From Sphaerodactylus townsendi (lineage: Eukaryota), in NCBI RefSeq assembly GCF_021028975.2, contig NC_059434.1:42904001-42968000 (forward strand): a stretch of DNA of 64,000 nucleotides. Direction: 5' to 3'. Positions within the stretch are counted from its first letter, which is position 1, and the number at the start of each line of letters is the position of its first letter. Shown here piece after piece: positions 1-64,000 of this stretch. The notes beneath the pieces are model-generated. The model was not told the DNA's origin and ran no database searches. It was given only the letters and a program-made list of their open reading frames with translations. The translations under genes and the position numbers were made by a program.

Positions 1-1995
1 ATTTCTTCTCTTTAGAAGTTTAATACTCTTACACTGGGTCACTTGAACACTGGAATGTTCAAGCAACTGTCTGCAACAAAACATGTGCCCCACCCACTAG
101 GTACATTTATTCCCCCTCCAAACATATCAGTGATTCACCATTTCTCTTTCTCTCACCTCGGTTTATTGAAGGGTTAGATGATATTCTTCTCCCCTGCAGC
201 ACAGGATTCAAAACAGGGACAGCTATTGTACAGTCCTAAGTACACACTCACCAAAGCTCAATTAATTTTAATAGAGGAGTCTAAGAATACAATTGTAGGG
301 TCCTGCCTCCCCCCATGCCTTGTGGCTGCAGGAGAGGGTCCAGGGAACCCAGACTCTGCTTTAAAAAGTCTCATAATTTGACCCTGAGACTCCCATAAGC
401 CTCAATTCACAAGCTTCATGCTGTTCCTGGTTCACATTGTCCATGCTATCCATCAACTCACCAGCTTACAACACAACCCAAAGAGAAGGAAAAATATGGT
501 ATCATCGGATCCACAGAAATTATCTACAAAGGTACACATGATAAATTTTGCGGTAGTGGCTGAAGTCTTGTCTATTGATATGTGAAAACTGGACAACACA
601 CACATGCACACATAGCTGCCTTTGGCATGTCTAAGATGGGAAAGTGGCATGGCCTGAATAGACTAAATGTAAGTAAATTGCTGTAAAAGAAAAGCCTTAT
701 GCAGCTTGCTGAGAGCTGAAGAAAATAAATCTTGACCCATATGGAAGAACCCATTTGTGTCTGCCTCTAATGGCATACATGACTGACTGGGAGGTAATCA
801 TTAATTCTTTTCCCTTTTTTTACAATTTGGTAGAAGAATTGCACTGTATGCTAATTAAGCGCCTTAATAAATTGAAAGAAAAGTAGGATTTCACATGCAA
901 GATGATTCTTATTTCTTCTTGGCCTCAAGCCTAAAATACGAAAATCTAATTGATTTGTTCATTTATATTTTGTACTCTTCTCTTTTAGCCTCCCTCCCAA
1001 ACTCAATATGCTGCTAAAACCTGAACCATTTATAAAATCTCAAATTCTTTTCATTAATGCACAATGTGAAGGGTTAGTTTTGAAAGATGCAATACATAGG
1101 GGTTAGCTGGCACCCCAACGAGCAGTAGATTGGGCCTGACCTTACAAATTCCAAGAGAGAACATCATTTCTCTGCTGTGGATGAAGAGCCTCATTATTTC
1201 TAACATAATTTCTCACATGCCTCGCCACTGAGGTCACACTAAACAGAGTTATGGTTTCTGAACTAGTGCTGAAGCTAATTAACAGTCAGAAGTGGCAAGT
1301 GCCACTTTCTGGAGATTTCTGTGTCTGATGAAACTCCATGCCTCTTTTGCCATTTGTTTGCTCTTAATTCATGTTTCGTGTTTTACTATAGATTAAGGGA
1401 TTGGATGGATGGAGACTCATCTTGGAGGAGGGCATCCCTGCTCTTAGAGGAAGCATGAATCTGTGCTTTTCAGGGAGCATTAATCTACACTGCGAAGGTC
1501 TTTTAGTGTGGAAAATGATTGTGCAAGTACCTTGTTCTCAAACATTAACAATATTTTCAATTAGCTTGTGGATGTACCAGTTCAGCACACATATCAATCT
1601 GAGCCATGGTGGACTGGGGGGGGGGGGGAGCTCTGTTTTATAACAACAGTGTCTCTACCTGTCCTGCCAACCCTTGGGGTGCCTTTCAGTGCCCTGCAAA
1701 AATAGGTAGTTGATTCTCTGCAATGGGTAGTGTACCTACAAGGACCGTAAATCTTTTCTGGACTTGCCCTCACCCATATCTGCCTTGCAAAATAACCTAT
1801 TGCTCCCTTCCTAATGGGATTAAAGGTAAGATAGTACCTTGCCTTAAAAGCCCCTGCTTCCCACCTCCAGCCCTGGACTATATGCCTCACTAAAACAAAG
1901 AATTTGCTAATATGTTTGCTCCTAGTGTCCCTCTCAGTACAGCGCTAATCTTGAACTCTTTCCTCTGATTAATTTCTCTCCAGTGACCACCTTAT

Positions 1996-2036
1996 TTACA
2001 TCCCTTTACATTTACATCCCTTTACATTTACATCCC
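1996..2036. repeat. Short tandem repeat of tttacatccc/tttaca
   Basis: Three copies of tttacatccc interspersed with tttaca. Confidence 0.8.
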
Positions 2037-2279
2037 ATTGTTTTGCAGCCATGATTGAATCAGCTCCAGCACTTCCTGGCTTAGCCCATTAGCACTAAGT
2101 GTCAAACTTTAATTTTGATTAGTTAACCCATCAATTTGAGTATCACTTTTCTCTTGTATTTCCCTAGAAAGGCAGAACTCCCTGTCTTGGGAGATTAAGG
2201 GTCACTCTGTATAACCCCGAGGGTCTCTTTTTCCCTGTAAGATGCCCCCCTTCCCAGTAGCCAGTATTCAATAACTATG

Positions 2280-2480
2280 GACACCTCTCTGTCTGATATT
2301 GTCCCACAATACAGTAGGACTATAACATCTTGCAATTTGGATATTATGCCCCTGCTGATACACCCCAAAACCAAAGCCTTTTTTTGCTATTGCATCATAC
2401 TCACAGCTCATATTCAGCTTACAGTTCCCTCATTCCCCAAGATATTGTTCACACACGCTAGGGTTTGGCCATTCCACCTT
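2280..2480 (-). mobile_element. Old, degraded CR1 LINE ORF2 fragment
   Basis: Resembles the reverse of the CR1 LNMSxQCxxxAKKAxxxLG region and parallels the younger copy at 30050-30200. Confidence 0.45.
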
Positions 2481-4846
2481 TGGATTGGGTCAAGATAAGA
2501 AGTTTTCATCTTACTGGCAGGTTTAAAGTTAACTGTTTTCATACTTCAGAGTGAAAAAGTGGGGACCTTACCTTGATTAGGCTACTGTGAGCCAGTCTGC
2601 ATGGGCACAAAGACCCAGGAGAACCAAAATGATTCCTGAGATTAAGTTTGAGGGCAAGATAATGACTTTAGTTTCTTCCTTTATTGAGTCACCAACCATG
2701 GACTGGGCAGACATATCCAAGCATATGAAGAAATTGGGTGACATCCTCAACATTGAAAAGTCTTCTGTTCTTGAGAAAGATATACCGCAGAGCTGGGGGG
2801 AGATTGCAGCTGCTGTGATTCCAGCTTTCCCAGAGCCTTCCTTATAACCTGGATGAAGTTGATGAAAGATGAATTCAGAAAAAAATGGAAGAAATGTCAG
2901 GCTTCATAATGAGCTGAAGAAAAGAACTGGGACAAATTGGTTGGATCTTCTTATTCTCTTCTGCTGAGTTGGATCCTATGACTATCCTCTGTTCAGTCTT
3001 GCTTCAAGAGAGAAAGAGTTCCTTCAATGGAGAATGTTCTGTTCCCCAAGCAAAACTGTTTCTGGTGCCCTGTACCCGGCCAGAACAGAGTGGGAGAGTC
3101 ACAAGCAAGGTTTAACAGTTCAAACAAAAGGTTTAATTTTTAGAAGAATGGAGACCCTAACTCCTCCCAGGGTCTGCCAAAAATAAATTACTTGCTTGAC
3201 TGGACAGTAGAAGCTGTAGACTTTTGTTCTTTCTTTGACTGTTTCCAGGAAAGTCCCCTTCTTTAAGTTCCTTGAATCTTTATCAGGCTACTATTCTCTG
3301 TAAACCTCAACTTTGTGTTCTCTGTACACCTTTGACGTGGCAAAATACTGCTGCCTCCTGACTCCTTAGGCACCTGTACTGAACTGAACTGAGTTAAACA
3401 AGGGCATTGCTGGGAGATAACAGAAAGACTGCCTCTTGGGAAACTTCTTAAAGGGACAGGGTCTAACAAAAATTCCCTCTCTTTGGAGACTATACAGAGG
3501 ACTAAACCCATGCTAGCTATGGGAAACTGATACTTAACAATGAAAATAATAAAGGCTTCTATGGGGGCATGACAGAGAATGACTTTTTTCTCATGGAGAA
3601 AGGCTTCCTCTAATGTAAAAAAAGTCATTATTGAATGAAACCTCTCTCTATTCAAAGAAAATTTGATGGAAGAAGATGCAGGTTAGAAGGGATTTTTCTT
3701 CATTTGGTCATTTACAGTGCCATTTTAAACAGAATTGCACTCTTCCAAGCCCATAGGATTTTAGTGTTCAGGTCATAAATTAGGTGTGTCCTCAGATTAT
3801 TAGGCAAACCTGGAATTCTAGGATTGGGTAGTGGTCCAGAGACTTGAGAGTAAGTTGGTGATAAGTAACGTATTTTATCCTGCTTGATATAATTTTAATG
3901 AGGGTTTTGATCTGATTTTGCCATCTTTACACATTCCAGAACTTTGAAGGGAATTAATTTAAATTTTTTGCAGTTAAGTAACTTGTGGCTGAGATTTGGC
4001 AGACAGTCACTTGTGTGATACGGGGGCAGTAGTCTGACACTTTTGAGCCTTCGCTGAACCAGTGACGAAAATTATTACAAAAACTAAGACCCTGTAGGCG
4101 CTATCATATTTCCTTCTTCCTGTCAAGCATCAAGAGAAAGCAAAATATGAAGAAAGAGCCTGAAGTAAAATAAGTGCAAAGAAAGACTCTCCTCTCCATT
4201 CTGACTCAAATTAGCAGGCAAGTCTGTCCATTTGAAAGCCAAAGCTAAACTCCAGTGAATGTCAGTTCAAATTAAACCCTGGGGTGGCAAGCCACAGTGA
4301 ATGGGCTCACGATGCTCCCCATGATATATAGAACTCCTAGCAATATAAAAATGGTGAGATGATAAAAAAAGGCACTTGGAAAATTTCATCTGTATTCATA
4401 CAGACATGACGAGCCTATTTGGTACTTCCATTATCATTTTTACCAAGGAGTTGATCTCAAGTTCCGCTACAAATATCAGTTTTCTTTATTGGACGCAGGA
4501 GCGCTAACTTTAATCTGGTAGAGGGTTGGAAAACAAATCCTTCACAGGAATTCCAGTTTGCCCACATTAAGATCATAGACTGCAGCATAGCAGACATTAG
4601 ATTCTGTATTTGTACTTGATCAGTTTTTAATTCTAAAATGTCAGTGAGATGGGCAGCCCAATACATATGGGGGGAGCGAATCTGCAGAGGAAACAGAAGA
4701 GGTCCATGCCAATGACTTTCTCCCCTCCACCATGTAAGGGGCAGCCCTGCTGGCACAGGAAGCAAATGTGCCAGCAGGCAGCTGCCCATCTGCTCTGCAG
4801 CAACAAAACCCAGAAGTCCAAGGAACAGGAGAGCTGCACTGATGTC

Positions 4847-5425
4847 CAGAGATATACTGGGGCGAAATGATGCCTGGGGCAACAACTACTCTGAGCATCC
4901 CAAGCCCTGCCCCTGTGCCCTCCGCACCCTACTTTCCTTTGCAAGCCTGCAGGGAGGCCGGGGGGCAGGGCTTAGCAGTGGATGGCTTGGGCGGGCACTG
5001 TGGTGGCAGGCTGGCTCCTGCCCTCCAGGGGCCGGCCTGTTGCCATGGCACCTGCCTGGGCTGCCTTCCTCTGGGCCCTGCCCACCCTGGGAGGCCAGGT
5101 AGACTGAAGGGAGGCCGGGGGTTGGACTTGGCAGCAGGCTCCTCAGAGGGATGGCTGGGGTGGGGGACACAATGGTGGGCTGGTTCCTGCCCTCTCCAGC
5201 CTCCCTGGGGTGCAGGAGCCAGCCTGCGGCCACAGCAAATTGCTCAGACAGCAAGCTGCACCCCGGCATGCAGGGAGCTGCCAGGCACTGGCCAGATTGC
5301 CACACCATGGGAACAGCCAGGCACAGAGACCTGGCCAGTGCCCAGCTCCCCCACACACACATGATGAAATGGCATACGCCCTGGGACTTGGGATATCCTA
5401 TGTCCCCATGTTCAGTACACCCCTG
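4847..5425. mobile_element. Old non-autonomous hAT-like DNA transposon with GC-rich interior
   Basis: Termini cagagatatactg and cagtacacccctg form an imperfect terminal inverted repeat (TIR). Flanks ctgatgtc / ctaatatc match 6/8 as a TSD. Confidence 0.55.
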
Positions 5426-5765
5426 CTAATATCCTGAGTGGACACCAGCATAGAGGGGTCATGCCAAGGTGTTCCCAGGGGTGGAGCCAACACGTCAGCT
5501 TCCAGGCTGGGAACGCTGATCCCACACTCTCAGACATGTGCCATACCTTTGTGCAGTGTAAGCTATTCACATCAATAGGGCAATTTGGGCAACAGGACGG
5601 ATTTCTTGCTTCCTTCCCTGCTACACCATCCAAAAGCCCCTTTGGAGATGTCATGGCACTGCCTTTGCCACACTGACATTTAGCTGGTAGATGCTTTTAT
5701 TCCCTATGTTTGTAATCAGATTGTTGGTGCCAATCATAACTGTGACAAAGCCAAAATACATTTGA

Positions 5766-5860
5766 CTCAAGTGGCAGAGCTGGGAATCAAACCCGGTTCC
5801 TCCAGATCAGAGTGCACCTGCTCTTAGCCACTGCTCTTAGCCACTACGCCACTGTTGCTC
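5766..5860 (-). mobile_element. 5' fragment of a Squam3-like tRNA-derived SINE
   Basis: Nearly identical to 9376-9448. Pol III A box (tggcgtagtgg) and B box (ggtttgattcc) on the minus strand. Confidence 0.8.
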
Positions 5861-7049
5861 CTTCAAATGCCCCTTCCTCCTCGGAATTCTGACGCTGGGT
5901 GGTGGACACAACCATAATCTGACTTCAGTGGGAGGTGGAGCCATATATGCATCTGGAGTGTCCAAGTGCATGGAAGAAGAGGGGAAATTTCAAAAAATAC
6001 ATTGGAAAGAAGAATGAGAGAAATTAGAAGACATGCTAGGCAAGAGCCCCCCACCCCTGGTTCCCCTCACTTCCTTAAAAACACTAGGAGGAAGCCACAG
6101 TACCTATGAGCACCAGGTTGTGGGTCCCTGTTATATCTGACAATTTAATTCCTAGTTTAACAATATTTTGGTTCAATATGGGTACAGCACACACGTAAAA
6201 TTGTTAGAGAAACTTTGCTTCCATTTTATCCTTTTATTACAATATAACTATTTGCATCTTTAACATGGACCAACTCAAAAGAAAATTATACCATCCGTTA
6301 CTGCTGCATAGGAAATTAAAGGCAAGCATTTTCATGAGTCCATTAAAATAACTCACCCAAAAGTAAGCAGATCACATGCAAGGAGCCTCTCCTAAGAAGC
6401 AGCTCCTAATCAATTCAGACATATTTCTAGGGAGTTTTTTTTAATCATCTTCCAGCAATAGCTAGCTGTCCCATTTTATATGGGTGCATATTCTTGAATA
6501 ACTAATTATCTTATAACTTCAAACACTGTGAAAAGTTATCTAGAAATGAATAGTTTCTTAGAATGTATAAAAACTGTTCATTATAATAAAAAGTAGCAAG
6601 AATGAAGTATCCTCACAAATAGTGATTCTCTATTGGCCCTCACCCAACACACTCCATCTTTGAACTACATTCACAGCTTTTGTAAAGCTACATATTCTTG
6701 CCATTCTCAGACACTTAGCTCATAGTGGAAAGGAAAAGAAAGGTCCAGAACCAATTAATTCTTACTACTTGTGAGGAAATGGCTTTTCCCACTTGAGTTG
6801 TGAAGCAAACTTTCAACCATTTTTTTTCTCAGCAAGAGTAAAGAGGGAGTTTGTTCAATTGCTTTCCAGCCTCATCTCTGCCACCTTTTTTAGAAATGGT
6901 AATAGAGGTAGCGACAGACAATGGAATGAGTGAAACTCCCCCCTACCATTCTAAGCTGGGATTCCAAAACACTAGAAAGGACTTCAGGAAGAAAAATCTG
7001 GTGCCTCCAGGAAAAAGTTCAAAACAGTTCTGTGATTTTTGGCATTTTT

Positions 7050-8150
7050 TGGCAAAATGTCTAGCAATGTAATCTTTATGTCCATTGCAAAGTTGATTTT
7101 AAAATTATTCTTAATTTGTGCGTTTATATTTCCCATTTTTTTCTATTTTTGTACATATTCTACTCATGTAGTAAAAGGTATCATCCACTTCTTTATATTT
7201 CCAATATTTTCCAACATTCCTTGTTCATTTTCTCAATATCCTTTTAATGGTATATCCCCTATAAAACATCTTGTACCAATTTTCTCTGAATATTTGGCTG
7301 GCTGTAAATTTTATGTATTTCATTCATGGAGTGTTCCATTGTTGAAAAGATATTTCTTCATAATTTTGCATCCATGTAACCATATGTGTTTCCATTTGTT
7401 CTGTTTCTGTATCATATTGGGAAAAAAGTATCATATTGAAAAATCCACCCTAATAAATGTTCTTTTTGTTGCGTTATCACTTTTTCAATTTTGTCAGTCC
7501 CCTTATTACACTTCTTGCTGTATGAATGTCCTTTCGTAATCTTGAAACTAGCTGAAAATATAATAGCATTATCTTTTTACCTCCATCCTTAATTTTTCAC
7601 CAAGACTTAATTTCTCCTAGACTATTTATTGTATCTTCAAATGTTATAAAACTGTTATTACTCCTTACATTCTTGTCATAATAAACCTCTATGGGTAACA
7701 TTAACTGGGGATATTATTTTTTGTATAGATTCCCAAATTCTAAATAGTCCATCTCTAATTACTTGGCTTCTATTTTCATTTCATTTTGTAATTGAATTAT
7801 CAGTTCATAAACAGTTGTGTAAACCTTCTTCCAGATCTTCCATTCCTAATTTTATTACTTTTTGATCTGGGATTTTTGATCTAGTTCACAATCCAGACCC
7901 GACCAGCTGCTTGATAATATTGTTTAATATTAGATACTGCGAGTCCTCCTCTCCTTTTCATCTTGTAAAACTTTAATTCTGATTCCTGATTTTTTGCCAT
8001 CCCTATGAACTGATCTGTCTCTGCCATTCTTACAAGGCTTTTTCTTGTATAGAAATTGGCAGCTTCTGAAATAAAAGATTTGATTTGGTTATTTTTAATG
8101 TGGGGATTGTTTCCTAGCTATGAAAATTTCTATTTAGACCATCTTTTGCA
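7050..8150 (-). mobile_element. Degraded L1 LINE ORF2 3' region
   Basis: Minus strand is A-rich and encodes KFTASQIFRENWYKMFYRG and ECWK...DTFYYM..C remnants, typical of the L1 C-terminal zinc-knuckle region. Many stops; boundaries approximate. Confidence 0.7.
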
Positions 8151-8446
8151 TATCATTTTGTAACTGTCTTGTAGCTGTCTTTTTTTTTTAATTCCCTGCC
8201 ATTTATGACAGCCAAATTTATATTCAGGAGCTTTGAATATAAATGTGTTTGCTTAATGATAGAGCACTTCAGTGCAATTGATGAAGTGAACTCACATCTG
8301 GTCATCCTCCAAAAATTGTTAGTGTTTAAGATGCTACTGGAGTCATATTTCATTTTGATTACAGAAGGCACATCATAGAATGGAAATGGATCAGCTTCAC
8401 ACATAGTGAAGATCCACTTACTGTGTTTGAAAAAGTGGGCTTTAGT

Positions 8447-9887
8447 CATGGACGTAGATAAGGGGGGGTTCTCGGGTTTGACCCCCCTTCATGTCCGAAG
8501 CTCCGCCCCTCTGTTTGTGGGTTTTAAAAACATTTTAGTGCTTTTTTGGTTTTTGGCCTGCAGGGGGCACATTGTTTGGGCTAGCAGCAACAAACTTTCA
8601 GGGATTGTTTGGGGGACTCTCCTGATTATACTACCCGGGTTTGGTGAGGTTTGGTTCAGGGGGTCCAAAGTTATGAACTCCCAAAGGGGGTGCCCCCATC
8701 CTCCATTGTTTTCAATGGGAGCAAATAGAAGATGGGGGCTACACCTTTGAAGGTCCATAACTTTGGACCCCCTGAAGCAAACTTCACCAAACCTGGGATG
8801 TATTATCAGGAGAGTCTCTTATTGATACCACCCAGGTTTTGTGAAGTTTGGTCCAGGGAGTCCAAAGCTATGGATTCCCAACGGGGGTGCCCCATCCCCC
8901 ATTGTTTCCAATGGAGCTAATAGGAGATGGGGGCTACACCTTTGAGGGTCCATAACTTTGGACCCCCTGAAACAAACTTCACCAAACCTGGGTGGTATCA
9001 TTAGGAGAGACTCCTAAAGATACCCTGAAAGTTTGGTGCTTCAAGCTTAACAATTGCACCCCTGACAGCAGGCACCCCCCAAATTTCCACAGATTCTCCT
9101 TTTAGATCTACCCCCTTCGGCATGGATTTAAAGGGAGAATATGAGGTCCTCAGTTTAGAAGAAGAAGAAGAGTTTGGATTTATATCCCCCCTTTCTCTCC
9201 TGTAGGAGACTCACAGGGGCTTACAATCTCCTTGCCCTTGTTCCCTCACAACAAACACCCTGTGAGGTGGGTGGTGCTGAGAGAGCTCTGAAAAGCTGTG
9301 ACTAGCCCAAGTCACCTAGCTGGTGTGTGTGGGAGTGCACAGGCTAATCTGAATTCCCCAGATAAGCCTCCACAGCTCAAGTGGCAGAGCAAGGAATCAA
9401 ACCCGTTCCTCCAGATTAGAATGCACCTGCTCTTAATCACTACGCCACATTGAAAGTGATGCTGTTTCAGGATGGGGGAGAATCCACCCCAAAACAGCAT
9501 CACTTTCAATGTTGTTTAACTAGGGACCCCTGATTCTCCCTTTAAGGTTGATTTAAAAGGAGAATCTGGGCTCCCTAGCTTAAACACCATTGAAAGTGAT
9601 GCTGTTTGGGGGTGGTTTCCAGCATCACAGCGGCTGCCCGGGGTGTGTGTGTGTGCAAAACTCAGATTTTGCACCAGGCTCCATTTTCCCTCTATGCCTT
9701 TGCCCAGAGGGGAGGGGCAGGGGAGGGGAGGGCAGGGGAGTCTGCCATCCCCGACCTCGGAGAGCTGCTTTTATAAGCGCTAGGCCAGAGGCAGGGCTTT
9801 GGGAGGTGTGGTCATGCCCTAGGGGTGGGTGGGGGTGTGGCCCCACCCCGAACCCCCCCCCATAAAAAATCTATACCTATGTCCATG
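8447..9887. mobile_element. Non-autonomous hAT-like element (1441 bp) with internal palindromic repeat array and nested SINE
   Basis: TIRs catggacgtagata / tatacctatgtccatg. Perfect 8-bp TSD gctttagt at 8439-8446 and 9888-9895. Confidence 0.85.
9157..9448 (-). mobile_element. Squam3-like tRNA-derived SINE nested in the hAT element
   Basis: Pol III A/B boxes at the 5' end on the minus strand and a (CTT)n tail at 9157-9172. Confidence 0.85.
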
Positions 9888-11593
9888 GCTTTAGTTCTGA
9901 AAAGCTAATGCTGGAATAAAATTCTGTTCATGTTTAGAATGTGGCTAAACTCCAAGAATCATCCTTTTCCTTTAGTTCTGGATCTTTGCCCTTTCATCCT
10001 TCTCGTGGAGATTCTCAGCTGAAAGCATGAGACCTGCAGTGACCAAAAGAATATTTCTCCTCTCAATAATAAATGTCCATTGATGCTCCTACCAACAAGT
10101 GCACCAGAAAACTAGGAGCGAAAGCAGCAGTTGTCTCCGCCATAACAGTCTTTCTGTCTAGGGAACTGGCCACAGGTGCAAAAGGGAAACATCACTAACC
10201 TGCAGGCAGCAGAACTCAGAGGAAGGGAGGTAGGCTCCAATTTTGCCCTCCCATTGAAGGAAAAGCAACAACCTTGCAGCAGTAAGTGAACTACTTGGCT
10301 CATGCAGATACTTTGATGCTGCCTCCCTCCCTGCCACATTTAGCTGGGATTTGTTGCAGACCTGCTGTGACTGCCTGGCCTCCATTTATTACTGTCTTCC
10401 ATATCCCACACAGCTTCTTTCTTTCTCCATCTTTGTCCATCTCTTTCTGCAGCAGTTGCTGCTCAGTGCTCTGAGACTTAGATGGAAAATACTAGATGTT
10501 TTCTCAATTCCCCCCCGGCCCCCATGAAACACTCAAATACTGGACTTCCCAGATCAAAACTGGGCAGCTGGCAACTCTAGCTGAGTGCTAGATTTGGATA
10601 CACCAAAATAGCTGAGCTAATCCTTTCAGCACAAGTCATGCGGATGTGCTCCTGGACCTCCTGCCAATGAGGACAAAAGTCAGCTGTGAAAGTAGGACAC
10701 TGGCCAACTACCACACAGGCAACCCTTTTGTGGAGGCTGCGGGTGCTAAAAGAATGCCAAATTAGAAGAGTTTTGAATTAAACAATCTGGACACCTTGTT
10801 TAAGAGAGTCTGCCAAAAATATTCAGAGACACACTGATAATAGAAATGAATTACACTGCAATATCGGTTCAGTTATAAAACTGTAATAGTAAAAAATGAT
10901 ACAGTCCACGATTACAGGAAATTATTACTTTAATAGAAAACTCCCCTACAAATAGCATCTCAAAAGGACATAGCTCCAAATAGCTTTCCGGTTTTTTGTA
11001 ACTGTAACCCTTAAGTATCAAAGTGGTTTACATTTATCATATAGGGTTGTCAGGCAGTGCCTGGCAACAGGTGGGAGAGTTGGGGCAGGGGGCAGAGTCA
11101 TGGGAGAAATAGCTTTTTAAAAAAATGAAGTTTCATGTAATTACCAGAAGTTGTCACTGGATATAACAATGGGTAGCTCTATGAATCCAGTTGTTTTTAG
11201 AACTAGTCTTTGTCACTACTGGTAAAGTGTTAGGTCTCAAGCCAATAAATGGACTCTGAAGTATCAATCAGCATTTAATGGTGAGGTATCCAAGCACCAT
11301 ACTTGGCAAAGCCAGTTCTAATGAAACTGGCATTTACAGACCCATATATCTCCTAACAAATCCCCCCTCCCAACTTCCCAGAGGCAGTCTCTGGAACTGA
11401 GATTGCCCCAAGGTCAGCAACAGATAACCAAGGAGCCCCTTGGTCTCCTGCCCACAACAAGATAACAGTTGTAACTCTTTTCTCAAGGGACAGGAGATGC
11501 AGGGGATCCCTAGTTTACCACAAAGCATGCAATGCCATAAAGCATAGGTCAAGGAAAGGATACACAGATGGGAATGGTAACATATAACAGACT

Positions 11594-11809
11594 ATTGTCG
11601 AAGGCTTTCACGGCCGGAATCACTTGGGTGCTGTGTGGTTTCCGGGCTGTATGGCCGTGTTCTAGCAGCATTCTCTCCTGACGTTTCGCCTGCATCTGTG
11701 GCTGGCATCTTCAGAGGATCTCTGAAGATGCCAGCCACAGATGCAGGCGAAACGTCAGGAGAGAATGCTGCTAGAACACGGCCATACAGCCCGGAAACCA
11801 CACAGCACC
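11594..11809. mobile_element. Penelope-like element (PLE) terminal-repeat-derived palindromic insertion
   Basis: Perfect inverted repeat 11625-11716 / 11720-11811. 13-bp TSD catataacagact at 11581-11593 and 11810-11822. The ctgaagatgccagccacagatgcaggcgaaacgtc motif is typical of squamate PLE ends. Confidence 0.85.
11719..11759 (+). ncRNA. Minimal type I hammerhead-ribozyme motif (PLE type); mirror copy on the minus strand at ~11677-11717
   Basis: CTGAAGA-t-gcc..ggc-GAAA-c-GTC with stem I tct/agg (cct/agg on the minus copy), and palindromic ACGT in place of helix III. Confidence 0.7.
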
Positions 11810-11989
11810 CATATAACAGACTGATTACATATATTAAAGAGGCATTGATTGGTTATATCTGGCAGTTACATCATTTCAAGAATGCATTTCAATGGCTCAG
11901 ATACACATCCCCCTAATATAATGATATGAAGCTGCATTTTGTCTTCAACTAGATTTAGTTGTCTTCAACTAAATAGCTTGGCCCAATTT

Positions 11990-14110
11990 AAATTTTCAGG
12001 TGACTTCACGCATATCTCACCTCGTGGCAATAGTGTTCTAGATTATGTTCTAGTTTCACCAAGGTATTATTCAGTCTTTAAAAAATTCACCTCAAGTTTG
12101 GAGTGACCACATGCCTCTTGTGGTTCATCTGTCCGTAGGCCCATCAAGAGCTGTGACTACATCCTGCTCTCATTCTATATTGCACAAAATCAAGTGGAAT
12201 GAGCTTACTAGACAGGCCACTGACTCTCCTCTTCACAGTCCTCTGCTGATGCAATGCAGATCTGCTCTGATTTCATCCTTATCCTTGGACGACTGCATTG
12301 CTAAATTTGAGAATCTGACTCAATCATTGGTTGGGGCCCTTGCAACTCCAATCAAAGCCCGTGTTCCCCCCAAGGTAACTTCAGATCCCAATTTCACTGT
12401 GGAATGCAAGACAACCAAAAAGCATATGAGAAAGATCTTTTCTGCCTATAGGTGCCAGTGTGCTGCTAACCTTCCCGAGGAATATTTTACACTCATGAAC
12501 CATCTATCACTCCTCCTTTGAGAAAATTGTCGCAGGCAAACTAGTATAAAGTGGAGCACTCTCATTCAAGCAGCCCAATCAAATGATTCCAGAGGTTTTT
12601 GGCAACTAGTCACAATGGAATGTGTACATCTGTCCTTTCTGTCTCCAACATTGACTCCCATACCAGGCACAAGTATTTTTGTGAGCTGTTTGGTAATGAG
12701 ACAGACATCACCAATAGGGATGTTTTCCCTTTCACTGGCGATGTTCCCTGCTGGCCTCCAGTTACTAAAGATGAAATAGGGTTATTAATTGATGACCTTA
12801 ATTCTAACAAAGCACTTGTCCAAACAGTATTCCAGTCGAAATTTACAAATTGTTTATTGATTGGTGGTCTCCCCTATTAGCCACCCTATTCACCATGGTG
12901 AATAATTTGGGTCATGTCCCTTCTTCCTGGACAAATGCCACTATTATCCCCTTGTTTAAAAAAGGTGATCATAATTTGCCAGTTAACTATAGATCTATCA
13001 GTTTTTTGGCGATTTCTGGCAAATTATATGCCAAATTACTATTGAATGACATTCTTTCTTGGATCTCACTGGAAAAGATCATTGGTATCAAACAGATTGG
13101 CTTCATGAAAGGGAAGTCTATCCTAGATCATTGCCTGATTTTGAGTACGCTCATCTCAAAATATGTGCAAAAAGGCAAATCCAGTCGTTACGTAGCCTTC
13201 ATAGACTTAAAAGGGGCATTTGATTTTGTCAACAGGGGCCTCTTGTGGTCCAAACTGATCAAGCTTGGAATGGACCCCAGGCTTCTTATGCTGATAATAA
13301 TATCACTGAATGAAAACCCCACCTGCCAAATCAGAATCAATCCATTAGGCCACTTAACCCCCAAAATTATTATCTCCCAGGGAGTCAAGCAAGGTTGTGT
13401 GCTAGCCCCTGTACTGTTTAATCTCTTCCTGAATGAGCTTGCCCCAACCCTGAACCACATTGTCCTCATTTGGATAAGGTTTTGGTTCCAATCCTATTAT
13501 ATGCTGATGATGCAGTTCTGCTGTCCTGCTCAAGGGTCGGCCTCAAGAATTTACTCCTCAAATGTAACAACTACTGCACCTCTAATCAGCTTTCAATCAA
13601 TCCAAAAAAAATCCAAGGTCCTGGTTTTTTCAAACATTTGTAGCCCTATGTCCTGGTCTATTCAGGGCTCAGATCCTTCAGATATTTAGGGGTTGTCTTC
13701 CAGCATAAGCCTGGCTGGACTAAATATAGAGACAAGGCCCTGAAGGGTAGCAAATGTGCTTCTGCTGCTGTTCTGAAGTTTTTTACCCTCAGTGGCGGCA
13801 GATTCATTTCGACAGCCCTGAAAGTATTTAACATGAAAGCGATTCAACATCTTATGTACAGGGTTCCTATATGGATCCACACATAAAAATCCAAGCTTGA
13901 ATGGTTGCAGTCTAACTTCTCATATAAGGTCTTTGGAGTTCCTCACTGTGTCCCCTATGCTGTCCTCTGCCTTGAGGCAGGACAGCATCTTCCGGAAACC
14001 AGGGTGTGGGCCACCATTTTCAAATTTTGGATGCGCCTTTGTTTTCTTTCTGACTCTCACAGCCTGGTCCAACTTGTGAAGGGGGCTCACCTTTTTTTAA
14101 CACTACTTAA
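11990..14110 (+). mobile_element. Degraded non-LTR retrotransposon, probably RTE-X-like: APE endonuclease C-terminus plus reverse transcriptase
   Basis: GDFTHISPRGNSVLDYVLVS and SDH (APE). ORF 12850-13689 contains IPLFKKG, NYRSIS, QIGF, AFIDLKGAFD and GVKQGCVLAPVLFNLF. Frameshifted LLYADD at 13500-13511. Multiple frameshifts and stops. Confidence 0.9.
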
Positions 14111-15167
14111 CAAATATCAGTTCTAGTGCTTACAGGTGTTCCTCTAATGAAGAAAGCTAGATAGAAAAATGCCAAGAATTTTTGGCACACAATAGCTTCA
14201 TCAAGGTATGCCTCATTTTTTGATTTAGGCTACAGATCTTTGAGGAATTCCTTAAAAAAGTAAAAGATACACTATTACCCACCAGTAACCCTCTCTCTTA
14301 AACTGCTGAATCACATCACCATTTTTTTAGACACAACAAAGATATTACATAAAACCAGAGGAAAGAGAGAAGTGTCAGTCTGTCTTCATTAAATCAAATC
14401 TGCCCCCAAAGCAACAGGAGACTTCTAGAAAAACAGGGAGAACCATTAAAATAACTGTGAAAACACAGTGAGCAGCCTTTCCTCATGGGTCAGAAAAGGG
14501 AGCTCTTGTATTTTGGGTGGCCTGAACAGATGGCTGTCTGTGTGCCTCCCAGACTGACTTCAGCTAGGGAACATAAGGCAACCAGCTGGTACTGAGAACC
14601 CCTTAATGCTTTAAATCCATATACCATCACATGTAGGGAAGCTTTTTAAAAAAATCATTATAGGAAAAGATTCAACAAACTGCACGTACTTTGTCTATCT
14701 TATCCTTGCAAATAAGTGTGGTTATTTGCTCAGATTTCTTACATAGGCTGATAAGACTGCAAAGAAAGCAAAACACAGAGCGATGAGGTTATAGGGGATC
14801 TATTTCTAAGACCAGTCTGAAAATGCATTCTATGCGCAAAGAGCCACAAAAGCCGATTTGTTGAGGTAGGATTGAGCGCACTCTACTGGCCAATAATGTG
14901 TACTTCAAGTTTCAACATTTTCAACACCATCATAAATATGTGCATAAATTGAAAAGCCTGTTACAGAAACTGAAATTTTGATATAAAGAGGCATGTAATC
15001 TTTCCTTCTTGGGATTGTAGAGAAAGCTTCAGAATAATGGAGGATGCCAGCTCTGGAAAATTTTAAGATGCCTGATTGCCTTAAGCCTTAAACATTCCAG
15101 ATTAAACTGCAAAAGTCGGAGGCATAGGTTTGTGTAGTCTTTCAGTTGCTTAAGAATGCTACTCCCA

Positions 15168-15198
15168 TACACACACATATATACACACACACACACAC
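15168..15198. repeat. (CA)n/(TA)n microsatellite
   Basis: acacacacatatatacacacacacacacac. Confidence 0.85.
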
Positions 15199-15320
15199 TT
15201 CTCAACCCTGATCTTTGGAGATTTTCCTCATTGAATCAGAGGACTTTTCTGCACTCTCATTTTCCTGGCTTGTAATTCCCTAGCTCTTTGATGAGAGGGG
15301 TTCAGTTTTGTATGTGTTTT

Positions 15321-15334
15321 GCTCCCTCTAGTGG
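15321..15334 (-). promoter_or_regulatory. CTCF-like motif CCACTAGAGGGAGC
   Basis: Close match to the CTCF core consensus; a second copy lies at 15895-15908. Confidence 0.5.
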
Positions 15335-15894
15335 TTGATTTGGCATAAAATAACTGTAAATCTCACATAAAAACCTGAAGAAAATCTGTAGGAAGATACA
15401 CTGGATTTAAAGCTGTTTGATATTGGACTGACTACTAGTGGAAGCAAACACATGCAGAACTGAACCCCCCCCCCCCCAAAGAAACAGGAACATATATCCA
15501 GGAAAATGAGAATGTGAAAAAGCCCAGGGTTTCCTCCTCTCTGATTTCATTTAATTTTAGGTTATTTACAAACTCATGCTGTTTCTACATATCTAGAATG
15601 CCTCTATGCAGACTGGAAGGCATGGTTAAGCAGTTTTTATGACTGGCTCAAGCCACCACATTTAATATTAAGTACTGTGATGGATAGGGAAGGCAATGGC
15701 TGTATAAAACCCAGCTGAAGACTTTCTATATGTTTAGAAAGGGGAGAGCTGGGAGGAGAAGGGGAATGTAAATGTTCTGTGGTATAATGGTAGTTTCTTC
15801 CCTATAATTAATATATAATTATTTTTATTTATTTAAAACATTTAAATATTGATGCCACTTTTCTTCCTCAATGGATGGCCCTCTTTATACTGTT

Positions 15895-15908
15895 GCTCCC
15901 TCTAGTGA
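15895..15908 (-). promoter_or_regulatory. CTCF-like motif TCACTAGAGGGAGC
   Basis: Same orientation as, and 13/14 identical to, the motif at 15321. Confidence 0.4.
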
Positions 15909-18900
15909 TTCTAGACTGAAACTGTACAGACCTCTAGCAGGAGTGGGGGGAGTCATATGAACTTGGTCAGACAGAGCAAGCTTAGGGCCTATAATTGTTT
16001 TACTATACAGAATAAATACAGACTAATAGAATGGAAGACCTTTGAACAGCCAGACAAATAGACAGAGGGATTTGGGGTAATGTTCCTGCTGTTTGAACCT
16101 GAACACTATTTCCAAGCTACATTTAAGCTGACTGGCCTATTAAAGAAGTACTTTGATCTAGTGGTGTGCACTGTTTTTTAAACAGTATTTTTCAGGTTTA
16201 CTAGTCCTGAAATTTTTCAAAAAAAACCCCTTAAAAAGCTGATTCCCAATATCATCTTTTTCAGGCTGTTTGAAAATGTTCAGGTCCATGAGACCTAAAC
16301 ACCCAACATATTCCTGCTGCCTCCAAGCTCCATGCAGAGCTGGAAGGCAGTATTCAGGCTCAAAGCTAAATGCTAGACTCTCAGTGCCAAACATTCAGTT
16401 CTGTGACTACCTGCTGCTTCCTAGTTCCACTAGGAGTGTGAAAGTGGCACACAGAAAATGCTGGACCCAGCCAGCCAACAGGTAAGTGAGCAGGAGATGG
16501 CAGGGTCAAAATGGTCCAAAAATGCTTTTAAAAACTGAATATTTGAAGATTCACTTTTTCAGCTCCCTGACATAGCTGCCATTTTTAGGAGCTCCCTCCT
16601 AACCCTCCCTCCCTCCTAATACTAATGATTTGGGGGGGGGGGGGGGTCAGATTGGCAAAATTGCATGCACCTACTTTGAACTTCTCTATGGTTTAATCAG
16701 CAAGCTTGCCTTCTATAACAGTAATATATACTAAGGGTATGGAAGGAGGAACCACATCCATAGCTTCAGGGTAACAGTTCAAGGGGAGGAGAATGGGGGG
16801 AAGGAAGAGGTTGTTCATCAACCAAAGATACAACCCCCTCTCAGCCAACTGACCCCCTCACTCACTAGTGAAACTCTGAGGGCCTAGCAAGTTGACCATG
16901 GCTGGGAAGTTTCATGGCCAAACTGATGAATGGCTAACTTTTTTTCCTGTAGTGCCAACAGTCTTGCAATCTAGTTTTCAATATGAAAGCTGCTTCAACA
17001 AATGATTCAGTGTGAGATATAATATTGCAGAAAAAAAGGGGGAAATGATGAAACCTACAAACAACCCAAAATGCATTTCATCACCAACGTTTTCACCAAC
17101 ATCAATCTAATGTTAATAATTTTGTAATACAAAGTACAAACTGTCTTTTAAAGTTACATCAAAATATGTCAACTTTACAGAGATCATAGACACTCAAATA
17201 TTTGCACACAGTATAGCATCCATAGAACTATTGTCACAGTGAGCTACTATGTGAGAAAATTTAGAATGCTCCTCACTTACATAGTGTTCTCTTGTAACAA
17301 CTCTCAGTGGGAATTATCAAGAGTGAAAACATGCTGAACTGACATACCCGTTGTATAAAGAAACCTGCAGGGGCTTTACATATTAGCTTACAACAAAGCT
17401 GAACTTGTCACTCAGTGTACGTGTCACCAACAGGGAACGGTAGCAACTCTAAGCTCTCTGACAAATGTGATGCTAAGAAACACAGTTTCGAACACCTATC
17501 TACCACCTGCACACGTTACATTTTTAGGTATCCACTTTAAAACCTTGGAGTGTGGAGAGTGCAGAAATCCTAACACAGTTGTATCCATTCATCCTTATAG
17601 AAACATTAGACACAGATAATGCTCTTGATAATGCACCCAAAATTTGGAAATTTTAAGGGTGTAACTATATGACCCATCAATCAACAAGTAGGGTCTTATT
17701 TCAGTAGCTTTTTCAAGCAGGGCCCCATTTCAGTTGTACAGCAACTCCAAGCTAAAATACAAGTGTGCCATACCATACTGCCAAGGGTCATGATGGTTGA
17801 TGGATGCTGAGCTCTGAGTCAAGCACAGTGTTCATACCTAGCCATACCTGTCATCACAAAGTGCAGTGTTAGAAAATGCAATGTATTTTTGAAGGAAAAG
17901 TCAAGTCAACCTTCTTTGATTCTCTAGTAAGGGGAACTAAAGCCTATTAAAACTACTGAACGAGGGAGGCTCATGTGGTGATTGTGCCACCTCTGATGGA
18001 AATAGAGTAGAGCAGCAACTCCTGCTTTGTATAAATATTTTAATATGCTAAATAAACCCATACAAACACAAATGTTTCTGTCAGAGTAATGACTTTCTAG
18101 GATCCTAATGAATTTAATTGTTAATGCAGAAGAAACTGATCCTTAGTAAAATAATTTCTAGCAGTTAGGTTCAAACTAATTGGTTCTCATGTGGGTGCAC
18201 ACATTTAGGTAAACAAATAACTTTTGAATTAGCTATTATCCAGTGACCCAGCTCCAGGTTTTCTTGTGGGTAACAAAAAAAGAAGCTTTTTTTAAAAAGT
18301 AAAGTCTGATCATTTTAACCCCCTTCCAAATAAATTCTTAATTCAACCAATTAGACACTATTGAGAATAAAATATGAAAACTGACCATTTGTAGTTCAAA
18401 AAACAATGCTTAGTTTGCCACAGTTTATTAGACATGAATTTTGAAAGCAGAGATCACTGCAGCAGAAGTGGAAATATAAACATGGATCAATACACATTGA
18501 GCTTTCAGAACTAGGTACCATGATCACAGCAAGAATCAGGATCCTGGGCACCAAACAAGCAAGTGATCTTGAGTCATGGTAGATACTTTACCTTAGTGAT
18601 AAACAATGCGATACCAGGGGCACTATCGTACCCACTTGCTTTATTTCCAAATCAAATATTAGTCTTCACTTTTCTTCTACCCCACTGATGTCCCTGCTTG
18701 TTGTCTTTCCAGAAACATTTATCCAACAACTACTGGACCCAGAATGTTGAATAAGGTTTCTAGACCTAGTGCCTCTGGACGTTCCTTGAGTTCTAATAGG
18801 ACAAGATTTTGGAGGCAGAGGAGGAAGAGGAGAATTATTGTCATTATCAACATAATTTTACCCCATCTTTCTCAGTGAGATTCAAGGTAAACTACAAAAT

Positions 18901-19816
18901 ATGAAAAATAATTTATAAAACAGTAATGATCGCCAATGTACAAAACAATGCAGTGGGGTGAGAACTGAAGTCTGGAAACACAGTGCAAGCAGAAAAACAC
19001 TGTCTAAGGCAGCAGTACTGGAAAAAATTAAGGCAATGAACTGTCGCAGGTGACATACAATACTGAAGAAAGGGTTATAAAGTGAAAGATATTGTATTCC
19101 AGTAAAAAAGGTGGGAAGTGATGTACAATTAACGTAGCAATACACTACAATACTATCCCTTCTGGAACTGGTCCCTCCTGAGCTGGTCCATTATACTGTA
19201 ATTCTGATCCTTTTATAAAAATGTCCTCCTGATCATTGTTAGTTTGCAGAAAGGTGCAGCAAGTAAAAGACTATTCTCCTTTGCTTAAGATTTCTTAAAT
19301 AGTGGTGCGGTAGAATATATTCACACAGGATGTGAAAAAGTGGAATTGTTAAAAACATTACTCTTTTAGCAAATGTTTATCTAATTGTTTTCCCAATTCT
19401 GTGAATTTATTAACTTGGAATGTTTCCATGACAATTAAATCAGATACAAGACCTCCTCCATGTCACTGTCCATGTGAAAAATGGAAAAGAAGATCCTTGT
19501 GCTGCTCCATCTGCATCCAACAGCAACCACTTAATAGGAATAATATTTAATATTTATTTCAAAATCTCAGTCAAAATAGTGAACTATAACAGAAATAAAA
19601 ATAAAACACTACTTACTAAATTCATGGTAAACTCTAACCAAATCAATATCTTTTAGCAGCAAGATCATAAGATGAGATCAGAAAATAAGGAAGTGGGCAC
19701 AGAGTATTCCCATCCAGATGCAAGTAGAGCTGGATCTCAGCATGTTTCACTTAGCAGTAGGTTTCAGAGTCTTGGAACCAACACAAAAACACACATAATC
19801 TATTAATCTCAATATC

Positions 19817-20252
19817 TGTGATGAATTGGTTTAGGCTTCAGGAAGGAAGCCAAGGAAGTCACACCAGCCTGTTAAAACCTTTGATCCTCAGAGAAACCAA
19901 ACTGGCCAGCCAAATGGTTTGGAACAAAGGATTAATTTAGAAGCACATGTCAATAACTGGAAGTTACCTGAGAGGCAAACTGAGACGAACTGAGACAAAG
20001 AGGCAAATTGAGGAATATGACTATGGACCGAGCCTGGGGAAGCATCTCTTGGCTTGAGGTCCGAACAGAATCATAAAGGGAAATCTCTGTAACAGGAATT
20101 TGTTTATTTCTTTGTTTTCAATTTTACAATAAAATCTTTGAGAACTCAGCGGTTTGGGGTATTTGGAGTATTTGGAGTTTGGAGTATTTGGAGAAAAGAA
20201 CCTCTGACAGAAACACAAGATTGAACCTCCCCCAGTCCTGGTTATTGTGACA
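19817..20252 (+). mobile_element. Possible solo LTR
   Basis: TGT...ACA ends, flanks atatc/atatt, internal short repeats, AATAAA near 20128. Confidence 0.35.
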
Positions 20253-20790
20253 ATATTATTTGCTTCCCAATTCACCATATTAGTTTCTGTCAGAGTAATA
20301 TTTGCAGTCTATCTGCTTATTCTGCCTTTGTATTCTAGCTCATGCTCCTAGGTCAGCCCCTTCTAGTCCCTGGACTGTAGCAGGTATTAATGCCCAGAAT
20401 GGTTCCTATTCCTCTGTGAAATGCTAAAATATATTTTATGGTTTTACTTCATTAAACCTCAGTTTAGTTCCTAGTTGGAATGTTTCAATGCTTGCAACTT
20501 CCCACCCCCAACACACACTTCCTATCACCAATATATAGCTTTCTTTGAATTTAGTCTCTAGAGCACTGGTATTTAATGTTTCTACCTCCCTGCCCCAGAA
20601 CCTATGGAGCTGAAAAAAATGTGACTGGACAGCATATGGTATCAGTGTCACAGAAAAAGAGGGAAACCAGATTTATGACCTTACTGTTCTCAAAACCAGG
20701 ACCATGAGCAGCTGACTGAGGGACAGAAGGACAGGAGATACAAGCTAAGCACCAGGAGATGTACCATAGAAAGGAACAAGACAATACACA

Positions 20791-20850
20791 CAAGTCTTCT
20801 TGCGGTTCAAGGTGTTAAATACACATCAAGTCTTCTTGCGGTTCAAGGTG
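20791..20850. repeat. Local tandem duplication of caagtcttcttgcggttcaaggtg
   Basis: Identical 24-mers at 20791-20814 and 20827-20850. Confidence 0.9.
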
Positions 20851-23699
20851 GCTTACATAATAGTCTAGAACCAAAATAGTCAAAACCAGAATAAAATGAG
20901 AAACCACAAATGTTTCCCTCTCTCTCCATAAAAAGTCAGTACTCTGGAGATATCTTCTACATCACCTAGAGATCTCATTTGACCATCCTGCTGCTCTTGT
21001 TAGTATGTATGCAGGGATGCGTGCATGCAAGGAAAGAAAGAGAAGAGTCATGAAACCATCTCTTCAGGCAGCAAGTCCTTCCAAAATGCACCCAAAATGG
21101 CAGTTCAATAGGGGCTTGTGACCAAGAGAGGAACACAATGATCTGATGGGTTAAAGAACACCACTTTACAGCAAATATTAAGTTTAACTCTGTTCCCTTA
21201 GAAAAGCATATCCCAAATGTTCCAAGATCGGTTTTGATTTCCCAAATTTAGAGCATTAATTAACTTTATTATCAGCACAGTCAATAAGAGTCAAAGGCTC
21301 CTGCCAATGACTGCTACGCAATTCCTTAGTACATTAAAGTATAGATTACATAAACTTTATATCATCATCAGGATTTTTAACAGATTTTTTTCCCTAGCAG
21401 TTCACTGCCTTGATTTCAACTGGGTTGTAAATCACTTTTAAACAGAAAACAATTTTTCTTTCAACACAATATTGCTAATTTGAATTGCCATCAGTACAGG
21501 TCATAGTTCACATTATTTATTGGGCCCATGTCCTGTTAACTATAATTAGCTGCATGTCCTCAATTTCTAAGTTTTCCCATGAAGCACATTTAAGCAAAGC
21601 CTGTAGTAACTACAAATGGCCACATTAGGGAGACAGTGAATCATCAAGAAAAACAAAAGGTATGAATTGGATCAAATATGATCAAATCCTCATATCTCTG
21701 CTTTGTTATTTTTAGCCACAAGAAATTCCAAAACAAAAAATTGGGTCATATATATTACAGCTTCAAGCAAAAAGTGGAACAGGGTTTTTTCCCCTTTTTG
21801 AAGTCTTCCTTTTCTATAACCACAAGGTTCCATCCCTCCCAATCCTTTGACTACCTCAAATTCCATTGCTTACTTTTCATTTCACTATATGGCAACCCCC
21901 AATATACTCAGGCCCTCCTCCCCCCCAAAAAAAATTCAGACTACAATCCTGTAAATGATGCATATAAAGCAGAAAACTAAAAATCAAGGAAATATTCCTC
22001 AGTTTTGCCGGTTTAAGAATAAAAAAGAGAGTACTTTGAACTCACCCAACCGGATGAAAGAACAGAAGAAACTTTCACATAATGTGTGTGAGGTGAAGAA
22101 CTTATCTTCATCATTATGTGTGATAATGTAGGTTTTTAAAGGATTGAGAGCACCTCAGTTCTAAGCAGCAATTTTAATTTTATGTAACTACTTGCAGTAT
22201 CACCAAGTTGCATGAGAAGAAACGCATAATTGCTGGAATCCATGTATCCTAACACAATCATGATCCCAAAGCATCTTGTGCTTTCTTATGGAAATGAAAG
22301 AAGCAAACAGAAAACATAGTGGCACCGAATTTTGGGGGATCCCACCCAGCTTATCAACTGCGTATACTAGTCATTTCAGTTCACACCTGTTCCTAGATGC
22401 AGTACAGAACTGAGCAAAGCAGAATGCGGCTAGAGAAAGACGGTGGGGCAAAGGTGAAAATTTCTATTACATCCACATAGCAGAAACAGAGCTGAATATT
22501 ATTGCAACAGTTGACCTGAGGTAATACGCAAGGAGGGAGACGTTAGCTGTAACATGATTTCAAGCAATGGATCTAAAATGGATTTGCACTGCTGCTTCAC
22601 ACAATAAGTGGATACAGGTGTTCAGATTTCCCATCTTTTCCCAACAATGAATCTGGTGATGGCTTTGTATTTTAATATCAATGTTTGTATTTTAATGGCT
22701 TACTCTTTCATTTCATCACCACAGCAATTCCCTAGACTTTGTCCTATAATACAACAAAAGGGAGCCTGTGGCAGCTTGTTTCTATAGCTTTAGCAGTAAC
22801 ACAGTCAAGCTTGCTGTCATACATTTCTTACCATTGCTTCGTTCAAATAGACAGGTAGTATTTGGTTCAGATAATCAGCTCATTTTCCCTTGGCAGCTTT
22901 TAGCTGCATTCAGATATCATGACAAATGTATTTGTTCATAATCTACATCATGGTCCCCAACATGGTCTCCACAGGCACATTACTGTGAAGGGGTTTGCAA
23001 CAGCACAAGATCTTTAAAGGAAAAAAAAGGGGAGCAGAATAAAGAAAACCTCAAAAGGGCCAAGGAGAAACCAGAGGGAACCTGGCCTAAGCTGAAGGGC
23101 CTGAGACCTGGCCTGAGACCACTGGGACTTGTGGCAACCAAATCATTTTAATAGCAATAACACTCCTGATCTTCCCACATAGCCTGCTTACAGTTTTTGC
23201 ATCTGCATTAAATATTTGGGTGCAGTTCTGTATTGGGCTCATTGGTACTCTCTAACTCTCCAGTTCAGGTTTGGATTAGTTTTGTTTCTTCTTCAATCTT
23301 CATTTGACCTTAATTAGGCATATCAACAAAACAAAATACAGGTCAGAGCGGGTGTTAAAACAGGACATAAAACTGGATAAAGCACGTAAGGTTGATACAG
23401 AAGAGATGGTCAAGTTTCCATTATGTCTTTGACTTGAGCACTTCTAATAAAAATTCAGCAGTTTTATTCCCTAGAGCCGGGACAAGTAGGGAGAGTCTAT
23501 GTAACGCTTACCTCGGGCAAGAAAATATAATATGCTCGAGGGTCTCAACAGTATCCTGACAATCTGCACATGTTCTATCTTGAAGTGGAATATTCAACTG
23601 CAGGCCCTTAAGAATGGCAGAGGGGAATGAGCTACATCTAGCTTGAGTGATGATCCATCTCTGCCTGGGCTGTGGATAATTTCAGGATAGATTCCAAAG

Positions 23700-24480
23700 T
23701 GCAAGGGAGATCAAGATGTCCTGGCTGCACTCAACAGCAACTGGTATTCCTGGTCCAGTAGCCTTCTTTTTAGGGATAGCCAAAGTAGTCATCCATGCTC
23801 TGGTTTCCAACAGGTGCTATTTTGATTCAAGACACAGAACAGCACATGGAACACAGTGGGGTACCCCAAAAATCTTATAGAGAAATTTGGATTGGACTCT
23901 CTGTACAGATTTGTTTCTAATAGGGAAATGTTGGTTTAGATTCAAGATGATTCTAAGATTTTAGGTGGACCATCAGTTTCAGTCCACTTTTAAAAAAATT
24001 GTACAGAAATGTATTTGATTTTGAGGCTTGGACTCTATACAGACCTCACACTTGGTTCAGAAGCTTTTCTCTGTGAGCAGTAAACAAATGGAGGGAAATT
24101 AGGTACTTCCAAGGACTGCCCATCACATCAATGACTCCAACAAGAACTGAGATATCACAGCTTTGCAAATACAAATAGCAAATTGTCTGGAGACAATGGG
24201 GTGACTAATTCGCACGTTGGCTGGGAAATGATACCCAGAAGGTGACAGAGATGTGGGTTGAAAGAATCTAGATAAGATCTTCTTGGCAACCCCAGGAAGA
24301 AGGGATTTGACCTGCAGAGGAGGTGGGCAGGCAGAAGAGGGATCCATTTTGTTGGATTCCCTTGTGACTCTTGGGATCTATTTTGATGATCACCATAGCC
24401 ACTGGAGTAGACAAAAATGGCTAGCTGCTTGGACAAGATTTCAAGGTAATGGAAAACTTTCAGATCTCTCAATTTAGATC
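23700..24480 (+). mobile_element. Highly degraded L2-like RT fragments
   Basis: VVIHALVSNR near 23786 and NCLETMG...LGIYFD near 24180-24390 resemble L2 ORF2 motifs. Confidence 0.35.
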
Positions 24481-26548
24481 TTCTAACTTTAATGAGTTTG
24501 CCTTAGAATAACATCAGCTAGGGCACATACATAGTCATGGGGCAGGAGATTGTGTGTTTGTTCTTTCGTTTTGTATCTCTTGCTCAATCTGTTGCTTTGC
24601 AGAGTATGTGTGTGTACTTTTTCCTTTTAGAAGGTTTTTTTGTATTATTTTAATTGCTTGCAGTTGTTCTCCATAGCACTTAGAACTCCACAATACGAGC
24701 ACACTAGTTGTAACAGGGGGCCAGGAAAAGGATGCCATTGGATGCATGCGCAAATGTAGTAACCTATCCATGCAGTAACCAAACTCCTGGGTAGTGGGAG
24801 ATGCAAGCACTAGGCAGAACTTTTAATCAGCAATGCAGAAAGGAAATTGGGGTGCTGGCCGTCTTGGTAGGTAATTCCAAAATTGACCAACTGCTGACAG
24901 TATACCAAAAGAGATGGATGAGCCAAGAAAGAAATACATCACTGGACAGAGATTCCCCAAACAGTGGAAATGGAGAGAAGTCCATGGATCAGCTGGTTAG
25001 TTCCATTATACAGACTGAAACACCTTGGTGAACTAGTTTTCTTGTTTGAGTTCAATTTCACCTTCCCTTCCTGATAAAAGTCATATTTTGTATTGCATCA
25101 TTTGTTGAACTCTTCCATCAGTATAGAAGCTCTGCATCATTTCTAATCTAAATCAGCATTTGTCTACACATCCTCAGAAGAAATACCTTGAAATTTGATG
25201 TGCTGAGTTCTGGAACAGTACACAATGTTCAGTGAATGCATACTACTCTCTAGAAGGTGTCAACAATTGGGTCCATGGACTGTAATAAAAAGACTGGGCT
25301 CAATATTTTCAGTTAGCACCCCATACCAAAGAAATTAATCCTTTCTTAATTCATCAAATTAAATGTAATTTTGTTAGTTTATATTCCTATTCACAAGGCA
25401 GGAGTTCTGTATATAAAACATCTGCCACTATCTCTAAGTCACTTAAGGCAGGTCCCACAATAGTAAGATAGACTAAGGGAAACTTCAACATCCCCAGAAA
25501 ATATCAATAGGGACATAGAAGTGGCTCAAGCCTACTTCTTTTGAACTTCTTTGGAAAATGGCACATCCCATCATGAAGAAGGCAACCAAAATTCCTTTCT
25601 GAATAATACCCACAAAGTGCAAACTGAGGATTTTTTTTAAAAAAATAGCATGGCTTCAGCACATAGCAAGCTGTCAGATGATTTGCACAGTACTTTTGCA
25701 TAAGGTCCAACACTCCCACCATCAGTACAAAATCTTTCCCTATCACTGGATGGTGTTTGTAACACTGTATACCAGTGGATGTTGGTGACATTAATCAGTA
25801 TTTTACTAACATGCTTAATAATTGTAAACTGTCATGCAAACAAGAAGTCATCTTTCCAGTTAGACCAATTTTCAATGCTAATATTTGTAATGGTATTATT
25901 AACAATTTGAGTTTGATTCCCAAAGTATTGCTTGCCAAGCTCTGTAAAAAAAAAGATCTTTAGATGAGGGATTATGTAAATTTCCCAACACAAACATAGA
26001 ATTGTTACTATGCAGAAATGTAGGTAGATTCATAAATAAATTCAATTTTAGTTTGACAATAAAACTGCAGTGCTTGAGAGCAAACACAAGATGTCTCCTT
26101 CAGTATAGCTTTCAGAATTTGCTTTATTTCAAGTGAACAACCACAAGACATTTTCTATGTTTTCATTTTTTTAAATGCATTTGGCATCCAACTGGCCTAC
26201 AAAACAACCACAAGACATGCTTTAAAAAAATCACATGTGGGATACCATTGGCCTGAAAAATTCAAGAACTGCATTAAGAGCAATTTACTGAGGCCCTTAG
26301 CTATTTGTTTGGTGTTTTCACCTCATTGTTTTAACTTTCACACCATTCAAGTATGTTCACCTGCATGCCTGGCTTAAGGAAAACAAACTTTAACTCCCAG
26401 TTTTAGAATGACTTGGCTCTTGTTAAATTATTGACATCAATCTGTGGTCAATTTATAAAAACAGTCAGTCAGAAGAAGTTCAAAATGACAATTGTGTCCA
26501 ACAATGTACACATCTTCAATAATACAAATCAGCTCTTAGGATTCTGAC

Positions 26549-26740
26549 CAGTGGTGGGATCCAAAAATTTTAATAACAGGTTCCAATGGTGGTGGGATTC
26601 AAACAGTGGCACCGCCGCACACATGTACCTCCAGTCCCTATTGGGCAGGGAGGTTGCTTTAGTAACCCCTTCTCGGCACTCAGAAAAAATTAGTAACCAC
26701 TTCTAGAGAAATGGTGAGAACTGGTTGGATCCCACCTCTG
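26549..26740. mobile_element. Non-autonomous hAT MITE (192 bp)
   Basis: TIR cagtggtgggatcc / ggatcccacctctg; 8-bp flanks attctgac / attctaac. Confidence 0.85.
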
Positions 26741-29418
26741 ATTCTAACTATCTTCAAGCCTCTCAATACATGATCATTTAACTAGAATTCTCCTTGTTGT
26801 TTTGACCAAATGAAATCTCAGAATAGCTAAGCCATATTCTTTACACAGGTTAGACTTGGATGTTTATGTCATTACCTAATCGTTGATGAGCAGTTGTGAG
26901 AACAAACATAGTAGCAGAATGAGGCTACTGTACCACAGAGTGACACTATAGTAGGTGTGAAAGAGAATTTACTTACTTTTATATCCTGTATTACTTCAGA
27001 ACTTTGGAGTGATTATCAACAGTTTTCATAAAAGGATTTCAGAATCTTAAAATTTTTACAATTCAAGTAAGGCAAGAAATCTCTCTCCTTTTTTCTCACT
27101 TTCCTCCCATGTTGTATCCCAGTTCTTACATATCATTCTGAACCCTCAGGATTAAAAAAAAAAAAAGCACATGGGAGGAAAGCCCAAATAAAAATAACAC
27201 CACACTGAACAAGCTACTGCCACTCAAAGCAGAATGAATCTGTACAACCTGGGAAACAGCTGGCCTGCCAGCGATTCAGCCTGGCCTCTTTCATCTCCTA
27301 CTCACAAACTTCATCTTACAGAAAGGAACAACATGTCTGAGTCACTGATGTTTTGTTCCAAATGTCCTACTCCCACCCATTCACTGCTGCTTCAGCACAA
27401 GCTATAATTAAGGGGTTGATGAACGACATTTATTCTTCACTTAATTTTGTTTAATGCCTTGTACGAAACAATGGCACTTGTACCCTGCCTTCTCTCCATA
27501 GTTAGTTCACTGTGGATTTTATTCCTCAGACTTGCTCACCACAATACAGTCACACTGATCTTCACCCAATATGACTTGGCTTAATAGTAGAACTACTTCT
27601 AACCCTTATGGGGTAGTGTTGCAGGTGTGAAGGAAGTTATATCTAAGATTTGGCCTAAAGACACCAGAGCCAGAATTCTTGACAAAGGATGGTTAATGTT
27701 TTTTTTAATAGCTGTGGAAATTAGCTGTTGAAGCTAATGAGAGACGATGGTTAATTGACAGTACTCAATAATAAGTTTTGTAATACCTTAGAGACTCAAA
27801 AATGTATTGTGCCATACAGTTTTCTGGACTTTTAATTAGTAACATCACATACAAAAAAGTAGTAAACAGATAGATGCCTGTGAGGTGTCTGGTCCATGAC
27901 ACCTTATGCCACAAGAAATCTGTTAGTCCCTAAGGCTCCACAACAGACAAACATGACTAGCACTTCGGAATTTGATAGAACTGGATCAAATGACTCCTTT
28001 TTGCTAAATGAGGATCCTTGCTCTAGCAAAGATAGACCCTTCACTGGATTATTTTGCTTAAGGATCCATATGAGCTTGTATGTTGCTTCTTCCACTGAGG
28101 ATGGAGTGCTAGTAAATCCATGAAGATGCAGAACATTTGTTAGTTTGAAGAGACAGAGAGAAAGGCCAACAGTAATAGCTGTCAGTGAAGTTTTTGGGGG
28201 TCCAGCACCTCTCTTTGGAAACCTTAACATGATATAGCAAACCAGCTGCCTTTGTAGGAATTCCTCAGCACTTGCACTTATGATTCCCTTACATATTTAA
28301 CAAGTATTATGAAGACACCTATTATGAAGACACCATGTGTTTCTATGGCTCTCTGTCCACAGAAAACTAATCTCAGGAAGTGCTACCTCTGAAATCTCTC
28401 ATGGTGTATGGATTGTGTATGATCTTACATCTTACAATGTAAGATCAATGGGCCATCTAGTATAGCATCCTGTTTCCCAAGTGACCAGCCAGATGTTAAA
28501 GTCACATATTGGGACCAGGTACAGAGTAGGGGGCTGTTTGTACAAACCTGGTTTAACCTCCAGGTTTGCACAAAAATCCACCTGCAAATTGTATTTTTAC
28601 ATTATGGTGGCTGCCATTTTGCGGGAGGGCTCTTTTGTCATTGTTCATGAGAGGTATAAAATGGGTGAAACAGCCTCTCTTTCTTACTCCTAATTATATC
28701 CTGCAGCTACCTGGAGAAAGTGCTGACTGCTGTCCTACTGAGGTTGGCTTCCCACTGCTGCAAGCACTCTCTCCCACCAACCTGCAAGTGATGACAGAGT
28801 TGCAAGACTGAATTGTAAGGTGTGGGAACTCCAGCCTTGTGAACTGGGCAGCTGTAGTGGCCATGCTGCAGGGGGCCAAGTTGACCACTGAATGCATATC
28901 CTGGAGAATGGTGGCATGGCAAGTGAGGGAAGAAACAATGGGATCTCACAAGGTCCCCACTTATCATAAATCTAATTTTGAATATGGTAAAAAATGTGAA
29001 TTAAAAAATCTATAAAATTCAATGTACAATATGGTGTGTTCTTCTACAGACCTGTACAAACAAGTTACCCCCCTATGGCTCCTGCTGCTGCTTAGTAGAG
29101 CAACAAGAGCAAAATGTTTTGGTGACTGTGAGTAATCATATGATCCAGTGACTGGCATCACTTCTGGGTACATGACCAGAAGGTGGCATAGCACAACACT
29201 ACTTTCATGAGTCTCCACCTCCCCCCACCATGAAGCTCCCAGGGGCTTCCATTCAAGAATGAAAACCGTAAACCCTAAAAGAATTCCCAGGTTTGCAGAA
29301 AATGTTTTTAAAAGTCAATTTCTTTTTATTTTCCCCCAAATGAAGAATGTAATTTCCTCCCAATGAAGATCTCATGAAAGCTGGCTAAAACATGGTTGGC
29401 TCTATAGGGTTGCCTAGC

Positions 29419-30319
29419 AACATAAGAACATAAGAACTAGCCTGCTGGATCAGACCAGAGTCCATCTAGTCCAGCATTCTGCTACTCGCAGTGGCCCACC
29501 AGGTGCCTTTGGGAGCTCACATGCAGGATGTGAAAGCAATGGCCTTCTGTGCTGCTGCTCCTGAGCACCTGGTCTGCTAAGGCATTTGCAATCTGAGATC
29601 AAGGAGGATCAAGATTGGGAGCCATAGATTGACTTCTCCTCCATAAATCTGTCCAAGCCCTTTTTAAAGCTATCCAGGTTAGTGGCCATCACCACCTCCT
29701 GTGGCAGCATATTCCAAACACCAATCACACGTTGCGTGAAGAAGTGTTTCCTTTTATTAGTCCTAATTCTTCCCCCCAGCATTTTCAATGAATGTCTCCT
29801 GGTTCTAGTATTGTGAGAAAGAGAGAAAAATTTCTCTCTGTCAACATTTTCTACCCCATGCATAATTTTGTAGACTTCAATCATATCCCCCCTCAGACGT
29901 CTCCTCTCCAAACTAAAGAGTCCCAAACGCTGCAGCCTCTCCTCATAAGGAAGGTGCTCCAATCATTCAATCATCCTCGTTGCCCTTCTCTGCACTTTTT
30001 CTATCTCTTCGATATCCTTTTTGAGATGTGGCGACCAGAACTGAACACAGTACTCCAAGTGCGCTCGCACCACTGCTTTATATAAGGGCATGACAATCCT
30101 TGCAGTTTTATTATCAACTGCTTTCCTAATTATCCCCAGCATAGAGTGTGCCTTTTTCACAACTGCCATGCATTGACTTGACATTCCATGGAACTATCAA
30201 CTAAGACGGCCAAATCCCTTTCCTGGTCTGTGACTGATAGCACTGACCCCTGTAGCGTGTATGTGAAGTTTGGATTTTTTGCCCCTATGTGCATCACTTT
30301 ACATTTTGCTACATTGAAC
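29419..30319 (-). mobile_element. 5'-truncated CR1 LINE (RT C-terminus, 3' UTR, octamer tail)
   Basis: ORFs 29963-30184 (HLEYCVQFWSPHLKKDI) and 29609-29962 (LPYEERLQRLGLFSLERRRLRGD); (TTCTTATG)n tail at 29419-29436. Confidence 0.95.
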
Positions 30320-30922
30320 AGAGCAGTAGAGCCTGGGTCTAGGAGACTCCTGCCTTGGAACTAAGCAGCAGCTGTGAATAGAAAGAGATAATATGGTCCT
30401 GAGCGAGAAAGGGGCAAAAAAAACCCACACAACTAGGGAGAAAAGACTGTTAAGAGAAAGGGACTGAAAAAATAGAGGGTGAGGAAACTGCAGTTAAAAG
30501 AGAAGGGGCAGTGTGGAGATGGGCATTTTCCTTACCCACAAGTTGTATGTGTCCATATTTTGTGGAGGGGGGCAACCTGGCCAGGTTGCCACGCCACAGG
30601 AAAGGCCGGATCTGGGGATCTGGCTGCCACCTGGGGCCCCTTCCCACATGACAAAACAGCGTGCACCCAGGGGACATGGGATACCCCATGTCCCCATTAG
30701 CAGTATGTCACTGCAATGAATACACACACACACAAACACACATTTTTCTTTTTCTCTCATTCTGTGAGGAAGGCTTAAAAGTGGATGGCACAAAATAAAA
30801 AATATATATACATGCAGAAAAGCATGTAAAATCTGATTAATAAAACATAATAACAAAGAGCTTCATATTAGCCTAATCTCTATACCATACATACTTTACA
30901 TTCTGCACCTATATGTCTAGCA

Positions 30923-31159
30923 TAAGGTTACCAGGTTCCCCTGGCCACCAGCTGGGGATGGGGAGGTGGGGTTGCTATATCCAGGTTAGGAAGCTTCTGG
31001 AGATTAGGGGGTGGAGCCTCAGGAAGCAGGTACCTTCTTGAGGTACAATGCCATAGAACCCACTCATCAAAGTATTCATTTTCTCCACAGGAATTGATCT
31101 CTGTAGGATGAACTGTAATACTGAGGGTGCCCCAGGTCTCACAGAAGCTGGCATCCCTA
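30923..31159. mobile_element. Old TAGGGTTGCCA-type non-autonomous DNA element
   Basis: Ends taaggttaccag / ctggcatcccta; flanks gtctagca / gtctagtc. Confidence 0.6.
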
Positions 31160-32249
31160 GTCTAGTCTATCATGCCCAACTGTTTTGCAATCTGGCATGC
31201 ATTCAGTATAAGTTCAAGAGATAGATACTGGCCTTAACCCTGACGAGTCTGAAATTTCATATTAGTTTCACCGTATGAATGAGTACCACCTTGAGAAACA
31301 ATATCAGATGTATAAACAGATGGCAAAGCGAACTAATTCCATAGCATAATCTTGTGCGCAAACATCAAAAAGCTGTGGGTTTAAATATAGATAATCAGTG
31401 TTGTAAGTAAAACACACATGGAGTATTTTATTTATTTCTAAGCACATGACAGCAAAAGCTCTTTCTCCAAAACAAGCAGCCTATTGATATAAGATTAACT
31501 TACCCATAGGGTTGTTGTTGGGAGGATGGCAGAGGAGGACTATGTGATGATTGGGGAGAAAAATTGTGATTTTTTTAAAAAAAGCATTACCATTATGGGT
31601 CCTGCTGACACTTCAGAGTCAGATATTCTTTATATATTTCTTACCAAAAGAACATTATTCTGAAAATCCAGTTGCAGCAGGCCAACTATCTCATCAATTA
31701 ACTGTATTTTCTTGCCAATTGGCAGGTGATATACTGCTAGGTTACAAAAGTCTACAGACACAAAACCCTACACACGTGCTCTCATGGTTCCAGAAGCACA
31801 ACTGATTGTTCCAGGAGAAAGTGTCAAGCTCACTTGGAACACATGGGAGATTCGAGCTATATCAATCTGTTAAAGCATTCTTTACGAAATGTGCCATTTT
31901 CCATGTTACTAATATTAGTTGAATGGGAGAAATTGCCATTCTGGCATGCGGTGGTAAAAAACTGAAGCTTTTGGCATTAATGTGGAGTTCTTTTTGCAAA
32001 GTGTGAAAACACTTGAGGGATATCATTTTTTTTTAACTAACAGTCCCATCCAAAAGGTCAGGTGCCGAAATATGGTGAGGTTAAAGAACACACAAAAATG
32101 CCTCCCCACTCCTGGAAAGCCTCCACTGGGCTTAAATAGACCTATGACATTGAAAATATGATGCAAGTCACAAGCCCCCGGCGGCTGGCAATAGCCAGGC
32201 GGGATCCAACTAGTGTTAGCTCTTCCCAGAGGCATATCTTGGAAAAACG

Positions 32250-32660
32250 TATCCTGGGGCAAAATCTGAGTTTTCCGCCCCCCCTCCCCATGGGCGGCCG
32301 CCTCCACCACCATGACCAAACAATGTTTTTTGCACCAGGTCTTGAAGTCAGAGTCTGTGACTAAATGGCCACAGCCCAGGGACATTTGACCCTATCTGTC
32401 CCCCTGGATGGTATGCCCCTGGCTCCTCCCCCAGACACATTCCCGGACTGCCCATGCTACACTGGTGGCAGTGGGGGAGGCACAGAGACACTGGCGCAGT
32501 ACACAGTGCCACATCCTATTGTGGAGGGCCATAGGTCGCCCACGGCAGATTCACCTATCTGCCAGGACAAGTGCCCTGGGGAGAAATCTGCTGGTGTGGC
32601 TCCACATTGCATCCAACGGCAGATTCAGGAAGCACTTTGGATGGCGCCATAAGAATTCTA
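32250..32660 (+). mobile_element. Possible degraded LINE 3' end (CPC...ETL zinc-knuckle remnant, RTE-X-like)
   Basis: DCPC...GSGGGTETLA peptide in ORF 32365-32652; GC-rich island in an AT-rich context. Confidence 0.3.
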
Positions 32661-33337
32661 GTTAAGGAAAGTGAGTAGGCTAGCTAGGCCTGGTATGTAA
32701 CTTAGCTGCAGCAGATTGCTATGTGAATATGTTGTAAACCAGCCTGAGAGTATGTTTTTATGAGACATGAACTGTGTAAAACATCCCACGGCTCCTGGTT
32801 AAGTGCTAGTATTAACCTTAGCTCGTGTGTGCTTGTATTCTTCCCCTGAAAATAAATTTTGTTGTTCACTTTCAAAAGGCAACCATATCACATCAGGCAG
32901 CTTCACCATAGTTGTGAATCCATTCTTGGGTGGATAATGTTCAAGTCCAGATCCTACCCTCTTGAAACTGGTTACTTCTATTTTTAATTTGCCACTGAGA
33001 AAGGCAGGAAATTTATGGAGATGAGAGAGACTTGCTTACTTAACTTATATGCTTTAATGGCCAATTGGCCACAAGAAGCATGAAATGACCCTTTATTACC
33101 TTCTTTTATGTTTAATTACTGCTGACATAATTTTTTCAATTAACAATGTAATCTTTTCATCATTATCCAACAGTAACATCTGAATTACTCTCTGCAAAGA
33201 AACATATGATTCATACAATATAAACGTCCCTAAAAAAATCTTCTTCAAATCCTTCAAAAAGCAACAGAATGAAGGAATACGTTGCAAAGTCTCAATTTGG
33301 CGAAAATAAAAAGATACCTGCTACACAAAGGCTATTG

Positions 33338-33491
33338 NNNNNNNNNNNNNNNNNNNNNNNNNNNNNNNNNNNNNNNNNNNNNNNNNNNNNNNNNNNNNNN
33401 NNNNNNNNNNNNNNNNNNNNNNNNNNNNNNNNNNNNNNNNNNNNNNNNNNNNNNNNNNNNNNNNNNNNNNNNNNNNNNNNNNNNNNNNNNN
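33338..33491. other. Assembly gap (154 N)
   Basis: Run of N. Confidence 0.99.
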
Positions 33492-33926
33492 GCAAAACAT
33501 ATAGAACAACAAGCCACATATAAGAATGAACCAAAGTATGGCAATGCACAAAACAGCACAACATAAAACATTAAGGAACATTGTAAGAACTATTTCCTGA
33601 AGCAAAGTCAAGGGAAAAAATATGCAAGCCAAGGCCCATGAATCAATTAGAGTCCAAAATAGACCTTTGCATATATTAGGAGAAAGGGTTCTTCTGGTGT
33701 CTTTTGTCCATTTCACTCCAAGCTTGTTCACTTTGTAGTGAGGTGAGCTGCCTGCTTTCCAAAACCCTCTCAGGCCCACCACCCCCAACAGTCATTCATG
33801 CTTGTTGTTCCCTCCCCTCCACCCCAAGCCTAATCTTTCCACCATCCCCCCACCCCAAGACATTCCTTTCCACCTTCACCCACCCCAAGCTTCACCTTTC
33901 AACCCACCCCCACCCCAATTCACTTT

Positions 33927-34242
33927 GAATCATATAATCATAGAGTTGGAAGAGACCCCAAGGGCCATCAAGTCCAACCCCCTGCAATGCAGGAACACAC
34001 AATCAAAGTACTCCTGACAGATGGCCATCCAGCCTCTCTTTAAAACTTTCCAAAAAAGGAGACTCCACCACACTCCAAGGTAGTGTGTTCCACGGTTGAA
34101 CAGCCCTTACTGTCAGGAAGTTTTTCCTGATGTTTAGGTGGAATCTCTTTTCCTTCACCTTGAACCCATTACTCCTGGTCCTAGTCTCTGGAACAGCAGA
34201 AAACAAGCTTGCTCCCTCACCAACATGACATCCCTTCAAATA
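33927..34242 (-). mobile_element. CR1 LINE 3' end
   Basis: ORF 34003-34254 (TRSNGFKVKEKRFHLNIRKNFLTVRAV..WNTLP); atcatagagttggaag 3' terminal motif. Confidence 0.93.
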
Positions 34243-35345
34243 TATATATGACATATATAGTGTCCTCCAGGTAACCTTGGGAGCGTGAAATACGAGGCCA
34301 ATGGGCCTGATATATCCTCATGATTGACTCTGCAAAATCACTATTGCTATTTAAGGAATGATCTGCATAAGCAACCCTAATTAACCATTCTCTTACAACA
34401 GATGGAGGGCATGCAAAACACTTCAGAAAAGCTGCATCCCCATGGCACTATTCCAAGGACTCACTTGGCCCTACCTTATTGTGATCACATGCTGTGATTG
34501 CTATGGAAACTGGAAGTTGAGAAACAAGTCCAAATTTCCATGTTGAATGCCTAGCAGAAAGAAGCATGTTCAGGCAAGATAGAAACCCTTTTTGTTTTGT
34601 TACAGAGGGCAAGAACCTTTTAATCTTTCAGTCCTTTTAGCCATTTTAGGTTAAGAGACTAATCCTGATAGTTTCCTCTTCCAATACAGAGGAAACCAGC
34701 TGATCTCAAAACAATTGAAAATTGGAACTAAAAAACATTATTGACATATTGCACTAAGATGACACTTACACAGCCACTTTTACTTCAAGATGTTGAGAAC
34801 CTGACTGCAAATATGATTGTTACATGTTCTTACCTTGATCATACTTCTCATTTAGCCATGTCATTTTAGCAAACTGCTAAAGTGTTAGTGTTTGATATCT
34901 CAGTGTTAGTGTTTGATATCTAACCTAGTCTCAATGTTAAGAAGCTTTGTGTAACTGCAGTAGCCTCTTGTGTTACAGGGTTACATTTCTCAGTAAGTTT
35001 AATTTCTTTCTGTACTGCAGTTTATTTATTTATTAAAGTATACCCATAGGACTCCAGAAAGGTGTCACTCAAGTTGTCATGATGGAAAAGCTACATCCTC
35101 TTTTATAGAACAAAGGAAGTTGACTTTCATGTATGGTTATTGACTTCATAAGGCATATATACATTAATGCAGTTTGATAAGCAAATTTCAGTCCTACTTG
35201 ATTGGAAGAAAGATTTCTAAGTATTTTCTTTTTTAATTTAATTTGACTAAATACAAAATAATATTTGAATAGAATATCATATTTCTATAGAGATAACTAA
35301 TCATAAATGCACACATCAACAATTAACGACAAAATATTTTCAGCA

Positions 35346-36075
35346 CTAGCAGTAAAGCCCATTATATGAACAAATACAATGAGCTCTAGAAAACTGTTGG
35401 TGAGTTGACAGCACCCACCAAGAGGACCAACACTTCCTGCCTTTTCTCCCTGCAATTTACCATAGATAACGAAAACCTAGACTAATTATTCAATGAAAAA
35501 AACCATTACTTACAGATTCCCCACACAGAGACAGGCTCCCCAAACTTTACAAATGGACTCTGCTTTGTCAGATTCCCACTCCTCACAAACAGACAGGCTC
35601 CCCTAACTTTGCAAATGGGCTCTCCTTTCTCAAATCCCCCCCCCTCACTCACACAGAAAAGCTTCCCTAACTTTGCAAAAGGGCTCTCCTTTCTCAGATT
35701 TCTCCCCCCACATACACACAGAGAGACAGGCTCCCCTAACTTTGCAAACGGGCTCTTGCAGCTCAGCTGCAGCTTGGCAGAGTTTGTCCCATGTTCCCAG
35801 GCAAAGAGTTCTTCAAAGTTCACCACAGAGACAGAATCCTGGTAAGAGAAACACACTATGGGGAAAGGAGGGGAGTATGATTTCCTCCTGCACTTTCCCC
35901 CTTTTCAAGGCTTACCATCACCACACCATTGAGAGTGTAGCTCCCTAAAGCAAGGGCTGCTGGGAAATGTAGTTGGCATCTGGCCCCTCCTGGATGACCA
36001 AGGACTCCACTTGCCAGCAGCCCTCACTTTTTCAGGTCTGTCATTGGGAACATGCTGCTCAATTATATAATAAGA
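35346..36075 (-). mobile_element. Non-autonomous Helitron-like element (730 bp) with internal minisatellite
   Basis: On the minus strand it begins A|TCTTATTATATAA and ends hairpin-ttactg-CTAG|T, with no TSD. About four copies of a ~60-bp unit at 35520-35760. Confidence 0.7.
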
Positions 36076-36435
36076 TAACAGTACAAAATAGCAACATGTC
36101 TCCCAACTTGTAATGTCTCTTAAGTGCTGAAGACCAGTTTCCCATATTTTCTTAACACATGGCTGTCCACAAGTACATGCCTAGATTTCCAGTAGTGAGT
36201 ATACTCCACTCTGCCAGCAGCCAGTAAATTTAACACTGGTACAAGCTTTGGGCCATTGTAACATAATTTAATAAGTCTTACCTTTGAAAGGCAGATTTAT
36301 TTTTAAAACACCTGCAATTATTTGAATGACTACTTTTCAATATGTTTGAGATTTTTAACATAACAACATCCCCACCACCACCACCACCCAGACACCACTA
36401 ATATGTTCCAGATAAATTACGGCTGATTTCACATA

Positions 36436-36482
36436 TGTATTGTCATACAGCCATACAGCCCAGAAACCACACAGCATCCAAA
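36436..36482. mobile_element. Internally deleted relic of the PLE palindrome family
   Basis: tattgtc left end plus gccatacagcccagaaaccacacagcatcca right end; flanking direct repeat tgatttcacata. Confidence 0.65.
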
Positions 36483-37679
36483 TGATTTCACATAATTTCC
36501 ATGGAGACAAGTAGGACTAGTTTATAGGCTTAAAACAATATCTCGAGTAGTTATCATTATGTATACGTTTATATCTTGGTATCGTTATTATATACAATGA
36601 TGGCCAATTGGACCTGCATTTGCTTTTTTTAATGCCATCAAAGGTTTTTTAAAAAATATCCTTAGAAACCCAAAAAGGAGGAGGAATGTTTAGAGAGTTC
36701 CAGTCCCAACTAGTGGCCAAAATATAATCAACAGCACAAGATGCAGGGTCCCAATCCTGTTACAGACTCTTTCTGCCTTAGAGACACAAGATCTACTAGT
36801 GAGAAGGAGTGGTGCCTGCCACTCATAAAAACTTGAGGCCACTGTTTCACTTATTGAAAGGAGCTGATCAAAACTACCGAAGTTATCAGTGGGAGTGTGA
36901 ATAAGCAAATGCACACCATAATCATCAAAACAATTAAGCAGGCCTGATGCGGCCCAAATAAAAATGGACCACAAAATGAACCTTGTGCAATCTGCAGAGT
37001 AATCTGCACAGCAAAAAAGGCTAGGGAAAAACATAAAAACAAATTACCCTGCAGAGGGATTAGAATGGCATTCCCCAATGATGGAGATCCCTGTCAAGAA
37101 AAGAGCAAAAAAAAGGATAGAACACAGAACATCCTTGGCGGGGGGGGGGGGCGGGGGGAGCGGCAAAGTCAAATAGCTGAAGCCTCCAGACCGAGCATCT
37201 GGAAGCTAGTTCCCGTTAGCTGAAGAAAACATACTGGTAATTATAAAATATTCCATGACTATGTGCAATGTTTGCACTAAAATAAAAGACAAAAGTAAGG
37301 TACATCTAGTGCCCTAGTGCAAGTTGTGGTATGACCAACTAACTTGCAGAAGACCAGGAACTTGCAGAAGACCAGAAACCACTGGCTGACACAAGCTGCC
37401 CACACTATAAGGAAGGAGGCTGTAATCTGAAATGGCACTAACTTCCAGAGGCTCAGAGTCAAAAGAAGTGCCATGAGAAAAACACAGTGTTTAGGTCACC
37501 CAAGTGATGCACATTAGCTCTGTCTCAGAAGAAAAAACAAATCTGGACATACCCAAAGGGCAAAATATACCCCCAAAAAACAAATTAAGTTATGGTGTCA
37601 TCTGTAGGTTTGTAAGAATGTCAGAAACTGCACCTGCGGAAGCAAAATAATTAGATGATCTTGGCCATGACCTGAAGTG

Positions 37680-37848
37680 GCTCAGGCTACCCAGATCAAT
37701 TCAGATCTCAGAAGCCAAGCAGAAGCCTGGTTAGAACTTGGATGGGAGACTACCAAGGCAATGGCAAACAACCTCTCATAGTATCTTGCCTTAAAAATTC
37801 TATGAATTGCCATAAGTTGGCTGTAACCTGATGGAACTTTACACACAC
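37680..37848 (+). mobile_element. 5S rRNA-derived SINE with RTE/Sauria-type tail
   Basis: 37690-37754 resembles the 5S internal control region (gatctcagaagccaagcag...gcctggttagaacttggatgggagac), followed by ggcaatggcaaac...gccataagt...acacac. Confidence 0.7.
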
Positions 37849-38864
37849 TAATGACCTGGACCTGAAGGTGAGCATTTTCAGGTTTCTCCTTAGCGCATAA
37901 GAATAATTCAAAATAGCACCCTTTTTCCATCCTGGGGCAGTACTGAACTGAATAATCTAATTAATGGGAAAAGAGGTGACCTCCTTTCAGAGGAGAAGTG
38001 GAAAGATCTTGGGTCTCACCCCACAAAGTAACATAGGTATGCAAAGAACTGAAAGAAGCCTATGCATGTTGGACAATATAGCAAACCACAGAATTTTACT
38101 GTCTCTTGCAGAGCATATCACCATAGAGGATTGATGAATAGATTTAACGAATTTTTGGCAAGTCCAATTAGCAGAGACTTTTTCAGTAAAAGCTGCCAAG
38201 GCTTTAGACACCTTGTACAGGGGGAAAAAACAAACTAACATATACACAACCCTGAGACACCATGTTATCTTAAGGATCTGACAGCAAGCCTGTTACTCCC
38301 CACAGAGTGTTGTCCAACTGGACTAAAGAATTCATAGCCTCTTTGTGGAGCTACTGTAACAACCCGTTTCTTTTCTTACTTTTATACACTAATTCCTAGC
38401 ATGGACTAGGATATGGTAAATAGACTAACCCAGATTAAAGGAACAGATTTATCATGTACACCACAGGAATAAGCTGTGAGACACATGCCAAGCTCACTTC
38501 AAAGGGAATAGTAAAAGGGCCATACTGACCTTTTGATTCATACCTTAAAGGGAAAGTGCAGCAGAGAAATTCTGCTTTCACTCAGGCTAACAGCTTACCG
38601 CACTCACACTCCACAGTGGCTGAATTAGAAATGATTTAACGTGCTGGCCATCAACAGCAATAGAGATGACCAGTGGAATCAAGCATATATTTCCTAAAGG
38701 ATCATAGTAGACGCTCTAATATCAGCCGATGATGAATGTTTGCGTGTCAAAGACTTTGTCTCATGGGACACCAGTTTTGAGTACAAGCATGAGATGTTCA
38801 TTAAAAAGATACAGTTTATGTTAATCAATAGGGACTCAAAGTGGCATCTAAAATGTTACACTTT

Positions 38865-39005
38865 TCCAGTCCATCTTCACTAGAACCCTATGAGGCAGCT
38901 CAGGTTAACAGAATGCAATAGGCACACGGTCACAAGCAAGTTTTCAGACAGAATGGCATTTGAACCTGGGTCTTCCTGATCCTAACCCAACACTTTAACC
39001 TGTAA
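38865..39005 (-). mobile_element. Old MIR/Squam3-like SINE fragment
   Basis: aaccctatgagg...ggtcac...atttgaacctgggtcttcctga pattern. Confidence 0.55.
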
Positions 39006-41728
39006 ACCAAACGGCTTTCACCAGAAATGATGTCACGTAAGAGGGACTCCGGAGACAGTCTGAACCCAGTTGAAGGAAGAGCTCTCTCCCAGAAGCAGCA
39101 ATAAGTCTGAGAGCCCTGGGGAGAGTCAGTGCCATTCCCTGGTAGGAAGAAGGGAATGTGGACACACTTGAAACTGATAGGGAAAAATTACCTACAAAAG
39201 GATCGGGCTTAGAGGAACAGGTTTGTTATGAATATTGAAAACAGACATCATTAAAGTTTATGAATGCTGCCATGGAACTGAGAGAAGAGGCAAACTGCTT
39301 CGGCTTGCCTCCAAAAAGCATTCTTGATTATCAGTTCTGAGCTCCCTATGGAGAAGGTAATAGCAAGCTGTGCCTCTGCTCGAAACAGTAACCGGGCTGA
39401 AAGCCCCTTAGGATTAAGAATTAGTCTGGAGAGACTGCAGCAAAAAGGTAGACCGAGGCTACAGTGCTGAGTAATAAAATGAAGCTCAGCTGCTCTTAAG
39501 CCTGTTTGTTGTCTCAGAAAATTCTACCCACTTCAGCAACTTTCCAAAAACTACAGTGGCTGAAGTGATCGAAATAACACCAACTAAAAAGCACAACATG
39601 CTCCTGATACTTAACATAATTTACCAAGGGCTAGTGAGAATTGCAAGGCTCTGTTAGCCCTTTGCCTCCAAGGATTTCACCTTGAAACTGCAGGCAGCCA
39701 GGAGAAGCTCCCTTCACTCAGGCACAGCTAAGCCTTTAAATGAGGCTCCGATCAGGCCACAACTTCAGGCTTCTCCACTCCAAGCAGACAGAAGGAGGGG
39801 GGAGGATGCCTTCAGGCAAGCAGCCTTCTTCCCCTCAGATCCAAGAGGCCATGCCCCAGGCTCTTGGAGCAGAAGTCAGAGAGGGGGAGGGAGGCTTTCA
39901 GTCAGGCAGCCTCTACTGGGCCACACGCTAGGCTAGGGTCTCAGAGCTGACACTCTCCCAGGAAGGGAGAGGGACACTTTCAGTCAGTCAGCCTCTTGAA
40001 GCCAACAAAAGGCTTCAGAGTGGACAGAAGGAATGGGTGTCAGGCCACGCTTCCAAACTTCTCCCTTCAGAACCAACAGGCAGGGCCAGAGCAAGGGGGA
40101 ACTGCACACAGGGCATGCATGCGCCCTGCACCTCTGCCACACCCCCGCCACACCCCTGCACTTTAAAACCACAGTTGGCACAATCCTGAAGAGGCTCTCT
40201 TGTGCTATGACAATGAAGTGGAAATCCAGAAATGTTTGTTATTTAAATGCAGTTTATTCTTGACTGGAATTCCTATTAATGAGAGAAACAAGTCAACTCA
40301 GCTTCAAGAATGAGGAAAAACACAGAACAGCAGTGGATATCCTCTGTTTGCGGCTGCAAAAAAGGGTACTGAGGGAGTAGTGCCCCTTCTCCTAGTCATG
40401 TGATCGTTTTGGCAAGAAAGCACAGGAAGGAATAGTTGTGCTTCTAGTATGCTAGAAAGCTTTGGAAATCTTTTCCACAGCTGGCCTGTGCATGCTCAGT
40501 TCCAATGCTGGATTGCACAAGAAACCACGAATATGAACAATAGGAACTATTTTAAGGGTTGGGGCGGGAGGACGACATTACTTGAGACCATTCCAAATGA
40601 AGATGTATATTGGTGATTTCTCCCCAAAATACTATCTTGAGTAAAAAATAATTGATAATATAATCTGTCAAAAATTATTTAGGCTATTAAAAAAGGAGCT
40701 TAAGATAATATAAAGACATTTCAGTTCACGTAGAAGTCAGAAGAACTTTGCCCTGACTAAGCAGCTGTTGCAGCTTTTAAACATCACAAAGGGGGGTGGG
40801 GTGGGGGGGGCTGAGGCTAGTACCTATAAAGCAAACATATCCATTTGGGTAGACTGCAAAGTGTGTATCGATTCAGGTCATCAAATTCTATGATTTTTTA
40901 TATACTGACACATCTCATTTGAAAATTCATATTTCATAGTCGAAGGAAAGTGACCTTCACCAAATGAAGAATCTTTTAAAGTCTATTACAGGATACAACC
41001 TCAGAAGTGCATGTATATATGGAAACAGCATATATTAACCTTGACAAGACACATATAGTTCCACAGAGACAGGCTTTGATGGTGTACTGCCATACAATGC
41101 ATATGAAACAGGCTAATAATAATCAGATCTGCACCCTGTGCACAATAGGATATAATTTACATATGACTGAGATAAGGAAAAATAGCAGCTCCAACTTAGT
41201 CTTACAGTACCTCATAAAAACAACTGGTTTACTTGCCTTGTATCAGCTTCTTTTATCTATGGACTAAACAATAGATCAATTGATGTGTTATTTAATTCTA
41301 GTATAACCAGTCAACCCCACTCAGGCCTATAAACTGGGTTGTTTAGTTCCCCACTACCAGAGATTTTTTAAAGTATTTTTCCTCCCAACCGTGCAAGTGA
41401 GAGAATGTGTATTACATTGCTTTTTGCACAATTGCACATCATCAGTGTCAGTGGGTGTTTGTGAAGCTATCTGCTCTATCATTTGAACAAGGAGTGCAAA
41501 GCAAAAATGCATGGCTCCAGTAACAGAACCAAAAAAACACAGCAGGCCAGCAATTCTGAGTGGGGAAAAAACATAACCACTTTACTACCAAGATGCAGGT
41601 CAACCTCTTTTCCTTCCACTCAGTAACTTAATCTTTTCTATATTCTTTTCCACTGAAAGATTAAAGTATATTCATCTGTCACATGCTGGACTTTCTTTGT
41701 CATAGAATGCTCTGCTTGGGTCCTAGTG

Positions 41729-42387
41729 CAGTGGTGGTGAACCTTTTTGAGACCAAGTGCCCAAATTGCAACCCAAAACCCACTTATTTATCGCAAAGTG
41801 CCAACACGGCAATTTAACCTGAATACTGAGGTTTTAGTTTAGAAAAAGCGGTTGGCTCAGAGGTGTGCGTTACTCGGGAGTAAGCTTGGTGGTAGTCGGT
41901 GGCTTTGCTTTGAAGCATCCGTGCAACTCTTCCAACGGGTGAATCACGACCCTAGGAGGGTTTACTCAGAAGCAAGCCCCATTGCCAGCAACCGGGCTTA
42001 CTCCCAGGTGAAGGATCACGCTTCAGTTCTTCGCTTGAAAATCAGTGGGGTTTAACAGTGCTTAACAGGGTTACCTACACTGCTTCCCCAAACTAGTGCT
42101 CATTCCGCACATGCAGAATAATGCACTTTCAAACTGCTTTCAGTGCTCTTTGAAGCTGTGCGGAATGGCAAAATCCACTTGCAAACAGTTGTGAAAGTGG
42201 TTTGAAAACGCATTATTTTGCATGTGCGGAAGGGGCCTAGGTCTTAGGTTTAATGCTAATAATCAAGCCCAGCAGCCCAGGCCAGCCTAGATGTGTGGGG
42301 GGGGGGGGGCAACTCTGTTTGCGCGTGCCCACAGAGAGGGCTCTGAGTGCCACCTCTGGCACCCGTGCCATAGGTTCGCCACCACTG
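41729..42387. mobile_element. Non-autonomous hAT (Charlie/Buster-like) element with nested MITE
   Basis: TIR cagtggtggtgaacct / aggttcgccaccactg. Perfect TSD tcctagtg at 41721-41728 and 42388-42395. Confidence 0.9.
42097..42237. mobile_element. Harbinger-like MITE (141 bp) nested in the hAT element
   Basis: TIR ttccgcacatgcagaataatgc / gcattattttgcatgtgcggaa; 3-bp TSD tag. Confidence 0.75.
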
Positions 42388-42573
42388 TCCTAGTGCCTAC
42401 CCAGTTTTGCTTTCCCCCTCCCATTCATCTTTTGTTGTCCCTCCTTCCCCTTTCAGAGACTGGGCATGAGGAAGTTGCCTGGCTTTGCCGTGGTGTGGGG
42501 TTGGCTGTGGGTAAATGCAGCCATCTGTGGCCACCTTTGAGCTTCCTCTTATCCTCCTGCTCCCCCCGCCAGC

Positions 42574-42805
42574 CAAGCCTTGCTGCTGCCACTGCCTCCC
42601 ACCTTGTCGGCAAGGCAGCCTAAAGATTTTCCCAACAACTTCCTGCTCTCTCCCAACCGCTGAGCCTCACTGCTGCTACCATTTCCTGCCTCATTGGCAA
42701 GGCAGTCTGAAGACACCTTCACCTGGTGGGTTCCTGCTCCCCCTACCCACCAAGCCTTGCTGCCGCCACAGCCTCCTGCCTTGTCAGTAAGTCTGCCTAA
42801 AGATT
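42574..42805. repeat. Degenerate ~90-bp minisatellite (3 copies)
   Basis: Recurring ccaagccttgctgc..gccac..cctcc..ccttgtc.gcaaggcag.ct.aaga units. Confidence 0.7.
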
Positions 42806-44214
42806 CCTCCTCCGGTGAGTTCCTGCTCCTCCGCTCGCCGAGCAATGTTCAAACATGCAGAGAAGAATGGTTTTGACAAAGGCAGCACCTAAACATGAAT
42901 TATAATTCTCATATTCATTTGGGACTATTATCTAATGTGGAAGCATACTATGTTCTCTTCGGCTGCACCACAACTGAGTATAGTACCTCTTGAACTTTGT
43001 AACTGGAAACAGATTTGCAATAGTAAATACTCCTAATAAATATTGAATGCTTGCATAATTAAAAGATAAATAGTTGTGTCACACATTCTTACACCACAGG
43101 AAAAAAACACCTTTGGTTTAAATAAATGCAAAATATATATAATGCAAAATATAAAAATATAAAAATGCAAAATGTACTCACTTACTGTAAAGCCCCTTTC
43201 TTGGTGGTTTCAGGGTGGGCAGTTACAACTAATGGGAAGAAACTCTGCTCTTCAGTCAGGTAGGGTTGCTTATCTTTCACTGACTCCTAATGGAAGTCTT
43301 TCTCTCTTAGTTTCCCAGACTCATCCAGAAGCTACGTGTGATGGATAGCGAATGCCTTATACCGGTCTGGCAACCCTGATTGACAGGAATTAAAATTCCA
43401 AGAATTCTGCTGATATTCTATCCCTCTTTTAATAATGTTAAAGCTTTTGTTCCCTTTGATGCTTTTTTCCTATTGTTTTATATTTCCATACTTTTTTGTG
43501 TTTCCAGTTTTTTATTACCAGTAGATTCTTTTAGGCATAGATTTACAATTTTAAAACACTTTATACTTTTAGTGATATTTTATTTACCTTATGTTGGTCT
43601 TTGACCGTAATAAAGATTGATTGGCTGTTGATTTATGGTTAACAGAACAGGTCGGCAGCTTGGGAACGGAGGGTAGTGAAGGAGTAGGGTAGGATCAAGG
43701 AGAATCCTGAGGCAGGAAACTGAAACCAGTAGCCTTTCCCTGAGGAAAACAGTTCCAAGGAAAAGGGATGATCCCTATCAAGTGTTAAAGAAGGAAAATT
43801 GGAACCTGTGTGTATGTTCCTGTTTCCACAAACTTTAGAAATTTTGTGCCAAATAAGCTTATGCCTGTTTATCTAAGGAAAGACAACCAAGTGATTTCTC
43901 AACAGCTACAAATACCTGTTAGTAAAACAGCTAACTTCTTGTTACAAATGATCTATTGTACATAGTTATCTAGTTTCTATCATTCTTGTTGCCTTTTCAC
44001 CTGCCAAGTTTAAGACTGAAACTTCCCTGACTAGTTTAATATGACCATTTCCCCATAACAGTAAAATAAAACAGTTTATGTGTTGAGAATTCATATCAGC
44101 CTCGTGTGTGCCATATTCAGACATATACTAACAAAGGGGTTTTAGTTCTTCAGCTTCCTAGACTGGATCAGAATATATTCATATGCATTTCGTATATCTG
44201 GGGAATCGTCATAC

Positions 44215-44900
44215 TGTAAACAGTCAGATTCCTCCTCCTGCCAAAAGGTGTCACGAAGGTATGGGGTCCAAAGTTTGGCATAAGAGCATGACACTGCTCC
44301 CCACAAAATGGATGCTTCTCAGAGAATTTTGGAATCCATCTTGTGTGTCAAGCTTGGCAGGTGGTTGGCTGTTGAACTTTTATTCTTTCCTACAGGTGTC
44401 CTGGCTGGACAATGGGACTAGCTAATCCCTATTGTGTCATCCAAGGGTGATTTAATCAGCACTCTGATCAGACCACTATTTACCCTATCTGCAGACATCC
44501 CAGCAATAAATTTGTATCCCAGCAATAAATTTGCAACTCACCAGGCCTCTCATATCTTATTGTTGGAGCCCCAGAAAAGAGATCACTTCTTTATTTCTGG
44601 CTCTCCTGCCAGTTTAGCTCACATTGCCTCAGAACCCATTTGGGGGTATAAGTGCTGGTTCTTTTCTCTTGGTCTACTCTTGTATGCCTTGTGTATGTTC
44701 ATTGCTCTTAAGTATATTTCTTTTTTATTATTTTATTCTGTAATAAAACCAATTTTAATTATATAACCACCTGGTCATTTGAAAATTTTCATTCATGACT
44801 CTACTGGTATGTATTGGTTATCGATCATAGTTAATGATCTCACTTTGACTCCCTAGCTAATTCTCCCAACTTAAGTGGAGACTGCCTACTTAGGCTAACA
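44215..44900 (+). mobile_element. Possible solo LTR
   Basis: TGTAA...TAACA ends, TATAA at ~44647, AATAAA at ~44742, internal cccagcaataaatttg duplication, flanks atac/atat. Confidence 0.4.
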
Positions 44901-45681
44901 ATATTACATAACTTCTCAAACAAAAAAAATCAAACTCTCACAGTCAATGATTAAAGAAAAAGTAGAAAAAGAGAGAAGCCAGTAAGAGGCCATGCTGCTC
45001 TGGGACTCAATTAGAGTGTGCCTGCCCTATCCTCAGGACTGCCAACAAACGAATTTCATGTTAAGTGAACAAACGTTCCACTCTGGTGGTATGGGGCAGT
45101 TGCAACCAACGGGACATACAAAATATCCCAGGATGGGCCATCTGAGAGCTAACCTATTATGGTGTGTTACAGGACTTCCAAAGGACAAGTCAGCTGATGC
45201 CTCCTTGTCAATATAACGGCAGATGAAAATGTAGACAGATTCCACGTAGCTGCTTGGTAAACCATTTATAAGAAAGGAAAGCCATAAAAGATAGCCATCA
45301 ACCCCACTGGGGTTTCCAACCTCCGAGCTTTGTATGCCAGGTTGATACAGCTCTAGATACATCTTCCCAGAAAAGACACCAAAACCCTGGAACCCACAGA
45401 GGACTTTCTGAAAGAGATGAACACTTAAACTTCTTCAGAGCCCTATTTCTATCAATATACTTGGTGTCCTAGTGGAATCTCACTAAATATCAAAGTTAAA
45501 GATTGGCTGGTGTTGTAACTACTAACTAATGATTTATGCTATAAGTAGGTAGCCCCAGTACCAGCACTGGGACCAACATGTGAAGCTGAACTGCTAAACA
45601 TTTGGTAAACATACAATACTACCAAATTTAGGCAAATATGCAGGATTGGACAAATGCAACACAAGGCTCATTAATGTTATA

Positions 45682-45687
45682 TTTATT
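45682..45687 (-). promoter_or_regulatory. Probable polyadenylation signal AATAAA of RAPGEF2
   Basis: Plus strand tttatt; GU/U-rich sequence lies downstream on the minus strand (45600-45660). Confidence 0.6.
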
Positions 45688-45743
45688 TATATTCCAGCTT
45701 CATACAAACTGGATAGAAGCATAAACATAGTACATTTCTACCA

Positions 45744-45891
45744 NNNNNNNNNNNNNNNNNNNNNNNNNNNNNNNNNNNNNNNNNNNNNNNNNNNNNNNNN
45801 NNNNNNNNNNNNNNNNNNNNNNNNNNNNNNNNNNNNNNNNNNNNNNNNNNNNNNNNNNNNNNNNNNNNNNNNNNNNNNNNNNNNNNNNNNN
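45744..45891. other. Assembly gap (148 N)
   Basis: Run of N. Confidence 0.99.
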
Positions 45892-47663
45892 CACTTGACA
45901 TCACAGAGTGAACTGAGATTAGCAGTCCTATGGTCTACAATTACTTAAATGCCTATATAACATTTGTGCAACTTGTGATAGAGCTAGTTTCTTCTGTCTT
46001 GCTATATGCACATGAGGTCCATAGACTATATAATGAAACTGGCAAATGCATATTACATGTAAAATTACAAATGCATAATTGACAAAGCGATATATAAGCA
46101 AATAGACAAAAAGCAATGATTACAGGAGAAAGAGAATAATTAAATAAAGCACTGACATTGTTCAATACAGTGAAAAAACACTGCAATTTGATCTTTAAAA
46201 GTTGAAGCTATTTACGTTTATCTACTGATCAATATGATCAGCTGAGTTCAATGAAAAAATCCAAGACCAGCAGTTCCTCACATTTGAGTACTACTTGGAT
46301 TGGCAGCCTTCACTTTTCCGGAGTCTGTGCAAAACCAACATAAAAATAGAAAGGGGGGGAGGGGGGAGAAGAGTGGCATTTAGTCACTCAAGGGCTAATA
46401 GCAGCTGTGAGCAGATGATAGCTATCCATTGGCCTTCTCTACACATGCAGTGTTCCTTAAAACCCATGAACCATTGTAAATATTACCACACCACAAAGGC
46501 TGGTTGAGCTATACTGATCATTTCTCATTATTTAATGGCATCTTTATTTCCTAATGCTAAACCAATAAAAGGGAGATCATTAGATCCGGATTGACAGTTA
46601 GCATTAGCATCCAAATGGCCCCAGCAGTAGTGTTATCCAGGTAATTTTTGTGTAATAATTATCGCTACCAGTAGTTTGCAACAGGACCGTAAAAAGGGCA
46701 AGATGGTTTAAGTAAAAGGTAAGTTTGCCATTTTTCATCTGAATGGGGCAACCGTTTTGCTCACCGTCCTGTCTTCCTAAAGGCACAGGAAATGGACACA
46801 AAAAATCCTCTTTCTCCACTGTTTACTTGCAAGACTCAACAGCTCTCCATTATTACAGATGCAAATAAGAAACACCAGCAATTCTAAAATGTAACAGCTG
46901 TGCTTTGAGTCAAACACTAAAAATGAAGCTCAAGGTAAAAGAAAGGCTGTATCCTCCCTATAAACCATGCCATCTTTGCTTAGCCACACACTACATACAT
47001 ATATATATAGAGATATCCTTTTTTTTAAAAAAAAAAAGTAGTCCAGGCTGGCAACCCCTTGTTAAAAGTACAAAATAATACTGTAATTATGCAGATGTAA
47101 TTTTCCCCCTTGCCCGCCAACACAACATACCGAGTAGCAACAAAGGCAATGTAAACAAGCAAACAAGCACAGCGTACTTGAATAATTTCAACGTGTATCT
47201 CTTAGTAGGTAAAAGGCCCAATGTAGCTGTCAACTAGTTGTTCTCATTATCCCAAAGAGGAGAAATGCTACAATTGCAATTAAGATCCAAGGAAGATTTT
47301 TTAAAATGCTTCCAGGCTTCGGGGGGGTGGGGTGTGTGCAGTCATGACGTTGATCTCGGAATTTGGAATGATACCGTGTGATGTGGCAGACAGCGACAGT
47401 GGGAGTTGGGAGAACGCTGCACTATGCATTTCAAGCAACACAGTTTGAAAAGTGCCAGGGCGATTTCTTCACAGTATTTCACATGCAAGGGGAACAAGAG
47501 TATGGGGAGGAGGGGGAGAAGAAGCCCCATGCTGCTTTAAGGCAGGGAAGGAGGCAAACAGGTCCACCATCCTTTCATGAGAGTTCCAAGGCTCCTGTAC
47601 TGGGGGCATCATCTTGTGCTCTCCTTTATGTTAGCTTACCCAGGATCCAGAAAGCCCCAGTTT

Positions 47664-47689
47664 TTAAACGGCAGAAACTTGTTCATCTT
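47664..47689 (-). CDS. RAPGEF2: RAPGEF2 terminal coding segment EDEQVSAV-stop (class I PDZ-binding motif)
   Basis: tttgcAG|aa gat gaa caa gtt tct gcc gtt TAA. In phase with the previous exon and matches the known C-terminus. Confidence 0.96.
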
Positions 47690-48479
47690 CTGCAAACATA
47701 ATAGGAGAGAAATACATTTCAGGCTCTTTGAAAATAAGTAGCTATTTATCTGGTCAATGTTTTCATGTTATTTCTATTAAATGATGAAGCTTTTAAAAAA
47801 ATCCTGATTTTTCTCTTCGAATAACATAAACACTTGGTCTTAAAAGGTGCACAGTCATCTCCATGCTAACTGAAGCAAACCTGGTCGAATGTATACTTGT
47901 CACAAATATTAATTATCCCTATACTTGGCTCTGTTCAGTACCAGCCCTGGGAGCTTTGCATATGCTGCAGAGAGAAAGAGAGAGCAGACTTTACTGCAGT
48001 TCAGGCATAAAACACAGACCTCTCTTGGGTTTCATACCACAATATTTTTTTTGCAAATTGAAATGCCTGTTGAAATGCCATCTAAAAGAAAACTAGATAC
48101 CATATTAAACAAGAGTCAAAACGAGGCATGAGCTTTCAGCATTTACAGAAAGCTATCACGTCCTTCAGAGGGTGCTAATAGCTCCCCGAGAATTTTCAGG
48201 TACAGTTGGGTACAGATAACTTGTTTTCGTGGCATGATATTTTTCAGCATTAAGTCAAAGCTGCACACAAAGAACTGGAGAAACCTAGCATGTCTGCCAC
48301 AAAACAGCTCATCTTAACAGCTGTTATTTCACAAGACATCGTTAGATAGCAAAACAGAAATACTTCTGAGCACAGAGCCGCTTTTTGAGATATGTGAAAA
48401 CTCTTCAGGATACAAAAAAAAGCCCTTTGGAAGCAAATTCTATATATATTTCATTCAGAAAATGTGATAAGCTGTTTAC

Positions 48480-48785
48480 CATCCTCCTCCGTGGAAAACC
48501 CTTGAGGCTGATAGTGAGCAAGATGTGGGTCTGACTCATTTGGTTTGTGCCACTGAGGTTTGTTAACTGGTCTGTTGGATGAATGACCCTGTGATTGCTG
48601 TTGTGACGTTGAAGTCCCAGAGGCTTCACTCGACCGTGCCACCATCCTAGACCTCTGAAGTGCTACATTGTAATCTGGAGGTTTTCGGGCTGGATGGGAA
48701 ACTCCTTCTGTAAAGTCAGCAATAGGTATTCCTACATAACCAGGTGGGGTTGGTGGAGGTTCACGATAGCGGCCCTCTTTTCGAG
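48480..48785 (-). CDS. RAPGEF2: RAPGEF2 penultimate exon ([17 protein letters not shown]...[12 protein letters not shown]...GFSTEED)
   Basis: Lies within ORF 48451-48810. Acceptor ttgcAG|ct, donor g|GTaaa, 306 nt. Contains two PPxY motifs. Confidence 0.97.
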
Positions 48786-50894
48786 CTGCAATAAAACAAT
48801 GCAATATCAATATTGGTGGCCATTCCTACAAATTTGTCACAAACACTATGAATCCATGCATTTTGGCTACATTGACATGATTCAGGTAACTCTGATATGC
48901 TTATGATAAAGTGCAGACATTATAATAGCGTGGCATAAAATAATGAAGTATTAATACAATCTGGCCAAAGATTGGAACAGGTACAACACTGATTTCAAAG
49001 GAAAAGCTGAACACATATTTGAAATTCTCATACTAAAATCAATGAGATCTAGAGGGACATCATTCTGGTTGGCTTATGACTATAAGCACATGATAAATTA
49101 TGAAACAATTAGTGAAATGAGCTAGTAATAAGACTATGCATGCAGAGAATTACAACAAGATTCTTTTAGATATCTAAAGAATACAGTTGATAAAAAAATG
49201 CACAGCATAGATGACACATGACTTTACTTTCATGTTCTAGGGGAAAAACAGAAGAAAATGCAAACAGCACTAACTCAGCTTGCATCTTGAATTGTGTTCA
49301 CACTGCAATATTTTTATATAATTTCAACTTTATCTAATTCTCCAAGAGCAGTACCAATTAAAATAATACAATCAAAAAAGTATGACTGAAATTAAAACAT
49401 ATCTGTTCTTTGAGTATTCTGGTTTTTAGTAATTACTGATGCAGAAGTATACATTTCTTTTTAAAATGTTTATGTTGTCTTTCCAATACATTTTGCCTAA
49501 GGCTATTCAAATTAAAACAAAAGAAAATCTGTGAAATGCTCCCTTCCTCATTTCTGAAATACTTCATAGATGATGAACAAAATGAAACAGAAATGTCCCC
49601 ACTCAAAGTGCAGAAAACACTGTGATTTGGCTTTGTGATAACACATAGCTAAATCTGATTGGATAAGCACTGTCAAGCAACCCATGCAGAAGAGCAATAA
49701 TGTTTCTTGCCCTTAATCTGACTTGGCTTTATAACTCCATTTCATTGAATCTGGTTGGCTATGTGATGGCATATTTCCATTACGTGTCATTTGAGATAAT
49801 AAACTGCCTGGGACTGCCTTTGGAAGAAGCTTATTTTTGATTCTAAAAAAGGGTTACTGAAAATGTACATCAAGGAAAAAACAAACTCCTTGATACAAAA
49901 AAGGTAAGCAAGGGCATATGTGCACACACAATTCTTCCTACATATCTTTTGGACCCCGCAAATTTTAAGTAAATAGTTTTTCAGTCCCCTTCCTTAAATG
50001 CGCATAACTCAAATGCCCCTGAAAGGGTTTGTTCTTTGCCATTTTCTTCCCTTCGTAGAGGTGGCGAGTGAAGTAATTGAAATTACTCTGAAAAGTGAAA
50101 CAACTGAAATTAGTTTGGTTTATGCATATAATTGTTTATGCATGTAAACAGCATATGAAGGCTGTTGAGAATAAACAAGATGCAGTCAAAACTGGACCAC
50201 TGCTGAATCACTGGTCCTTCTAATGCCCAATGTAGATCTGCAATGCTTATGAGGAAACCTTCCTCCATTCCTCACAGTTTGTGTATTTCCACTTGTTATT
50301 TTTTATCGCCAGTATGTATGAAGTGAAAAAAAAATCTGGAGAAGGTGCAAAGTAACTAAATTTTTTAGTATTCTAAAATTGTTTAACACATTCTGAAGGA
50401 AAAGGTTTAATCCCCTGACCACTAACATTAAAATATCCACATACTGATAACCAGAGACATATCCCAATCTATACTAATCATCAAGATGGAAAAGAAACTT
50501 GTGATAATAACTTCTTTTATCTCTGATGGTAGAGGATTCCTGAACAATCTATTGCTATTGCTGACAGAGAACAAAAATAGGAGCCCATGCAAAGGGATGG
50601 GAAGAGGAAGTGATTCAAACATGTAGATAAGCTGGAAGAAAAGACTGAGCATTTGCATTAGCTGAAGTGTGTGACCTTTGGCAAGTGCAATGAGTTTTCT
50701 TATCTAAAACATCTACAATAGGACCCATCACTTTTCACAGGACAAAAGGTGTTAATGAAAAAGCAAAACATGACATAAGGGTATGATTTGTTTTGCTTTT
50801 TTAAAAAAAAGACTAAAAGAAAAATATTTGTAAAGTAAATTCAGATTTACAACAAATATGAAGGATACTTGGTGGTAAACAAAGTTAAACTTAC

Positions 50895-51454
50895 CCATAA
50901 GACCCTTTGCATTACTTGTTGTCAGAGCTATATGAGTTGGCATGGGAACTGGCTTTGAATCCTCTGCTGTTATAGATGTTATGCTACTGGTTTCAGCTTC
51001 AATTGATACATCCTTCCCACCCCGCCGTTTTATGGTACCTGTATCACCTTCAGAGTCCTCTCCCCAGTAGCCTGTGGAGGATGCCCAGCTTGCTCTGGAC
51101 TGTGCTTGATCAAGGCCCTCCCTACCTTGACTCTGCCTGCCATACTTTGTGCCATGATCGGAGAACATCATCGGGTCCATGTGGCTCCCTGAGGCCCACA
51201 GTCCTGCCCCATCGCCTGAACTATCGAAATGAGCATGTCCAAAAGGAAGAGTCTCCCAACTTCGCTGGTGCTGTATTGTCTGTATGTTGTCATGGGAACC
51301 ACTTGAGCAAGAAGTCCAACTGCCACGGCCACTATCTGCTGCATCAAGTGATGCTCGATCTCCTTGATCCTGTGACAGCTCCTCAGTACTGGGAGAAGAA
51401 AGCATAGTTGCCCCAGCATACAAGCCTCTATTCTCTGTCAGTGGTGCATAGGAG
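50895..51454 (-). CDS. RAPGEF2: RAPGEF2 large exon ([10 protein letters not shown]...[19 protein letters not shown]...NAKGLM)
   Basis: Lies within ORF 50752-51507. Acceptor ttttAG|c, donor g|GTaag, 560 nt. Confidence 0.97.
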
Positions 51455-52655
51455 CTAAAAGACACAGAAATGAAAGAAGTTAAGATGAACAGGATAACCA
51501 TTGGCAACCTGCAGATGACAGGAACTGTGTAACATTCATTATAACCACAAATGGAAGATGAAGTTTGTATCTACTGTTTCCACTCACCACTCCCCACCAG
51601 CAATGCCTCCGGAAGCTGCAGCATGTCTGCCCATAAACAACCTATTTACAAAGTAGCTGCTTGTTCAATTTCAAAACCAGAACAATTTCCTGTAAGTACA
51701 TCACTAGTCCCCACAAAGTCAGTAGTTGTGAGGAGATATCTAATGAAGCTGATAATGGATATGAAACAAATGGAACACTATATCAAAATTCCTTTCAGGC
51801 AATACTAAGGGAAAAAATTAATCTAAGAGTCTTGGAAACATGTTTTTTACCACTAATGGCTAATTTAACTGCATGGAAAAAAGGTAAGCAAACTGAACTG
51901 CATTCCATTTCTTTTAGAATGGGACTTTCCTTATATTTCTTATGCTTTCCAATATGCCTAATGCTGCTGTATACAGACAGGCTGCTGTATACAGACTGTT
52001 ATTAATTAAATGTAAACAACTACAACAAGTGTAAGTCATAAAACACTGTATATTACGACTATGCCATAGTGTTACGCCAGTCAATACTTGAGACTCAATA
52101 ATTGAGACTTAGGAAAGGTTCAAGAGCTTTACTGAACTGTGTCAGGACTTTAGCTGCAGAAAGCCAGAGCTGGGGGCTCAGGCTTTCTAGCTACCAAATA
52201 TCTCCAGTTTTCTTGCTTCCAGCATTCCCCCCTCCCACCTGTTCCCACAATAGGCAGCATAAGAAAAGGCAGTGTTAAGACAGTATTGTTATGTGCTTCC
52301 AGACTCAAGGACAGCGATAATACTCACTCCAGGCCCCAGGGAGGGGGCGGAGTGGGGGTTGCATATTTCTCTAGTTACAAGCAGCAATTGAAACAAGATG
52401 GCCCATTACCACACAGATACAAGTGCAGGTGTGACCTTGGCACCAGCCCTAGGTTGCCAGGCCATATAGTCTTGGAGGTCCAGGGATGTAATGTTTCACT
52501 TTTCACGGAAAGGTAAGCTTCACTAAAGTGACAGTATGATGCACATGACCCATACCAGTAAATCTAAATGAAGCCTAATGTCAAAAGAAAAAAGATCACT
52601 TGAAGGCCTAGAACAGACACCTGATAAATGTAAAATGTGGGCAAGTTGTTCCTAC

Positions 52656-52881
52656 CCTAGGCTGTATTGATCTGGTTCAATCATGGCTCTTCTCTCAATC
52701 CTTCCCACTCCAAGATTAGATTCCACGATGCTCACTGAGTGCCTCTGTCTCCTTTCATCATGCACTGAAACTGGCATGGAGTCAAATGAAGAATTGCTGA
52801 CAATGCTAGATCTGGAAGAAATTTCACTGTGGCCAGAGTCTGAAAAGTTATCCACTGTTCCACTGGGAGCCAGAGTATAAC
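52656..52881 (-). CDS. RAPGEF2: RAPGEF2 exon ([76 protein letters not shown])
   Basis: Overlaps ORF 52652-52855. Acceptor cacAG|gt, donor gg|GTagg, 226 nt. Confidence 0.96.
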
Positions 52882-55382
52882 CTGTGCAAGGAACAGAGAC
52901 ATTTAAATTAATCTGAAGATTTCCACAATAAAATAAACGACCTCTTCAAAATGGTTACTTCTTTATTTTAATTTCTTATCGTGAGGCCAAAAGGTACAAT
53001 GGATCATAAAAGCATCTACTTTTCAAGACATGGCATTTGAGAGGAAGAAGAAAAATGTTCATTTGATGGAATTTTAAGTGAAGTCCCTTTATATTTGTTG
53101 TTGTTACATCTTCAGCAGTCTTCAGTCAAAATGTCCAAATGGGCTCTATGAAAATGTATCCCAGCTGTCCACAGTGTAGCAATTTGAACCAAGGAAAGAG
53201 TTGTGAGGACAAAGTCACAAGTGATTAAGACAGCAGTCATGGCCATTAAAAAACTACCTCACCATAATAAAAGAAATGGCAGCCTAATAGCTATGGCTGC
53301 ATTCTCTACATAATCATGTGAACATGTGGCCACGGATTGTTCCAGATATATTGGTAGAAGAAATTCGGATGGTGAACTATACCCCTAGCGCTTTGTACCA
53401 GGAAAAATGAAACTACGCAATATAAAATGAATGAATGTGGGGCATTTGACATAAGCTCTAGTAATAATGAATTTACTCACAGAGGAAATGGACAGTGCTG
53501 CCACATGTGACCTACATGAGAAGGCATCTGGTTAAGAAACCAGGGTTTGATGCCTCAAGAAAAAATCAAGACAATCTTACTACTGGCAGAAGATACCTCA
53601 ACTGCTAAACTGAGGTTGTGCCTACAAACCAGAGGGTTCTGTTCCTTCTGACCGTCTTCAATATCTTAAAACATTAACAATGATGAAGGTTTCTTGGAAA
53701 AATATGAATTGGGATGGAAAATTGCCTGATCTCATAAACAAAAGCTAAGATCTTATTTGACATGTTTGCTTTGACATATTTTGTAAACAATTTTTAAAAG
53801 TATTAGGTCCCTATAGTAACAAATGCTTAAACCAAGATTTAAAAAATACATTTTTTACAGTAAAAGAAATTCAGAACAAAAAATTATATTTACTGGAATA
53901 CTTGTAAATGAAATAATATGTATTTGTGCTCTTATTCTCACCCCACCTTGGTTTTTAAATCAATAAAACATAAATATATATAACAACTTTGAAACTGCCA
54001 TACTTACCTGGCTATAGCATTGTTATTTTAAGAAACAATGAATATTTAGAGGCAGAATTTTTTTTAGCAGAAAACAAAGCAGTTTGGAAAATTCCGTGCA
54101 TATCATTGTTGTATATTCAACAATCCATTGACTCAGCAGACTTGGACATAACCACTCTTACAAATACCACACTATTTTCATACCCTACATAGAAACCATT
54201 GTTGTCAGAAATTTAGCCACAGCCAAAGTAATGTGGCTCACATCTCTGGATAATACTTATATTTTCATAAATATCTACCTGCTGATGGTACAGCAGTCTG
54301 AATGCATGAAAAGATTTGCACTACAGGCTTGACTTCAAAGCAAACCACCAATCTACTGACGACTACCTCTTTTACAGTGCAGTCCTAAAAGATGGCTCGT
54401 TTACAGTGTAATCCTAAACAGAGTTATGCTAGTCTAAATCATTTGTTTTTTTTAATGGGTTTAGAAACAATAACTCAGTACAGGATTGTACTGTTAGTGT
54501 AGGTGTTGAGCAATTTCTGCCTTTGCTTTTTCTTTGTCTCTATGTATGAGTCACTGCAGTTTCTTTCAACTCCTTGGAAACACTCTGTACATCCAACTAA
54601 TTCTACATTACAGAAATAATACTCAGTATCTTATACTTTTATCCACTTTATCCATTATGACCAAGGTAGTTTATAAGAATATCTGCATTTTCAGGGCACA
54701 CACATTCACACATGCATAGAAGTGCAGTTCATAAGGTGTTTCCCAAATAACCAGGAATAGCAAACAATTTTATGTTGCTATGTTAACATTCCAACTGAGA
54801 ACCTGCACACCTCTCTCATAACAATGCATGAGTTCTAAATGTGTGCATATGAATAAGTGTGAAAAGTTCTCCCTTTCTCTATTCATTGTACCTGCAAGCA
54901 TCTGTGTATCCATTTTCACCACCATGCCCCAATGACACAAATCAAGACACCACTATTTTTACATTTTCTTTTTCCTGCACAGAAGGAAAACTCAGAGAAG
55001 AAGAGAAAAGCAAGTCATATACTGGCTATCAAATATTTATGCCAGCTAAACAGGACAATAATATTTAAGACCAGTCTATCCAAGTCAAAATATTGTCCAC
55101 CTTTGACAAACTCACAAGAAATCCAATACACTTAGCATGATTTCTCGGGGGCTACAGGTTAGTTTTCTATAAGCCACGAATTCAAAACAGAGGGCCTGAC
55201 ATAAACGTTGCTATCTCCATACAGTCACCTCTTCCGGAAGCTCAGGTAATAATGTCATGGGAAGAAACCACAACAAAACCTATTTTCAAGAGCCTTGTTA
55301 TACTGAATACGCTGTAAAGAACAGTTCCTAAAACGAAGTGGCAACATAAACACTTCTGGGAGAATGAAACTAGAAAACAAGA

Positions 55383-55566
55383 GGGACAATGGTTCAGTGG
55401 TTGAACATCTACTTGGCAAGGAAAAGGTTCCAGGGTCAATCCAATTCAACAGATTAGGTAGTAGATAATGTCAAAGACCTCTACCTGAGTCCCTGGAGAG
55501 CTGCAGCTAGAGTAAATACTGGCTTGGATAACCAATGGTCTGACCGAGTAAAGCACCTTCATGTGT
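55383..55566 (+). mobile_element. tRNA-derived SINE in a RAPGEF2 intron
   Basis: tggttcagtggt A box, gggtcaatcc B box, and aagacctctacctgag..cctggagagctgc body. Confidence 0.7.
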
Positions 55567-55587
55567 GCTCAGAAAATGAACGAATAC

Positions 55588-56032
55588 TACCAGTATTTTG
55601 TTTCCATAAGCCGACCTGTTGTCCAGTGCAACCCAATGTTTCCTAGCATAAATGTATGGACGATTTATAACGATTTACTTTCTCAGTTTGGGAAAGCAAA
55701 GGACTTGCATACTCAGAATGTGATAAAATGTGCTGTCAGGAAATGTCTGGGAATTTTAATCTTTTTTAGGCGAGTTATATATACTGTCTGTGAGAGTTAT
55801 CTATTCCACTTCAGAACTTTTAAAGTTATTGTTGATACCATACTGTTTTTCTTTGAAATAAATATTTAAAAACATTTTATTGGTATCTATTTTTATTTTT
55901 GAAATTTACCAGTAGCTGCTGCATTTCCCACCCTAGACTTATACACGAGTCAATAAGTTTTCCCAGTTTTTTGTGGTAAAATTAGGTGCCTCAACTTATA
56001 TGCGGGTCGACTTATACACAAGTATATATGGT
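55588..56032. mobile_element. Non-autonomous Tc1/mariner-pogo-like element
   Basis: Right end with repeated gacttatac motifs and tatatatggta terminus; degenerate left end tacc...ataagccgacc. Confidence 0.6.
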
Positions 56033-56481
56033 ACCTTCTTATATGACCTGATACAATTAAATATAACAGCTTGCTGAGCGAAATGGAACCTATCATAAAA
56101 CTATTTTATGAGAACAGGGCAATGTTTTCTTCCCGAACAAGCAAACTTCCAATTCATATTTTCTGAAAGTCTTTACACTTCACACTTCTAGGAACAAGTG
56201 AGACATATAATCCCCCCCCCCCCTTGCCCCGGCTCCCCAAAGTAACACTTGATCAATTTACATGTGACTGACTGGCCATAAGTCAGGATATAACACAATT
56301 ATTTGAAGAGAGTTTTTAACTATGATTGTTCAGTTGGACTGAAGATGAAATGTTATACTATAGCTTGACTACAGAACTGGCATCTTAACTTGGTTTAAGT
56401 GACAAACCGTTGTTGATATTGCCATGGACATGCGCGAATGACAGAGGTAGAGAAAACAAATGTTTAAAACGGTTTTTATAC

Positions 56482-56634
56482 CTTTTCTTGGAGAGCCCTG
56501 TGGTGATGTAGGAGGAGAAGATAGTTGTGATGAAGCATTTGAAATTGTGTCCTCTGCTTGCTTCTTAGTACGATCTAAACTTCCCTCTTCAGAAAGTGAA
56601 AGAATTTTCTTTAAAGCTTGTGGGGAGTTTATGC
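56482..56634 (-). CDS. RAPGEF2: RAPGEF2 exon ([51 protein letters not shown])
   Basis: Lies within ORF 56369-56680. Acceptor ttaaAG|gc, donor g|GTata, 153 nt, phase 1/1. Confidence 0.96.
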
Positions 56635-56733
56635 CTTTAAAAAAAGAAAAGAGGGCTTCTTGTAAACATAATGCACACAATACCTTTCCCGCTTTGTGGA
56701 TGATGTGTTTAAAAGAAACAGTTAATTAATTAA

Positions 56734-56945
56734 TTTATTTATTATTTGATTTAGTATACCGCCCTATCCCAAAGGGCTCAGGGCGGTGAACAATATAAAA
56801 ACATATATAAACATAAACATATAAAAGTTTAAAATTTACATTCTAAAACAGTATCCCACAAACCCATATGAAACCCTCCCAAGAAGAATGATGGGTCCCG
56901 ATGATGTTAGGGACCCTATACAGCAGGGGGGAGGATGAAGGCAGA
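56734..56945 (-). mobile_element. L2-like LINE 3' end
   Basis: Reverse of a ccgccctgagccc...gggcggtata-(aaat)n tail. Confidence 0.6.
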
Positions 56946-57179
56946 TAACATCATAGATAACAATCATAGATAACATTGAAATCACTATTATATTTTCAAT
57001 CACACTTTTCCTTGAACTTCAGGGCAGCAAACATAATTTCCTTCCTCTCATTTATACTCATAATTTTGTGAGGTAGGGCAGGTTGTGAATAAGGCTATAC
57101 AAGAAAGCATCTTGACTGTGTAGCAAAGTGTATGGCCCCGAACCCACTACACTGAAAGGCTCATAATTTATTCTAATTT

Positions 57180-57255
57180 ATTATTGGATTGTACTCATTG
57201 ATTGTTGTGACCCGCCCTGAGGGGATAGGGCGGGATATAAATTTGAAATAATTAA
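57180..57255 (+). mobile_element. L2-like LINE 3' tail
   Basis: tgtgacccgccctgag...agggcgggatataaat hairpin and tail. Confidence 0.55.
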
Positions 57256-57924
57256 ATGTATGGATGCTTACATTTGCTTACAGGATGTACCACTATTCTT
57301 ACTTATTTGAAAAACATGACTCCCTGAGTTCTTAGTCATTCAATTATCGATTAAAATATTTATAAGCCAGACTTTCTTCTGAACATGTGTGATATAAAGC
57401 AGTTAACAAAATAAAACCCATTAAAATGAAAAACAAATAGAAAATTACAAATAGCTGATAGGCTTAACAAATAAATAACAGTAATTCAAAATGCCCCTCC
57501 CCAATATCCTGACAAAACTGCAATGCAATAACATGACCTCAAACGCCACTTTGAGCGTTCTCATTAATAGATATTATAAAATACAACAAAGGTGGTGATA
57601 TCTGCCTTTATTCAGATAAAAGACTGTTCTAGAAGGTTGGAAGCACTGGTCATGTCAGATGAGTTGAAAGGCTGCAGAAAGGTACCATGATTCAAGTTGT
57701 TGGGAGTGGCTCCATCTCTCCATAGCAGAGATAAAACATTGAAATGGGTATTAAGATGAGCTTGTCTTGAGAGTACAATCTGGGCTGAAACTTCTTCCTG
57801 AAGTAGGACTTTTAAAATCTCATTTGCAAAGAAGTAAAAGAAGTTGCAATAAGACCAAGTAGCAGTTGGACCTGTCTTGCCATCTGAAATTACAGTCATT
57901 AGGAAGTAACCTACTGGCAGTCCC

Positions 57925-58341
57925 TGGCTCAAAAAGTGCCCGGCTAGCCTCGATCAGGGCTTTTTCAGTCCTGGCCCCAGCTTGGTACTCCCTGTCTGTT
58001 ATGACCAGGACTTAGTACTGTTCCTCAGGGCCTGTAAGATGGAGATGTTCCACCAGGTCTTTGGTTGATGCAGATACAGTTTACTTCCCACTGGCCCTGC
58101 AAAATCCCCTACCTGTTTTTTCTCCTCTTTTCCTTTGTATTATAAAATTTGAATTAGGAAGGGAGTTAGGGATGGAGAGGTTGTTTTAATAAGTCTGCCA
58201 TCACCAGCTGGATGTGATATGTTATAATGGGTTATACTGAATTGTTGATTTGTGTATACATAGAATGGTTTTTAGTTGTTAGTCGCCCTGAGCCCAGTCT
58301 TGGGCTGCGAAAGGGCAGGATATCAAATTTAATAAAATAAA
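57925..58341 (+). mobile_element. L2-like LINE 3' end
   Basis: agggctttttcagtcctggcccc (RAFSVLAP) and gtcgccctgagccc...gggcaggatatcaaat-aataaaataaa tail. Confidence 0.7.
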
Positions 58342-58989
58342 GAAAGGAGTGCTTCTCAGACTAGGCATTAATTTTTACCTAAAAGCCAGATGAGAAACAG
58401 TTCTTACTTATTTGAAAAACGTGAAGGCTACTATCCCAGGTATAGTGACATAACCACTCATCCTTATAGAGATAAGTAGGCTATCTAAGGGAGATAGGAT
58501 AAAAAGTGTGTCAGTCATACCCATGGTGCTGGGATACAGTATGAAGAACTGGCTATACCACTAGATCACAGAGCTTTAGGATGAGTCACATCACCTTCAG
58601 CAAGTCAGAGAACACCAGTACTAAGGAATGGTTCAGCAAGTAGTAGTATGGGAGACAAAATCCTTCTGTTTCTGCTACTCTCTCCGCTTGCTCAGCTCTG
58701 ATGATCAAGCTTTTACTCTCTTCACCTTGCAGAGAGAGATATTAGTCTCTATAGCAAGAAGCTCATGAACCCACGTTGATAGGGCAGAGACTGATCCACC
58801 GTGAAGTGTGTGTTGGAACCGTTTCAGTCACCACCACTCCCAACACTACCAAAGCCCTTTCCTACTGCAGAGCTTGAAGTCTAAAACAGTTTCTTCAGGC
58901 TTGTTCCAGGACTGACAAAAGGACTTCTCACTGAGCAAAAGTGTGGTATTCATTACCAGGGGATATAGAGATGGGCATGAATATTTGTG

Positions 58990-59580
58990 TGTGTTAACTA
59001 CTGCTGACTTATAACGATCTTATGAATTAATGTCCTCCAAAACATCTTTTCATAAACAACCTTGCTCAGGTCTTGCAGACAGAGATGTGGCTTCCTTTAT
59101 TGAGTCAATCTAGACTGAGGGACGTGGCTTCCTCGTATCCTGCTGACTTCAATGTTTGCTAGTATTATTGTCTTTTCCAGTGACTCCTGTCTTCTCATTA
59201 GGTGACCAAAGTACAATACCCTCATATCAATCATTTTAGCTTCAAGGGATAGTTAAGGCTTGATTTGATCTAGAACGGGGGTAGGGAACCTGCGGCTCTC
59301 CAGATGTTCAGGAACTACAATTCCCATCAGCCTCTGTCAGAATGGCCAATTGGCCATGCTGGTAGGGGCTGATGGGAATTGTAGTTCCTGAACATCTGGA
59401 GAGCCGCAGGTTCCCTACCCCTGATCTAGAACCCACTTAGTTGTCTGTTGACAGTCCACAGTATTGATAAAACTCTCTTTCACCACCACATTTCAAAGGA
59501 ACCTACTTTCAGCTTTCTTCATTGTCCAACTTTCACACCCTACATAATAATGGAGAATATTATGGCAAGAGTTAACTTGA
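58990..59580 (-). mobile_element. RTE (BovB-like) LINE 3' fragment interrupted by a MITE
   Basis: Reverse of the FEMWW.KRV / LYFGHLMRRQESLEKTIIL region of RTE ORF. Confidence 0.7.
59276..59423. mobile_element. Palindromic hAT (Charlie/Buster-like) MITE, 148 bp
   Basis: Near-perfect hairpin ggggtagggaacctgcggctctccagatgttcaggaactacaattcccatcagcc and its reverse complement; perfect TSD atctagaa. Confidence 0.92.
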
Positions 59581-59603
59581 ACAGAACCTCATACATAACC
59601 TAC

Positions 59604-59792
59604 CAAAGGGTGGGAGGTCCTTGACTGGTACTTTCTTACGAGAAGGATAAAGAGATACAGCAGGAACCTGCAATGCTTGGTTTGCTTTGTGCTGTTGCTG
59701 CTGCTGTTGCACCTTCTGGTGTATACCTGACCTATGTGCAACTGGAGATGTTTCAGGCTTTCCAGACCGTTTTTCCCCGGGAGTCTTGGGTA
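59604..59792 (-). CDS. RAPGEF2: RAPGEF2 exon ([63 protein letters not shown])
   Basis: Manually translated; this frame is absent from the ORF track. Acceptor ctgaAG|ta, donor g|GTagg, 189 nt, phase 1/1. [24 protein letters not shown] is RAPGEF2 sequence. Confidence 0.95.
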
Positions 59793-61835
59793 CTTCAGCA
59801 AAAGAACAAAAGACAGAAAGATGTTCAACGTATTAAAATTACAGTCAAGACTATTTCTGGAACTCTTGATTATTAATACCAGATTACCCATAAAAGTTGA
59901 ATTATTTCTAAAGACTGCTAATTAAAATTCAGAATTTCTTGGTCTCATCGTTTGGTTATTTTTTCCCCTACAGAATCACAATGTGACCACCTAAAGCAGT
60001 CGATGGGGGGGGGGGGGTCCTCCAAAGCCTTTAAAAATCTTTCTGCTGGAAAAATTGGAAATTTGGGGAGTACTGAACAAGTTCCTCTGAAATACTTTCT
60101 CTTTTAGAAAGAGTATAATGTTTCCAAACACAAGGTGAGAAAGCTCTTAAATCCAAGAGGCATTTCTTCCCCTAGAAAGACAGTTAATCTTCATGAGGGG
60201 AACACACAGAGTTTTCGCTGGTTCTCAGATGCTCCATGCCTTCTGTTGCCCTTTTGACTGGACTCTTCCGTTGTGGTTGATGTTTTCACCTCTGCCTCAA
60301 TCCACTGTGACACATACTTACAGACTGGGTAATAAGTGGCTTATTGCCCTAATTTGATGGAAGAAAAGAAATAAGGAGGTAGGACAGAAACAGCAATAAA
60401 GCCTAAGGAGGAAACTCTGAAAGTTTTATGGAGAACTGAACTCTCTCTAACCAGTAGCTTTGCAAGGAAGAAGAAAGTATCTAGCTAGAACCAAGGTACA
60501 GATGCTAAGGTAGCAAAGGGTTTTCAATTTCAGTTTTTTTTCTCAGGTATTGGATATACTTGCTATTTTGCTTGTAGAAAACTAAGGCATTTAAATTCCA
60601 TAAATATGTTAAATATTGCAATGCTATATGCTAAGCAAGTTATAAATGATGCATTTTATGTTAGAGAAGTAAAATGGGTCTAGTTTTCATGGGACAGTAA
60701 ACAGTGCATATATTTCAATTTTTCGAAAAATTGCTGCTTTTCTTTTCTGGGGAAAAAAAATTTCTTCCATGGGTTCAAAATTTCAAGAAATTTTACATCT
60801 CTACTTTAGGGCCACAAACTACTACACCATAAGCAGTCATACAGCAGTTAGAAATTATTTCTTACAAAATCCAGTCCAAAAAAACTGCACAGTTAAAGGA
60901 TATTAAAATATCGACACAGAGATCAAGAAGCTAAGAGGTCAGGGTACTTATTCTGTTTTAATATGAGGTAGCTGTTAGTTATGAATTTTTTTATTTTTGG
61001 CAAGATATATGGGAATTTGAGGTACTAACTGAATTTGAGGCAGAATTTTTGCAGATAAAGCGAATGTTTCCCCTGCAGTTCAATCCCGCTCCCCCATACA
61101 CCCCAGAAAGAGAACTGGTGTGTGGATTTTGTCTTGCAATGTAAGTGGGAAAATGAGAAAATCATGCCTAAGACAGAAATTATTCTGTCGGTGGAGACAC
61201 TGTGTGGATCTCACAGTGACACCCAAATCCTGAATCCATGTTCATACTATGCCATTTGAATGTGCAAATAAAAGTAATGTGGGACTTAGTCCAGAATTCT
61301 GGAGGGAAAGAAGTCAAAAGCTAAGAACAAAATCCGTGGGGGTGGGGAGTGGATAGATTAGCTTTTGGAATTGAGCTCCAATATCAAACATAACTCAGGA
61401 TGCAGGTGACTAAATAAAGAACCCTTTACTCACATTACAGCATGCAAGATTCATCTCATAGTGCAATTTTTATACAGTATAATTTTATGAAAATCAACTA
61501 TAATAAAACACCTATTCTAGTTACGTTTCTGAAAAGTCCCTCAGTATCTCTACAACAATCTCACCAGATGATAATAATGTCATCATAGAACAAGCTGGAC
61601 AACAGCAATGATTACGCTGGATAATCTTCCTCACTTCAGAAAAACAGAACAGCAATTTAGAAGAAAAAGCAAAAATAAACAGCAGCACTTCAACATGTGC
61701 TATGCTACCTTAAGGATTTCAAAACCAAGGGATGCTGGAGAGCTTCGTTATTACATATAACATAAAAGGGAGACAATGTATTACTGATATTACCACCTGT
61801 AATTCTCTCTTTTTTAAGAAGAGAAAGCTGCTCAC

Positions 61836-62059
61836 GTGTATTGCTGGCTGGTTCACACTGCAGAGACAATGCTTGGAGGCTCTCTTCATCCATTTCCAGG
61901 TCCAAATTAGACAGATACTGCTTGACTTTGCGAGCCATCTGAGCATCTTCATATAATTTTTTGGCATTAAGAAAAGAGCTGCGACGGACCCGCTTTTTGT
62001 GTCCACCTGTTTGTGCAACATCAAGCACTGCTGTGTTTGTACTACCTTGACTTAGAGAC
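61836..62059 (-). CDS. RAPGEF2: RAPGEF2 exon ([74 protein letters not shown]), end of the CDC25/RasGEF region
   Basis: Lies within ORF 61705-62094. Acceptor cccAG|g, donor c|GTgag, 224 nt. Near-identical to human RAPGEF2 as I recall it. Confidence 0.97.
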
Positions 62060-62533
62060 CTGGGACGAAGCAAGAAAAGATGATAAATGTGCAACTTGGT
62101 TTATCACAGCACATTCCAATAAACTTGAAGCATGCAAAGGTCTGCATGATGTCAGTCTATGGTCAAAGCTTACATGCCTCATTCAAGTAAGTCATACAGT
62201 TACAATACAGAGAAAGTTAAGAATCAAGAACACACTTAATTCAGTTGTACTGGTGCACATAAATTCATTAAAATATGTTCCTGTGAGTTATTTCTGTTCC
62301 AAATATGGATTCTACTTCATAACTGAAAAAACAGCCAAGCGAATACTCCCACTGTAGGCTTAATACAAAAAGGGTCAGGGCATTAAAGAAAAGGATCACA
62401 CAACAAAGTTTACCTGATCAATAAAGGTATTAGAAGCATCACTGAAGATAAGCTCCAAAATGCAGTAGATAGGTGCATGTTAAAATATTTCATTCTATTT
62501 GTAATGTACCAAAAAGTCCTTTGAATTTACCTC

Positions 62534-63198
62534 CAGGGGCTTATCTACCTAAAACAAGTCCAGGCACCACGTCACCCCAACTACACCCTGACCCACCCCA
62601 CCCCTCCTGGATGGGGTTCGGTTGATGGCTTGCGAGCAAGGCTCGCCCCTGTTCACAATATTCATGTGGACATTGTGAACTGGGCGAGCTGACTCACCCC
62701 TCCTGTACCCTCTGCACATGGAGCAGCATGGGCCATTTGAGCCTGGCTGGCCCCAGCTACCCTCAGACTGAAGCCGGCTGCTCTGGAGCCTCTAGCTTTA
62801 TACTGTTGGCTCCTCCCTGCAACCTTTATCTCAGGTCAGGTGGAACTTGGGGGACAGAGGGATCAATAGAAACAGGCTTCAGTTTGAGCTCGGCTGAGGC
62901 CAGGCTTGGATCTAGCTCTAAACTGTAGACTGCAGTTTAGAGCTGGGCCTAAGCCTGGCCTAAGCCGGGCTCAAACGGCCCCTTGCTGCTCCCATCTCCA
63001 CGTGGAGATTGGGTGTGGCACATCTGGCCTCAACATGGAGACTAGGAAAGGGCCAAGCCCTGCTCACTGGCCTTCAACTGCACTCCCAAATATGGAGTTT
63101 CTGACTGGGGTGCAGTTGGGATATGGCTGCAAAATGCAGCCCCCAGAAGTGGTGCCTGGGGCTAGAGACCCCTCCTGCCCTCTCTAGATATGCTACTG
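62534..63198. mobile_element. Old non-autonomous hAT-like element (665 bp) in the intron after the microexon
   Basis: Ends caggggcttatcta / tagatatgctactg; flanks tttacctc / attacctc; internal hairpin at 62641-62689. Confidence 0.6.
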
Positions 63199-63763
63199 AT
63201 TACCTCATCCCATTTACTCAGCTAAATAGGATTTCATGTTAAATAAAAAGTACAATTAGTTAATAGGAAAACAGCATGCAAATCTGGATGTATTTATGTA
63301 TGATAGTAATATTGCTTTGAATTTGTTAACAGCATAAAATGGAGGCTGGTTTGTAGAAAGAAAATTTAGTTAGCTGAGCTGTAAAAAGCATCATAGATAA
63401 AATTATACAATACGTGGTGTTAGATGGTCCTATTAATTTACAAAGTAGACACAAATGTATTTATTTTTTAATCTGAACCACCATTCTACGATTCCATTTT
63501 GAATATTATTCTCATTGAGATGGCAGTTCTGGGATTGCTAGATGAAACTGAGGTGTCTCAACACTTGCTTTTCTGTAAAGTTTCACAGCTCTTGGATTGC
63601 TGGCTCAACCAAAAGCAGTACTGAATTAAATCTGACGCAAGAACAAATGGGTTAACAAAAGGGGGAAATGCCAGAGCACCAGAAAATTAAGGGAAGCAAG
63701 AGGAAACAATGCAGATGTCCAGAAAAGAATGCTTGTCTGTATGTTTTCTCTGCAACCACTTAC

Positions 63764-63787
63764 CCCAAGCTTCTCCACTTCTTCTTC
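63764..63787 (-). CDS. RAPGEF2: RAPGEF2 24-nt microexon, (R)KKKWRSL(G)
   Basis: Minus strand reads ctctcacttacAG|g aag aag aag tgg aga agc ttg gg|GTaagt. Phase 2/2, joins in frame to SLSQGS, and matches the RKKKWRSLG segment of vertebrate RAPGEF2. Confidence 0.92.
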
Positions 63788-64000
63788 CTGTAAGTGAGAG
63801 CCATGAATATTGTAGCATGGATTTAAGGAAGAGATAGAGAAAGATTATAAGCTCAGAAAGAAAAGATAAGGGCAAGCAACACAAGAAAGTCCCAAACAGC
63901 CTTATTATAGGAACTCCGAAGTGTACAAATGTATTCAATTGAAAAGAAACTACATGCTAAGCTACATACACATTTACTTACTTACACCTTAAGTATATAC

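Follow-up and report, generated by a model that had tools for sequence, protein, structure and literature searches.

Two minimal hammerhead ribozyme cores lie back to back, one on each strand, in the middle of a long palindrome within the 64-kb stretch of DNA analysed here (hereafter, the window). The question raised by this locus is whether such a pair constitutes an undescribed RNA system, as the initial annotation proposed, or the residue of a mobile element of a known kind. We found that a Penelope-like element (PLE) of the Poseidon type very probably gave rise to the locus by a short insertion in head-to-head arrangement. The hammerheads were likely carried along in two truncated copies that were inserted in one event.

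Anatomy of the double-hammerhead palindrome

The insert comprises 218 bases (11594–11811) and carries one minimal type I hammerhead core per strand. Its two arms, 11625–11716 and 11720–11811, are complementary at 92 of 92 positions, with a 3-nt loop between them. The left arm extends beyond the right arm on one side only, by an unpaired tail of 31 nt (11594–11624). The insert is framed by a 13-nt direct repeat (11581–11593, identical to 11810–11822) that has no third occurrence in the 64-kb window, and the chance of an 11-nt repeat at both insert ends was estimated at approximately 1.7e-5. Because the first 2 nt of the right-hand repeat also fit the element, the target-site duplication amounts to 11–13 bp. 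The features of the locus are given below, where PAc denotes the reference Poseidon element introduced in the next section and "loose ends" and "runs" refer to the sequencing reads described further on.

11581–11593, no strand: target-site duplication, left copy (13-nt repeat, 11–13 bp)
11594–11624, minus strand: unpaired PLE tail of 31 nt, the 3′ end of the minus-strand copy, ending +115/116 from the ATG; loose ends before 11593 in four of four runs
11625–11721, minus strand: left arm, a 5′-truncated copy of a Poseidon-type pLTR and ORF start (likeness to PAc; family reads fit to 11721 in four of four runs)
11676–11718, minus strand: minimal type I hammerhead with a stem I of 4 bp; core beginning at 11714, cleavage predicted at 11680/11679
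11717–11721, no strand: inversion junction, consisting of the loop (11717–11719) and a presumed 2-nt overlap (11720–11721) common to both copies; loose ends behind 11721
11719–11759, plus strand: minimal type I hammerhead with a stem I of 3 bp; core beginning at 11722, start codon at 11728, cleavage predicted 3′ of 11756
11720–11811, plus strand: right arm, a second 5′-truncated copy, ending +82–84 from the ATG, without tail; loose ends behind 11810 listed in three of four runs, and depth collapse after approximately 11808
11810–11822, no strand: target-site duplication, right copy, the first two positions of which are compatible with the element as well

The plus-strand core consists of CTGAAGA (11722–11728) followed by one bulged base, GAAA (11749–11752), a single C, and GTC (11754–11756); this arrangement supports, as a prediction, the cut 3′ of GUC, after 11756, that had been proposed for it. 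Stem II contains 3 bp, an A·A mismatch, and 2 bp capped by a 7-nt loop, and stem I (TCT/AGG) contains 3 bp including one G·U pair. The minus-strand core, running from 11714 down to 11680, is identical to the plus-strand core, and the spacing of the two is 7 nt. Its stem I had been described as a perfect cct/agg helix; the pairing was confirmed, but the helix was one base pair too short and in fact comprises 4 bp (TCCT/AGGA). Both strands present the CUGANGA, GAAA, and NUH elements of minimal hammerheads together with stems I and II. A stable helix III is lacking, and the palindromic tetramer is ACGT, whose 4-bp intermolecular duplex contributes only −3.1 kcal/mol. The start codon (ATG at 11728) overlaps the plus-strand core, and an open frame of 38 codons runs from the ATG on the longer arm.

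A minimal-hammerhead descriptor applied to both strands of the 64-kb window returned exactly two sites, namely the palindrome pair, confirming the mirror-image cores of the initial annotation. In 60 Markov-1 control sequences the mean was 0.05 sites, and none of the 60 reached two. Since the two sites are mirror images and not independent, we counted them as one motif. The search for a hammerhead family that had been recommended gave a negative result: the Rfam scan produced 29 matches at E-values up to 10, none of them to a hammerhead family; the Rfam models miss the motif. Sub-threshold Rfam matches to microRNAs at 11669–11767 (best score 53 bits, gathering threshold 100 bits) were rejected and reflect the hairpin.

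Relationship to the Poseidon element PAc

The closest point of comparison is PAc, the Poseidon element of Anolis carolinensis, in which the same ribozyme has been characterised (Frangieh et al., 2024; PMC11167929). The longer arm, read from 11717 to 11593, aligned to the PAc RNA template without gaps, with 105 of 125 nt identical (counted by eye). Every core base is kept except variable position 7, and the stem II pairing is also kept. At our locus 26 nt separate the start codon from the predicted cut, the same distance as is given for the hammerhead cut of PAc (PMC11167929). According to the consulted part of that study, PAc reverse transcription starts at +111–118, and the 30–40-nt tail corresponds to the interval from one start site to another (PMC11167929). 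At our locus the outer end of one arm is at +115/116 (the tail) and that of the other at +82–84, 31–34 nt apart. The tail end thus falls inside the mapped start region of PAc, and the right-arm end at +84 would correspond to a second start site of the PAc type.

The locus therefore combines the marks of a Penelope/Poseidon PLE insertion: homology to a Poseidon pLTR and ORF start, an inverted 5′-truncated copy, a one-sided tail of 30–40 bp, and a target-site duplication. The PAc homology, with the core features, also bears out the earlier assignment to PLE-type minimal hammerheads with an ACGT tetramer. In comparison with PAc, the locus holds only stubs of 129 nt and 92 nt without reverse transcriptase (RT) or endonuclease sequence, and its upstream letters differ; it represents a related family, probably in another squamate, rather than PAc itself. 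Head-to-head stubs are not discussed in the portion of the PAc text covered here (PMC11167929). Neither the pLTR sequence further upstream nor the remainder of the ORF is present in the stub at our locus, which is likely inert.

A peptide search with the translation of the repeat retrieved seven proteins (P0001–P0007) that carry it within other sequence, including one gecko protein with 80% identity, which together with the PAc match points to a squamate host. Six of the seven were scanned, and no RT or GIY-YIG domain was found in these; the search retrieved no full-length RT–GIY-YIG ORF of the family. The seven proteins are probably gene models that took in the ATG of the repeat, embedded in unrelated sequence. 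One of them, the caspase-domain protein P0006, starts with the peptide of the repeat. The E-T-S codons spanning GAAACGTC are kept in five of the seven matches, a weak indicator of core conservation; they are changed in P0001 and in the second copy within P0004, or in P0001 alone when first copies are counted.

Precedents for the architecture

Comparable arrangements have been described for PLEs. An inverted 5′-truncated copy beside the 5′ end, with a 30–40-bp tail at one end, is presented as typical by Craig et al. (2021; PMC8557442), and inverted pLTRs, a 31-bp tail, duplications of 8–10 bp (in a rotifer), and palindromes at the inverted junction were reported by Arkhipova et al. (2013; PMC3846280). 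The locus resembles such EN+ PLE insertions in its head-to-head copies, its 31-nt tail on one arm, its short duplication, and the coverage of the first ORF codons by pLTR and tail (PMC3846280; PMC8557442). Unlike in a typical EN+ PLE insertion, both copies are truncated within the pLTR, so that the whole insert is a 218-bp palindrome without an ORF body.

The opposite-strand pair has a precedent as well. Cervera and de la Pena (2014; PMC4209133) reported pairs of minimal hammerheads located near each other, one per strand, and found no cleavage with a single motif and low cleavage with dimers. With the minimal hammerheads of metazoan PLEs in that report, our cores share the absence of a real helix III, the palindromic tetramer, the bulged base before stem II, a G–C first pair, and a short stem I (PMC4209133). 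The opposite-strand pairs of Schistosoma are approximately 100–700 bp apart, whereas 7 nt separate the cores here (PMC4209133). Non-LTR retrozymes (bioRxiv 10.64898/2026.07.22.740005) are similar in being non-autonomous, pLTR-derived, and equipped with a type I hammerhead. However, they form same-strand tandem arrays with at least two ribozymes per transcript, whereas the locus provides one ribozyme and its antisense per strand. We rejected classification as a non-LTR retrozyme, since this would call for a tandem array of two or more consecutive units on one strand, each with a complete hammerhead, and the locus has one core per strand.

Element type, architecture, and opposite-strand hammerhead pair are thus already known. 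The proposal of an undescribed RNA system does not agree with the characterisation of the PAc ribozyme (PMC11167929), with the opposite-strand pairs reported in 2014 (PMC4209133), or with the typical PLE insertion, which consists of inverted, truncated, one-tailed copies (PMC8557442; PMC3846280), as far as the consulted parts of these papers show. The locus is an unexceptional repeat copy of a PLE that is very abundant and has been studied before, and not a new self-silencing RNA system. Among the papers listed by our literature search, whose coverage excluded most subscription journals, none dealt specifically with PLE palindromes containing two hammerheads or with cut-site junctions.

A sister insertion and related copies

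A second insertion of the family was found in the window.

36424–36494, no strand: sister insertion, a further member of this PLE family, framed by a 12-bp duplication (the word occurs twice in the window)

Its 47-nt insert consists of 9 nt of the antisense tail end followed by 38 nt in the sense orientation (+49 to +86; 33 of 38 identical). It has the same polarity as the palindrome and nearly equal outer ends, and it contains no hammerhead, no palindrome, and no sequence common to its arms. The two-endedness is therefore the constant feature of these insertions, and the ribozyme pair is incidental. An insertion of this size is far too short for usual repeat annotation. A relaxed scan of the window gave four family clusters, the two others being single 14-mers without duplication; five shuffled controls gave between zero and two clusters, which places these 14-mers at the control level.

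In two DNA runs (organisms A and D), the summed depth over the element was 1.2–12 million compared with approximately 18–60 on the unique right flank, a ratio that does not represent a copy number. Loose ends, among those listed, were present at 11593 in four of four runs and at 11810 in three of four. Joints were collected for organisms A and D at 85% likeness with the palindromic sequence as reference, a setting in which two-core copies might not register as joints. In all 15 joints listed, out of 371, an antisense arm is connected with a sense arm whose first position is at 11755–11788, and 13 of the 15 carry the entry "between: not known". Since the sense arm begins at 11755 or later, none of these 15 (of 371) keeps two cores. 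Among the same 15, the arms are joined at many points in different copies, and most of the joints are asymmetric. The joint 11717 to 11593 would suit a partial tandem in head-to-tail orientation. We saw no empty site: a joint that skips the insert is absent from the 15 joints listed (of 371), and no contig spans the locus. We also asked whether the same inverted unit recurs in the manner of a MITE, and found that the sister copy and the 15 joints listed (of 371) differ from the 218-bp unit. The palindrome as a conserved unit was not sustained: the sister insertion lacks it, and among the listed joints other copies join their arms at many points.

Joints from 11710–11721 to 11755–11759 were set aside as possibly false, because the family has one upstream variant that looks like its downstream sequence in reverse complement. 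This variant would give an extended stem I, which is absent from the stubs here. The loose ends at 11717, 11721, and 11676/11760 point to at least two upstream and at least two downstream family variants around one common hammerhead core.

Insertion mechanism

We propose that a GIY-YIG/RT protein encoded at another locus would nick both DNA strands 11–13 bp apart, and that each nick would prime reverse transcription inside the element RNA, one at approximately +115, giving the tail, and the other at approximately +84. Both cDNAs would stop early, 3–7 nt upstream of the hammerhead core, and would be joined 5′ end to 5′ end via a 2-nt overlap, which we place at 11720–11721 because family reads fit up to 11721. 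Two cDNAs covering the same stretch would yield a palindrome, as at 11594–11811, and two that do not would yield none, as at 36.4 kb. We thus infer a two-primer step in PLE insertion. Twin priming of L1 is a comparable process: a single insertion contains an inverted segment, carries a duplication, and shows microhomology where the orientation switches, in likeness to our locus. The arms of such L1 insertions derive from one RNA and barely overlap; here, unlike in L1, 92 nt are common to both arms, and their formation would thus need two templates or the re-use of one. For PAc in vitro, both strands are nicked or cleaved and extended, initiation is internal, and the protein is predicted to be a dimer (PMC11167929).

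The same element could also have produced the palindrome by fold-back, that is, by self-priming of one cDNA or of an antisense template at the GATC junction. The perfect arms (92/92) and the 3-nt loop over the GATC palindrome suit this route, and self-priming was proposed and favoured by Arkhipova et al. (2013; PMC3846280) for the head-to-head palindromes of PLEs. However, fold-back cannot make the sister insertion, which has the same polarity and ends and whose arms have no sequence in common. The predominance of asymmetric joints among the 15 listed (of 371) also argues against it, as does the coincidence of each outer end with a different end point of the family (loose ends at 11593 and 11810). 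Fold-back could make the present locus, where the two routes are inseparable by sequence, but as an explanation it appears improbable beside insertion of two separately primed copies.

Folding, transcription, and the question of selection

Folding predictions gave −204 kcal/mol for the arm–arm duplex. Forcing the hammerhead fold costs 72–78 kcal/mol, both in the whole insert and in transcripts that stop 10 nt beyond the cut site, which agrees with the initial expectation that the hairpin outcompetes the ribozyme; the antisense arm is indeed transcribed first on both strands. In single arms the same constraint costs 5.0 (minus) and 9.6 (plus) kcal/mol, penalties that are overstated because the folding model ignores the non-canonical contacts of the core. 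The 92-bp hairpin is thus predicted to keep both ribozymes unfolded in read-through RNA. Such silencing would be a side effect of the insertion geometry: the predictions support its physics rather than a function, and nothing points to selection.

Two RNA runs contained 7,816 and 11,756 family reads, 77% and 82% of which run on into unlike sequence and therefore stem from other loci. Both runs come from organism D, in which the insertion may be absent, and the flank bin 11932–11962 had zero RNA depth. RNA ends matching the cut, which the initial annotation had suggested seeking, were not among the ends listed: no pile-up of read starts or ends was listed in the two runs, at the cut or elsewhere, which is weak evidence, and fragmented cDNA keeps ends poorly. 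In the PAc RNA-seq data no read ends at the hammerhead cut (PMC11167929).

A selected, self-silencing RNA module, or a non-autonomous element spreading as a unit, is a very improbable reading of the double-hammerhead palindrome. Such a reading would account for two intact cores, for a hairpin predicted to block both ribozymes, and for the family sequence found in both RNA runs. Against it, only one of the two family insertions in the window is a palindrome, not one of the 15 joints listed (of 371) retains the core pair, and stem I is reduced to 3–4 bp. In addition, 77–82% of the RNA reads originate elsewhere with no start or end pile-up listed, and the PAc hammerhead cuts only with the protein of the element and is dispensable for insertion in vitro (PMC11167929). 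An assembly or chimeric (fold-back) read artefact, which perfect arms with a tiny loop and the lack of a contig across the locus might recall, is hardly credible, because it would mirror the flanks, whereas here the flanks differ, one arm is tailed, and a direct 11–13-bp duplication frames the insert.

Surrounding sequence and pattern searches

The left flank of the insert is an older repeat. On the right, a frameshifted ORF2 of an APE-endonuclease LINE occupies 11933–14087 (RVT_1 E-value 1.6e-19; best relatives 45–56% identical), and the palindrome lies just upstream of this unrelated LINE or inside its decayed 5′ part. The RT ORF at 12808–13689 was rejected as a PLE parent, its relatives being APE-endonuclease LINEs. 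At 8564–9062 an array of approximately 195-bp units contains both direct (81–84%) and inverted (76–84%) repeats and is satellite- or MITE-like. Six MITE-like, hairpin-forming inverted repeats (9447–9619, 59269–59430, 62882–62976, 42098–42236, 15241–15525, and 4998–5235) were unrelated to the PLE by blastn. Pattern scans returned no loci in viral contigs and none in prokaryote genomes, and the single metagenome match (L001), which is 22 nt long and lies in GC-rich DNA, was dismissed as due to chance.

A junction at the predicted cut sites

One joint deserves separate mention. In the joint 11679 to 11757, both arms begin immediately behind the predicted cut, and either no A or a single A is added. 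It was seen in one contig in run X1 and four in run X6, the most contigs among the 15 joints listed (of 371). This suggests that cut RNA sometimes serves as template; 11679 and 11757 are also exact mirrors, so that a symmetric loss of the hairpin tip could produce the same joint. As a tentative and rather doubtful extension, the stubs may record PLE integration in which both target strands are primed, one per internal start site, from two RNAs on a dimeric protein, the template having been cut by its ribozyme in vivo in some events.

By itself the locus matters little, being one of very many dead stubs of a studied family. The two insertions in the window argue against fold-back as a general source of PLE palindromes. 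Inversion junctions could bear on the cutting of PLE hammerheads in vivo, a question left open in the consulted parts of earlier reports (PMC4209133; PMC11167929; PMC8557442). If the tentative integration scheme were true, evidence of in vivo cleavage, which was not found in PAc RNA-seq, would be readable from approximately 10^5 genomic copies.
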